DNA from: Podarcis pityusensis
Taxonomy: Eukaryota
Length of the DNA: 64,000 nucleotides
Direction: 5' to 3' (one strand)
Assembly: GCA_964106645.2 (NCBI GenBank)
Contig: OZ067039.1
A model generated the notes under the pieces. The model was not told where the DNA came from. It did not search any database and saw only the letters and a list, made by a program, of their open reading frames with translations. Shown in pieces: positions 1 through 64,000 of the stretch (positions are counted from its first letter, which is position 1; every line of letters begins with the position of its first letter). The translations under genes and the position numbers were made by a program.

Positions 1-117
1 TTCTTGCAAGAAAGATGTAATCAATAAAACTCTTTGCTGCTTCACCAATTTTGCTCAGACTTTATTTCAAGGGTCTCGGGACCCAGAGTCTTGGGACTGG
101 CATTTTTATATCTCACA
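1..117 (+). mobile_element. 3' end of an LTR, truncated by the window edge
   Basis: AATAAA at 23-28 followed by U5-like sequence ending ...tctcaCA, then an abrupt switch to a different repeat type. Confidence 0.4.
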
Positions 118-758
118 CCCCACAGCCCTGGCCACCATTGGAACTAGCCCTGCCCTCCTCCCACCTGCAGCAGAGTGCCCCCCCCCCCGCTACTTCCAGT
201 TGTCTTGAACCCCTGGCTTACCTGGCAGCAAGTCAGTGTGCCAAGTCCAAAGTTCAAAGTCTGAGGGTCAATCCATACAAGTGAAGTCCAAAGGTCAGGA
301 AACGATTCAGGGTCAATCCAAGCAGCCAAGTCCAAAGACCAGCAGTCAGGATACAGTCCAGAGTCAAACCTGAACCATGGAGGTCCAGGAGCCTCCAAGT
401 CAAGGTCCCTCAACATGGGCAGTTGAGCAGACACAGCCCCTCAGCTCTGCTTCCCCTTTGTCCTTTGCATGCTTATTGGAGGATCTGGCTTGATGAGGCA
501 TGTGACCCTCACCTGTCCTGAGCCTACTCCAGCTGAGGAATCACTTCTCCTCCCAGAGCTAGTGAGCTGCACCTGGCCAGCTAGGGAGCTGGGCTCTGGG
601 CCCTTGCCTGCCTTAGCCACCCCTCCCCTGCTCCCTGTGCTTCAGAGCCCTCCATGTTCAGGGAGACAGCTTGCTCTGGTGTAGCTAGACACCCTTTGTC
701 AGCATCCTCTTCTTCCTCTTCCTCTTCCTCCAGCCCGTTGTCCTGCCAGTTCATGACA
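118..758 (-). mobile_element. Gypsy-type LTR-like fragment
   Basis: The minus strand starts TGTCATGAAC and contains reiterated TTGGACT/GGATTGACCC units typical of reptile Gypsy LTRs. Confidence 0.5.
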
Positions 759-3700
759 CCAGGCTGGACAGGGTTGGCAGTCCAACATGAGATTGACAGC
801 AAGTGTTGAGAAAAGTGACCAAACAACTGAGAATGTTAATTTGAACTTTGGGGATTTCAAAACACCAATTTCATTCTGGAAGTTAACATTTAAAATTTAA
901 CAAATGAAACCATTGTTACTATTACCGTTATTTTATTACTACTACTATAACTATTTATATACTGCCCTGCATCCAAAGATCTCAGGGTGGTTCACAAGAA
1001 CCTTAAGGCAATGTTAAATTGCTCACTCCAGTGTTTTACACCTTCACAAAAGCAAAGCAGTATCTGGAACGTGGAATGTCTGGGCTTTCCACAGCCATAT
1101 TGCTACCGCCAAAACTGCACTTCCCCAATTGCACTGGGGGGACAGACCTGGGAGTGATTTGGGGAATGGTCTCTGGGAATAATCTTGAGGTCTAAGTATA
1201 CATGGGAGGTGATTCTTTAGGTGGTCTGCATTTTCTTCATTTGATTGCTTAAATGACATATTACGTGTCGGTGATCTGCTCTCAGATCCCAGTTTCTCTA
1301 CCGCTATTGCCACATATTCCCTGATTTTGCCTAACACTATCATACTCTAAAATATTCCTTAAGGAATTTGTGTCTGATGAGTCCAGAAAAGTACCCAGCT
1401 AAGAAATAAAAGTGATGCGTAAACCACCACATAAGCCCTATACTACTACTACTTGGTGATTTCTCTATTGGCTTGGAAAATAAAATAGAACTGATGGCTG
1501 GGTGCACCTTAGTAGCTCCTGTGTGGAGATCCCAGTGTTGGCACCGGAGAACTTCGCCCAATGCTGGTTTTGTATAATGTGCCCAGTACCATGCCAGAGT
1601 GTGGTCACCCTAGTTCTGCGACACCTGGGATCAGGATGCTCAGAACATCCTCTCCCTCTTAGCTTCTTTGAAGCCAGTCTGCCACACAAAAGGAGACAGA
1701 CACGGCTGCAGAAAAAGGTGCAGCCAGGCTTGCAAAGCAGAGATTATTGCTGCCCAGGCTACCGAGCCAAGCTTTCCTTTGTTTGCTCACTGCTATCAAG
1801 TACCCTGAGTGAAAGTGCTCCAACTGAGCGGCAGTACAGGCTGACAATTTCCGTGAGACGTCCGCTAGACACTGTGCAGAGAGACGAGTGGCTCTGTCCC
1901 AAGGTGACACCGTCCGCCACACGCCCTGGGACTGTGTCAGCTTTGCCTGGAAGGAGGCTTGTGGGAGAGGCTGCTGGTGGGATCCCCAGCCTGCCGTGGT
2001 TGCTTTCGTTGGTGTCTCCTTGAGCCGACCCTGAGCATTGGTGACAGCTGAGCTTGGGAAAGTCATTCTGCTTTTTCCTTATCACCAATTGAAAAGATAA
2101 ACAAGGGGTTTTGCTTCCAGCAGCAGGCCTGCAGTGGATTGACAGTTAACGAGGAAGAAACCAGGAGGGTTTCTTTTATGCAGACATCTTTTATGCAGTG
2201 AAATTGGAGAAAGATCTCAGATGCACTGAAATTTGGCGAGGTAACAAGGGAAGGAGTGCGTGCCAAGGCAGTGGAGGACATGGCAGCTGAAGACGTGGCA
2301 GCACCAAATACAGCCTATTGCTTTTTTATTCATTTTTTACCTTGCCTTGCCATCAGCTTCAAGCAGCAAGCAGAGTGATTCTAAGCAGTTAAGTTCCGCA
2401 GAATTTAATGGGCATCACTCCCTAGCTGAGGCTGCTTGGATTACAGCCGCTGGCTCAGGGCCCATTTATGCACTGCACAGAATCAAGAGGTGAAGCTTTT
2501 CCTATACTGCCCCACCTCAGACAACAGGTGGCAAGTCATATCTGAATCCTACACATCTAATCGATTGTAGGAAACAATAATGTCAAGAAGGGTTTATTGA
2601 GCCTTTCTGCCCCACAATGCATTTTTTCCTCCGTAAAGAGAGGTGGTTCCTCACAAAAACAAAACATCTCTTTTTTACAGAGGAAAAAACTGCTTTGGAC
2701 ATGCAACCTCCTCACTTTTCCATAGAGAGCCAGAAGTGCCCAGTTCAAACAAAGCTTTCTCACTGAATATATGAAATGGGTTCAAACAAAACTTTGAGGA
2801 GTCCACGGGACTCGGGGAGCAACAAGGCTCCCTATTGTACTGGGTGAAGGGTAACACTACCACTGTTTTGGCCATGGAATGGACAAAGCCAGCAAGCTCT
2901 AAATAAAGCCCCCCTCCCCCCCATTCTTCAAGCCAGGTAGGGTTGGAACTCAAGATGCCTGAAGCCCAGATAAAGGAAAATCCATCCTGTGTCATGTTTT
3001 TTTCTGAAAAGGAAACCCCTTCTACACCTTCCTTTCTCTTCTGCACACGCAGAATGCACATACGCCTTTGCAGGACACCTCTAGGCCACTAAAATCCTTC
3101 TGTCTTTAGCAGGAGCCGACACCAGCCTTTTCACAGTAGATAAAACAATGTCCCATTAAGATAGCATGTCATCCTTCCTTTAGTTCTCCCTGGCCTCTGT
3201 AAGCAATTTAGAGACAGGGATTTCTTTGTTTTATGTGTAATTGCTGTTACCTGTAACCTGCCCTTGAGCTCTTGCAATAACGCAGGCTCTGCATCAAAAT
3301 AAAATAAAGTCCCAAGAATGTACAGTATTTTGTAGGAACATGGAACAATTAGGTAATAACAGAACATCAAGGTGTGGGCTGCTCGCTTTTGCTGTGCCAC
3401 AGGCCATGTTAGATACCCCTTGGGCCTAATTTTTAGATTCGAAGCTCTTTCAGGCAGGGACTGAATGAATTATATTACGGTACAGTACCCAGCACAACAG
3501 AGCTCAGGCTAAATGTGGCCTTCAATTAAAATTAAAACAGCAGCCGAGAGGGGATTGATCATAGGACAAGCAGGGGAGCCACACCATTGATACCACAGCC
3601 TCACAGACCTGCTATGTGTGCGTGTAACTCAGGGTAGCAATTGGCAGCCTATAGACCCCATTTGATACCTGCCTTGATTTTTCCTTTCCTATGCCAGCTT

Positions 3701-4159
3701 GGAAATCTACCCCAAAGCACTTTGGCCAGGGATAATCCAGCCTGCCAGATTTAAGAAGTTGGCCATTTCGGATTTAATTTAATCTAATATCTTAGGACAA
3801 AAACCCAATTTTTGTCCTCTTTTTCTCTCCTCTTTTATATTTATTGATCTGTGCTCAAGTTATGGTACCTGCTTGTGTAGAACGTAAGCCGAAGACAGGC
3901 TAATCTTGTCCATCACACTCATATTCTGTCAGTGGTATGAAGTTAGTGCAAAAGAGGGCAGGCTATAACCAAAGCTACACACACCTCTAAAGAACCATTG
4001 TTTTTAATGGCAGAAGCACACCTTTATATCTCTCTCACTCATATAACAGGTCTTAAAAATGCTCAGCTTTGGCTGGACTACTCACCAAGTTTTTGACGTA
4101 TGCAATAAGATGCCTCATACTGACCAGTGGGCTTTTTTATGGACACATAGGTTGTGAAG

Positions 4160-4251
4160 TAATAAAATAAAACAATAATAAAAAGGATTCCCAAACAGCA
4201 GAGGATTGCAGATTATAAAAACATAATAAATATATTTCATTTTCTTTTATA
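4160..4251 (-). terminator. Candidate UIMC1 polyadenylation region (variant hexamers plus U-rich downstream element)
   Basis: Minus-strand TATAAA (4251-4246) and AATGAA (4241-4236) lie about 210 nt after the stop, followed by U-rich tracts at about 4185-4160. Confidence 0.35.
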
Positions 4252-4456
4252 ATTGAAAAGCAAGGTTGAAGAGGCATCTATAAAGTACACAACCAATTCA
4301 ATACATGACAAATCCTGTATGGTTCATACAATATGTACAGAAGAGGGATGTCTGAAGCTGGTAGAGAAGTTGCGCTCTTCCTGCCAGACAAAGTCAGTGG
4401 AATGGAAAAGCTTGCTTCCTATTCCGTTTCCAGGCCCTTTTTCCATTGTGCAATGC

Positions 4457-4670
4457 TCAGTATTTCTTCCTGCTCCTGAGGCTGGCTTTGGCTTGTTTCT
4501 GACTGCCAGAGCCAATGGCAAGCTGTTTTTTGAAGTCCACTAGGCAGTCTTTGGCTTCAGAAATGGAGGTGAAAGATTTAATTGGAGAGTCACTACAACC
4601 TGCTTGGGGATAGGTGCTCTGGACATTGTGGCTGCACTCTGCTTTCTTGCCCACCTCTGCCAAGCTGCAC
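4457..4670 (-). CDS. UIMC1: UIMC1 terminal coding exon ending ...SDSPIKSFTSISEAKDCLVDFKKQL...RSRKKY*
   Basis: Matches human ESPVKSFVSISEATDCLVDFKKQV. Acceptor ccctcctatcag, TGA at 4459-4457. Confidence 0.96.
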
Positions 4671-4784
4671 CTGATAGGAGGGAAATACAAAAGAAAACAA
4701 AATGTAAAACCAGACAGCTAGTCTTACAACATGAGTCTGTAAGCCATAGTCTTACAAATGCAACTCTTCCAACTTCCTCCTCTT

Positions 4785-5290
4785 TATTTATTTAATGCAT
4801 TTTACCCTGCCTTTTGGTCCCCTTCAAGGTGGCTCACAACCTAAGTTAAAAAGTCCTACAAAACACATGCAGTAATAAAGATAAAAAGAGAAGAGAAAGA
4901 ATATTGCACAAAATAGAGCAAACATATAAAACAATGGGGAGGAAGAGGAATTGTACTAAAGGCACAGTTGAACAAAAAAGTCTCAGCAACTTGTCTAATC
5001 ACCAATAATGAAAGCCCACTGGGACACCCTGGAGGAGGAAGCCTCAGACTCTGGGCACCAATGCAGAGAAGGCCCTGTCTATGTCAATTTGACCTGCAAT
5101 GACAACAGGGTGCAGAGCAAGCTTCCCATTATTAATGCAGCAAGCAGGGCAAGGTCATGTAAGAGAAGGTGATTCTTCAAATATTCTAGTACCGTTTAGG
5201 GCTTTTTAGGCAATCAGTAGCACCATAACCTGTGCCCCTATGCATACTGGCAACCAATGAAGAAGATATAAAATGAGAACTCTGCTGTCT
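4785..5290 (-). mobile_element. Degraded L2-clade LINE 3' fragment
   Basis: (TAAA)n-like tail and L2-like 3' motifs (gagaaggccctg, tttagggcttt...agcacc). Boundaries approximate. Confidence 0.5.
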
Positions 5291-5544
5291 AATGTAGTCA
5301 ACACCTCCTAGTGTTGAACTCAGAGTTATTTCCTTCCTGCCTGCACTCAAAGGTATTTCCTTCTTACTCAGAAGTGGCTGAGTTCCTTGTCCATCAACGG
5401 CAGAAACTAATGTTACATACAGTCAACTTTCCACCTTACTAAAGCCTTTCCTTTGGCTTTGCTGATAGCACGGTGCTCAAAACCTGCACTAAGGTGGTCA
5501 TACTTTTGCTACGGCAGGTGAAAGACCCTGTGGCACTGGCTCAC

Positions 5545-5587
5545 CTTGAGTCGTCTTCTCCAGATAGTGCGGCAGCCTCCTCTGCAT
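5545..5587 (-). CDS. UIMC1: UIMC1 small penultimate exon (D)AEEAAALSGEDDS(R)
   Basis: Acceptor ctctcatttcag, donor gtgagc. 43 bp, phase 1 to 2, exactly bridging the flanking exons. Confidence 0.85.
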
Positions 5588-6004
5588 CTGAAATGAGAGT
5601 GCATCACAGGATCTTAATCCCACCAGCAGTGGTCCAAAATTCCAAGTCATAGGAAGTGCAAGTTCCATTTTATTTTGCACTAGTGACTGCTTAGAAGCCA
5701 TTATGGCAAGTATGAAGCTTAAATACAGAAATACATAAAACCTCATCTGGAGTATTAGTTGTCCAGTCTGAGCATTACTCTTTGAGAAGGATTTTGGAGA
5801 CAAATGAGAACAGGTTCAGAGGAGATCAATAAAGATGGTCAGTGGTGTGGAAACAAGGCCTGTGAGGAAATGCTGAAGAAACGAATGCTGTCCTGACCCC
5901 TGTACTCCTGTTTAGAACCCCATTGTGAAAGAAGTAGTCATTTTTCTGTGAAGGAGGGGAGAAGAACTTCAGTTTTGTTGGGGGGGTTGTCTTTTATCAT
6001 GAAG

Positions 6005-6140
6005 TAGCCTTCCTCAATCTGATATCCTCCACATGTTTTGGACTAGTATTCCCATCATCCTTGACCCTTGGCCCCAGCCAGCACAGACAATAGTCAGGGA
6101 TGATGGGAATGGTAGTGGGCACAATTTTGATGAAGGGTGC
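6005..6140. mobile_element. Degraded palindromic hAT-type MITE
   Basis: The ttcccatcatcc...gggatgatgggaa inverted core is the same as in the MITE at 40642. Confidence 0.55.
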
Positions 6141-6170
6141 CTTAAGGGTTCATAATGTTACAAGGTGACT

Positions 6171-6171
<1 letters not shown>

Positions 6172-6209
<38 letters not shown>
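6172..6209. repeat. (GT)n microsatellite
   Basis: Direct observation. Confidence 0.95.
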
Positions 6210-6210
<1 letters not shown>

Positions 6211-7282
6211 CTTGTTTAAACAATCATTGTTCCCTGGAGGCCTTTCTACCCCTCCTCAAAGACAACTGGTCAAATTAAAAAGGGGCAAATATACAGACAT
6301 GACCTTAAAAGGAACCGGGTATATTTAGCCTGGAGAAGGTTGAGGAGAGACGCAGTAGCACACTTCAAATACCCAAAGGGTTGTCACACAGAAGAGGGCA
6401 AAGCTTTGTTCACTGTTTCCCCATTGGGCAAGAGAAGATCTAATAGGTTTAAGATTAAGGAGTGTAGAACTCAGCTGAATGTTTGGGGAAGCATCCTGGC
6501 AGCAAGAGCAGCTCGACAGTGGGACAGATTACCTAGAGGGATGGTGGGCTCTTCCCCTTGCTAGAGGTCTTCAAGCAGAGATCTAAAATGTCCACCTATT
6601 GATGATGCTCCAGTTCTGTATCATGTGCACTGAGCAGGGGGGTGGACTGGAAGGCGTAGAAAACCCCTCAAAACCTACAGCTCTGTAATCATGGCTGGCC
6701 ACTCTTTCAAGACAACATTCATTCCAATGAGAAGCTGCATCCCTTGGAAAACACTGCTCAGCCAAACTGGATTTGGCAGAGGAGGGGGAACTATACCTTT
6801 TCTGGTGTTGCAATCTTGGAAGGAGCCCCATGGCAACAGATGGAGCTTTAAAAATGATTTTGTTTTAGACTTCTATCACCTGAACCTACGCCTTTTACAG
6901 AGACAAACTAAAACCAAATGTTAGCAGAAAAACTGGTAATGAAAAGATTTTTTAAAATATAGCTGAATAATTACTATGCAGGGGAAAGGAGGCAGATGCA
7001 TTTCTGCTGCCTTGTTTCAAAAGAGACCTCTCACAAAGCTTCTGGGGATGTTCCTTCAAGAATCAAGACACCCAGTAATGACCTTTCCCCTCATTATGGC
7101 CAAACAGCTCTGCTAAGAGCAACAAAATTGTGGTGCGCAAAGGCCTGGGTCTTTCTTCAGAAAAAACATGCATGTGGGGGAGAAAAGCAGCAACCAAGGC
7201 TGAGCTATGCTCTATAGACAGAAGGCAATCATGTGCTTATGCTATGTTAGGGAGCAACGGTAGAATCACTATATCAGCAATA

Positions 7283-7620
7283 AGGCAAAGGTCTGGTGAA
7301 TCTCAGGCCTGGGGGCCAAATGCAGACCTCCAGACATATCTATTTGGCTCATATCTCTCGCCAGCCCTGCTCCATGCCCTCCTTAAGTGCTTTTGCCTGG
7401 CTGGAATGTGCCCAGGAATGAACTGCAATGGCTGCTCTTCTTTGCTTGAATGGTAGATGGAGAGAAGTGCATGGGTGGCAGGTTAGAAACCTCTGGTGAT
7501 GTAGTCTACTGTACAAAGAATCTAATGCTCTACCCATTTTTGCCTCTAGTCCTGCCCACCACTAGCATGTGACCCATGAAGGGATGTAGCCCTCCAGCTG
7601 AACAAGGTCTCCCACCCATG
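7283..7620. mobile_element. Degraded hAT-like MITE next to the exon at 7646
   Basis: Left-end motif aggcctgggggccaaatgcagacc and right-end motif gccctccagctgaacaaggtctcccaccc. Resembles 45280-45627. Confidence 0.45.
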
Positions 7621-7645
7621 CAATGAAGTGTGTTGCCTCTCCTAC

Positions 7646-7709
7646 CTGAAGCCTTGTGTTCGGATTGCTCCAGCATGCTCAAGAGGTGGCCTTCCATTCT
7701 TCCCTTTTC
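7646..7709 (-). CDS. UIMC1: UIMC1 exon EKGRMEGHLLSMLEQSEHKAS(D)
   Basis: Matches human EKGHSEGRLLSFLEQSEHKTSD. Acceptor tttgccacag, donor gtagga, 64 bp, phase 0 to 1. Confidence 0.96.
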
Positions 7710-10700
7710 CTGTGGCAAAGTAAGAAAACATCCTCATTAGGTCCTGCACGAACAGAGCTCCTAAGGCAGAACATTTCCTGCTATGTATTCTGGACAGAGG
7801 CAAAAAGGCATTGGGAGAATGTCACAAAGAAGACTACCTGAGTAGAAGGCACTTGGCAATGTAACACTGGTTTCAAAAGTATGTCAATCTGGAACACAAA
7901 ACATTTTGGAAACTGTACCTTATTTCAAAACTTGCACATCTCCTGTGGCTCAGGATCCGTGGTCTGGCTTTGCCAGAGAATGGGAAAAAAGGGTTGGGTC
8001 TCATAGAAATCTGGTGTGTAAAAGTAGGGGGGGGAGGAGCAATGAACAATTTGCAAGCGAGCTGAGCAAAGAAGGCCATCCCTTTGATCACTACCTTTCC
8101 CATTTTATCTTCTATTTTTTTTAGTAGATATTGGCACAGTGTTTTCAGGCACTTCTTTGCAACCCTAATGTTCAGGAACATGTGTTGTTGTTTTTAAGAC
8201 ATCCTGTTTGTAGGTGCACTAAATCGGATAAGCAGAGAATGCTCTACTGGAGGTGTGCCATAAGGATCAACAGGCAAAGGCTCCAAGTCTAGCCTTTGCA
8301 AATAATCTTGTCCCTTGTTTTATCAACTTTTGTATTTCATTCTGTAGACTGAGGATAACCTCAACCTCTTGTCTAAATGAAGCACCATTTTGACATATTC
8401 TCACTGAAGATGTCTAAAATATGCACAAATCAAGCCAGGTAAAGAAGTTCCATGAGCCGAGATGAAAGGAAAAACAGAGAAATGATTATTTGCCCAGATC
8501 TTCCAAGTTTTTAACAGCTTGTGGGGAGAGAGATGACATCTTCTAGGCTTTAACACTCTAGCTGCAAACTACTTATTAAGTTTAGCAGGGCTAGGTAGAG
8601 AGGCAGGACTCCACAATCAAGGTGAGACCTCTATGCAAAATCCCTGCAACAACCTTAGACATTACTAATTCTAAAGGGATGGAAGAGAACATGATCAGGT
8701 TACTGAAAGGAGCTGCAATCTGTTTTGGACCCACTGGCCTCCTGTGACACCCTTTGCTATGCAGATGAAACTTCCCTAAATGTCTCTGTCACTTCAAAAT
8801 GTTAATTGCCATGGAAGTCATCCCAGTTTATCTGTCCATTTTCCTCTCTACCAACGAAATCCCCTGTCTGCCCATCCCAGCAGCAGCATACAAATCAAAA
8901 GCCAAAGATGGATGGGAGCATCTAGCAGTGGCCAAAAATGTATATTTGGCTGTAACAAAAGAAGGGCTTAGTAAAACAGATTTGGTGAGAGGTTCACAAA
9001 AAAGTCACTAAAGATTAGAAAGAATTTGGGGATTTATCATCTGGATTACATGCTATGGCAAACATAATTAACATGAAACAGACATACACACACATCCCAT
9101 GATGGTATGCCAGGAAGTAACAAACAAGAACCGTGTTGTTATGTTAGAACTGGGATGAGATGTAATGAGAGGTCCCTGTCTATCACAAAAATATAAAATC
9201 ACCAGGCCCAGCAAAGGGAATGATGGTAAAGAAATGCTAAGTGTAGTGATGTTGAATCCTACATTTTAGATTATTAGCTGTGCTGGGGGAGTAAGAAGGC
9301 AGAGGGGTTGTAGGATTGCTGCTTTTGGTGGTAGCTGTAGGACATCTAGTTTCAGTCTAGGAATCAAATGGAGACCAGAAACTGCATTCTGATTCTGTTA
9401 TGCTGTGCATCTGTTGGCTAACTAAATACAATCCACCATTAATCAAACTCTTCTAGTTTATTTTAATTGCTCATCAAGTTCTATGTGGTAATCAGGTAGA
9501 ATACTAAAGTAAATTTGTCAACTTTGAAGATTCCAGATTCTTTAGAGATTATGATTCTTTCTTTTAAAAAAAAACTCAGAAAAATCTTATGTACATCAAA
9601 AAATTCTGGGCAGGCATTCCTCTAGCTCCCCAAGGAATACAGACAGGGCGGGGGGGGGGGGGGAGAGAGAGAGCGAGAGGGAGGGAGAGCGAGCCTCAGG
9701 AGAAGCACACTTTCAGTTCAGAACATGCAATGCCCAGGTCACGTGAGAGCATGTGGAAGCTCCTTTGTGCAGGTACTGAGGAACAAGGGAGAGGACCTAG
9801 ACCCGGAACGCCAAAGGGGTGTGTAATGCCTCCTGTTTTAGTATAAGACAGGCTCTGTCCACATCGGAAAAAAGAGATTTGAAGTCAGTGGCATTAACAG
9901 AGGCCTCCCACAGTGCTGGAAACTGCATAACGCTTGGCTGTGTCCCAGCCAAACTCATCAACAGGCAATCTCGTCATTTGCATGCGAATCCCCGAGGGCC
10001 TGGGGTATGTGATGGATTTAAGGGATTAGACAAAACTGAGACATCATGTTGCATCTTCCTGCTGAGAAATCACATTGCCTTAGCACTTGCGCTGCTGCCA
10101 TGGATTACAACCTCCCTGTCAGAAATAAATCAGCAAGGAGGCTGAACGCAGACCTCTACCGCAAACAAGATGGGCAGTGCGCACAAGGTAGCAGGCAAGT
10201 GCATCAGAGGGTGCCAGGGCACCAGGATGCTGATCCTTATTTCATATGCCGGAGGTTAAATGTCCACAAGGCATTAGCTGGAGGAACATCAGTGACCAAT
10301 GCGAAGGGAAAGGGCCAGCTAAATTATCATATGGTAAACAGACCAGGTTTAATAGTGTTTTGACAAAATAATTATATACCCAGTTTGTCATTACTTAAAG
10401 ATGATAGTATAATTGAAAACTAAGGGCTGCAGCAAACTGGGGCCCAGTGAATGATTCAGGAAAAGTGGCCTGTCAAAAATATCTGAATGTCTGCATTCCA
10501 GTTAATACTGGGAACACCCATAAATTTTAGTTAACTATGGTTTGCACCTATGTAGCGTAGGCTTCGTGGCAAAGGGGTTCTCTGTAACACATACTCTGCG
10601 CTCGGGGGGGGGGCACAGTTACCTTTTGAAAGAACAGGATACTCCTGAGAAACAAGCTCTAAGAGGTACAGATGTGTAGTATAGACCAGTGTCTCTTTTT

Positions 10701-10735
10701 GCCAAGGGAGAAGTATAAAGAGTTTGGAACCATGT

Positions 10736-10742
<7 letters not shown>

Positions 10743-10785
<43 letters not shown>
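10743..10785. repeat. (TC)n microsatellite
   Basis: Direct observation. Confidence 0.95.
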
Positions 10786-10787
<2 letters not shown>

Positions 10788-10862
10788 AAAAGAATATGGC
10801 ACTCTAATGCACACTCTTCTAAAGAATGTCAACTCAGACTCTTTCATGATGCCTGCAGACTT

Positions 10863-10908
10863 AATGTGAATGAGGCATAATGTGAATGAACAGGCATAAT
10901 GTGAATGA
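10863..10908. repeat. Short tandem repeat, three copies of aatgtgaatga with aggcat linkers
   Basis: Direct observation. Confidence 0.85.
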
Positions 10909-13049
10909 GAGCTTGCCAGTGTCAATACCTTTATTCTATGTTTTTGCCTGTGAATTTGGTTTTAAATGTGTCATGCCTGAATACTGCAATGTAGTACTTT
11001 TAAATGTACAAATGTTCCTGAAAGCAAATATGTAAGTCACTTTGGTTTGCCCTGGGCAAGACAAAGTGAGACAAGTAAGTGTAACAAATTTAATAAACGA
11101 TGGTGGTAATGATGATGGTAAACTATTTTTGCAACTGCCCCTTCATGGCCTTTGGTGTGCATGGCATGGCATGATATGGAAGCATTATGAGTTCCTGGAT
11201 CATATGTGAAAGATGCTCCCCCAATTCTCATTGATAGGTTCTGCAATCTGGGGAAAAGCCTGCCCTTTCTCCTCAAGGTCCCAACTTTGGGCTAGATCAA
11301 AACATATTTGCATTTGCTGTCTGTGGCACTGCAGGAAACAATGTATTCTTCTATTGTGCTGTCTACAAAAGGAAAGGCCATAAATGTTCATAACAGACAG
11401 CAGCACAGAAATGATAACAGCATGCATTTTCACAATGTAGCTATGGTGCAGCTGAAACAACAAAATATACAAATTGCAGAGGAACATGCAGGTAGAGAAA
11501 CATATAACAAGAACTCAAAAAGAGAGAGCTGTCTATTTGGGGACTGAAGGACAGCAAGGCATGCCTCTTATGGATATTCAGGGATAATCAGGGATTTGGA
11601 ATCAATTTTGACTTAGCAAAATCCATTCTTTTGGGATGAGACAAATATGTTGCTCCAGCATTCAACTTGCTGGTGTGGCACACAACTTCAGAAGCGGAAG
11701 CAAGTACATTGGTTGTGGGAGATGCAAAGGCGGAGATGGAAACTTATTCCTGAAACAGACATTGTTTTGTTCTAGCTTAGCAGTGAAAATCCCAGCACGC
11801 ACCACTGAGAAATGGAAGAATTTTGGTGCTAGGAAAGGAGATAAAGACTTCCTGCTCCTGAGAGACAAGTAGGGGTCCTTGAGGCCCTCCCTTATCAACT
11901 TCTGCAAAACTACTAGAGAAGGGTTGTGGGCTGGGGACCAATATTGGGCCTCAGCCCTTCAGCTTGCCCCTTGGTCATGCAGTGACCTTTCGATTGGCAG
12001 GACAGCAGCAGCAGCAGCTCCACACATGTGTGGTGCATAGGAACTGGTCAGAGAACGAGGCTGGAACATGGAGAACCGGAAGGGAAGAATGGAAAGAGGA
12101 GAAATGGACCACATGGCTGGCTGAGCATGAGGGAAGGAAGAGAAAGAATGGAAAGGAGGGAGATGACAGGGAGAGATGGGCCGAGGGACTGGGAAAGGGG
12201 ACGCTTTACAGACAAGCTCCAATCTCCCTTCCCAACTGGTCACCAGCTGAGCCAGGAAGCCTCTCCTCCCTCCTCAGAAGGGAAAGGGCAAGAACAGGAA
12301 GGAAACTAGAAAGATATAAAAAAAAATTCAAGTAATAATATGTGACTAAAGAGAGGGAAGCTGTTACAGGTGGTGGAGAAGGAGGATTGCTGAAAGCTGG
12401 CAGTATGGGGGTGGGAACAGGATACAAGCTAACTGTGGAAGGAGAAGGGTAGAAGACATGACAGAGATTGATAAAAAATATTTGGAGAGACTTGGGGAGG
12501 TGGAGGCGGGGGAAAAGGGAACTATGAAATAAAAATACACTTATGGAACTGTAGGAAGAATTTTTTTCTAAAACTGGATGGCAGGGATGAGTCCAGACGC
12601 CTCCAGAGCGAACCCTGTATTTAGCTTGAGGAAACCTGACCTATGGAACTCCTTGCACAAGGAAATTGCTGTGATAATGAATCCAACGATTTACAGAAGA
12701 GGGGACGTCAATAGAAAATTGTGCCAGTTTACTGTTGGCTGATTATGCCAATCACCACTGTCATTTCATCACTGGCTTTGCCCACACACTGCCACTTTGT
12801 GACTGGCGGGTGTCAGTAAATGTTAACCTTCTCAAGTGGGCTCAGGGGGGAGAAAGTTTCAGAGCCCCTGTACTACGCAGAACAATGTATATACTTTGTA
12901 AGCAAATCTTCATCATCTCAGGGGAAAGTGGTGATCTGAGAGTCACAGATTTTACCCATTTTCCACATCCACAAGGACTAGAAAGATACTTAGCATGCAG
13001 TGCCAAGTCAAAAACAGGAGGGGGCCAGGAGAATCGAGACTTCTCATCC

Positions 13050-13190
13050 CATTCCAAGAATTCAGGGTGAATTACAACACAGTCTAATCTCAGGTGCACA
13101 ATCCTGCAAGAAAGATTAGGCTGAAGAGACAACTTGCTAAAGGGCATTCACAGAGGCTCACGGCTGAGCAGGGATTTGAACCTCTCTACA
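13050..13190 (-). mobile_element. Degraded CORE/MIR-like SINE fragment
   Basis: ggctgagcagggatttgaacc (B-box on the minus strand) and a CORE-like ttgctaaagg motif. Confidence 0.4.
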
Positions 13191-13599
13191 TGGGATCATG
13201 TTGTGGAAGAGCAGCTCTCAAGCAGCAGGTAGTAAGTCTGAATAGCATCATAGCCAAGCTTACTTTTGTTGTTAGAGATATCACATTCAGCTGCCCCACA
13301 GAAAGTTACCTCCTCTCCCTGCTGACCATTTAATCCTCACCCACTGCTCCCCACAGTTACACTATGATGCTGAGCGGGGTGTTTCATTTTTTTGATGCAC
13401 TGTAGTAAGTCATGCTAGGTATAGTGGACATGTGCTGCATCTGATTGAGGCAAGGTTTGGGTCAAACTTCTAGAATATCCACCCTCCTGGGGTGCCAGGT
13501 TCCATGCAAAAGGCCCATGAGAGCACGGCATCTGCACAGTTACATCAATTGTGTTTTAAGGTTGGGACTTTAGGGCAAAGGGCAGGTAATTAGCAAATA

Positions 13600-14003
13600 A
13601 TAAAACCCAATTCAAAGTGCTGGATTTGACCTATAAAGCCTGAAATGGCTCTGAAAGGCAATATCTCAAGGACCAACTCTCCCCATATAAACCGTCCCAG
13701 ACACTGCAATCATCATCCAAGAGGGTGGCAATACAAGAATGGGCCTTTTCTACATTGGTTCCCCATTTGTGGAATGCTCTCCCCAGGGAGGCTCACCTTG
13801 CACTTTCACTATACATCTTCATGTGCCAGGTGAAAATGTTCCTCTTCAACCATGTCTTTGACCAATTAATATTCTACAGACTCTAAAGGGTGCTTGTGGG
13901 AGTGGGGCGGTTACTGTTTTTGTTTTAACTATTTATTTTGTGCTTCTATCCTGTATTTTTCTCTTGTGAAACGCCCTGAGATGAAGGGCAGTATATAAAT
14001 TTA
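13600..14003 (+). mobile_element. L2-clade LINE 3' fragment
   Basis: caattcaaagtgctg..acctataaagcc (QFKVL..TYKA), tgtggaatgctctcccc (LWNALP), and a tail gccctgag...gggcagtatataaat. Confidence 0.7.
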
Positions 14004-14065
14004 ATCTCTTCTTCTTCTTCCTCTTCTTCTTCTTCTTCACCGCTGTGTGGGGTAAACTCAAGGAA

Positions 14066-14260
14066 GACAGTCCTAGCTGAGTGGCAGAAAAACTACTCTG
14101 CATGCAGAAGAGCCCAGATTCAATTTCTGGTATCTTCAGATAGGGCTAGGAGAGACCCCTCTCTGGAATCCAGGAGAGACACTGTCAGTCGCTGTGGACA
14201 ATGCTGAGCTAGATAAACTAACAGTCTGACTTGGTATAAGGCAGTCTCTTAGGTTCCTAA
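14066..14260 (+). mobile_element. tRNA-derived SINE with CR1-like tail (Squam2/Anolis SINE2-like)
   Basis: A-box tagctgagtgg, B-box gattcaatttc, body gagctagat..tctgacttggtataaggcag, tail ggttccta. Confidence 0.75.
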
Positions 14261-14469
14261 GAGCAGCTTTTAAGCAGCTGGGGTAAGTCTTACTTTAATG
14301 CACAGCCTCCCTTTAGAAAATCATATGCACTAATGCATATGACCTGCTGGAACAGATATGCAATAATGTATGCAATAATGGGACAGGTATGCAATAATGC
14401 ATAGACCTGCTGGAATAGATATGCAAGCATGAGAAAATAAAACTGCTTCATGAAAGAGTCTATTCTCAC

Positions 14470-14596
14470 CTTTGTGCGCCTTGGTCTACTGTCACCCTGG
14501 GTTCCATTAGCAGTCCGACTCCAAAGACAGTCGTCCACATGCCTGTGATACTCTTTCCATGGCACCAGAGTCTTACAGAGGTAACACTTCTCATAC
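14470..14596 (-). CDS. UIMC1: UIMC1 exon with zinc finger 2 (EKCYLCKTLVPWKEYHRHVDDCL)
   Basis: Matches human EKCYLCKSLVPFREYQCHVDSCL. Acceptor ctggtag, donor gtgaga, 127 bp, phase 2 to 0. Confidence 0.96.
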
Positions 14597-17041
14597 CTAC
14601 CAGGCCAGAAGAGAAAGAATCACATTAGGATTCACTCTGCCTTGAGTGCTTTTTGCTTCTCCAAGCCATTCTGTGGCGAAGGCTTGTCAATGTGCACAGC
14701 AGGATGACCAATAAAACTGGCCTGATGCCAATCAAAAGGATGGAGTGATTAGTGGTTTTCCCCCAACTGCTTTTCTGTGTCCTGCTGCTGCAGCAGTGGG
14801 ATGGTAATGAAATCAGCTCCTCTAACTATCTCAAACAATGCCCGTTTCCCTTCAGACATAAAACACCCTGTCAACACAGCTGAAATGAAGTGTTATGCTT
14901 TTGGAAAAGGGAGTTACATTTTGCCTATGAAGCATACTATGTGCATTAAATCAGAGATATGTTTTCCTGAGTTTGAATGAACTCATCTAAACTTGCACAT
15001 CAAGTCTTCCAGGGCACCGACTGCATTTTAGACCTCGCAAGATTTAGAGGGGAGAACTGAGTGTCGGCCAATTTCCAGAAAATCTGGCAGAAATGTCATC
15101 CTCTCCCAGCTCCTTTCACTCCAACCTCCTAAACTGTGTGCACATGTTTCCGTGCTGTGAAACTGACTGTGCCCACCAAGCAGGAAGGACAGCTAGATCA
15201 CAAGAACAACATGAATGCAAGTGCAGAACTGGAAGAGGGTGCAGCTGCTGAACTGTGGGATCCTGAACTGGAACAGCTCAACAAGCCTCTGAAGAGCCCC
15301 CTCCATGCTAAATTCTGCAGTACTTTTCCATATTTTCTTTCCAGTCGTTGCTGATTACCAAGATAATGTGTCTAAACAGAAGCTGTCCTCTCTATAATTA
15401 GCCTAATTCCATTAGTGATGTTGCCATCCAGTGTTTGTAACAGCAAAATTACTTCCATGGCAGGGATTTTTACTGTCAGATCCTTTCTTATGATGCTGTG
15501 TGGGTGGGAGGGGGAGGAGGGGTGGCAGCAAGAAAGATTAAACAAAACCATCTCCATCTGAACAAAGTCTAATTTCATTAAGGATATCACTGCAGGTACC
15601 ATCCTTGCCAGCCTTCTTCATCAAGCATCTCTCTGACATGCAGATCTGCCACTCAAAGCTAACTCACTCTTTCAACAGCTACCTGCTCTTAGAGCTTGTC
15701 AACAGCCCAAGGTTCTGCTGCTTGCAGGGATTTGATATATGCTCACTTTAGCAACTGTAGCCAATGAATTATAACTAAATTGAAAGTTTTGTCCCAGGGC
15801 AAACAAACAAACAAAAAAAAATGCTGCTCAAGCTTTGTGGGGGCAATTTTCTACCACTATAGGATTTTGCTTGTCAGCCACTGTAATAGATTACTTTGAA
15901 AACAACAACAACACACAAAAGCAAACCTCAGAGCAATTGGAACCTGCTCATTTCCACCACAATGAAACACCATCATTACAGATTTGTGCAGTTGTACAAG
16001 CAATCCCCTCCAACACCTTGGTAGAAAATGGGCATACTTGTTGTATGATCTTTCTTTGAGACATGGAATGGAGGGAGAGGCAAAGCAGGGCGCAAGGAAA
16101 TGCAAGCTCAGATGAAACATGGCAGCCACAACAGGCAAGTACGGTGTTAGCACTTGAGTGGCAGCTCTATGTGGCTTTTTGCATAATGAAAATGGTTAGA
16201 AATTTTGACTTATTCATAATGGTTTGACTTGAACCATGCAAATGCAATCCCCAGTGGCACTGTCTGATTTCCAGATGATTTCACTGTATAGTGTACTGCA
16301 GATCACCAGCTGGTTGAATCAAAATGAACTCAGCCATGATCTGCCAAACATTTATAAAACTTAGATGCCAATCCTAGCATTTCATGATCCCTGTAGTGCT
16401 GAAACGGGCAACCTTTCTTCTGTCTAGGGCTGCACTCTCTCAGGAGTAATTTGTGTGTGTGGTGGGTGGGTGTCTGTGTGCAGAGCTGAAGACACCAAAT
16501 CAGATTGTCAGTTACCCCCTTTCCTCTCTCCTCTTCCTCTTCCTCCCTGCCCAAGAGATTGAATGTGACAAGGACAAAGAACCAAGGGCAGGGATCTGAA
16601 CATTCAGAACCAACCTTCATATCACCCACTGAGTTTTATGGGGGAAAGTATTGTTCCATGTGTGGCAATGGCTTTGGAGATGAATGGAAGGGTGGGAGAG
16701 CTGGGGAGAGCAAAGCGCTAAAACAGAGAGTAGCATATCAAAAGCGCCTCAGCAAAACTTGACAGAATACAAACAGAACACAGAGCCAGTCAAAAATAAG
16801 TGAAAGGGAAGCCAAAGGCAAAAACAGGTAAGAATCAGCTGGGCTTTCCTTTCACAGGAGTCTCTCAGATGCCAGAGTGAAGGATGGTGGAGGCAGGCAG
16901 TAATGCAATCACCTTCAAGCAGAGAGAGACAGTGCCAAAGCTCCATGGGCTGGTGCAGCAAAGGGACCCACAAATGGCCCCAAAGAGGGTCTTCAAAGGA
17001 AAGAGGGAAAAGTGCTGTAACATGGCAGAATATCTACTTAC

Positions 17042-17120
17042 CTGTCAGTGTCAGCGGGTTCTAACGACTCTTTGCAACTGGTGACTTTAGTCTTGGCTGC
17101 TCTCTGTCGTCGGGTTAACA
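17042..17120 (-). CDS. UIMC1: UIMC1 exon VLTRRQRAAKTKVTSCKESLEPADTD(R)
   Basis: Matches human VLTRRQKEAKTK. Acceptor gttttgaag, donor gtaagt, 79 bp, phase 1 to 2. Confidence 0.95.
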
Positions 17121-18169
17121 CTTCAAAACAAGAACAGAACAGTTGTTCCACCTCACTTCTTAAGAACCTGAGGAGGCTTGTCAAGAGTCCCAACAAAATA
17201 CACAGTGTGCATTTGGAAAGCATTTTCAAAGCTCTCCTACCCAGGCAGCACCAGTTCGTTTGGGGACATCACAGTGGGAAAAGTAAAAAAGAGGACTCTT
17301 TTTTTAATGGCCTAGTCTTTCCTACTGTGAAAGCTGCAGCTGTAAAGCTTCCGCCCAGAAAGAATATTTGCTAACTTCTTTGTCCTCCTGACATAATATA
17401 ACATAAAAAGATAATGACAGCAGCATTTAGATGTTACTTGCCTCAGCTGACATAAACACTTTTTTGAGCAAATAATGTATAGCTCAGTTTCAACATTCAC
17501 ATGGCCTCTGTTGGCAGCCTAAATAATTAAGCTAAAGAGCTGTTTCAATGCCTGAAATAAAGATTAGGTTTTCTTACTTGGCTGCACTACATAGAACCTA
17601 TATGGAAAACCACAAAACACAGGATTCCTGTATGTAGGTTTCAGGCTCTCCAGCTCTTCCAGAACCATGATTCAATCTGAGGAAGTGCAAGACCCTTGGG
17701 CTCAGTCAAGGCTTGGCTGGATAACCTCACTGAGTAAAGGTGAACACTATTACAGAGGCTTTCTATACACTGCATAGCTAAGCATTAAAAGTCTGGGAGG
17801 GAAGGGGGAAGGCTTGAACTGTGGGCAGGATTTGTTTATTCAGTGTGTAATCCAAAAATATCCTATTTCTATATTCAGAAAAAACCAGGCACATTTGCTT
17901 GCACTGACTTAAGGTGTATCGTCTATTTTGATTGCGATCCTGGTTGTTGTTTTTGGCAGACTTTGGAATCCTTTGGCAAAGATTCAGTAGCGGAAGGAGA
18001 AGATTGAGAATAAGGATGAAGATCCATAGGGGCAGAGGGGAAGACAGGTAGGCATTAACAAATGGCATAAATCTTTTGCCTATCACTGGTCACTAGACAT
18101 TCTGCTCATTTTGCTCTGTTCCATTTAGATTCCACACTTCCAGCTGAACTAACCATGTACTTTGAACCT

Positions 18170-18507
18170 GTAGAATTCAGGATGGATAAAATAAAGTACT
18201 CCTTCTTGCAGTACATAGTTAAAGTATGGAGCTCGCTCCCCCAGGATGGCCACCAACTTGGATGGCTTTAAAAGAGAACTTGGACAAATTCACAGAGCAG
18301 AGGACTATTGATGGCTAGGAGTCATGATGGCTATGCTATACCTCTACAGCTGGAGACAGCAATGCGTCTGAACACCAGTTGCTGAAACCATGGTTTCCAG
18401 TTTCTGCTCCCTGGTTTCCCACAGGCAACTGATTGGCCACTATGAGAACAGGATGCTGGACTAGATGGGCCATTGGTCTGATCCAGCTGGCTATTCTTAT
18501 GTTCTTA
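18170..18507 (+). mobile_element. CR1 LINE 3' end
   Basis: FR.DK.KY.F...VK.W.SLP..A..LDGFKR.LDKF-like remnant, with a 3' tail ttcttatgttctta. Confidence 0.75.
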
Positions 18508-20879
18508 GCACCCACGAGGACCAGGAACAACAAAACAAAAGGCAGATGCTAATTAAGCCAAATTTTACACTGCACTTAAGTACACATACATACAGCCCCT
18601 CAAACAATGGTTGACTTCTTTTTTTCAATCAGAACCGGTGATGAGGGTGACCCAAAAAATAAAAAAAAAAGTGCTATGTGTTTGTCAGCAAGCCCAGCCA
18701 AATGCTCCAGCTTTTCTTACCAAATATATATAAGGAGAAACTTAAAAGTGCTGTTCCATACAGCTGAATTCCTTTCAACATATTCCTGTTGACAGGCCAC
18801 CAGCTATGCTACTTGGGGAACATATCAGATATCCTCAGCCATTTCCACCAGGGTGCTGGAGTTTCTAATGCAGAAACAGATGTTGCTTTAAGCACTCTTG
18901 GGCAATTTAGTGGAGGGGACAGTGTATTAGAACACTTTTACAGCCTTGTATCAGATCTTCCTGTGCTCAATATTCTCATTAGGAGAAAGGTCTGAATCAG
19001 TGTTATAGGCACTATAAAACTGTTACTGTTTGCTCAACATCTGCTGTAAAGTGGGTGCCCACAGAGTTCAGACTAGAAAGATGCCTTATTGGTGCCAGAG
19101 CAGTCTGGGGCCTTGAAACATACATTTTTGCTCCACAGTTCTTTTGTCCCTGTTCCCTTGCTGGTTGCTATAATTGACTGGTTCATCTGCTACTTTTCAT
19201 GAGTGGATTTGCCCCAATATATATACTACAATGACCAGTGTGTAGTTTGTGCGCTCTCTGGGTTGAAGCTTGTGTTTGCAGAGGATTCTGGGGTGCCCAC
19301 TGTGTGTAAGACAGAGTGGATCTGCGCTCTCCCTCTCTCTCTTTTTGAAATGCTGACCAGTCAGTTATCAAAAGAGGGCACCCTTGTTTCCACCAGCCTG
19401 GCCTGGATATGAATCAGTGACCTGGGTGCATGAGGCTTCCATGCCCTGCTGTTAATCCCCGAGTCACCTGACGCTCCCAAAGGCTTTTTCACAAGCTCGT
19501 TTGCAGCAAAAGCATATCAGATATCTAAGCCAGTGCACAGTTGTTAATATTCCTGTAACAGTCTTTCTCAGAGTGCCTTGTGCACAGCTCAGGTGTTAAT
19601 CAGTGCTATTTTTTTCCAAGAGAAAGGAACACATCTGGCACAGCAATCCTGCTAGAAACCTTTGGGACTGGGGCTACAGAAACACCAGAAAAGACCTGGT
19701 GTGACAGCTGTGCTGCCAAGAGCAGCAAGAGAAAGTGCAGGGGTGGCATCACCGGTTGGCTCAGCCCGTCACAGGTGAGCTGGCCTGCTCCCGTTCCAAA
19801 CGCTCAACCCAAGAGTGCTATTGCCGGATTGCGCCAGCAGAGCTCAACTCCAGCAGAGATAGCAAGCCTAGAACAAGGTTCCCAAGGAGGAAGCTTAGTG
19901 GGGGGAAATCTTAACAGAAGCTACAAGATAAATCTCCTCTTAGAGCAAGAAAAGGAGTGGGCAAGCATGCCTCTCAGCCATCTATACAAAATGAGCACAG
20001 CATCTCCCCTCAAAACATGCTGAGCTAAGTCAGACATGTTCGCAATGCTCATTGTAGTCAAATTAAAACTTTATCAGCTTCAGATTTCTTCTTGTCAGTA
20101 CAAAAGAACCTTGGCATCCTCCTGACTTCTCTAGATATCATCTAAACCATTTTTTTTTGGTGAGTGTGTGTGTGTGCATTCCACATTGCCTAGGCTTTTC
20201 TGTCCATACTGAGATGGTCCAGGAGCTCAAGGCAGCACATCACAGTAAGAATACACCTTGAGGAGTTGATACGCAGCTCCCCTGCAGCGATTTGCATAAC
20301 TTGATGGGTTTCTGAGGATTCCAGCATTCTTTTCTTTAAAAAATTGTGTACATTTTGAGCTCTTTTGGTTGCTATGAAACTTGACAGCTCAAACTGCTTC
20401 CTGAGTTATAGAAAAAGATAGATCTTCCAATATGGCCTTGGGCAAATCATATAACTGCAATGATTTCCCATGACCTTACCTCCTTGAAAGTACATCATCT
20501 TATTACTTAAGAGTTACAGGTGATCTCTTGGAAATCACCTTCAGATTTGAGGAAACAAGAAACCACAAGCAGAGAACTAAATATTGTCTCAGGGTCTGCA
20601 TAGCGATTTTGAGGGAGCCAGCAGTCAGGGGCACAGCAAACAGACAACAGGACTCCTGTAATCCACACTGCAGCTGCATGCAGTCTGTGCTAGTCACCTG
20701 CCTATCCACAGTGCAGAGAGAATGGTCAGGGAGCTAACTTAAGTGATGCAACCCACACCACCCAAGAAATGCAGAGCAACTTTCCATTCCTACTTTCTTA
20801 ACAACTTGGGACCAGTTTACACATGAGATCGCCTTACCCTACATGTTTCCACTCAACCACTTCGGCCAGAGGAATTGGC

Positions 20880-21195
20880 ACTACTACAGGCGCCACGTAA
20901 AACATTGGTAAGAACTCAATTGTTAAGTGTGCCATCACCTGAACTCTGAAACTCCCTGCCTATTGAGATCAAGCAGGTGCCTTCACTGTACTACGTTTTC
21001 GGGCAGTTGCTTAAAATATTCCTCTCTAGACAAGCCCACCAGATGCTTAGAAAGTTGAGGTAATTTTAATCTGCTTTAGTATTGTGACTTCTGTATGTTT
21101 TAAAGCAGGGTTGTAAATTTTTCTTACCATTTTATCTTTTGGGTTTTTTTAACAATCTACTGGTGTATAAATGTTATATAATAATCTATAAATAA
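20880..21195 (+). mobile_element. L2-clade 3' fragment
   Basis: ctctgaaactccctgcctattgagatcaagcagg (LWNSLP.EI.Q-like) followed by the same 3'UTR type as the L2 at 22790. Confidence 0.5.
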
Positions 21196-22204
21196 TACTT
21201 TCTCTGAGATTCCTCTCTGCACGACTATTTCTATGATAAAGCACTACAGCCAAGAGTGCAAGAAATCCCTCAGAAGATACCCTTTGGCCGAGAAGTGGAT
21301 CCTTTTGGTTCAGCATATTTTCCTAGCATCAAAACCGAGTATAGCTCACATCCTTTACAACTATTGGGGAACCATAAACGAAACAGATTATATCAAGTGT
21401 CTAGGAATACTGCTTACATTTTGCAGCAGACTTCCTATTGCCTTTATCTAGGGCTTCCTCCCCACCCCGCTAAATATCTATTCTCGTTTACCAGCCATGC
21501 TATTTTTTGTGCGAAGGATCCTATTAATGGAAATAATTTATTGTACGTTGGCCCTTCCAAGAAGTGATGAAGCTTTTCCCTGCGCCAGTTCTGTTACTTT
21601 TTTATGCTGCATCAGTGCCACTTCTCTCAGTGTTGAAGCTTTATTAAAAAAAGCAGCACCAGCACCAGCATGGCTGCAGCTCAGAAAACTGAAGACTGTG
21701 TCACTCTGTGCACCTGAGTTGTGGCTGCAGGAAGAAAAAGAATGGTACCCTGCCTTGACCTATTATAGAGCTGGACAGCTTTAGCTTTGTGGTCACTGCG
21801 GCGGAGGAATAAAGCTGGAGGGCATGTTGAGAACAAAAAGGCTTGGGGAAGGTAACAGCCAGTCTGTTGCAATGTTCCTGTCTGAACAGTCCTTGGAAAT
21901 ATCTGCAGATTGGAAGGGAAATGAAAGGCTTCTTTCTGTTTTATACCGAGGCTGGGGCAAGGCATCAGGGGGTCTGAAAGGGAAAACTGCAGCTGTGAGC
22001 CCTAAGTGTCTTGCTCTCTGCCCCAAGGGGGAGCTTGCCCAAGGGGGAGCTACTGGCCTGCACTTTGCTGCACTTCAGCATCACTACAAATGCTCAGAGA
22101 GAAGAGCAAGACTAACACACTTGCTGCCCCAAATGGAGAAACAAATGGTGCCTGCCCACACCTTACCAGGCAAACACTTTAAGAGGACTTACTGCACCGT
22201 TCAT

Positions 22205-22557
22205 GGGACGCGGGTGGCGCTGTGGGTAAAACCTCAGTGCCTAGGACTTGCTGATCGTAAGGTCGGCGGTTCGAATCCCTGCGGCGGGGTGAGCTCCCGT
22301 TGTTCGGTCCCAGCTCCTGCCCACCTAGCAGTTCGAAAGCACCCTTAAGTGCAAGTAGATAAATAGGTACCGCTTTATAGCGGGAAGGTAACGACGTTTC
22401 CGTGTGCGGCGCTGGCTCGCCAGCTGCAGCCTCGTCACGCTGCCCACGTGACCCGGAAGTGTCTTCGGACGGCGCCGGCTCCCGGCCTCTTAAGCGAGAT
22501 GAGCACGCAACCCTAGAGTCGGACACGACTGGCCCGTACGGGCAGGGGTACCTTTAC
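22205..22557 (+). mobile_element. Full-length young Sauria SINE
   Basis: Head GGGACGCGGGTGGCGCTGTGG, B-box GGTTCGAATCC, BovB-like tail gagtcggacacgact, ACCTTT tail. Perfect 16-bp TSD CTTACTGCACCGTTCA at 22188-22203 and 22558-22573. Confidence 0.93.
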
Positions 22558-22581
22558 CTTACTGCACCGTTCAGATATTTA

Positions 22582-22785
22582 CAGTGGTACCTTGGTTCTC
22601 AAACGTAATCCGTTTTGGAAGTCTGTTCGACTTCTGAAAGGTTCAAAAACCAAGTATCCGACAGCCACATCGGATGTTCAGCTTCCGAAAAACGTTCAAA
22701 AACCAGAACACTTACTTCCGGGTTTTTGGCATTCAGGAGCCGATTTGTTTGTCAACTAAGCCATTTGAGAACCAAGGTTCCACTG
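22582..22785. mobile_element. Tc1/mariner-pogo-type MITE
   Basis: 22-bp TIRs CAGTGG(T/A)ACCTTGGTTCTCAAA (21/22 match) flanked by TA on both sides. Confidence 0.9.
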
Positions 22786-22972
22786 TATTTTATTTCATAA
22801 AATGTATACATAGGATTGTTTTTTTAAATAAAAAAACCTTCAAAGCCGCTTACAGAAAGATAAAGCAAGAAAATCAAGGAAAAAATTACAATCCTACTTT
22901 AAAATATGCAAAAGTTATAATACTAAAATAGATAAAAATTACCTCAATTTTTCTAAGTACCTAGGTAGGCTT

Positions 22973-23964
22973 TGTTAGGAGCATCCTACTCTTGTGTAGA
23001 ACCCCAGCAGAGACACATGCCTGACTGGCATGTTCTCTCCCTCCTGGTCGGTCGGGAGCTTCAAGAGCTTTCTCCAACCCGAACATCACAGCGACTGATG
23101 CCTTGGAGACATCAGCACACTTAGGGATCCGAAGAGTCTTCGCAGTTTGTGTAACAGAACCAATAGCACAGCATTTTGGCTAATCTACTTTATTTACATA
23201 TAATACACTTGGAGCATTCTGACTTAGCTCCTTCCTCTTTCTCATCAGACAGCGAAGAGAGAAAGAACAAAAGACAATAGTACCACCTCACGGAACACAG
23301 TAATACCAAAACATCCTGTCTCCGTCACTTCCACAAGGTGGAATGAAAACATACACTGTCATGTGATAGACAACAATCCCATGACTGCAGACGCAGAGAA
23401 TGAATCTCCAACATCCTCCCCCGATTCATGAGTGTAACTGCAACAAACATACAGATGTCATGCACACAGTATACCCCTGTATCATCTGTTCCACCTTTGG
23501 AACTACCTGCAACTGGATTGGCCTGGGGCCATACCATCTCATACTTCTGACTAGTCTTGGCGTCATAGCTCTCCTGACTATCAAGAAGTTTCACACCTGG
23601 CTTTGTTGGGACTCGAACCCTAGTCTCGTTCCTCTCTGAGGAATCAGTGATGGCACACACGGCCTTTGGATGTGGTCCAGCTTCCTTGTCCAAGGAAACA
23701 GTGTCCAGTCCAAGGAAACAGCATTTTGGCTAATCTACGTTATTTACATATAATACACTCGGAGCATTCTGACTTAGCTCCTTCCTCTTTCTCATCAGAC
23801 AGCAAAGAGAGAAAGAACAAAAGACAATAGTACCACTTCACGGAACACAGTAATACCAAAACATCCTGTCTCCGTCACTTCTCACACTGTGGAATGAAAA
23901 CATACACCGTCATGGGATAGACAACAATCCCATGACTGCAGACACGGGGAATGAATCTACAACA
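22973..23964 (-). mobile_element. Internally deleted LTR retrotransposon (Copia/BEL-like termini) inserted in an L2
   Basis: Complete 3' LTR 23413-22973 (TGTTGG...CCTAACA, contains AATAAA) preceded by the polypurine tract GGGGGAGGA. Partial 5' LTR 23964-23718. 5-bp TSD GGCTT at 22968-22972 and 23965-23969. Confidence 0.9.
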
Positions 23965-24520
23965 GGCTTGTCTAAACAAGAATGTTTTTAGTAGGTGTCA
24001 AAGAAAACACAGTGAAGAAACTTGTTTGATGTCAATAGGCAGGGAGTTCCAAAGTGCATACACTGCCACACTAAATGACTGAGTTCTCATGAATGTAGAA
24101 CAGATATTAAGTGGCACCTGTATGTTCCACCAATTGAAGCAGTCAAGTGGGCACATATAAGGTAAGGCAATCGTGTAAGTAAACTGGTCCCAAGTTGTTC
24201 AGGGTTTTATATACTAATAGTAACACCTTGAACTTGGTTTGGTAGCAAATTGGCAACCAGTGCCAATCTCTGAGCACGGGCCTTGTATGCTGACAAGGCC
24301 TCACTCCGGTCAGCAATTGTGCTGCAGCATTCTGCACTAACTGCAGCTTCTGAATCAAGCATGAGGGAAGCCCCGCATAGAATGCACTGCAGTAATCCAG
24401 TCTAGAAGTAACCAATGCATGAACTAGTGTGGCAAGGCTTTCCTAGTCCAGGATCAGCCATAGATATCAAACAAGTTACAGTTGGGAAATAATGCTTCTA
24501 GCCACTGAGGCTTCCTGAGT
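23965..24520 (-). mobile_element. L2-clade LINE ORF2 C-terminal fragment (its tail continues at about 22790-22972)
   Basis: VTSRLDYCSAFYAGLP...KLQLVQNAAA.LLTG....H..PVLR..HWLP....FKVLLLVYK.LNNLGP.YL is a typical L2/CR1-group RT C-terminal sequence. Confidence 0.9.
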
Positions 24521-25464
24521 GGCAGAGTTGGATCCAGAACATTAGTTCCTGCCTGCCCTCATCTATTTCCACATGATAGGTGCTTTGCCCTGCTAAATCG
24601 AAGGGCCATTCATGTCCAAGGGTGGAACTGCAGCTACCTGATCAGCAGAGGCCAAGTCGCACAAGGGGCTAACTGAGCCCCACCTGGTCCTGTAAGGCTG
24701 CTGACTCCAGCCTGGCTGCTCAGTTTGAGCATTTCTTTTTACCAAGCACAGACTATGCTGTCAGGTGGTTTATTCTGGTACACCTGCTTTGCTGTCTGCT
24801 TCCCAGCTTGCCTGCAGGCTTGATGAATTGCAATAGTGTCTATGAAGGTGCTCTGCATGTTTCCTAAATATAGATTCCAGATAGACTTGCCATAGAATAA
24901 ATGGGTCAGCTTAGGGCAACATCTCCAAACAACTTAAATGGGCAACCGTGCCTGTGCTCTGAGCCACAGCAACAGTGTGCAGACAAAAGACATACAGCTG
25001 CAACTAGTGAACAAATGGCTCTAAGTATCATCCAAGCTGAAACAGCTTCTTTAGGTTACAAGCTTTAAACAAGAGCCAGCAAATTTACCCTAAGAAGTAA
25101 CAGAACTGTAGACGGATGGCCACAGAGGTTCCTTTATAATAGAAAACACTGAAAGATGATAAGAGTTTATATAGTACCAGAGATCTCTGGAGTAAATCCA
25201 ATTAAGAGGTCCTGAAAGTGGATCACTGACCCTTAAGCCAACAGAACGGAAGAACTACAGCAGCCCTCTTGAAGCAAATCAAGAGGGAGGATGGTGCACA
25301 GAGCTTTGATTTTCTCCCACACTGTGCTACTGGCCTGATCACAGGGCAGCCAAATATGAGCATGTAATTCTGAAGGAACTAATCAAGTGGCGGGGATGCA
25401 AAACAAAGAATACCAGTCAAGCTCAGTTCGGCAAGCTTCAGGCAAGGCTGTGCCAGCTTTTCAG

Positions 25465-25656
25465 GGAACATAAGAAGCTGCCTTGTACAGAGTCAGATCA
25501 CTGGTCCATCTTGATCAATATTGTCTTCCCTGACAGGCAGCTGCTCTCCAGGGGTTCAGGCAGGGAGCCTCTCCCAACTCGACCTGGAGATGCAGGGGAT
25601 TGAACTCGGGACCTTTTGTTTTGCAAGGCAGATGCTCTACCACTGAGCTATGGCTC
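25465..25656 (-). mobile_element. Squam2-like tRNA-derived SINE
   Basis: Minus strand tagctcagtggtagagcatctgc...gagttcaatcccc...gcttcttatgttcc. Confidence 0.85.
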
Positions 25657-25767
25657 TATGAAGGCGCCCCAAGTAACTTCATAGATGTAAGCTTACTGGG
25701 ATGGAGGAATCCCAGCCCCCCGCATCCTCAGCTATTCCATGAAGATTCCGATTTACCAGATTACAGA

Positions 25768-25860
25768 TACAGGTGACTCCCCACTTACGCGTGGGTTATG
25801 TCCCCGTGCCCCGCATCCATAAGTGGAAATGGCATAAGTGAGGAAGCACCCCCTGAACAT
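25768..25860. mobile_element. Tigger/pogo-like DNA transposon terminal fragment
   Basis: TA-CAGGTGACTCCCCACTTACGCG terminus with an internal sub-terminal inverted ataagtgg motif. The other end was not found. Confidence 0.4.
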
Positions 25861-26594
25861 CCTTTAGATGCCTTCTCTGCCACTCTCTCTTAAACCAAAT
25901 CAAAAATACTGTACCAAAAATATCCACAACAGGAATTGAAGATCTGGGGCTGGCTGGAGGATGCACAGGAAAGCAGCTGCTGCTGGTGTACTACCACGCA
26001 CATCAGCAGTTAGGCGGGGAGGCTGAGCAACCTAAACAAAGCCCCACTGTGCCTTTGGTCTCTTAGGGGCTTCCTCCACCCTCACCGATGTCCTCTCTGA
26101 GCTCCAGGGAGGTTCTCCTCATGAGCCACAAGAACTCCCCAGATCTCTCCCTCCATTTCCTGGTATGAATTGAATTATTTAATTATTTCCAGGCACTGTG
26201 CATAGACACGGTTGCGCACAAGTATGTGTGAACATGCTGGCATTGTGTGGAGGACCAGGAGGATATCTTTGCTTTCAGCCTTAAGGGAATAAGTAGTCAG
26301 GAACTAGGGAGGTCATGGGAAGGGTTAAGAGGCACAGTAGCTTTAGCCTCTTCAAAGAAGGGAAAGGGGTGGTATTAGGTGGAGAGAAGGCAAAGGCTCC
26401 AGGAGGGAAGAAGAAATGGGGGCAGGGTTTGTATGAAAAGGAGTGAGAAGTAGATTGGATTCTATTTTGGTTTGGGAGATAACTTCTTAATATTGCATTT
26501 GCCTAATTTCTCCGATTTCCAAGATCCCAAACCCATGCATTAAATTTCATTCTCTGCATGTGATTTGTTCTCATTACTATTATAGCACATTGTT

Positions 26595-27560
26595 TTAGGA
26601 ACCATCAATATGCTGATGACACCCAGCTCTCCCTCTCTCAAGTCTATCAGTATCAGGAGAGGCAGTGAAGGTGCTGAGCTGGTGCCTGGAGGTGGTAGTG
26701 GGTAGGATGTGGACAAGCACATTGAAACTGAACCCAGAGGAGATGAAGGTCCTATGGGTGGGGTTTTGTGTGACAGCCTATTGTGGATGAATTTGCACTG
26801 TCCTCCAAGGAGCAAGCTCACTGTGGGTGGGTGCTATGCTAGAATGATCATTCCTAGGTGACCTCAGTGACTACGACTGCCTACAACCTGCTTTTGTTGG
26901 TACATTAACTACAACCTTGTCTGGACAAAGATAGCCTAGCTATAGTTTTCTATGCTCTGGTAACCTCCAGGATGGACTACTGTAATGTGCTTTAAGTTGA
27001 GCTACCCTAGAAGATGACCTAGAAGTTGCCACTAATGCAGAATGCAGCAGCCAGGGTGAGAGTAGCTGCATATAGCTCATATTCCTAAACAGCTGCACTG
27101 GTTGCCACTTGTTCGCCAGGCCTATTTCAAGGTTTTTCTGTTGACATTTAAGCCCTGAATAACCTGATCCCCAACTATTTGAAAGAATGCCCTGCCCTGG
27201 ATCAAGCTGCTTCTGCATTAAGATCAGCGAGTAAGGCTTTCCTTGTGGTCCTTGCCTCAAATTAGGTCTGTTGGGGGGGGGGGTTCCATGGGAGAGTCTT
27301 TTTGGTGGCAGCTCTGCATCTGTAGAATGATCTCCCCAACTTTATACACCAGGTAAAACTCACCTTTTTTGCAGCCTTTTAGAAGCTGATGCATTAGGCC
27401 ACTTTGTAATTATGATACTGCTAATTATGTTCCTTATATATTTTATAAGAATTATATTTAATATTCTTGCTTATTATGTAGCATATTGTCTTATTTTATT
27501 GCAAACTGCCCTGTGACCATTTCTGGTGAAGAGTGGAACAGAGTGAAACTGAATAAATAA
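26595..27560 (+). mobile_element. Degraded L2-clade LINE (RT catalytic motif to tail)
   Basis: catcaatatgctgatgacacccagctc encodes HQYADDTQL. Later LVTSRMDYCN, QNAAA and LHWLP remnants, then an (ATAA)n tail at about 27555. Confidence 0.85.
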
Positions 27561-29625
27561 ATGTTGTATTAATGGTTCCAACGAAGACCTGCTTAGATGC
27601 TGCACAGCTTCCCCAGGCATGGTGAAAGTGAAGACTTCCTTTGTGTTGCAGTTGGGATCTCTACCTGCATCACAATCTGTGCTTAAGGTCTTAGAAATGA
27701 TAATGCTACATAACTAAGAATTGTTTTCCCTGTATTATTATTCAATTTATATACTGTCCTTTATCCAAAGATCCCAGGGTGACATGAATATCAGCGAGCC
27801 TGTGTTGTATGCAGGGCATAAAGGTATACAAAAGTACACAAGATGCCTCAACAGCAGGAAGGCAACAGGGAGGCAATGTGACCCAAAGCCACCTCCTTAG
27901 AGCCCACCAACACTTGTTAGGATTCCTTTTTTTAAAAAAAAAAATTATAATATTGCTTTTATTAGAAAATTCCTACTCCTTATTGCCGCAGAGAGATATC
28001 TGAATAATTAATGGCAAATGAGTTTAATGGCAGAAAGCAAAGTATAAAAAGCAGCCCCAATTCACTGCATTTAACATTCGCGATGTCTAATTTTGCACAC
28101 CAAGGTGTTTAAAGGTGAAGTCAAGTTTTTCACATTTGAGGTCAACAATTTCGGAATAGGAATCATGCCTACTAATAATTTATTTCAGCTTGGCTCAACA
28201 AATTTAACAAAAAAAAAAAAGGCTTTGCCAATTATGTTAATCACTTGCTATTAAACATGCAAACTGGCAACAGGCCTTTGGCTTATGATGTATTTCTAAT
28301 GTGGTCCTCAGGTTTCCCCTACCTTAACGAAAGGAAAGCCAGGCACTGCATTAGCAGATTTCATATAGCGACTAATAGCTCAACATAAAATCGCCATGTC
28401 TGTGGGAAAACGGGATTGATATCCTCGTTAATTAAAACACAAAAAGTGTTACCCCATTTGAGGTAGATAATTAATAGTGAACAGTCTTTCTGTGTACGCA
28501 TTCGCATTCAATCTGCTCAAAGCTATATTTGCTGGGGTATCCGAAAGCATTTCCCAGCATTCTACAAGCAGAAAGATTACATGAGCCATAAAGGATGTTG
28601 TCTGTTTCCAAAGGGCACAAAGGAAGTGAAGGAGTCTAAAGTTGCAATCCTAAGCACACTTGCAAAGGAGTAAGAGGTTCTGAATAGATATGCCCAGGAC
28701 GGCACTGGAAGTATTGAGGGTGCTCTTTGTAAGAGGCAGAACCTGTGTGCCATACTACTAGCCACTGCCTAGAGAAACTTTTCACAGGGGGTAGCTCTTT
28801 TACCCCACCAGCAGACACTGGGGATTTCTGCCAGAACCACGGGCAACATTTCTCATGACAGGAGGAAGTGACTGGCAAGAGGTTCAGTGGGCCTGGAGCC
28901 AGACGTGAGCTGTGAATGAGAAACAGCAGCCAGCCAAGAATGAAGCGCCAGGGCTCACTAACAGGCACAGCAGAAATGATAGGAGAGGATGTGATAGAGC
29001 TGTGTTGAACAAATCACAGGGCCTGAAGGGTTGACTGAGATGCTGGGCCTCGGAGGCCCAGAGCAGGATACATGGATGTGGGCATGCAAACTGTCAGGTG
29101 CCACAGGGCACTGGCTCCCTACACCACCAGGGCTTCTGGTCAGAGGAGGGAACTGCAGGCTGAGAGGTTCCCTGCACAGGAAGCCAGGCAGCACTGGACA
29201 GCCAATCTGCTGCCACTGGTGTTTATGAAAGATTCTCACTTCCCTCTGTGTGCGCAGCTTGTATCTGAGGGAGGCTGCTCAGTCCTTCCTCTGCACACCC
29301 AGACTATGGCCCTTGTCTCCATCCTGCCTACCTCTGGGGTACTTGCATACCCTTCAGAACTGAACACATGACACACACACACTCATGATTTGTCAGGATT
29401 TGTGTTTTTTTAAGTACAGAATATGCTGCGCTAGGACAAGCCATCAGACTGGGTGACACACTAGGTCCCTTTTGATTCTCTGATTTTAAGAATTTGCCCA
29501 AGACTAGTCCCAAATGGACTACTCTAGCTAATTCCACAACTGACAAACAAATACAGATGTGTGGGGCAAGATCTCCAAATGACCAGCATGAACAAACGGC
29601 ATATAAGAACAGGTGTTTAGCAAAC

Positions 29626-29791
29626 CTGGAGCATCTTCAGCTGGGTCCTCTCTGGTGCCATTACAATACATGGCGTGCACCTCAATTTCCGAAACTGGGA
29701 ATGTGCGATCACACAGTGGACACGGAATAGGTTTGTCACCAAGAAAGCTTCCTGCAGACACTGTTTCCCCAGCATCTTCAGCTGCATCAGC
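29626..29791 (-). CDS. UIMC1: UIMC1 exon with zinc finger 1 (CPLCDRTFPVSEIEVHAMYC)
   Basis: Matches human CPLCDQCFPPTKIERHAMYCNG. Acceptor ctttttcag, donor gtttgc, 166 bp, phase 0 to 1. Confidence 0.96.
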
Positions 29792-31479
29792 CTGAAAAAG
29801 AGAGGAAGAGAAGGGGCAAGTTGATCTAGTTGCAGTTTCAACAATCATCCTAGTTCCCTCGATCTGCAGTTTCTAAATCTCTCCAGATTCTGGGCTTCCA
29901 TCACCAGTTTTCATTTCTACTGAACAGGTCAGATCTAAGAACCCTGCAGTGATGAGCACACTCAACAGACCTAATATCTTATGCTTACTTCAAAAGGCAC
30001 CGTGCCCTCCCAAATCACTATGATGCTCCCTCTGGAGAGCCGAATGTTCTATTTAAAGCATAGATCACCTGCATCGCCACTGTGGCTCTCTTGGGAAAGC
30101 GTAAAACACTCTTAAATTGAGAAAGTCTGAGTGCCAGCGAGGAAAAAAACACACAACTGACAGAAAATTAAAGCGCCCAATTCAGAGTCAGTCAGTCCCT
30201 TGTTGGCAGTACTGCCTTCAGAGTGTGGCCCCGTCCAGGATGAAAAGAAACTGCCAACTTCACACTCATGGCTAGCTTGAGTCAGTGAGAAATGTTCACC
30301 GAGTTAGATCATGGTCTGCATAGCAGCAAGTTGCATGTGTATTCATGAGGTGGAGGCGTGTTGCTGTTCTATACACAAGCTTGGGCATTTTATTTATTTT
30401 TACCAAAGTACAGCCATCTTATACGATGTCGGGTTTCCTAAATCCAAAGGTTAAGCTACAAGACTGAGATTGTTGCAATGGAACATACACTTGAAATTAC
30501 TGGCTAGTCCTTTGATCACAATTCCATTCAGTGATGTTTCTTGGAGGAAAAGAGACTCTGGGTATCTTGTGGCTTCCACCTGTAAAGTTTCCCTTTATTG
30601 ACTCCCAGCTAGGTTCAAATCATATGTACAATTTTTGAAATGTTGCTAAAATGCTTTCTCAAAGCAGCTTGACCCAGAAAACCAAGCTGTATCTAATATG
30701 GGAGATTCCCCAACCAGCCCACAAAAGGAGAGTGTGGCTTTGTCCCTGGGAAAACAACACCTGGACTTGAAATGCAGCTTACCGAATGTGGTGAACAAGT
30801 GGCTCATTTGGCCCTCTGATGGAGATCACTACCAAGGGACTGATAATTTAAAGAACTCTGGTACCTAAGAATTGCATGTGCTATTTTTACACTTATTTTG
30901 TTACATTTTACGTTCGAGGATTTTCTCTCAATAAACCCTGTTTTAATATGATCTTTTTGTTGCTTTTCAATAAAACATAGCTGCCACTAGAGAGAGAGAG
31001 CTAGGTATCATCTTGGGGCTGTGCTACTTGGATATTCTCAAGGCAGGAAACTATGAGGGCTTGGAGCACAAAAATGTAAAAATTGTCGTGCAGGATCAGG
31101 CCAGGTGCTGCGGCTGCCTCCTGCCCTGTTGGTGGGTTTCCTAGAAACATCTGGAAAGTCACTGCTGAAAGTAGAAGGCTGGATTAGATGGGCACTTAGT
31201 CTGATCAGCAGAGCTTCTCTCACATTCTTAGTAACTGTCCAACTAGCTCAGCAGCCTGAGCTTCCCATGGGCATCCGGATGGTCTCTGTTAAAGCCAAAC
31301 CAGACAAGACTGAGACAGCCACTGCTGCTTCTCTTAACAGCTGGTAGTCATAATGAACTGGCTCTGGATATCATCTACAATTGTGTCTAACTGGAGTTGC
31401 AAATGTTTGAAACAATCCTGAGGTCAGTAAGTAAGGGAAGCATAGTTTTCATGACTGTTCCAGGTACGCCTGTTAGCCT

Positions 31480-31640
31480 ATCTGGCTGTATACTTTTCAC
31501 CTTTGCATCCCAACCTTTATCCCAAGCAATTCAGGGCTGAGTACACGGAGCAGAGGTTCAGCTTGCCCAAGGCTATGCTGTGAGCTCTGCGGCAGATTTG
31601 ACTCAACTCTCCCTAGTCCAGGTCCAGCACTCTATCCACC
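31480..31640 (-). mobile_element. Degraded CORE-type SINE fragment
   Basis: cttgcccaaggct (CORE), gatttgactc, ccagcactctatccac motifs. Confidence 0.4.
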
Positions 31641-34493
31641 CCACCGACTTTCTAGTGACAAATATGTGGAAGAGTTACAGCAGTTACTTTGAATTAACTC
31701 CCAAATCCTCGCTGGGCCTTGGGTTTGTGAGTGAGAAGCATGCTGGTCCAACCAGATCAGCCCCTAGTTTTGTGGCAGGGATACAAGATGAGAGCAAGAA
31801 AACACACGGGAGTTCTTTCTTGGCTTTTTTGTAGGATAAAGTTAAGTACTATTATCTGCATGTCATTAAATACACCCATTTTTTTAATATCCCCAACAGA
31901 GTCTCAGAGCCACCGTGCATTTCTGCCTCTGAAACGCACAGCCTCTGCCTTGAACTATTCATGTCTGTAAGAGGCAGAAGGCTGACTACTGCCATCTTAT
32001 TTCTTAATACTGGAAGACTTCTACATAATGTCAGCCTATCTCAAAGGTTCCTAAACATTCAAAAGCAAAGAAGATTTGCCAGAACCATTAAAACGTCTGT
32101 TTAAATATTAAACCAGCTAGATGGAACCTGTGGGAAATATTCTAGGATTGGTGATTTTTATTGGGGTGAGACAAGCAGACACACTCTCTCTCTTACACAT
32201 ACACAGAAACTGTCATCTGTGTCCTTATAACTGCACAGTTCCAAGGAAACCATCACTAGACGTGAGCCTGACTGACTGCTTAGGCATGCTTCATGTTTTG
32301 TTTTATGAGTGGTCCCCATTATGTAGGCCTGTTGCTTAGCAGCTTCATTGCAGAATCTACATTGTCAAGCAAGAGCCTAATTCTATGTGAGGAATTTCAT
32401 TGACTTATTGAAGACTGCTTTGTATATGTGGGGGTGTGTATGATTGGCTGGTGTTTTCTTAAAGCCCAATCTCATATGTGCCAAATTCCCTGCTGACAGG
32501 TGATCAGTACCAAACTGCAGGGACCGTCAACAATTGTTTCAGGCAAAAGTCATTTTTTAAAAATCCTTTTCTAAAGAGACCTGACTCCAAAGTGGAAAAA
32601 ATTGCTCTGTGCATTCTGCAGTTATTAAGCTACACTACAGCTACTACTGCTATACCATACATTCCTAGTATTTTGCATCTCGGCATTGCTACATCTTGCT
32701 AAGTGCTTTGAGGCTGTGGTATGTTGTGAAGACATGCCAAACACGAAACAAGACATGCCAACGATAAGGAGTTCTGATCAAATCGGTGTTAATCTAATAA
32801 GATGACACATCTACAGATGTGAAGAGCTCTCCGCTCCTTCCCATTTCCACTTTACACAGCCTTGCAGATCACATCCTTTGCAAATACCAGGTGTCCAAAT
32901 AAACTGCTTACACTCCCACAGTAAATAACTCAATTGTAAATGTAAATGCGGCATTGTGGAGCAACACATCAGCCCCCTCTCCCCACCCCCCTCCCCGAGA
33001 ATGACTTTTGACAAGCCCTGGGAGGACGGCTGAGAGAAGCCTTAACCGCATGACTGGCTGCCCACCCAGCAAAGGGGAAAGCAGAACCATCCCACGCCGG
33101 CGCTTACAAGAAGAGATGCCCTGAGCGACTGAGGCCGCCTCCATTCAAACAGGGCTCGTGCCTTTGGGCCAGCAGCAGAGGCAGGAGATCAGGCTGGCTG
33201 GTGTATGGCTCAGCTCCCATTATCCACTGAGCCATATAATACAAGGTTCAAATCCTGCCACAGCGTTCAAGTCCTTCTGATCACCCAAGTTAACACTGGG
33301 AGGCCTAAAATGGGCTACTGACCTATCCTTAGGGCCTTTCTGAGCACTTGCTGTCTTTCTGCCTGGATAGGTTTTTTAAGGCACAAATCCCACCCAGGAA
33401 CTAGTCCCATAACACAAGAGACAACTCACTAGTTCTGGTTTCCCTAGAGGTCCCTAAGTTTCATAATCACTATGCAAACATAGCATAGGCTGTGAGAGTT
33501 CAGATACTCACTGGGTGCACTATCCCACTCAGTGACACTGCCTAACTGATGAATGGCACACAACGTAAAAAACCTGAGCTATTAGGAAGTTCATTAAGGT
33601 ACCTGTTACAATGTGACGCTGCTTCTACATGTTAACAGTCATCATCATGGAGACAGACAACCCTGTACAGGCTGAAGACTCCAAGAATTAGCCTTTTACA
33701 TATGAATCATCTTGTCAAGTGCTCTCCCAATTCACCTAGATTTATGTATCCTGCCAGAATAGTACTTGAAAATCCCTTTTATATTCCCACCAGCAGCAAC
33801 CTAAATAGGCATTATTTTTATATTACCAGAAACAGCCATTGAAGTCAGATGTCACTGTTGTGACAGTGGCATGGTGACTGCAGCACAGGTGTGGTGATTC
33901 AGGAAAGCAGAGCAAAGACAACAGCATTCATTTGGCAATGAGACAAGCAAGAAAGGCCTTTCTCTGGATTAATCTAGAGGCACATCCAAGATAAATCATG
34001 ACTGCGAAGACTTCGTTTAAGGTAATAGTCAGAAGGCCCACACGAGCACAGTGAGCACCCCAAAATTAAGCAGCAGCAGCATTCAGACCAGTGCCAAATC
34101 TTAAAGCCCTCTGCCCACTCCCCTCTTGTGTACACATGCTCTACTGTCAAAGCCTCAAAGCTGTAAAGAGCCAATAGCAACAGCTTAATCACACTGCAGA
34201 GTCACAGTTTTGCCAACATGCTTGCAACCTCTTTGTTCAGTCAGACACGTGCAGCTCGGGGACAAGCAACTAGCTCCCTTTCCCTCGTTGGGCCCAGTGG
34301 TGTCCTTTGGCACATCGCAACCCATGTAGCACATTGAATAGGTGTCGCCCGCAAGATGACAAACGTGAGAAAGTCAACAGCAATCCCTTCCGCTAACAAA
34401 GGTGCTAGGCTTGTAGTCCATGGCCGCATAGATGGAGGAAAAGAAACGAATTGGGAGGAGTTGCTGACAAAGGGAGGGAGAACAACAGGAGGC

Positions 34494-34522
<29 letters not shown>
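34494..34522. repeat. (CA)n microsatellite
   Basis: Direct observation. Confidence 0.95.
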
Positions 34523-34526
<4 letters not shown>

Positions 34527-34622
34527 TAGTTTGCAAGGCAGCTCATTTTGGGAGACAGGCAGGAAACGAGACTCTGCATTCCAGACGCTTCACTGGCTGT
34601 TATCCCTTAGGGATTTGCTTAC

Positions 34623-34702
34623 CTGCAGAGAGACATCTTTGCTGGATGAATGGATTTCTCCACTCTCAGGCTCAATAGCTTGCAATGGACTCGGCTGGGT
34701 CT
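34623..34702 (-). CDS. UIMC1: UIMC1 exon (E)TQPSPLQAIEPESGEIHSSSKDVSLQ
   Basis: Continues the conserved CPETQ motif. Acceptor tctgttacag, donor gtaagc, 80 bp, phase 1 to 0. Confidence 0.9.
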
Positions 34703-36199
34703 CTGTAACAGAAGCCTCCCATGTTAGCAGCAGCTCAGCCCCTCCCTATTATTCTCCACAAGCCCCCCTCCAACCCCCCAGCACATTCCACACTAGCTGA
34801 TAAAACTTATCCCATTTGCTTTACAGTGTCTTCACAGTTTCTAAACATTTTTTAGACTTGTCACAAATGTTAGCAGACAACGTGCAACAACATAACTGGA
34901 GTAGAAGTTTAAAGCTATAGTGCACCAGTGTGTGGATAAGGCTACTGCCATGCTGCAGCTTAACAGGGAGCAGGAATCAATAGGGCATGTAGGTTGTGCG
35001 CCAGGGTAGGTTTTGCTGGCGAGCAGCACAATGCAGGAGCAAACGCTTCAACTCGGGAGAAAGGCAACACACCTATTGCTGTGCTGTACAGCTTGCCTTT
35101 CCTTTGTACCCGCTCTGCCTCTTTGTTAGAACACCACCCCTCAGTTATTACCAACAATGAAAACCTCATCCAGTCTCCTGCAGGGAACCTCACAATTAAA
35201 CCTGTTCCTGTATGAGATGTGACACTGAAAAAAGGTTTGCTTTAGAAAAATAATTTCGAAATCAGATTGGGTCTTGAAGAGAACAATTTAACCTTGAACA
35301 ATTTTCTTGCTTACTGAATATAAGAAAATTCCTTTCCCCTAGCGTGATTTTGAAAATGTATGCTCAGGGCAGATGGATTTGTAAGCATTGCTGTATGACT
35401 GATTTGCTCTGAACTGGAGGGGGGGCGGGCGGGGAAAATACATCATTCAGGATGTCACTGACAAACCCAGCAGGTGGGGACCGCTGGCTCTTCTAACATG
35501 AGGTAACCCTCCTGTTAGAGCCGTAGTAGTTGACACCCCTGGCTTTGAGTGTCCAAACAATGATTAGCAATTGCAGCTTCATTAAACACAGGACTGCAAA
35601 AGGCAGAGGAAGAAGTTCATTTGCTCATACTGAGAGGAAGACATATTTCATTCAGTTTCTAAAAGATAAGCTCAGGAGTCCTTCTCCCAGTATGTTTAAC
35701 CAAGGAATATAAACTAACATAAACACTTACATAAGTGGTTCTAGGACAAAACTAAGAGGCTCAGCAGGCGGTGCTCAGTGTCACCCTTGTTCTACGGCCA
35801 AGCAAATAAATGATGACAGTGCCAGCATACTAGCAGCATCCGTCATGGTGCTCCAAGGGAGGCATTCCAGTGAAGCAAGAAGTCCACAGGAAACAGCATG
35901 AAGCCCCTCTCAGGGTACCATTAATGCAACCACCCAAATGAAAGAGCAGAAAGGGAGTTGAGTCAGCCACCTTCCTCCTGTCTGCATCTGGACACACCAG
36001 GGCTGGAATGGCAAGGGACCAGCAGGATTTTGTGTTTTCCTAAGGAACTGATCAGGCCTTTTTCAAGGGATCCACTTGCCAAACCTACCAGTTTGACCTC
36101 ATGATTTACAACCTGCCAAGCAGCATAGCTTTGTCTGCAACTAAAGGATGTTGATTTTCTTGGCTCAAAACCACAAATGAATTGTTAGAGGGCTCATAC

Positions 36200-36288
36200 C
36201 AGGGCAAAGAGTGATTTCTTCCTCAGCTTGATTCTCTGCGGCCATGTCTGGGCTTCTCCTACTGTCCAACGGGGTCAAGGCAGAAATG
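36200..36288 (-). CDS. UIMC1: UIMC1 exon (S)ISALTPLDSRRSPDMAAENQAEEEITLCP(E)
   Basis: Resembles human SVAALTSKRS...AEEITVCPE. Acceptor tttcaatag, donor gtatga, 89 bp, phase 2 to 1. Confidence 0.92.
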
Positions 36289-39200
36289 CTATTGAAATGC
36301 AAACACAGAATAAACCAGTGTCACAACATGCAGGCCTGTGAAAGTCAGCTGCAGCCTTGGCAGCTCTGATTATCCAAGAAAGGCAGCAGGAGAGAATGCA
36401 GAAAGTTACAGGCTTGAAAGAAGCATCCCAAACAAGACGACTGTGGAGAAGCCCTTCTTCCCTAGAGACGCTTTCTAAAGCAAAAGAAAGGGTCGTTGTG
36501 TCATGCAGGAGAAGTAAGAATATCTACTCAGAACTGCAAAGGCTTCTTTGATGCTTTCTGCTTTTGGTCACAGGAGTACTGCAGGTAGCAGAGCAGCCTA
36601 ATCCTTAGCGAGGAGTGGGAAGAGGTGGAGATCTGTTTGACACTGAACTCTTCTCTCTCCCATCCTTTACTGCTATTCTCTCCCCCCCCCCCATTTCATC
36701 ACTGCACACTGCTCTCTAAAGCAGCAGGAATCTGACACAACTCAAAGCTTCCCTACAGCAAAGTTCTGCCAACACGAACCAAGCAGCTCTTTTATGCAGC
36801 ATTTAACTGTGCTTGGCTCCTCTCATTTTGACCTTCCAGTGCCGCCATTTTCTCTGCAAAGCACAGTCGCTCCACGTCATGGGAAGACACAGGCTGAGCC
36901 ACTGTGACATTGCCACCCTGTCAACCTTAGAGTTCTATGTGGCTTTCCTATTGGATTGATCAAGTATGCAAGTGCACACTTGAAAAACACGAATCTCCAC
37001 ACTGACAAAAGGAAAGATTTATTAAACTCAGCTATGAGCCTCGGAGAGTAGGGAACAGCCACCACAGATTTATGATAAATAAGAAAATCCTGATGGGAAA
37101 CCACAAGTGACTTCTCTCGCTCTCTCGCTAAATAAACCATCTCAAAGCATTTGTTATGAGCCCAAGCTGAGGACAGCTTATGCTGTGTAAACCATCAAGA
37201 CTCACTTCAAAAGGCCTCACACTAAACAATTTGCTATGACATTTATAAAATGGGCTAATCAATTTGAAGTCAACCCACATTGCTTGCTACACCAACTATC
37301 TCCCAGTAACAAAGCATATAATCATTTATTAAAATCTCAATCTAGCATACTTTGCACAACACAGGAAACAACAAAGCTGAGCGGCCAATGGAAAATGGGG
37401 GAGGAAGATGCCGTTGGCTAAAGCTGCTTTCAAAATTACTCCGGCAGCATAAGAACCAAAGAGCATCTGAAGCCCGCTGACCAGGTTGCCTGTGCTCTGC
37501 CCAGCGCAGGGCTCTGCTGGCAAACTGCCAGGTGCCAGATGGCCACACTTAATGGGCACAAAACTGAGAATACTGCAGCCACTGTCATCTTAATGCAGAT
37601 GTGCCGTCTGATCAAATTAGATGTCACAGCACGTAATGGTCAATCTTGATCCCAGCAGCCTGATGAGGGCAGCCGCCGGCTGCATTGCAAAGTTCCCGGG
37701 GTCACAGTGTGGCAAGTGGGATGTACTTTGAGATCCCTGCTTGCGGCTTGAAAAATGTGCAAGGCACCCAATGTAAACAGAGGAGACTAATCCTATTACC
37801 TACAGTCTGAGGGGGAAATGGAACAAGCCTTAAGGGTAGAAGCCTCACACCAGTGCCACTTGTTGTTTATATGAGTGCTGTCCCTGGATGGAGCTAGGGG
37901 GATTTTTTCCAATCAAGCTCTGGCTAATGAGTACTTGAAATATTACGCCCTAGTGAGGAAACAGGGGCATTATATCTCTCTCTCTTTCCCCACGCAGTCC
38001 CAGAACCTCCTGACAGCTGTGATGGCAAAGAAAGGCATCCACACTTGAATCTCTCCTCCCAAGTATGATCACCATAAGGGTGAAACTGCCATCCTCCTTA
38101 TTAGACTATGTACATAGGAGAGCTTACCCCACTGCAGGGTGGGAAGAGCTATCACATTAGTCAGTCTGCTCCCCTCATTGAGCATTCAGCCAAAATGCTG
38201 TTGGATCAATGAGAAGAGAGGATATCAGGCAGAGAAAAACCAGTGGCCTCATGCCAAGAGCATTTTAATTATAAAACCTGGGAAAACTAACCCAAGAATC
38301 AAGGAACTTCTCACAGCTAGACTTGTGGCTGAGCAGCAAATATTGAAATCTTCCTGGCAAATTACTTCATGAATCTTCCCCTATCTGCACCATCTCCTAC
38401 CGTTTCCTTCATTTCCTGATCTCTACTGCAAGCCATCCCAGCCAGTATGCTTTACTCCTGGGCTCTGGGAACCTTTAAGGCGGCAGTCCTCCCAGGAGGT
38501 ATTCCAGAAATGGCCACCATGCTGTGCCCTGCCAGAAAAAGCAGCAGCAGCAGCAGGGGCCCAAATGCGAGACACAGGCAGCAGCCTCCCCAACTTGTTA
38601 TTTAATCATCTGAAGCAAACAGGGTTTGGACCCTCCCCAACCACACATGCTACTTGCTCATACTTGAATTGGTTGTTCTCCCGGAACATGGCTTGCTGTC
38701 TCAAGGAGATAAATGTGCTGCCACTATTACGATATGCTTTCTTGGTCTTGTCTTCTGTTCTTGCCTCTTCAAAGAACTGCATATATATATTACATATTAT
38801 ATATATTTAAATACTGCTCCGCCATGCTGTTTGCATACCCGCTGAGACTCTTGCTGAAACTCATCTTTCAACCAGCCACAATTTATTGCTTTGTGGTGTC
38901 AAATCAAATTAAATTAGCTCCTTAGGCCAAGGATTGAACTTTATTATCTTTACTGCAATGGCTACTTCTTGCTTTACATTTTAAAGACACAGGTACTGTT
39001 GAGGGTCATACTTCTCTGTTTGACATTAGACACAAATATACTGCAAGAATGATAATGCATGCTGAGATTTTGGGCAGAATATTCGTTCAAGGCTCTGAGT
39101 CGCACACATTTGACACTATACAAACAGAAATTAGGTTCCTTTGCCCGCTTATCACATTCCAGCACAGTATAGTTACAACCTGAAATATACAACAGCTGCA

Positions 39201-39318
39201 GGCATCAAAAAACTAAATTTCTGTGCAACAGCTTTTGAAGAAGATCCCAGTAAGACCAGGTCATTGCAGCAGGCTTATTATCTCCCATAATGAACTACTC
39301 TGATATACACCTACTTAC

Positions 39319-39383
39319 CTTTGGGTAATCTGCATGGGCTCCCTTTCTTCAAGCACATCTTCTGCAAATAGCACTTGGGTGGC
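39319..39383 (-). CDS. UIMC1: UIMC1 exon ATQVLFAEDVLEEREPMQITQ(S)
   Basis: Strong polypyrimidine acceptor ttttctttcttcttag, donor gtaagt. 65 bp, phase 0 to 2 fits the neighbours. Weak similarity to human SSQGIVEETSEEGNSVPASQS. Confidence 0.85.
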
Positions 39384-40559
39384 CTAAGAAGAAAGAAAAT
39401 AATCAAACCAGCCAATCTTTCAATGGCAGCTCGATACTTCTAAGCTAGCACATCCAATGTAAGAAAAAAGTAGGGCAGCAGCAACATAAAGTCCTTCAGA
39501 GACCGGAAATATATCTGTGCAATAAGAATCAGCTAACCGTGTAAACGTGCATTTAAAAGGGTTTGAAGGTCATTTGGTCATAGAATCATAAAATTTGGAA
39601 GAAACCAGATAGCTACCATGACCAACCTGTCACTGTAAGGTAGGATCCACATACCAGCCCATATCCAGACAGACTGTGCCACAAGCAAAGAGTTGCATCA
39701 AAAAAGGCACATTATGCTGCATGAACCAGGAGACAAAGGCAAAGACATTAGGCCCTATGAAAGCATTAAGCTCAAAGGGTTAACTTCAGAAGCAAAACAC
39801 TTACAAAATTCACAGCTGAGACAGAAGCTGTCAGGAACACACTGAAAAGCAAAGATGTTGGTTGCAACATTGTCCTTAGCTGGAACATAAACAGAAAGAA
39901 CTATCTCGCAAGATGTTCTGAGAACTCTTAGCTCAGAACTAACTGTAAACTAGTCCAATGCCAGAATTAGCCAAGTAATTACATTACTGGGAAATGCATT
40001 ACCGTTACATGTCAATGGAAGCCACTGAAACAATTAATTAAGTAGCACTCTAACTCTATAAACCGTGTGCAAATGTATTTTACTCTAAAAAGCTGTGCAT
40101 TAAATGGCTCTTTGAATTTCAGAATCCTACCCATCTTCCTGCAAAGAGATCCAGGTGTTGTATCTTCCTTAGGTAAATAAAAAATTGAATCACACCTGTC
40201 CATGCTCTCTCACATGCCACTTTCTTGATATAAAGGGGAAAGAGGGGGGGAATCCGTAGCTGGAATCTGTAAGGTTCTTCGGCATAGTAATGTTCAACCT
40301 TTTAAGACCATCTTTAACCTCATCTGGCAATGCAAAACCAACTTTTAATTTTTGACTGTACGGTAGTTTTGCCTCTTTCCTTTCTACTTTTCTCTTTCGC
40401 TCTTCCTCTCACTTTCTCTATATCCCATCTTTTTCCTATTCTCTTGCCTACTCTTGGATCAGGCACAAACCACAACTGAAGTTTAATGTTTTTGCCACCA
40501 CTTGGTGCTCCTTCCCAATATGCACCAAGGTTTTTAAATAGCCAGCGGCATTGTAGGAG

Positions 40560-40906
40560 TGCAGGAAGTTGCCTTATACTGAGTAAGTTGCCTTATACCT
40601 TATACTTATACCACTGCTAGTTAGCTCAGTATGGTCTACATCAGGCATAGGCAAACTCGGTCCTCCAGATGTTTGGGACTACAACTTCCATCATCCCTAG
40701 CTAACAGGACCAATGGTCAGGGATGATGGGACTTGTAGTCCCAAAACATCTGGAGGGTCAAGTTTGCCTATGCCTGGTCTACACTGACAGGCAGCAGCTC
40801 TTCAGGGTTTCAGACAGAATCCCTGCCAGCCCTGTCTGGAGATGCTGGAGATTAAACAAGGAACTTCTGCCTTAAAAGCAGATGCTCTACAACTGAGCTA
40901 CAGTCC
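40560..40906 (-). mobile_element. Squam2-like SINE hosting a MITE
   Basis: Minus strand tagctcagttgtagagcatctgc head, body matching the copy at 25465, slippage-duplicated tail region. Confidence 0.8.
40642..40776. mobile_element. Palindromic hAT MITE (135 bp)
   Basis: TIR CAGGCATAGGCAAACT, near whole-length fold-back, 8-bp TSD GTCTACAT/GTCTACAC. Confidence 0.92.
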
Positions 40907-41204
40907 TTCCCCAAATAAAAACTCAGATAAGTTGCCACAGGAAAGGGGTCAAGAAATGAAAGAAAGGGGATGCTGGTAGACTCCTCTAATTTTTTTCATT
41001 CTTATATTTTGCCCTATTCTTATATCAAGCCATCCGTCACTGAGACATCCATCACTGAACTTCCTATTTCCTGTGTTAGACTCCAAATGCAGTTGTCATG
41101 GGGTTTTGCATTCTACTCCTGCTCATTCCATATTAAACTAACTTCATCTCTCATACATCATGCACAAATAAATATTTCCAGACACATCAAGAGCATCTAG
41201 CCAC

Positions 41205-41372
41205 ACTGGTCTTCAACAGGTGGGTCAGGACCCACTAGTTGCTCATGGCTTGATCGAAGGTGGGTCGCAATAGCAGTACTACCACCATGCAAATAGAATC
41301 ACAGAACCATAGACTGGAAGGGACCACAAGGGTTAAAATTGGGTCTCGGTGTGAAAGGTTGAAAATACCTGA
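41205..41372. mobile_element. Degraded hAT (Charlie-like) MITE
   Basis: Ends cactggtcttcaac...gttgaaaatacctg, with gggtc(g/a)..gaccc sub-terminal motifs. Confidence 0.45.
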
Positions 41373-43319
41373 TCTTCTACAGCTTTCTTCTACCGATGTT
41401 TCTATCTTATTGGTGGGTCTCCCACTTTTGCCTCTGGACCCCAATAGATTTTTCCCATGAGTCAATAGAAAAAAGGTTCCCCTGAGCAAAGGCACTGTAT
41501 ATATATAAGAATTATATATAAGAATTTATGCAATCTTATTACTCCTACTCTGTTAAAAAGTAGGTGCATATTGTTCTTCAATAGTCACCTGTAGGAAATA
41601 TTGACCTGTAGATGAAATATGAATTAAGACAAGAATGCAATGTTCTATGCATTGCTTTAAATAATTGTTCTAAACATCCCAGCTACCATCCACACAAGCA
41701 TATGTTGACTGCATTTACAGCAATCTCACAATAAACCTGTAATGGTCTATGTTTATGTTTATTTTGTCCTGAGAACATCTGGTCTTATGTGTTGGAAGAC
41801 CCTCCCATCCAGTGTATGGTATATGGGGTGTATGATTTGGGTTGGGTCCAGAGTTTATTGCGTGGTGCACATTCCAAGATTTGTATTCCTTTCTACATAC
41901 ACCAGATATTATTGGAGCACCGTGCTAGACCCAAATGAAGCACTGGAAGCTGGGAAGTGATGCTGCGGCAACCATAAAGACACAGCACAGGAGGTGTGGG
42001 TAATCACACAAAGAACTCTGGGTCTTGTATTCCACCCTGGTATGGGAATGGCTTAAGCAGATAGCCTCACCTCGCTGCATGCCAGGGCTTGCACTAGATA
42101 AGATGTATATAAATTGTGATCATACACAAAGCTACGTGATTGCTATAAATCTCCCACTTGTTTCCAACTTTTGGGGTGTTGACTTTACCCAAAATTGTAT
42201 TGAGGATTGTTTGTTATTTATGGGAACAACAAGAAGCGGTCAATGAAGTGGTGGTGGTGGGAACTTGAAGGTAATGATGTTACATCAGGCGTGCAGTATC
42301 CCTAGAATTTACGAACAACAAGAAAGGAAGAGACAGAGACATGGGGTTGTTGTTTTCAGTAGAGGCCCACATCTGCCATAACATCTAGTTTCAATCTATT
42401 CTAGGCAATGAATCATGAAAGCCGCTCATCTAAAGAGACAACAGAGGTATATATCGTTTCCCAAAGAACAGCGGGAAGCAGAGTCTGAAGGGGTAGCTCA
42501 AGCACACTGTCCATTTTAGCAGCATTTCACCGTAGCAGGATGGAGCGAGGAACCACTAGGGAAGACTTGAAGGAAACGGTAGTTACTGTCTTGATTAACA
42601 GCTTTGCAATTCGGCAGATGCAGGGGGCATAGTCAAACAGGCTTGCCAGCAGCTCAAACCGCCAGGAAAAGCACGATGCAGATTTAACATCCCAGGCTAG
42701 AACGGATTCAGCTGTACTGGAATAGCAACAAGTCAGAAGCGGGGGGGGAGGGGAGAGGTAGCAGCCGCCCGGACTCAACAGCTAAGGAGACACTTTGGCA
42801 CCTTAAATACATTAGGACTTACACTACTGTCAACACAAAGGGTGCTGAAACAGTGACAAAGAACGCCGGTGGGTAATTATGGCGGAGAAAAATGTAGTGC
42901 TCAAATGAGGCTTAAAACATGGAAAAGTGGTCTTTGAATTACCTGCCATCAGCTCCATGTTCCATTACATGGCGGAAGAAAGAAAAGGGGTGTTAAGAAT
43001 CACCTGCCGCAAAGCATATTGTCATACTCGGCTGAAGCCCTGCCTTGGCTTCTCTGCTATACCTTAAGGTGCTTTAGTGTATATTTATGAGTTGGAACTT
43101 GAGCTTTTTACATTTTAATTGTGTTTTCAGGTTGCCCCAACAACCCCATTTGTTTCTCACGGCCCTAGAGCCATTTTAAATGTCAAATCTATTACTCTCC
43201 GTTTTTGCTGGAAGACTGCTTAAGACTTGTGCACTCAACACCTGTATTCCTTGAGGATGTAGTCGAAAGGGACACTGAATCTTGCATTATGGTGCGCCTT
43301 CTTCCAGGAACTCATATAG

Positions 43320-43505
43320 GGCTTAAAAATAGAAAGGCTGTGGCTCCGTGGTCCACGTAGCTCAGCATCGTCCACACTGACTGGCAACAGATTTCCAAGA
43401 TTTCAGACAGTGTTCTCTCCCAGCTCTACTTGGAGATGCTGGGGGCTGAACCTGGGATTTTTTGAAAGCAGAGCAGATGCTCTACTACTGGGTGGTGACT
43501 CTTCC
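43320..43505 (-). mobile_element. Squam2-like SINE, head-to-head with the next copy
   Basis: gtccacgtagctcagcatcgtccacactgactggc...ggagatgctgggg.tgaacctggga...gcagatgctctactactg. Confidence 0.75.
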
Positions 43506-43509
43506 CCAG

Positions 43510-43808
43510 CTGCTTTGTGTACAGAAGGCCCTGGGTTCAGTTCTTGGCATCTCCAGACAGTGCTCAGAAAGACCCTTATCAGAAATTCTGGGGAGCTGCT
43601 ACTTCATAGTGTAGAGCAGCAATGAGGAACGTTGGTCCTCCAGAGGTAGTTGAACTACAATTCCCACCAGCTGTCGCAAGCACAAGGTTGGGAGTTGTAG
43701 TTCAGCAGCCCCTAGAGGGTCAAAGGTTCCCCACATCTGATGTAGACAATGCTGAGCTAGACGGACCAATGGTCTGACTCTGTATAAAGAGTCTCCCCGT
43801 GTTCCTAA
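43510..43808 (+). mobile_element. Squam2-like SINE hosting a MITE
   Basis: tgctttgtgtacagaagg.cc.gggttca...gagctagacggaccaatggtctgactctgtataa...gttccta. Confidence 0.75.
43617..43739. mobile_element. Palindromic hAT MITE (123 bp)
   Basis: Inverted core gaactacaattccca...tgggagttgtagttc, degenerate TIRs, TSD GTGTAGAG/ATGTAGAC. Confidence 0.75.
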
Positions 43809-45279
43809 GAATGGCTTTGAAGAAGCTGGGGTATATCTAATTTCTGTGCTTAGATGTATCAGCTCATCACAGTCTCCCATTTGACAGCTTCCTATATTAT
43901 TAATTCCCTTTTTTGGCTACCAGTGCTATCAGGCCTTTGGGGTTTTCCTAGATTTTCATCAGAACTTCACATGCCACACACACACAAAAATCCAAGCTAA
44001 ATAAGGCCTGGATTTCCAACAACTGAGGCAGAGAGATAAAAACAGCTTTGACACAAAACCACTCGGTCATCTCGGTCATCTCCATCTATCATAAACGAGC
44101 AAAAATAGGGCACAAGTCCAACATTTTCTCCTTCGCAGGTCACCTTTAAGGTGTGTTTAAATATAGCCTCTCTGGATCCAAAACTGTGAAACCAGAAGCA
44201 AGGCTGCACTGCACTTTTGCTTCTGAAAGAAAATGCAGACATGACAGTTTTTCCTCAGCGCGTTCAATATTACAAGACAGAATATAAATATCACAAAACA
44301 AGTTAAGTATCTTTCCATCACTAGGGTAAACAATCAAATACACTTGAAAATAGTAACAACAAGGTTGAGCTTCAGTCAGAGCGAAGATAAAGTTATACAA
44401 TGATCAAGCAGCGAAGTCATTATGAAAAATGAGGGTTGGAAAAGGCTGACACAAACCTAAAATACAGCAGCAATAAATACTTCATCTGACTAGCAATCTG
44501 TTTAAACAGCAGCAATGACCGAAAGCTGCTTCCAGCTCTTGAAATGAAACAAACACTGACACCTAGTGGCTGTCCGGCAGCTTGAAAAAATGGCACACAG
44601 AGACAACAATTAAAGCAAGAGGAACAGGTTAATGTTTGGCTTGGCTGCGCATGCCACACCAATGAGGAAGGATTATAACATTCTCCCTGTCACATCTCAT
44701 CCTCTGTTCAGTGACATGATAAACACATAGGAAAGCTTGCCCATTAAAATCAATCACTGCTGCTTAGGCGCCCTTAAAACCTAAATTGTGCAACTGGCTA
44801 AGAAGCACAGAGAAATCCTAAGAGACTGCATAGTCTTATGAATGGTACATCTCCCAAAGAGCAAAATAATGTAAAAAACTCAGTGCAAAATAGCAAATGT
44901 TTTCCTGCTGAAAATGTATTTTAGAACTAGGTCACATGGCATTTTACTATCTCTGGTAGCATATGGATTTACCTAGTAAGGCAGAGAACAGGCCAAGCAA
45001 AACAAACAAATTTTTAAAAAAATACAACAATGCTCATGCCAGCAATAGGAGATGACTTGCTATACTAGAACTCTTTGTGTATAAGCCACAATACGGTTGC
45101 CTTCATAGCTATTAGCATAACCATCAAGAGCTGAAAATTTTGGCTGTTAGATACATTGGTATATGCTTTCTAAGATTGATCTTGCAAAGGAAAGTCACAT
45201 TTGTCACAATTTAGAAATCAGAGAGCACAAACTGGGTTTCAAGTGTATTATTTAATCTCTTGGCAGAAACAAGCTATCT

Positions 45280-45627
45280 CAGTGATGGGGAACCTCAAGC
45301 CCACTGGCTCAGACGCAGCCCATGAGTCCTCCTCATCTGACTGCAACATGCCCCATGCCCCCAATATTCCCCAAGTGACAATTAGACTTGAAAAAATGAC
45401 TTCCATTAACTCCAATGCTTTTTTTCAAGTCTGATTGCCACTCTGGGAGGAGAGGGCAAGTTCCTGGAGACTGAAGCTACGGAGAACGCCTGGAAGTGTT
45501 TGTGTTCATGTAAAGGAGTGTGTGTATACCCACTTTTTGCTTTGGCCCTGCACACACCTGGCATGTGGCCCCCAGAAGGTTAAGCCACAAGGTTAGCTGG
45601 GGGCTGAAAAGTTTCTCCACCCTTGCT
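45280..45627. mobile_element. Degraded hAT-like MITE
   Basis: cagtgatggggaacct...aagtttctccacccttg TIR-like ends. Confidence 0.5.
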
Positions 45628-45906
45628 TGAGCAGCCACCTACTAGAGATTCAATTCACTATAATGCTAGATCCTATAAATTTCTGAGTTGTCCACTATTC
45701 TTTTAAAAAGCTGCAAAGTTCACCAAATCTCTTTGACCTTAGAAGTGTGGTAAGTCGTAGTGAACCAATGTACCCCTAAATACGCACCAACATTCTTTGG
45801 GGTCTAGTCTGTTGTATAGATCACAACATCAAGCAAAGATAACTAGCCACTCCCCCTCCTTCATTCAGAATTCACCAGACCGACAAAGAAAGCGCAGCAA
45901 ATTTAC

Positions 45907-47040
45907 CTGAAATGAGCTGCTTGCTGGCTCATCATCACGCTCAGGGTTTCTTCCCCCTGCCATGTTCTGCTCTCCATTTATTGGGGACAGAAGCCAGGCT
46001 ATGCTCTCAGGCTCCTTTTTCTCATCCATTTCTTCTCCTTCCTGCTCATCTGTACCTTCATCTCTCTTAGATGCTTCCTTTGCTGCTTTGCCACGGTCAC
46101 TTCGCCTCAAGGGACACAAATTGGGGACAATGGGCTCCCCAAATGGTTTCTTGTGTAGAAGCTGTCGCTGAGCCTGTTTCAGGCTTTTCTGGTAAACCTC
46201 AAGCTGACACAGGATGACTTGGGTATATTTGTTGGGATCCACACCTTTAGGGCAGAAGGGAACACCCCAGTAATAGTGCACCATGTCTCTCTCTTCGCCT
46301 TCTTGGCACTCCTCGTCACCCCTATGAAGTGTGCACAGTGGAGGAGCGTTTCTGGGCAATTCAGTCCTTTCCACCAGCCCAGGAGAAAGACATGCCTTCT
46401 TGATGGGATCCAACCGATGTCCAAGCTCAGACCCTGGTCTGCTGGAGTAGTCCAACATGCTGTGCTCCAGGGCCACTTTCTCCGGAGCTTCTGAGCAACC
46501 AGGAAGGGAATCTCCTTCCATGTAATTTTGGGAATGCTTTTCAGTTTCCTTGCCTCTTGGCTTTGGAGGACTAAACCTTCCTGCAAAAAGTCTCTGAGGT
46601 GCCAGTGACAAAGTGCCCCGAGGCCTTTGGGGAAAGGTGGGACTTAAGGCAACTGACGTCCCTTCTTCTAGACTGGGTGGTGTATCGCTGGAACTGCTCC
46701 TTGCTGACGGGGAAGGGTTTTCATTTGACCTTGCAGAAGGTTGGCTCTTCCCTGGAGATACAATTATGCTAGAGACTAGTGAGCTCTCAACTGTTGCTTG
46801 GCTTAACCTCGTCAGTACTACTAGGGGCCTCTTGGCGACATCTGTCTGTCCATTCTTATCAGTTTTGTCACTGTGTGAGAGGGAGCTGTCCTCGGAGCAA
46901 GGAGACTCAGGGCAAGGCAGTAGAGCTGCAAGGAGCTCAGGATCCTCTTGCCCAGCTGGGTAGCTTGGTGCTGAAGACACTAGTGCCTTGGAAGGATGGG
47001 GCACAGCAGCTGCAGCAGAAGACTCAGAAGGCTGGCAGCT
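45907..47040 (-). CDS. UIMC1: UIMC1 large central exon (378 codons) including the Abraxas-interacting region
   Basis: Begins SCQPS (human SCRPS) and contains MVHYYWGVPFCPKGVDPNKYTQVILCQLEVYQKSLKQAQRQLLHKKPFGEP. Acceptor tcctttctag, donor gtaaat, frame open throughout. Confidence 0.95.
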
Positions 47041-47415
47041 CTAGAAAGGAGGGTGAAAAATGCACACAAGTGATTTGCCTTCGAAAATGTACGTTCCTAA
47101 TTATTAAATCAAACTGACTGCTGCTCCACAGAGTAAAATATATAAATGGACACTTCCATGTTAATCTACAAAATGATAGCTAAAGGTGAAATCATTCATT
47201 AGCCGTATTTGGGGCTGTTAACATGGTGAAGATTAACAAATGTATTGTGAGCTCACCTTGTCAGATGCATTTATGCCTTACAGAAGACTGGCTAGAATTC
47301 CAGATGGAAGCCTGTCCCATAACAAACACCTCATTTGAACTGCAGAGGGGGAGTACAGGGCAGGGAAAAATGTGAACAGGCAATTCTGTAGCCCAAGTAT
47401 TTCTGCTTCACTTAC

Positions 47416-47540
47416 ACCAAGGCTCTCAGCAATGGCCTTTCTCAGAAGCTCTTCCTCTTCCTCCTCTTGCGAGTTCAACTGCCTGGCTTCTTGCTCGCTC
47501 ATTTTCAGAGCCAGGGCAAACTGTTCATCTTCCGTCATCT
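47416..47540 (-). CDS. UIMC1: UIMC1 exon encoding the tandem ubiquitin-interacting motifs (UIM1-UIM2)
   Basis: [41 protein letters not shown] is near-identical to the RAP80 UIMs and keeps the linker SQ site. Acceptor ttttttcag, donor gtaagt, 125 bp. Confidence 0.98.
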
Positions 47541-50500
47541 CTGAAAAAAGTGAAAAAGAAAAGCGTAACACAATACAATGCAGCAGGCTCTCATTCCTTA
47601 TGCCCTGAAGAAGGTGCCTGGGGACTTTCACCTTCACAGGGAAAAAAGGCCAACTAAATTGGATCAAAGCTGTTACATCTCAGCTTACCTTGCTGTGTGC
47701 CTTCAAAACTGGAACAGACAGTGCTAAATGCAGAGTAATGCATTTTGTGCAATATCAAATCACTGAACCAAGTCAGGGCATTTAGTTAAGGTTCCCATAG
47801 TGATCTCAGCTTTGACTCTTTGGTGAATTCATCACAATGAAATATTTTATCACATAATCATCTGGCAGCGACCCTGTTTTGTACTTCCACATGCAATACT
47901 ATCATCAAAGGGCACAAAGGAAAAGCGGTAGACTTTGAACACTGAACTGTGCATGAACAGACTTTTTCTAAAAGGCACAGTCTGCTGGTAGAGCACAGTG
48001 AAGTTAGTTCCTTTCCACTCAACATTATTATTAACTTTAAAAGTCATAGTGCTCTGTGGTGTATACTGCCAAGCCTCCTGAAATGTAAACGGGCAAAGGT
48101 CATGAGCCACATTCGCCTGGACTGGTGCAAAAAATTAAAAAAATAAAATTAGAAGAACAACCTGGAAAAGGCAGAGAATGATCTTCAGATCTGCACGCTT
48201 TCCTACCCGAGATGAGACCACTCTCTCCCTACCTATACAAAGTTATTCCCTAAATGATTTTCTGGGACATACTAAAAATCACAAGCGTTGCGAAAACAAA
48301 AAAACAAAGCTGTTCTGGAAAACACCAGGGTGTGTGTTTTTTTAGATTTCTGACCCACCACTTTCACTTAGCTAAAAATATCCAAGCCTGAAAACCAGAA
48401 TGAAAAAGAAACTCCAGCAACTCCCCTGCTTTCTGAGAATTTGAAGAGCACATTGAAATGCTCTTCAGTCAAACCATTGTAGGTTGATTCTGAGCAGCAC
48501 TTTCTGAGAAATCCTCTCTCACACATAACAACTCTTAACCCAACAAGTGCACCTGAGCACAAAACACCATAGAAGAAACTAAAGAGAAGAGCTTTGAAGA
48601 AACAGATCACCTTCCAGACACGGTGAATACCTCAGATTCCTTTACTGTAAAGTGTTTGGACACCAAAGCAATTAGGACGCCATCACAGCCTCCTCAGGAG
48701 CATCTTCTCAACACATGAGAAATGCCTCCAGAGGAAAGCTCATTTGTAGATTACTGAACCTCATCACTCCCTCTTTCCAAGAGAAAAGCAGCAGGTCTAA
48801 ACTGAAACATGGACTTTGCAACACCCCTTGGATATGATCACAACTATGAATAAGCAACTATGTGACACAATGCAGTTTCATTTTGCCCTGCTTAATGGGC
48901 ATTAGCTTTCCTACAGCTGAGTTTAAGACAGGGGGGTGGGGGCAATGCCCCACCATGGGTATAGTATCAGGGCACAATAGCCTAAGTTTATTTATTATTA
49001 TTTTCTTAAGAAAATCTCTAGCCCTCCTAGAAAGAAACCTATGAAGCAAAATATGCAGGTATCCTTCTAAGCAATTTCTGTGAAGTGAGCCAGCCTGGCT
49101 GCTCCCAGCTGTCTGTGGGTTTAGCCTATGAGTGATGTCAGAGCTGCGATTGATATGCAAGTTGTTTGGACACCAGGCAGGAGGAATATCTGGGGTTCTT
49201 TAGTGCACTTTCCTGCTTCTGTCTTATTCTATAGTAGTCCTTGAGATTTCCAGAGTTGGCCCTTCCCTTTTTCCTGGTAACCAGGATGCACCTGTGGTGG
49301 GTTCATATGAGATCAGGTGATGATCTGCAAATACTACTACACAGTAAGTGCAACTGGTTGTTAAAGAATCCCTTTCCTGAATAGCAAATGCAAAACGTAC
49401 AAATTTTTCAAATACAGTATGCTTAGGTGTGTCTCCTGCTGTGCAGGGCCTAAAGCCAGACACTCATTATGTTAACTTTCAGTACAATGCTATACATGTC
49501 TACTGAAAAGTAAGTCTCTTTGGGATTAATGGGGCTTATTCCCAGGTATGGGTCTACAGGATGACAGCGTAGGCTTTGGTTTAAGTTTGGCACTAAGAAA
49601 ACAGGGTTCTTGTGCCTTTAATAGCTGTATGCAGAAAGAAGCTGCTGAGTTATTCCCCCCCCCCCCCTTCTTAAAAGCAACAGTGCTTTGAGCAGCCATA
49701 TTATAGCTTTACCACTGGAATGTGTATTCTTGTACATATACAGTACAGGGGCCTGGACATCCTCAAGAACCAGCAGAATATTTTATAATAACTGGAATTC
49801 ATATAATAAGATACTGGCAGCAAAACTGCATTATCTGATTGCAAGGGATCTAAGCAGAAATTAATGGACATAGGATCACAATCATCAGTTACCTGTTCTC
49901 AATCTTTCACTTAAAAAAAAAAAACAACCAATGACTGCATAACCAGACTGTCAACAACTATAAAACACAATGCAAATGAAATTCCATCTAAGAAGCAATA
50001 TGGTGTATCACGCTGCCAGGGAGTGAAAAAAAGGGCATAGTAAAATGGAACACGGAAGAACTCTAGACAAGAATCCTTCTGGCATATCAGAGAGAGAAAA
50101 TAAACAACATTTATTCCACTTTCCAAATTCACGGGTGCATTGAAAAGGATAAATCTTTGCCCCCCACCCACCATGAAATACATCCAACTTGCACGACAGT
50201 GAAAGGAGCAAGCCATCTCCCTGAGAGAAGCAGGGCATCTGTTCTGTCAAAGCCATGCTGCGTATCTCTGGCTATCATGTATTATTCTGCTTAACATCTG
50301 ATCATTTCTAAACGCTGTCTGCAAACGCTCACAATTTGTGTGCGCTTGATGTTGATTACATTGGTCATAATTTATGATGATTAGAAATTCTAAGTATTGC
50401 GTTAGCCTCCTACTGGTGTGGGCAAACAGACTATTTAAGAGCTCCAAGACACAAAAATAGAAGCTGAGCTCTCAGAAGCAAGCACTGTCTGAATGGTTTG

Positions 50501-52402
50501 GCAGGTAGTCTATACAACCAACGTCTAGCAGACAGAAAACCATTTGCATGCCCTTTCGGACACAAATTATGTGCTTGCACATATGTGCCCACGAATTCTG
50601 AATAGCTCCATTATAAATCTTGAGGGGTTTTTTGTTTGTGTGCTAAAGTCAGCATAGTTTCATTGTTCCAAAGCTAGGCTCCCACTACACTCCTAGTTCC
50701 ATTGATAGGTAGAAATGTCAGTGTCATATGATCAATCCCACCAAGAAAACATGAGGAGGGGGTGTACATACACTGTTTTTAAAGACATTACAGCCTTAAA
50801 CAAATTAAACTAGTTCTGAGCCTTTTTACATGCTAATATGCCAATTTACTACACAATTCATGTTTCAGTTGGACGTTTGAAAACGAATTAGATGCAAAGC
50901 ACCACCAGTTCCGAGTTCTCTTGCTAACAGATTCCCCACCCCCACCCCCAAAAATGTTGGCTGTATTACACTCACAATCATAGTGAAATTAATGTACAGT
51001 GAAAAGAGGTTTACTGTTCTAGAAGACACACATCAGAAACATTCCAAAGAAAAGGATTTATGTAGGTTTGTATATTTTAATCTTAGCTTGTTGAGAATAT
51101 AACGTCACGGGTGTATTTGAATTATAGCTCAATGTTAAAAATGATTAAAAATTACAAAGTCAGAAAAGAACAATGTGCCTTAAACACTAACAATATGAGA
51201 AATGTTCCAGCTTTGGAAATTGGCAGCACATGCGGGCCTTATTTCTCCACATAGGATGAAACCAGACGTGACATTATTCACGGATTAGTAGTTGGGTGAA
51301 TGTTTGTTTTAAGTAAATAGTGGTCATGGGGAAATGCCAACTGCAGGGAGGGGGACTTTAACCTTTTGCCCATACCCCAGTTCCAGCCCCTGCCCCCAGT
51401 GATTGCTGTTTGCATTGGGAGGAAAACAGCCTTTTCTTGAATAAAAACATCACTACCACTATACACAGTTATTAATTGCTTGAATAAGTCTCAATTGGCC
51501 TAGATAGGAGGGGCCAAACAATCCCACCCTCCCTAGGCAGCCTCATCTCCAAGAGGCCAATTTGTCATAAAACCCAAGCAACCCTTTAAAACACTGACAG
51601 TGGTTTATATTTCAAAGAAATGAACCTTAATTTGCCTAAAAATAAACACTAAAAGGCTAATTATAGTTCTAATAAATAAAAGAGCAGACATGTAAGTGGA
51701 TGTGCCTAATTAATTATTGCTAATTGACTGCTCTAATGTAGTAGGTATGAGACCTGCATCCAAAGGAGCGAACTGATGAGGAGACTCACTACCTTTGCTC
51801 ATGCCAATTATCAAACGCAGTTCTAAGACCACATTCTGCTGGATGCTGGACTGAGGATCTAGCCTTGTGCTGCCAGCGGCAAATGGATTCTACACATTAC
51901 AGTTTCAACACGAAACATGGATGGCTTCACGTTAATCTCTCTCCTAGGTATTCTGTACACACAGAGGATTTCAAGCCTTCTTGCTCACATCTGTGGGCCT
52001 TTAGCTTGTTTGGAGTACTGAATATGCACTTCTTTCTTCCTACAAAGGGATTTGCAGAGAGGGCTATTTGCAACCTACTTCCCATCTCCTCCATTTGGAG
52101 TTTATCAGGTTACAACCACTGCTTGGGGTCCATTCAGAAATGTATTCCATTATATTTCCAAATCAGACGCTCCTTGTAAAACCAGCACCGCTCACAATAA
52201 ATCTTGTGAGTTGGAGCATACTTATAAACTGCTGCTGCAAACTTACAGCAATGGGCTCAGCTGAGGAGATCTAACCAAGACTACCTCTGTGAAACAGCAT
52301 GTTTCTAGAAGAACAAGATCCTGGAATCACAGCAAAGAATTTCATTTCACCAATAAAGTAAGTTACAGCCAGTGTGGTGTAGTGGTTAAGAGCGTGTAGT
52401 GT

Positions 52403-52643
52403 AGCCAGTGTGGTGTAGTGGTTAAGAGCGGTAGTCTTGTAATCTGGTGAACCGGGTTCGCGTCTCCGCTCCTCCACATGCAGCTGCTGGGTGACCTTGG
52501 GCCAGTCACACTTCTCTGAAGTCTCTCAGCCCCACTCACCTCACAGAGTGTTTGTTGTGGGGGAAGAAGGGAAAGGACAATGTTAGCCGCTTTGAGACTC
52601 CTTAGGGTAGTGATAAAGCAGGATATCAAATCCAAACTCTTCT
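52403..52643 (+). mobile_element. CORE-type tRNA SINE (Squam3-like) with an extra duplicated head upstream
   Basis: A-box TGGTGTAGTGG, B-box GGTTCGCGTCT, CORE gggtgaccttgggccagtcac, L2-like tail, CTT end. Possible TSD TTACAG at 52363-52368 and 52643-52648. Confidence 0.85.
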
Positions 52644-53170
52644 TACAGAGTCACCCAGAAGGCTAATTACTGAATAAACCGCATGTACTCTTGCCCTAAT
52701 AACCAATCAAGCTACAAGCAAGAATATTCTGTCCGTGAGACACTCACTGTAACTCTACACACCAACTACAGTTGTCTCTGGATAGAGCTTAGCTTCAAGG
52801 TCTTCTTATCCTGTTTCTCATCTCACAGCTGCCATATAACATAGCCCTTGTTCCATTGTCTTCATAGAGGAAATGGATAGTAATGTCGTACTTTGCATAA
52901 ACAGTGACAACCTTGGCAACCTTACAAGGCTCTTCTCCTTTATGCCAATAGATATGCACAATGACACTTAGCTGTATCATATCTATATGCATCTGTGGTG
53001 ACATTGTTTATCCGCATACAATGTCAGACCTCATACAAAGCGGCTACTTTTGACTTGGTAGGCCCTGGCGTATGTGTTGTGCAAAGGCATATGTAAGAAA
53101 CTCCATACAAAAAAACCAGTGTACTGCTCATTCTCCAGCTCCCACATTCCCCTGCGCAGATGAGACCTAC

Positions 53171-53258
53171 GTGCTATTTTCCTTTTTGCGGCAAACTTCA
53201 GTCTATCCAGCTGCTGCTTTGTTCTTTTCTTCTGCAGACCATGTTCCTCCTTGGACTC
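53171..53258 (-). CDS. UIMC1: UIMC1/RAP80 coding exon (first one found in the window): ESKEEHGLQKKRTKQQLDRLKFAAKRKIA
   Basis: Resembles human EPKEENGLQKTKTKQSNRAKCLAKRKIA. Acceptor ttgCAGCAG (alternative start 53261), donor gtaggt. The phase-1 end joins the next exon as C|AG (Gln). Confidence 0.93.
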
Positions 53259-54519
53259 CTGCTGCAAGAGAAGAAATATGGTAAATACATAAACTACAGA
53301 AGATGCTACCATTTGCCACCCTTCCCCCATCCCTCCTGCCTCAACCTTCATCCAAATCTCCAAGCCCAGGGAAGGGGGAAAAAAGAAAAGGAAAAGCTGG
53401 CACAAAGGCAGACTCCTCGACTGGTGAGAAATGTGACTTTCAGACACAAATAAAAGAGTATTCTGTAGCTATTAAAGGAGCTGTGTGGTAAGTATAATGA
53501 GCAACGAGGGATGCAGGCAAACGTGTAAACAGATTAGCAGCAAAGGACAATAGACCTCATGTCAGTCACTCTCATGCAGAGTACCAGCTGCATAGGATTT
53601 TAACAAGAAGTTGTTTGCTTTTACATTCAGGAAGTTATAAAGAGTGAAAATGCAAAAGAAAAACTTGATGAGATCTTCCAGCAGGGACATCTAACAGGGC
53701 AAGGTGCTTTCTTAGTACAGCTGGAAAGGTATCATCCAGCAAAGTTGATTCCCCAAAGGCAAGGGGCACTTAGTTAATAAGGGGGGGGGAGAACTCCACA
53801 ATCTAATGCTGTTCACTATGAGACGTCACCCTCCTATGTATCATACTTTAGACTGATAACTTCTTTTATTTCCCTCTGAAGGAAGGGGGGATGGCACATC
53901 CATCAAAATGGCTATCATGCTATGGCCTCCCTGAACTGACAACTAAGTACATTTTTAAAAGTCAACAGTATGAGCATTTGTCAGGGACAGTTAAGATTTA
54001 AAGGATGCAACAATGGAAGCACAATTGCAAGCCATATCCAAGCAGAGAAAGAACAGGAGAAATTGAACATGACACATAACGGCGACGCAGGAATCTTTTT
54101 AATGACTGAAGAGACTAAAATGGAAACTGACCAAAAGGAGGAGAGACAGATTGCTAAGGTCAAGAATACTGATCCAGCACAGGAGTGTAAGGCTGGACAA
54201 AAGTCAGAAAAAGAAAGGTACACAATGAGTTGCAACCAGCCAGAGACAGATATTTTTATGTTGCAAACGAAGAAAGGCATCTCAAGTGTGTTGTTTACCT
54301 CAGAAAAAGATACCAACAGAGTATACAACAGAGTGCAACATCTATTTTAAAAAAGGTGAAGTACTGAAACAACTAATGATATTAATAGAAACAAAAATTG
54401 AAGAGAAACATGAAGTTAGTAGCAGAAAAGAGCATGTAAAATAATATTTGGGCAATATGAAAGGGACATTCTACACAAATTTGAATTCAGAGAATTGATA
54501 TGATTCACAAAGCCTACTA

Positions 54520-54761
54520 CAGTGGAACCTCGGTTGTTGAACACTTCAGAAGTCGAACGTTTCGGCTATCGAATGCCAACAACCCAGAAGTGAATGCTTC
54601 CGTTTTTGAACGCGCCTTGGAAGTCGAATGGCTTCTGAGGCGTTCTTCTCCATTTTTCTCAATGGAATTTGCCGACCGGCAATTGCACCTCGGCTGTTGA
54701 ATGTTTTGGAAGTCAAATGGTCTTCCAGAATGGATTACGTTCGTCAACCAAGGTTCCACTG
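54520..54761. mobile_element. Tc1/mariner-pogo-type MITE, same family as 22582 and in opposite orientation
   Basis: TIRs CAGTGGAACCT(C/T)GGTTG, TA on both sides, and shared internal aacgtaatcc..tggaag motif in reverse. Confidence 0.88.
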
Positions 54762-54981
54762 TACAGGGTTGGTTTTTTAAAAGGGCTAAAGAAGATAGAA
54801 CTAGGGATTCAAAATGAGGCAAATACTGGTAGAATCGTTTAGCGAAAAACAAAGCCAACTCCTCATAGCAAGTGTAGTGATGTTACAGAAGAAATTATGG
54901 CAAACTGATGGGCAAAGGGTGATGAAGTAGTGGATGATCCACCACTTCCAAAGCCCTGAACGATTGCACTGATCAGGACAG

Positions 54982-54984
<3 letters not shown>

Positions 54985-55014
<30 letters not shown>
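54985..55014. repeat. (GT)n microsatellite
   Basis: Direct observation. Confidence 0.95.
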
Positions 55015-55017
<3 letters not shown>

Positions 55018-55773
55018 TACAATATATTTCCTGTTTTGTTTTAAAACCAACAACTTCCCATTGAAATTAATGGCAAGGGAAATGACTCAGCTGGCTGGCC
55101 TAAGTAATGGGACTGATCCTGTGCCTCTTAGGAGAGCACTGGGGCTTTAGATCCAGTGGATCCCAGGCTGACTGTGTCCCACTTCCATCTGTCCCCATGA
55201 AACCAAATATTGGGGGCTAATAATGGCTTCCACTAGCCAAAACGCCACTGGCAGATCTACAACCATGGGCACGGCAGGACCTCTGCGCTGAGCGTGGTCC
55301 TCCCCTTGGCTGAGAGGTACCTCTGTCTCATCCTAAACCATCTCTAGCCAGCAGACCTGGGGATTAGAAATGCTGTTAGTTCTCTTCTCTTGTCAGTTAA
55401 GTATACAGGTGGAAATTATCTAGGCTGCAATCTACAGCCCATAAATACACAACACCAGCACCACACATACAAGGATTTCCTCCCACTCTTCAGCCAGGAA
55501 TTGGAAAGTCCTGTTAGTGTTCACTAAGCAGCCTCACAGCCCCAGATATCAACAAGGATATTGATCCAGCCCCAAATCGCATCCTCTTGAGCAAGGATGA
55601 ATTATGTGGACTAAATGAAACAACCATAAAGTGGGTATGCAAGTGTCTAAAAATAACTGCACTCAGTGGATAATAATGAATTGACATAAAAGAGAAAAGA
55701 GGTGGCAAGTGGAGTTCTGCAGTGAGTTCTGGGGCCTGGGCTGTTTAGCTTCATAAATAATGTCAGGGAAGAG

Positions 55774-55985
55774 TTTCCAGAGGAGCAGTAGTATTCATCT
55801 GTTGTAGTGAAAAACAACGAAGAGTCTTGTAGCACCTTAAAGACCAACGCATTTATTATGGCTTAAGCTTTCATGGACTACAGTCCACTTGGTCTATGAA
55901 AGATTATATCTTTGTCTTTGAAAAGCACTACTAGACTCTTTTGTTGTTTTTGATGCAAAAGACTAACCCGGCTATCTGTCTGAAA
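55774..55985. mobile_element. Penelope-like element remnant as an inverted pair
   Basis: aaaaacaacgaagagtcttgtagcaccttaaagacc and its reverse complement tagactcttttgttgttttt, with a partial hammerhead (stem II plus GAAAGCTT). Confidence 0.7.
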
Positions 55986-56169
55986 AGGTTGAGGCAGTGG
56001 CATTGCTGAGAAGGCAGTCTTAAGGCAAGTAAGAATACAAACAAGAAAAAGTGGGGAGGTGGGGGGATGAAAATTGCCTGGAACTCCTCAGGCAGTCGTG
56101 TTCCCCTCTCAGCATCTGGCAAAACTCATCTCTGTGGCTTCCCTGCCCACCCCCTCTTCAAGCGCTGGG

Positions 56170-57256
56170 CCTCACGGGCCTCACCATCTTGGCGCAGCAG
56201 ATGCTTCAAACACAGGCGGTTTCAAACATGGCAACAGCGCCACCTGCAACAAGACAGGGCTGCTGTATTTTTAATACAAGCACTACAGGAGGAAATCCAG
56301 CAGGTGAAGCTCTTATGACCAGGACTTGTAAACAGGGGCATTTGCAAGGTTGTTTAGTTTGAAGGGGAAGTCTGGAGCTTTCTCACAGTGTGTGGGGAAC
56401 CAAGAGACCTGGAGAGTAATGGAGCTGCTGCAATTACCAGCAACATCTGTGCCATGTTTGTTTTCCTGCCTAAGATCGGGCAAAACTACACATGTAGCAA
56501 GTGCAAGCTGACTACCTTGCTGGAAGAGAAGGTACAGCAACTTGAGGCCTGCCAACCACATTCTGAGCTATCAGGCAAGATGAGGAAATTCTCACTAGAC
56601 CAGAGTAGACTATCTTGGAGCAGAGATGAAGGCAGGGAACCCTAGGGAAGAGCAGGATCACCCAATACAGGAGGCAACCCCCTGAAGGAACATAACACAA
56701 AGAAAGCAGGACTGTCAGGAGCCATGTTTTGTCTCTGGAATGGCAAAATCAATTCCATGCCCTCACCCTGGACACCGATTCTCAGCCAGAGCAGCAAGAA
56801 TAGAAGTAGAAAACCCAAAACACACTGAGGTGGCAGTGAACAGAACAATTCCTGCTGCTCTCCATAGAAGAAAGTGATGTGTGGTGGCAGCAGATGATTT
56901 CCTACTGAGGGTGACAGAGGCAGCAGTGTGCAGAGGAAAGACTCATTGTTTCACTTGTCTCTACACTAATGCACAGAGTACAGGAAACAAGCAAGAAGAA
57001 TTTTCACTCTTAATACAGGTTGGCAAATATGATCTTTTAGGCATTAGTGAAACCTGGTGGGATGAAACTCATGACTGGAATGTAGAAACTGAGAGGTATA
57101 CCCTATTCAAAAGGAATAGCCCATACAGGAAAGGAGAGGTAGCAAAATTATATGTAAAGAATGTGTACACTTATCAAGAGATCCATGACTTGAATGATAG
57201 AATGCAGACTGAGAGTATATGAGTAAAAATTGTAGGAGAGGGAAACAACAGTGACT
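56170..57256 (+). mobile_element. CR1 LINE 5' part: ORF1 (zinc finger/leucine zipper, esterase start) and ORF2 APE endonuclease, degraded
   Basis: ICAMFVFLP...YTCSKCKL..LLEEKVQQLE, VV..D..LLR.TE..VCR, CLYTNAQS.GNKQEE...YDL.GISETWWDETHDWN. Confidence 0.9.
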
Positions 57257-57267
57257 TGACTGTGGGT

Positions 57268-57375
57268 AGAAATATAAAAATAAAATAAAATAAAATGTCC
57301 AGTAGCACCTTAGAGACCAACTAAGTTGTTCTTGATATGAGCTTTCAGGTGCATGCACACTTCTTCAGATGCACT
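57268..57375 (-). mobile_element. Penelope-derived short repeat, copy B (degenerate hammerhead motif at 57335-57372)
   Basis: ccagtagcaccttagagaccaactaag...gagctttc..gtgcatgcacacttcttcagat. Confidence 0.8.
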
Positions 57376-57381
57376 GTGGGT

Positions 57382-57960
57382 TCCTAACAACAAAGGGACA
57401 TGGCAAAGGGATGGTATCTGCAATATACAAAATACTACTCTAAAATCCCACGAACACGCTAGACGTAATAAAAAAACATGGGAAGACGAAATAGGCTATG
57501 AGATTAGCCCCACTCAGTGGACCAGAATGTAGCCTAAACCCCCCTTTAAATCCATATCAACGAAAAGAAAAGAACTCACTCTGAAACTTACCTAAGGGTG
57601 GTACCTAACACCAAGGAAACTAAGCTAATACGCTCAGGAACCTCACCAAAATGCTGGAGAGGGTGCACCTCCACGGGCACATACCTCCACATGTGGTGGG
57701 AATGCCTCCAAATCCAACTATTCTGGACAACAGCCATACAAGAAATACACATACATTAAGCAAAATAGAAATATCGCCTCCCACCCCCACCCCCACCCCC
57801 CATGGCCCCCTCTGCCTCTTCCACCCTTTTTCTTCCTAATGTAACCCTAATGTCTCAACAAATGAAACTGACCTATGGAAAATGTAACTTGAAAAAAGAG
57901 ACATTGTGCATACCTTTGTAAACCAAGAAAACTTTAATAAAAATATTTTTTTAAAAAAAA
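57382..57960 (+). mobile_element. 5'-truncated L1 (ORF2 C-terminal zinc knuckle, 3'UTR, polyA)
   Basis: WYLTPRKL / SPKCWRGCTSTGTYLHMWWEC (CCHC, with a frameshift between the two blocks), AATAAA at about 57936, A-tail. Approximately 15-bp imperfect TSD agatgcactgtgggt/agattacactgttggt. Confidence 0.85.
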
Positions 57961-58057
57961 GAAGATTACACTGTTGGTGACTGTGGGTAGAAATATATAA
58001 AAAGAATAAAAAGAAATTGTCCAGTAGCACCTTAGTGACCAACTAAGTTTGTTCTTG

Positions 58058-58095
58058 GTATGAGCTTTCGTGTGCATGCACACTTCTTCAGATAC
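58058..58095 (-). ncRNA. Minimal type I hammerhead ribozyme motif in Penelope repeat copy A
   Basis: Minus strand GUAU-CUGAAGA-A-GUGUG-CAUG-CACAC-GAAA-GCUC-AUAC. It has the conserved core, a 5-bp stem II, palindromic AGCU stem III and a 4-bp stem I. Confidence 0.75.
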
Positions 58096-58109
58096 ACTAC
58101 ATTCTTCGG

Positions 58110-58345
58110 ATACTACATTGCCTGCGAAGCCAGAGTGAAGGCTTGGATGATACCTTCCTAGATCAGATTACCAAACATTCAGTACTGAGAAAGTGATCCT
58201 GTTCTCTTGGGTTTCATTATACAGAGACAAGGGAAAGCTGAGTGTAGTCAGACATGCACTCTGGAATTTAAGAAGGCTGGTTTCAAAAAGCTTGAACTAC
58301 TGGGTGAGATCCTATGGTCAGAAATATTCAAAGAGAAGGGAATGG
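58110..58345 (+). mobile_element. Continuation of the CR1 endonuclease after the Penelope/L1 insertions
   Basis: SQSEGLDDTFLDQITKHS, then FIIQRQGKAECSQTCTLEFKKAGFKKL.LLGEI.WSEI.KEKG. Confidence 0.8.
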
Positions 58346-59488
58346 TGCTTAATGTATTGCTGGTGCATAATGCATTGGTCACATCTATAAGCTATATTTT
58401 TGCAAATCATGCTTAATTTTGTGGAGTTCTGTTCATGTTTTCTAAGTACTCCTGGCCCCTTTGGAATGTGAACCTGCTATGGTGTGTGCTTGCAGCTTCT
58501 CACTATTTAATCTCATCTATGGATTTCATTAGTGCATAGATTTTGATAATTAATTTAGACGTTAAACAACAGCAAACCCAACACCAGTCCCTTACTCTCT
58601 GTGCTGTTACTCAGAACTGAATTCACTGCTGTTCTATGCTACCCTTTGTTTTGAGCTTTTAAAAAATTTCATCCCAGGAGCATGCCTCACAAACTAAGTG
58701 CAAGGCATAGTATTATACGATTCTCCAAGTCCCAATATGCATTTTCTTTCACTGCTTTTAAAATAATCAAACAAGCAAGCCATTTAGTACAGAAGTAGTT
58801 ATTCACCACTCCCTTTCCACTCACTTAAGAGATAGCACTTCCATTTATTTCTCACAGTACCTTCCAGCTTTAATACTAATGCTTTTTAAAAAGGCCTTAT
58901 TCCCTGTCATATACAAATTCAAAATATGGTTCATTCACTCTCTGAAAAACAGGTTCTTCTCCCAACACAGTTTACACTCCATGCCCTGCTTAGTCCAAGA
59001 GTCTTCAACCCGGCATCCCTTGTCCTCTGAGCTGAGCTGCTTAATCTCCCTACCAGACCTGGTGACACCACCCTGCTTTCACCTGCTTGTAGGCTGCACA
59101 CTCACAAGCTCTAGTCCCCCATTGGCTCTCCTCTTCCTATGGTTTCTAGAAATATTTCCCCAGCCATTCATTTGCTTTGACCTGAATAAAACTGCAGAAA
59201 GCTTGCCTTCGGGACTACTTTCTTCTGCTGCTTTATTTTATTTGTTTGATTGTTTATATTCTACTCTTTAAAATATTTCCTCCAAAGCAGCTTAGAAAAG
59301 TCATAACAGTTAAAAACGGGGGGGGGGGGGGAGGAGGTAAAAACACATCAGCATCTCTGGTATCTGCCACTCAGATTTTGCTAATCAAAGGCGAGAGAGA
59401 ATAGCCTCTGATACTGAGCTCTGGCAAACTAATATTGGTACAAGCAGTTCTTGCACCAGATAACCCTTCAATACTTAAATGGCCTAGA

Positions 59489-59811
59489 CAGTGGTTCCCA
59501 ACTAGCTAAGTACTACAGAACCCAGTTTTTCAAAAGCCAAGCCATGGAACCCCTACTTTTGAAAGTGTTCTATCTGGGGTAGTTTTTGTTATGTGAATGT
59601 TGCCACTATACCCTCCAACATGTCCCAGTGCAAAACTGGGAAGCCCGTCTTCTGGGCTGCATGCCCACATGAGTCACGTGACCCACATGTTTTGGCGTTC
59701 CATGCTCTCACACGAGAGCATGGCTTCCCAAAACAGAATGTCCCAGACAGTTGACGGATATGTGCCACGGACCCCGAGTGGGTTATGCAGACCACCAATT
59801 GGGAACCACTG
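59489..59811. mobile_element. hAT (Charlie-like) MITE
   Basis: Perfect 13-bp TIR CAGTGGTTCCCAA, with CCTAGA on both flanks (TSD-like). Confidence 0.85.
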
Positions 59812-59819
59812 ACCTAGAA

Positions 59820-60040
59820 CAAAATCAATACCAGCTCTTAAAACTGAGCCCAGAAAAACTGGCAACACATGTAGTTGGTATAGAATCAGTGTAATAAGTC
59901 CCGACTGCCTTGCTGCTACCACATCCTGGCAGGTGTGTTCTGAAACAGTTCTGGCTTCCCAGGCCATTTCTAAAGCCAGCCCCATATAGAGAGCACTGCA
60001 GTGATCCAGGAAGTTACATAGGGGCTTATCTAAACATATG
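59820..60040 (-). mobile_element. Degraded L2-clade ORF2 fragment
   Basis: LDHCSALYMGL.L...ITLILYQLH.LP remnant. Confidence 0.65.
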
Positions 60041-60879
60041 CCCCCCCCCACCTTCCACCTGCAGTCCTAATGTGCAACAGTCAAGGAAGGACTGTATTAC
60101 TTGCTATTTCTGCATATTTGAATTGACCCCTGTTTGGAAGTAGGTAAAGGATTCTCTGAAAAACCAAGTAGATTTGAAAATCCATGCAGACTGAACAGGT
60201 AGTGACTGCTGATCCTGCAACTTGGAATTCGGTAAGTATGTAATGCAACGACTGGATGTTCACCTAGTGCACATCTGATCCCTTTAAAAAATTTGCTTGC
60301 AGACCACTCAGAGTCTACCTGCTAAAAGGATTAAGAGAGCGCCTGGAGGTACGTTTGCTTTCCATGTTTAGCTTAATGCGTTAAAGAGGACAGGCAGCCC
60401 AAGGGCCTTGGTTCTATCTACGGGGAAATATATTTTTATGACATAGAACTAGAAAGAAAAATAAAGATATGCTTTCCTAGAATCAGATGATTTTGGAGCA
60501 GAAAATGAATATGTAATCTATTTGGGTGATGGAATAACAACAACATATAATCTGTAAGTTGCATACTTCTTTGCTTTGACCCCCCACCTAAGAAGCAATT
60601 TATAAACAGGCAGTGACCATTTCGCACAAGAATTCTGCTCCCAACCTCTGCCCCACCTTCCATTCCATTCTGCTCTGCCCCAAGAGGACCCATGAGTTGG
60701 CAATTGCATGGCAATTGGACACACCTAAAATGTACCTACCTACCTGGGATATATACAGTGAAATGATCTGTCATTTCATTGTTGTTGATTGATCCTTGAC
60801 TCTAGCGGACCAATAAATGAGCATGGCTCAGTAGATAGCAGATGAGTTGGTTTTAGTTACCCATCCCTGATTTAGACCC

Positions 60880-61075
60880 ATGCCTACCTTAAGTATGATC
60901 ATTTCTACTTTAACTGCCCCTAACTGATCTTTGTCTCTACTGAAAAACATCCAACGGACGAGGTATTCCCAAACCTCTCTTATTGAGTTCTTAACTTTTC
61001 TCAGTTTTGAACGTGATGTTAAAAATCTTCCCTCCTTCAACAAAAGTCCATTACTTCCTGTCAGTTGCATTTCTG
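60880..61075 (-). mobile_element. Highly degraded CR1 3' fragment
   Basis: TGSNGLLLKEGRF...REV.....L..F resembles the CR1 RTRSNG.KL.EGRFRL..PREVV motif. Confidence 0.5.
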
Positions 61076-62277
61076 CTTGAACAGCTATAGAAAAAATGTA
61101 CATCTATTAGAAAGTGGTTGTCATCTCCAGGCTCCACCATCAGCCTTTTCTACTAAGTCTTATTTTCAAAAGCTTTACCCTTTTTCTGCTCTTGATTTTT
61201 CTCCCAAGTCCGTACTAAGGTCTGACTAGTATGGAAGAGAATGAAACAATGATTTTCTGTCATATGGAAGCAATGTTTAAAATTCTGCTAGTTCAAGTTG
61301 CCTTTTGGGCATATCAGCATTGCAACATACTTATTTAGGCTATACAGTAGTTCCCTAGAACCATGCAGATTTTTCTAAGTGGAGCAATTATCTAACCAAT
61401 TTTGTTAATACGACATTGATTTTTCTCTTGTTCATATAATTATGCTTGTCTTAGGAGAATTTTGACTTCTGCTCTTCCATTTCCCAATGTGTTAAGAACA
61501 TTTAGGGCCAGGATATTGTTTTGGGCTTGTGGTTGGCTGAGCTAGTATAGTAAACCAAGGACACTAAGCCAGCTATAGTCTAACTTCTGTGAGGGAAAGT
61601 AAAGCTGTCAGTTTTGCTGGAATCAAAAATCACTTGGGTAGGCTGAGGACCCAGGACAAAGACAAAGGGAGCCCAGAGGCAAGGCAACTGAAAGAATGAT
61701 ACAGAGTATAGGGAATAGACTTGAGAAAGTTGAAAGTGTGGTGTTTTGAGAAAAAGGGCAGCGACGACACAGAACTGATGCAAGAAGAAGTAAGTCAAAG
61801 AGAAGATCAACAGGGGCAGTATGCTATGCAGAATGACAGGAGGAGTGCTAGGGAGGACTGTCAAGAAATAAGGCATGTCGAGGTAGTGGTAGAATCTTAA
61901 CTTTGATGGGGGAATTCTGTCAATGGTGACTTCTACTAGAAAGCAGGGTGGTGAATAGTCATGTGGAATTTATTCTGGCTTTGCATTATCTGAAAATACT
62001 TCAAGAGTGACTATCTATCTACATTTTGGGCTTCCAGATATTGTTGAAGTCCAGCTCCCATCAGTCCAAGCCAGCACAATGGGAGGGCCACAGGGTAGCC
62101 ACCTCTGCTCTACTTCATCTAACAGCCTGCCCCTTTAGAATTCTGCAATTCTGTATTTCCTCCAAGCCATGATCAGATGTACAACCATAAGCATCTACAT
62201 GATTTTTTTCCAGGTGAGGGGCAAAGTAAATATTCCAAATAAATGAATAGCACCAGAGAAAGGGTCTACTATTTCTG

Positions 62278-64000
62278 TTTTTTAAAAAAATAATATTTAT
62301 TAAAAGTTTAAAGATTACAGAAAGAAGTAAAAAAAGAGAAAAAGTAAACAATACAAATCAATACATTACAATACATAAAAAACAAAAAACAAAAGACACA
62401 ATACATCAAAACAAAAACAAAAGCAAAAACAATTAAAAACACATCCAATATTTCCATATCTTTGTCTTTCATTAACTTGTTTCATCGACCTCCTCACACC
62501 TCCCTTTTTTGTATTCTAGTTATTAATTATTTCAGCAAATCCTTTCCATCTTTCACTGTTTTCTGTCATTTAATTGTCTTGATTTATTTTAACCTTATCT
62601 TACCATTAAAACCCTAAAACTTATTTGAACTTAACTCCTTATAACGTTTCTACTAAAGCCATGTAATTTCATTCCAACGTTTTTCTAACACTCATAAATT
62701 TTACAATATTTCTCTAAATAAATTTTAAACTTTTTTCCAATCTTCTTTCACCGTCTCTTCTCCCTGGTCCCGGATTCTGTCAGTCCTTTCTATCAATTCC
62801 ATATGGTCCATCAACCTGGTGATCTTCTGTCCGAGGCTCTTAACTCTTTTCCATGTCCCTTCTGCAGATCTTCTTCATATTTATACATGCACTTAACTTT
62901 ATCTTCTGCTGATCTTGTTCTTAATTTCCTTCCTTTGGCACTGAGGAGTAGATCTCGGGGAAACTCCAACCTAACAATGTCTTTATTCCTTCTCGACAGG
63001 TCAGCCCATTCTCCATAGTCAAAACTAAAGTCCATAAGATATTTCAGAGCGTGTTTCAAAATCCCTCCGAAGCTAAAGGCCCCCACAACTCCAATCTCCC
63101 CCTGACCCAAATCCAGATCCCAAAAGCCAGAGCATCCCTGCATAAGGGGATCTATCCAACTTTCCTTCTCCAATCCGAGCGGGACTCCATCCCTCCAAAT
63201 CTGGCTTTCTCTAAATTCAATCGTAGAAGGCAACAGCTTATATTCATCAAATTGCCTCTGAACAGCTGGGGCTCTCTCCACTTGTATTACTTGAGGTTCA
63301 ACAACAGCTTTCTCCCTCGTCTTCTCCACAACTTGCCATGTCAAAGTGGATTCCTGAATCGATTCCTGAGTAGTTTCTGTATAGGTATTCACTTTTTGTC
63401 CCAAATCAGTCATTTTTTGTCCCAAATTATCAATTTTAGTAGTCATCACATCCGTCTTCTCATGAAGCTGTTCCAATAAAGCACTTATCTTGCAAAATGC
63501 AATCACTAAGGCTTCTTCTGTCGACATTCTTGTCCAAGGTCAATCTCTGATTCTCACTGTCTTTAATCTCTGCAGCTGGAAAATTCCCCAGCTCCACTCC
63601 TGCAACAGTTTCAAAAGCTCCCTCTAGAGGAAACAATTTCGATTTGTATCCGTCCTTTTAAACGCAGATCCAGCAACAAAATTAGTTTCAATTTTCAGCT
63701 ACTTTTGCTCCTTTTTAAGTGCAAAAGGAAACAATGGAAACAATATATTTCTCTTATTTAACTGTCTGTCAACATACGTTTTATTCACAGTCAATGAACT
63801 TTCCCAAAACGTCGATCTTACTGGCAGCCCGTTCCCAGGTTCAAAACGGTGGTAATTTATCTTTCTTCACTCTCTCTCCTGCAGGCTTAGGCAATCTAAA
63901 ATTTCCCCCCTCTTCTCCTGCTTCCAAGGGGGGTTTAGTAATTTTAACCGATGGAAATTTAATCCTTTAGAAGAGGCTTTCCAAGACTTTAGCTTGCAGC
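62278..64000 (-). mobile_element. Non-autonomous L1-derived element (half-L1-like); 5' end runs off the window
   Basis: A-rich tail with AATAAA (62301-62296), T-rich 3'UTR, L1 ORF2 C-terminal remnant (RIRDQG..E...EDWKK...YLEKYCK) at about 62700-62810, and a single ORF1-like ORF. Confidence 0.8.
62811..63527 (-). CDS. Transposon-encoded 238-aa ORF with an N-terminal coiled coil (L1 ORF1-like), lacking RT and EN
   Basis: ATG start. Heptad pattern ISALLEQLHEKTDVMTTKIDNLGQKMTDLGQKVN. Lies wholly within the L1-derived element. Confidence 0.55.
   Translation of the reverse strand: MSTEEALVIAFCKISALLEQLHEKTDVMTTKIDNLGQKMTDLGQKVNTYTETTQESIQESTLTWQVVEKTREKAVVEPQVIQVERAPAVQRQFDEYKLLPSTIEFRESQIWRDGVPLGLEKESWIDPLMQGCSGFWDLDLGQGEIGVVGAFSFGGILKHALKYLMDFSFDYGEWADLSRRNKDIVRLEFPRDLLLSAKGRKLRTRSAEDKVKCMYKYEEDLQKGHGKELRASDRRSPG

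Follow-up and report, generated by a model that had tools for sequence, protein, structure and literature searches.

The window analysed here is a 64,000-nt stretch of the Podarcis pityusensis genome (G000:C2:69688001-69752000), and the adjoining DNA was also examined for gene structure. The minus strand carries part of UIMC1 (RAP80), in which a nest of transposon fragments contains two units of ~110 nt; both hold a minimal type I hammerhead in sense orientation to the UIMC1 pre-mRNA. The features, with PLE standing for Penelope-like element, are as follows:

47281..47679, minus strand: reading frame with the UIM exon of UIMC1 (RAP80_UIM, E=1.9e-24)
53171..53261, minus strand: second coding exon of UIMC1, which closes the hammerhead-bearing intron (3' boundary approximate)
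56918..57267, plus strand: old CR1-type LINE fragment, 5' part (endonuclease region), the insertion host, ending in ACTGTGGGT (81-84% to the 39 paralogs scored)
57259..57267, plus strand: target 9-mer ACTGTGGGT, also at 57373-57381 and 57980-57988; an empty site in the CR1 paralogs
57268..57372, minus strand: Penelope pLTR stub B; its 5' truncation lies immediately upstream of the hammerhead (identity to either end of full-length PLEs 87-88%)
57335..57372, minus strand: hammerhead B, minimal type I, damaged, C17 at 57339 (stem I with G-U and C-A, stem II with G-U and U-C)
57367..57381, plus strand: likely L1 TSD, 5' copy (15 nt)
57382..57962, plus strand: L1 3' end, 5'-truncated, with ORF2 end, 3' UTR and A-rich tail (88-91% to ORF2-end paralogs, 88-95% to 3' UTR paralogs)
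57963..57978, plus strand: likely L1 TSD, 3' copy (16 nt, 3 differences from the 5' copy)
57989..58097, minus strand: Penelope pLTR stub A, with start, truncation point and subfamily as in B (86-89% to full-length PLE ends)
58058..58095, minus strand: hammerhead A, minimal type I, intact, C17 at 58062 (4-bp stem I, 5-bp stem II, palindromic AGCU replacing helix III)
58098..58119, plus strand: templated junction scar, in which the element end plus the first bases of the flank appear twice (58086-58103, again at 58104-58119)
58122..58341, plus strand: CR1 fragment, 3' part, resuming where 57267 breaks off (paralogs read 57267 straight into 58122)

The first coding exon of UIMC1 lies outside the window, ~21.7 kb beyond the hammerhead pair (extended coordinates 79904-79773, with a GT donor), and matches the beginning of a UniRef RAP80 protein (labelled Podarcis muralis) at 100% identity; in that protein the exon beginning at 53261 comes directly after exon 1. 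Together with the RAP80_UIM match, this exon order and the strand confirm the host gene and orientation proposed in the initial annotation, and, by gene structure, place the hammerhead pair within a 26,511-nt UIMC1 intron, sense to the pre-mRNA. A PDB search with exon 1 gave no match. The same intron also holds a copia-type LTR retrotransposon (L043:7169-10000 onward, extended ~70900-74650) with integrase and RVT_2 in two long frames separated by a stop, and on the opposite strand another PLE end, with a hammerhead motif in which U replaces C17, lies just past the upstream CpG island of UIMC1 (L045 ~9237-9512, extended 93237-93512). Elsewhere in the window, a 242-aa frame on the minus strand (62814-63539) starts with a coiled coil and gave no Pfam family above the cut-off; it resembles a LINE ORF1 remnant.

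Over 121 nt the two units share 90% identity. In minus-strand orientation, copy A (58095-58058) reads GUAU-CUGAAGA-A-GUGUG-CAUG-CACAC-GAAA-GC-UC/AUAC and copy B (57372-57335) reads GCAU-CUGAAGA-A-GUGUG-CAUG-CACCU-GAAA-GC-UC/AUAU, with the slash at the predicted cleavage position, which places the two C17 residues (58062 and 57339) 723 nt apart. Copy A has all features of the minimal hammerhead, i.e. the CUGANGA and GAAA..UH core, stems I and II, the palindromic 15.2-16.2 and G10.1-C11.1, whereas copy B retains the core letters but has G10.1-U11.1 and a U-C mismatch in stem II and C-A in stem I. The initial annotation had described a ~120-bp unit present twice, an intact copy A, a copy B with mismatches in both stems and the same two cleavage sites at the same distance, and the sequence, core, stems, palindrome and coordinates agree with it on each of these. 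When compared with the majority of nine loci of the same subfamily, copy B is off at 6/83 positions, four of these in the hammerhead helices and none compensated, and copy A at 1/83, the two copies differing at 7/83 positions.

The hammerhead motifs are not a product of chance, yet they are not rare either: the loose pattern CUGANGA..GAAA has 13 matches in the window against 6.6 expected (2/100 shuffles reach 13), and the genome is rich in the full motif, with 1,039 perfect matches to the 34-nt core taken from A and 11,868 matches when up to 3 mismatches are allowed, as many as separate B from A (reversed-pattern controls 0). An Rfam scan of 50000-64000 with E up to 10 gave no hammerhead match for either copy, which is to be expected since the motifs have no helix III, and is not counter-evidence. 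Amniote intronic hammerheads are single-copy, have canonical helices with loop contacts and are conserved across distant amniotes; the motifs in UIMC1 belong to a high-copy minimal repeat. A third, older Penelope-related relic in the same orientation (55829-55873) was rejected as a partner, being truncated before the CUGA box.

The Penelope origin that had been proposed for the units was upheld by their matches to the terminal repeats of elements with reverse transcriptase and GIY-YIG domains, from which units A and B are identified as pLTR stubs of an endonuclease-bearing (EN+) PLE. In all three long copies fetched, to the ends of which both units were compared as listed above, a single 951-965-aa frame is bracketed by two motifs of like orientation at a distance of 2,993-3,010 nt. 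In the one long element scanned this frame matched RVT_1 (E=3e-12) and, just under the cut-off, GIY-YIG (E=2.4e-4); a shorter copy matched GIY-YIG with E=5.8e-6, and in one sampled copy the GIY-YIG frame lies directly upstream of the motif. There are at least 150 genomic matches to the GIY-YIG frame, with 99-100% identity among the matches listed. The Cys-rich linker ahead of the GIY-YIG domain resembles that of the Neptune clade, to which the lizard element may belong. The family looks young, with numerous copies at 99% identity, of which several combine an open frame of 951 aa with terminal repeats that are identical (828/828 nt at locus L161); given so many near-identical copies with long open frames, a helper protein may be present.

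Copies are dispersed and mostly 5'-truncated, often with an inverted 5' part. The sample was drawn from the first 100 exact-core places listed, all of them on contig C1; 90 were taken and two that overlapped a neighbour removed, leaving 88 loci, a set which is biased to intact copies. Truncation within 12 nt of the core was found in 64/88, with the mode at the GTAT of stem I; 30 of these 64 fold back, 13 repeat at least 8 nt of the left flank, seven re-copy their own end, which is the type of scar seen next to stub A, and 20 have none of these. Within 1.5 kb, 20/88 loci had a second full motif in inverted and 2/88 in direct orientation, with about one direct pair among 88 expected by chance at genome density (our arithmetic). 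Direct pairs are uncommon per copy, while low hundreds should be expected genome-wide, and every full-length PLE is one. Both A and B belong to a minor subfamily (9/88 loci) and have start and end in common, and therefore point to one event or one local duplication as their source.

Cervera & de la Pena 2014 (PMC4209133) describe minimal hammerheads in the pLTRs of metazoan PLEs, reptiles (turtle, snakes) included; most of these are truncated copies that stand singly, and their monomers were inactive and their dimers of low activity. The lizard motifs share with these, as far as the accessible text of that paper goes, the type I arrangement without true helix III, the palindromic 15.2-16.2, the extra base before stem II, the 4-bp stem I and, in copy A, G10.1-C11.1; they differ from the Schistosoma families in the same paper (stem II 7-8 bp) in their 5-bp stem II, and from the PLEs described there in having an L1, and not a PLE ORF, between two direct stubs. 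The reptile alignments in its supplements may list this PLE family. Another comparable system is the Poseidon element PAc of Anolis carolinensis. Frangieh et al. 2024 (PMC11167929) report that its hammerhead cuts only in the presence of the PLE protein and is not needed for insertion in vitro, and that no RNA-seq ends fall at the hammerhead site. Both are lizard EN+ PLEs with the hammerhead at the pLTR-ORF junction, insertions starting at fixed internal sites and uncut RNA as template (the stubs here span C17), but unlike PAc, only ~105-nt stubs remain at the UIMC1 locus. No paper on the UIMC1-intron locus or on this lacertid PLE family was found, in a search whose scope ended before subscription papers, supplements and Repbase/Dfam.

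The nest itself was resolved by comparison with paralogs. The 11 nt opening each unit (TGACTGTGGGT) are host CR1 target and not element sequence, and the 9-mer ACTGTGGGT stands ahead of B, behind B and ahead of A. Pfam returned no family for the CR1 and L1 fragments, and the labels come from paralogs and characteristic motifs: from the look of its translation we take 56918-57267/58122-58341 to be CR1 endonuclease, and from a Cys-rich ORF2 end plus tail we take 57382-57962 to be L1. The latter lies on the plus strand, i.e. antisense to the UIMC1 pre-mRNA as initially described, and has an internal deletion of ~480 nt at 57747/57748 which is absent from the paralog copies scored. It combines the 5' truncation, A-rich tail and short TSD of L1 target-primed insertion, with the TSD imperfect (57367-57381 vs 57963-57978, three differences), again as first read. 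A rough 5'-end search in 24 L1 paralogs, the targets of which are not strictly A-rich, gave exact 11-16-nt TSDs in 10/24 loci (two being one duplicated insertion) and ≤9 nt in the other 14. Two L1 loci on G000:C13 (L148 and L158, ~24 kb apart) show the same insertion, TSD and flanks twice, as in a local segmental duplication.

The junctions indicate that most likely the stub pair was already in place when the L1 inserted at its joint, as had been suggested, and this is supported by the 15/16-nt repeat and the family TSDs of 11-16 nt; since neither an empty nor an L1-less allele was seen, the order of events is read from the junction sequence. We consider it very unlikely that there was one original stub, of which the L1 insertion itself generated the second by duplicating ~120 nt of target. 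Such a duplication would fit the 11 nt of host flank and the ends shared by both units, as well as the A-B divergence of 7/83, which is of the order of the L1-to-paralog divergence (5-12%), but it does not account for the 15-16-nt repeat that immediately flanks the L1, and the TSDs seen in this L1 family measure 11-16 nt.

In DNA contigs of three related organisms from three studies (X2, X10 and X11), the CR1 flank, the scar and the adjacent end of stub A are present with 0-3 differences, and the A junction thus predates the split of these three; a piece from X6 (17 differences, 5 gaps) and one from X3 (first 29 letters unaligned) were omitted as ambiguous. Among the pieces listed none spans stub B or the L1 junctions, and among the joints listed none skips the L1. 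At window positions 57959-58014, contigs in runs X6 and X11 join an L1-family tail directly to a PLE stub start, and they probably stem from the insertion of a stub into an A-rich L1 tail at different loci.

We then considered whether the pair could fold and cut as a dimer, in which each core cuts the site of its partner. The core of A and the 3' strand of B form four pairs (G-U, U-A, A-U and U-A, site 57339), so that this pairing, proposed earlier with the G-U included, passed the check; the core of B on the A site (58062) has A-C in stem I and a stem II without G10.1-C11.1 and with U-C. Constrained folding of an 831-nt transcript gave costs of 14.3 kcal/mol for site B, 28.3 for site A and 34.2 for both, in a model which ignores tertiary contacts and proteins and in which all dimers are unfavourable, so that only relative costs are usable. 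With the B letters set to those of A, the same model gave 16.7, 18.9 and 23.5 kcal/mol (site B, site A and both), and two natural direct pairs required 25.9-37.7 kcal/mol per site. The changes in B add ~9 kcal/mol at site A and ~10 kcal/mol to double cutting, without penalty for single cutting at B. Leaving the L1 out resulted in about the same costs (13.6, 26.0 and 31.9 kcal/mol), and in this model the L1 neither makes nor breaks the dimer. The MFE fold of 58130-57300 has no special stability (z=-0.86) and leaves the hammerheads unformed, while in the unconstrained ensemble the dimer stems have pairing probabilities of 0.01-0.19 and the complete fold makes up ~1e-10 to 1e-9 of the ensemble. 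As modelled, the A core may cut B. Because each core cuts its partner, a cut at A needs the damaged B core, which makes a double-cut 0.72-kb RNA unlikely; the release of such an RNA had been predicted, but was not borne out, as it depends on a B core with lost G10.1-C11.1, U-C and A-C.

The description of the layout as retrozyme-like is likewise not supported. Animal retrozymes are multi-copy tandem repeats with canonical type I motifs that are expressed as circles (Cervera & de la Pena 2020, PMC7229834), and Li et al. (bioRxiv 10.64898/2026.07.22.740005) derive retrozymes from PLE pLTRs, with retrozymes present in 4/5 reptiles and 1/9 Xenopus dimer elements cutting in vitro. The UIMC1 locus shares with the animal non-LTR retrozymes, as they appear in the accessible text of these papers, the direct orientation of type I hammerheads, the relation to PLEs and the non-coding nature, but unlike them it has no head-to-tail repeat of one unit with a complete hammerhead in each, is not multi-copy, carries minimal instead of canonical hammerheads, one of them damaged, and yielded no circular RNA in two RNA runs of a relative with nil coverage of the locus. 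The 723-nt interval is made up of stub, scar and L1, and is unrepeated. The CR1-stub junction was found in only two genomic places, both in the window, and the stub-L1 junction once; the stub was present in 0/35 L1 loci, and 1/88 stub loci has a distant (68%) L1 piece ~1.3 kb off. Since the tested junctions are single-copy, the stub-L1-stub composite is no retrozyme family.

An individual retrozyme-like unit, with both sites cut and the 723-nt RNA antisense to L1 circularised and perhaps re-inserted or used against L1, is likewise extremely unlikely. The distance between the same-strand hammerheads does fall inside the 51-972-bp range of vertebrate non-LTR retrozyme consensus sequences, and a derivation of retrozymes from PLE pLTRs has been proposed (both from the accessible text of Li et al., bioRxiv 10.64898/2026.07.22.740005); against this, the composite is single-copy, the L1 between the stubs is a separate insertion that has a TSD and a tail of its own, the cut at A by the damaged B core costs 28.3 kcal/mol and that at both sites 34.2 kcal/mol, and there is no back-joint in the RNA runs of the relative, in which the locus has nil coverage.

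For RNA, two raw runs of a relative were sampled at 12% and 6%, and 379 and 121 reads mapped, on the L1 or PLE repeat parts only, with depth 0 at 57150-57630 and 58112-58250. These runs contained no locus-specific reads, back-joints, RNA joints or pile-ups, which at nil coverage of the locus is uninformative. In a search of sequencing runs no RNA run was listed as containing the sequence, which counts neither way. In run X23, 12 RNA reads from other copies of the PLE family, ~4% of local depth, end exactly at 58061 and enter a sequence which we take to be the Illumina adapter. This end corresponds to C17 if the last base is a ligation overhang, and otherwise lies one base beyond C17. It is a hint at possible cleavage of the family in vivo or during library preparation, from one run in which duplicates, priming or tagmentation bias, labile CpA steps and cleavage in library preparation could all explain the ends, and it says nothing about the UIMC1 locus.

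These read ends bear on an incidental, one-sided ribozyme, in which the stubs would pair via AGCU and the A core would cut 57339 in the nascent UIMC1 intron, probably only with the help of a Penelope protein and with little or no effect on the spliced mRNA. The A core is intact, stem I between the 5' strand of A and the 3' strand of B is fully pairable in a nested topology with pairing probabilities of 0.01-0.19, its energy cost is the lowest among the dimer sites tested, the genome has intact helper ORFs, the 12 reads from other copies in the family stop at C17 or one base further, and amphibian hammerheads cut better as dimers in the accessible text of PMC7229834. However, the complete fold accounts for ~1e-10 to 1e-9 of the ensemble (in the model without tertiary contacts or protein), the stems have only 4 bp across 720 nt, minimal PLE dimers were of low activity according to the accessible text of PMC4209133, and locus-specific reads or ends are lacking, a weak point with locus coverage nil. 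On balance we regard such cutting as improbable. A wider version, in which sense Penelope stubs are live, protein-assisted cut sites in lizard pre-mRNAs, with A cutting the UIMC1 intron at B and the X23 ends being the first trace of cleavage in cells, appears somewhat less probable still; if true, thousands of stubs in introns would act as RNA break points conditional on expression of the Penelope protein. Should the one-sided reading be right, it would bear on whether minimal Penelope hammerheads cut in vivo and nick host pre-mRNAs, here of a BRCA1-A complex gene, although the UIMC1 locus makes a poor test bed because B is damaged, and young full-length elements would be better.

The reading we prefer, with a probability of about 0.86, is that of a single-copy pile-up of CR1, Penelope and L1 debris in a UIMC1 intron, likely without function; the motifs are of a known kind, and the locus is most likely ordinary passenger DNA and not a circular-RNA element. 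This reading is favoured by the abundance of the family, the PLE identity of the units, their typical truncation, the unique junctions, the L1 TSDs, the uncompensated decay of B and the literature. Penelope reverse transcription would have been primed at the CR1 site after ACTGTGGGT and would have copied ~105 nt through the uncut hammerhead, stopping at the usual truncation point of the family. The new strand may then have re-annealed on the target via ACT(G), with target bases re-copied and the stub laid down again, by a second round of reverse transcription or a local duplication (which are inseparable), leaving the templated scars. The L1 would subsequently have integrated at the stub-stub joint with a 15-nt duplication, followed by neutral decay, so that the pre-mRNA would carry the motifs passively, rarely if ever being cut, and would give no 0.72-kb circle. 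Five points can be held against the debris reading. The contrast between A (1/83) and B (6/83) is what retention of A might look like, but this is not significant (two-sided binomial p ~0.13, our arithmetic); the modelled folding does not single out the cutting of B by A as dead, because 14.3 kcal/mol is below both the 16.7 kcal/mol with the B letters set to A and the 25.9-37.7 kcal/mol of the natural direct pairs; the PLE family, with its many 99%-identical long-frame copies, may supply the helper protein; direct pairs are uncommon (2/88 loci within 1.5 kb); and the order of events is read from junctions only, neither an empty nor an L1-less allele having been seen.

As one of ~twelve thousand Penelope hammerhead stubs the locus matters little as found, while its three-layer nest records the way such stubs are laid down. 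Separately, the 5' truncation of the PLE copies peaks exactly at the 5' strand of hammerhead stem I, with 29/88 loci keeping exactly 4 nt, often followed by a fold-back, and this pattern suggests that the sequence or structure of the hammerhead stalls or redirects PLE reverse transcription.
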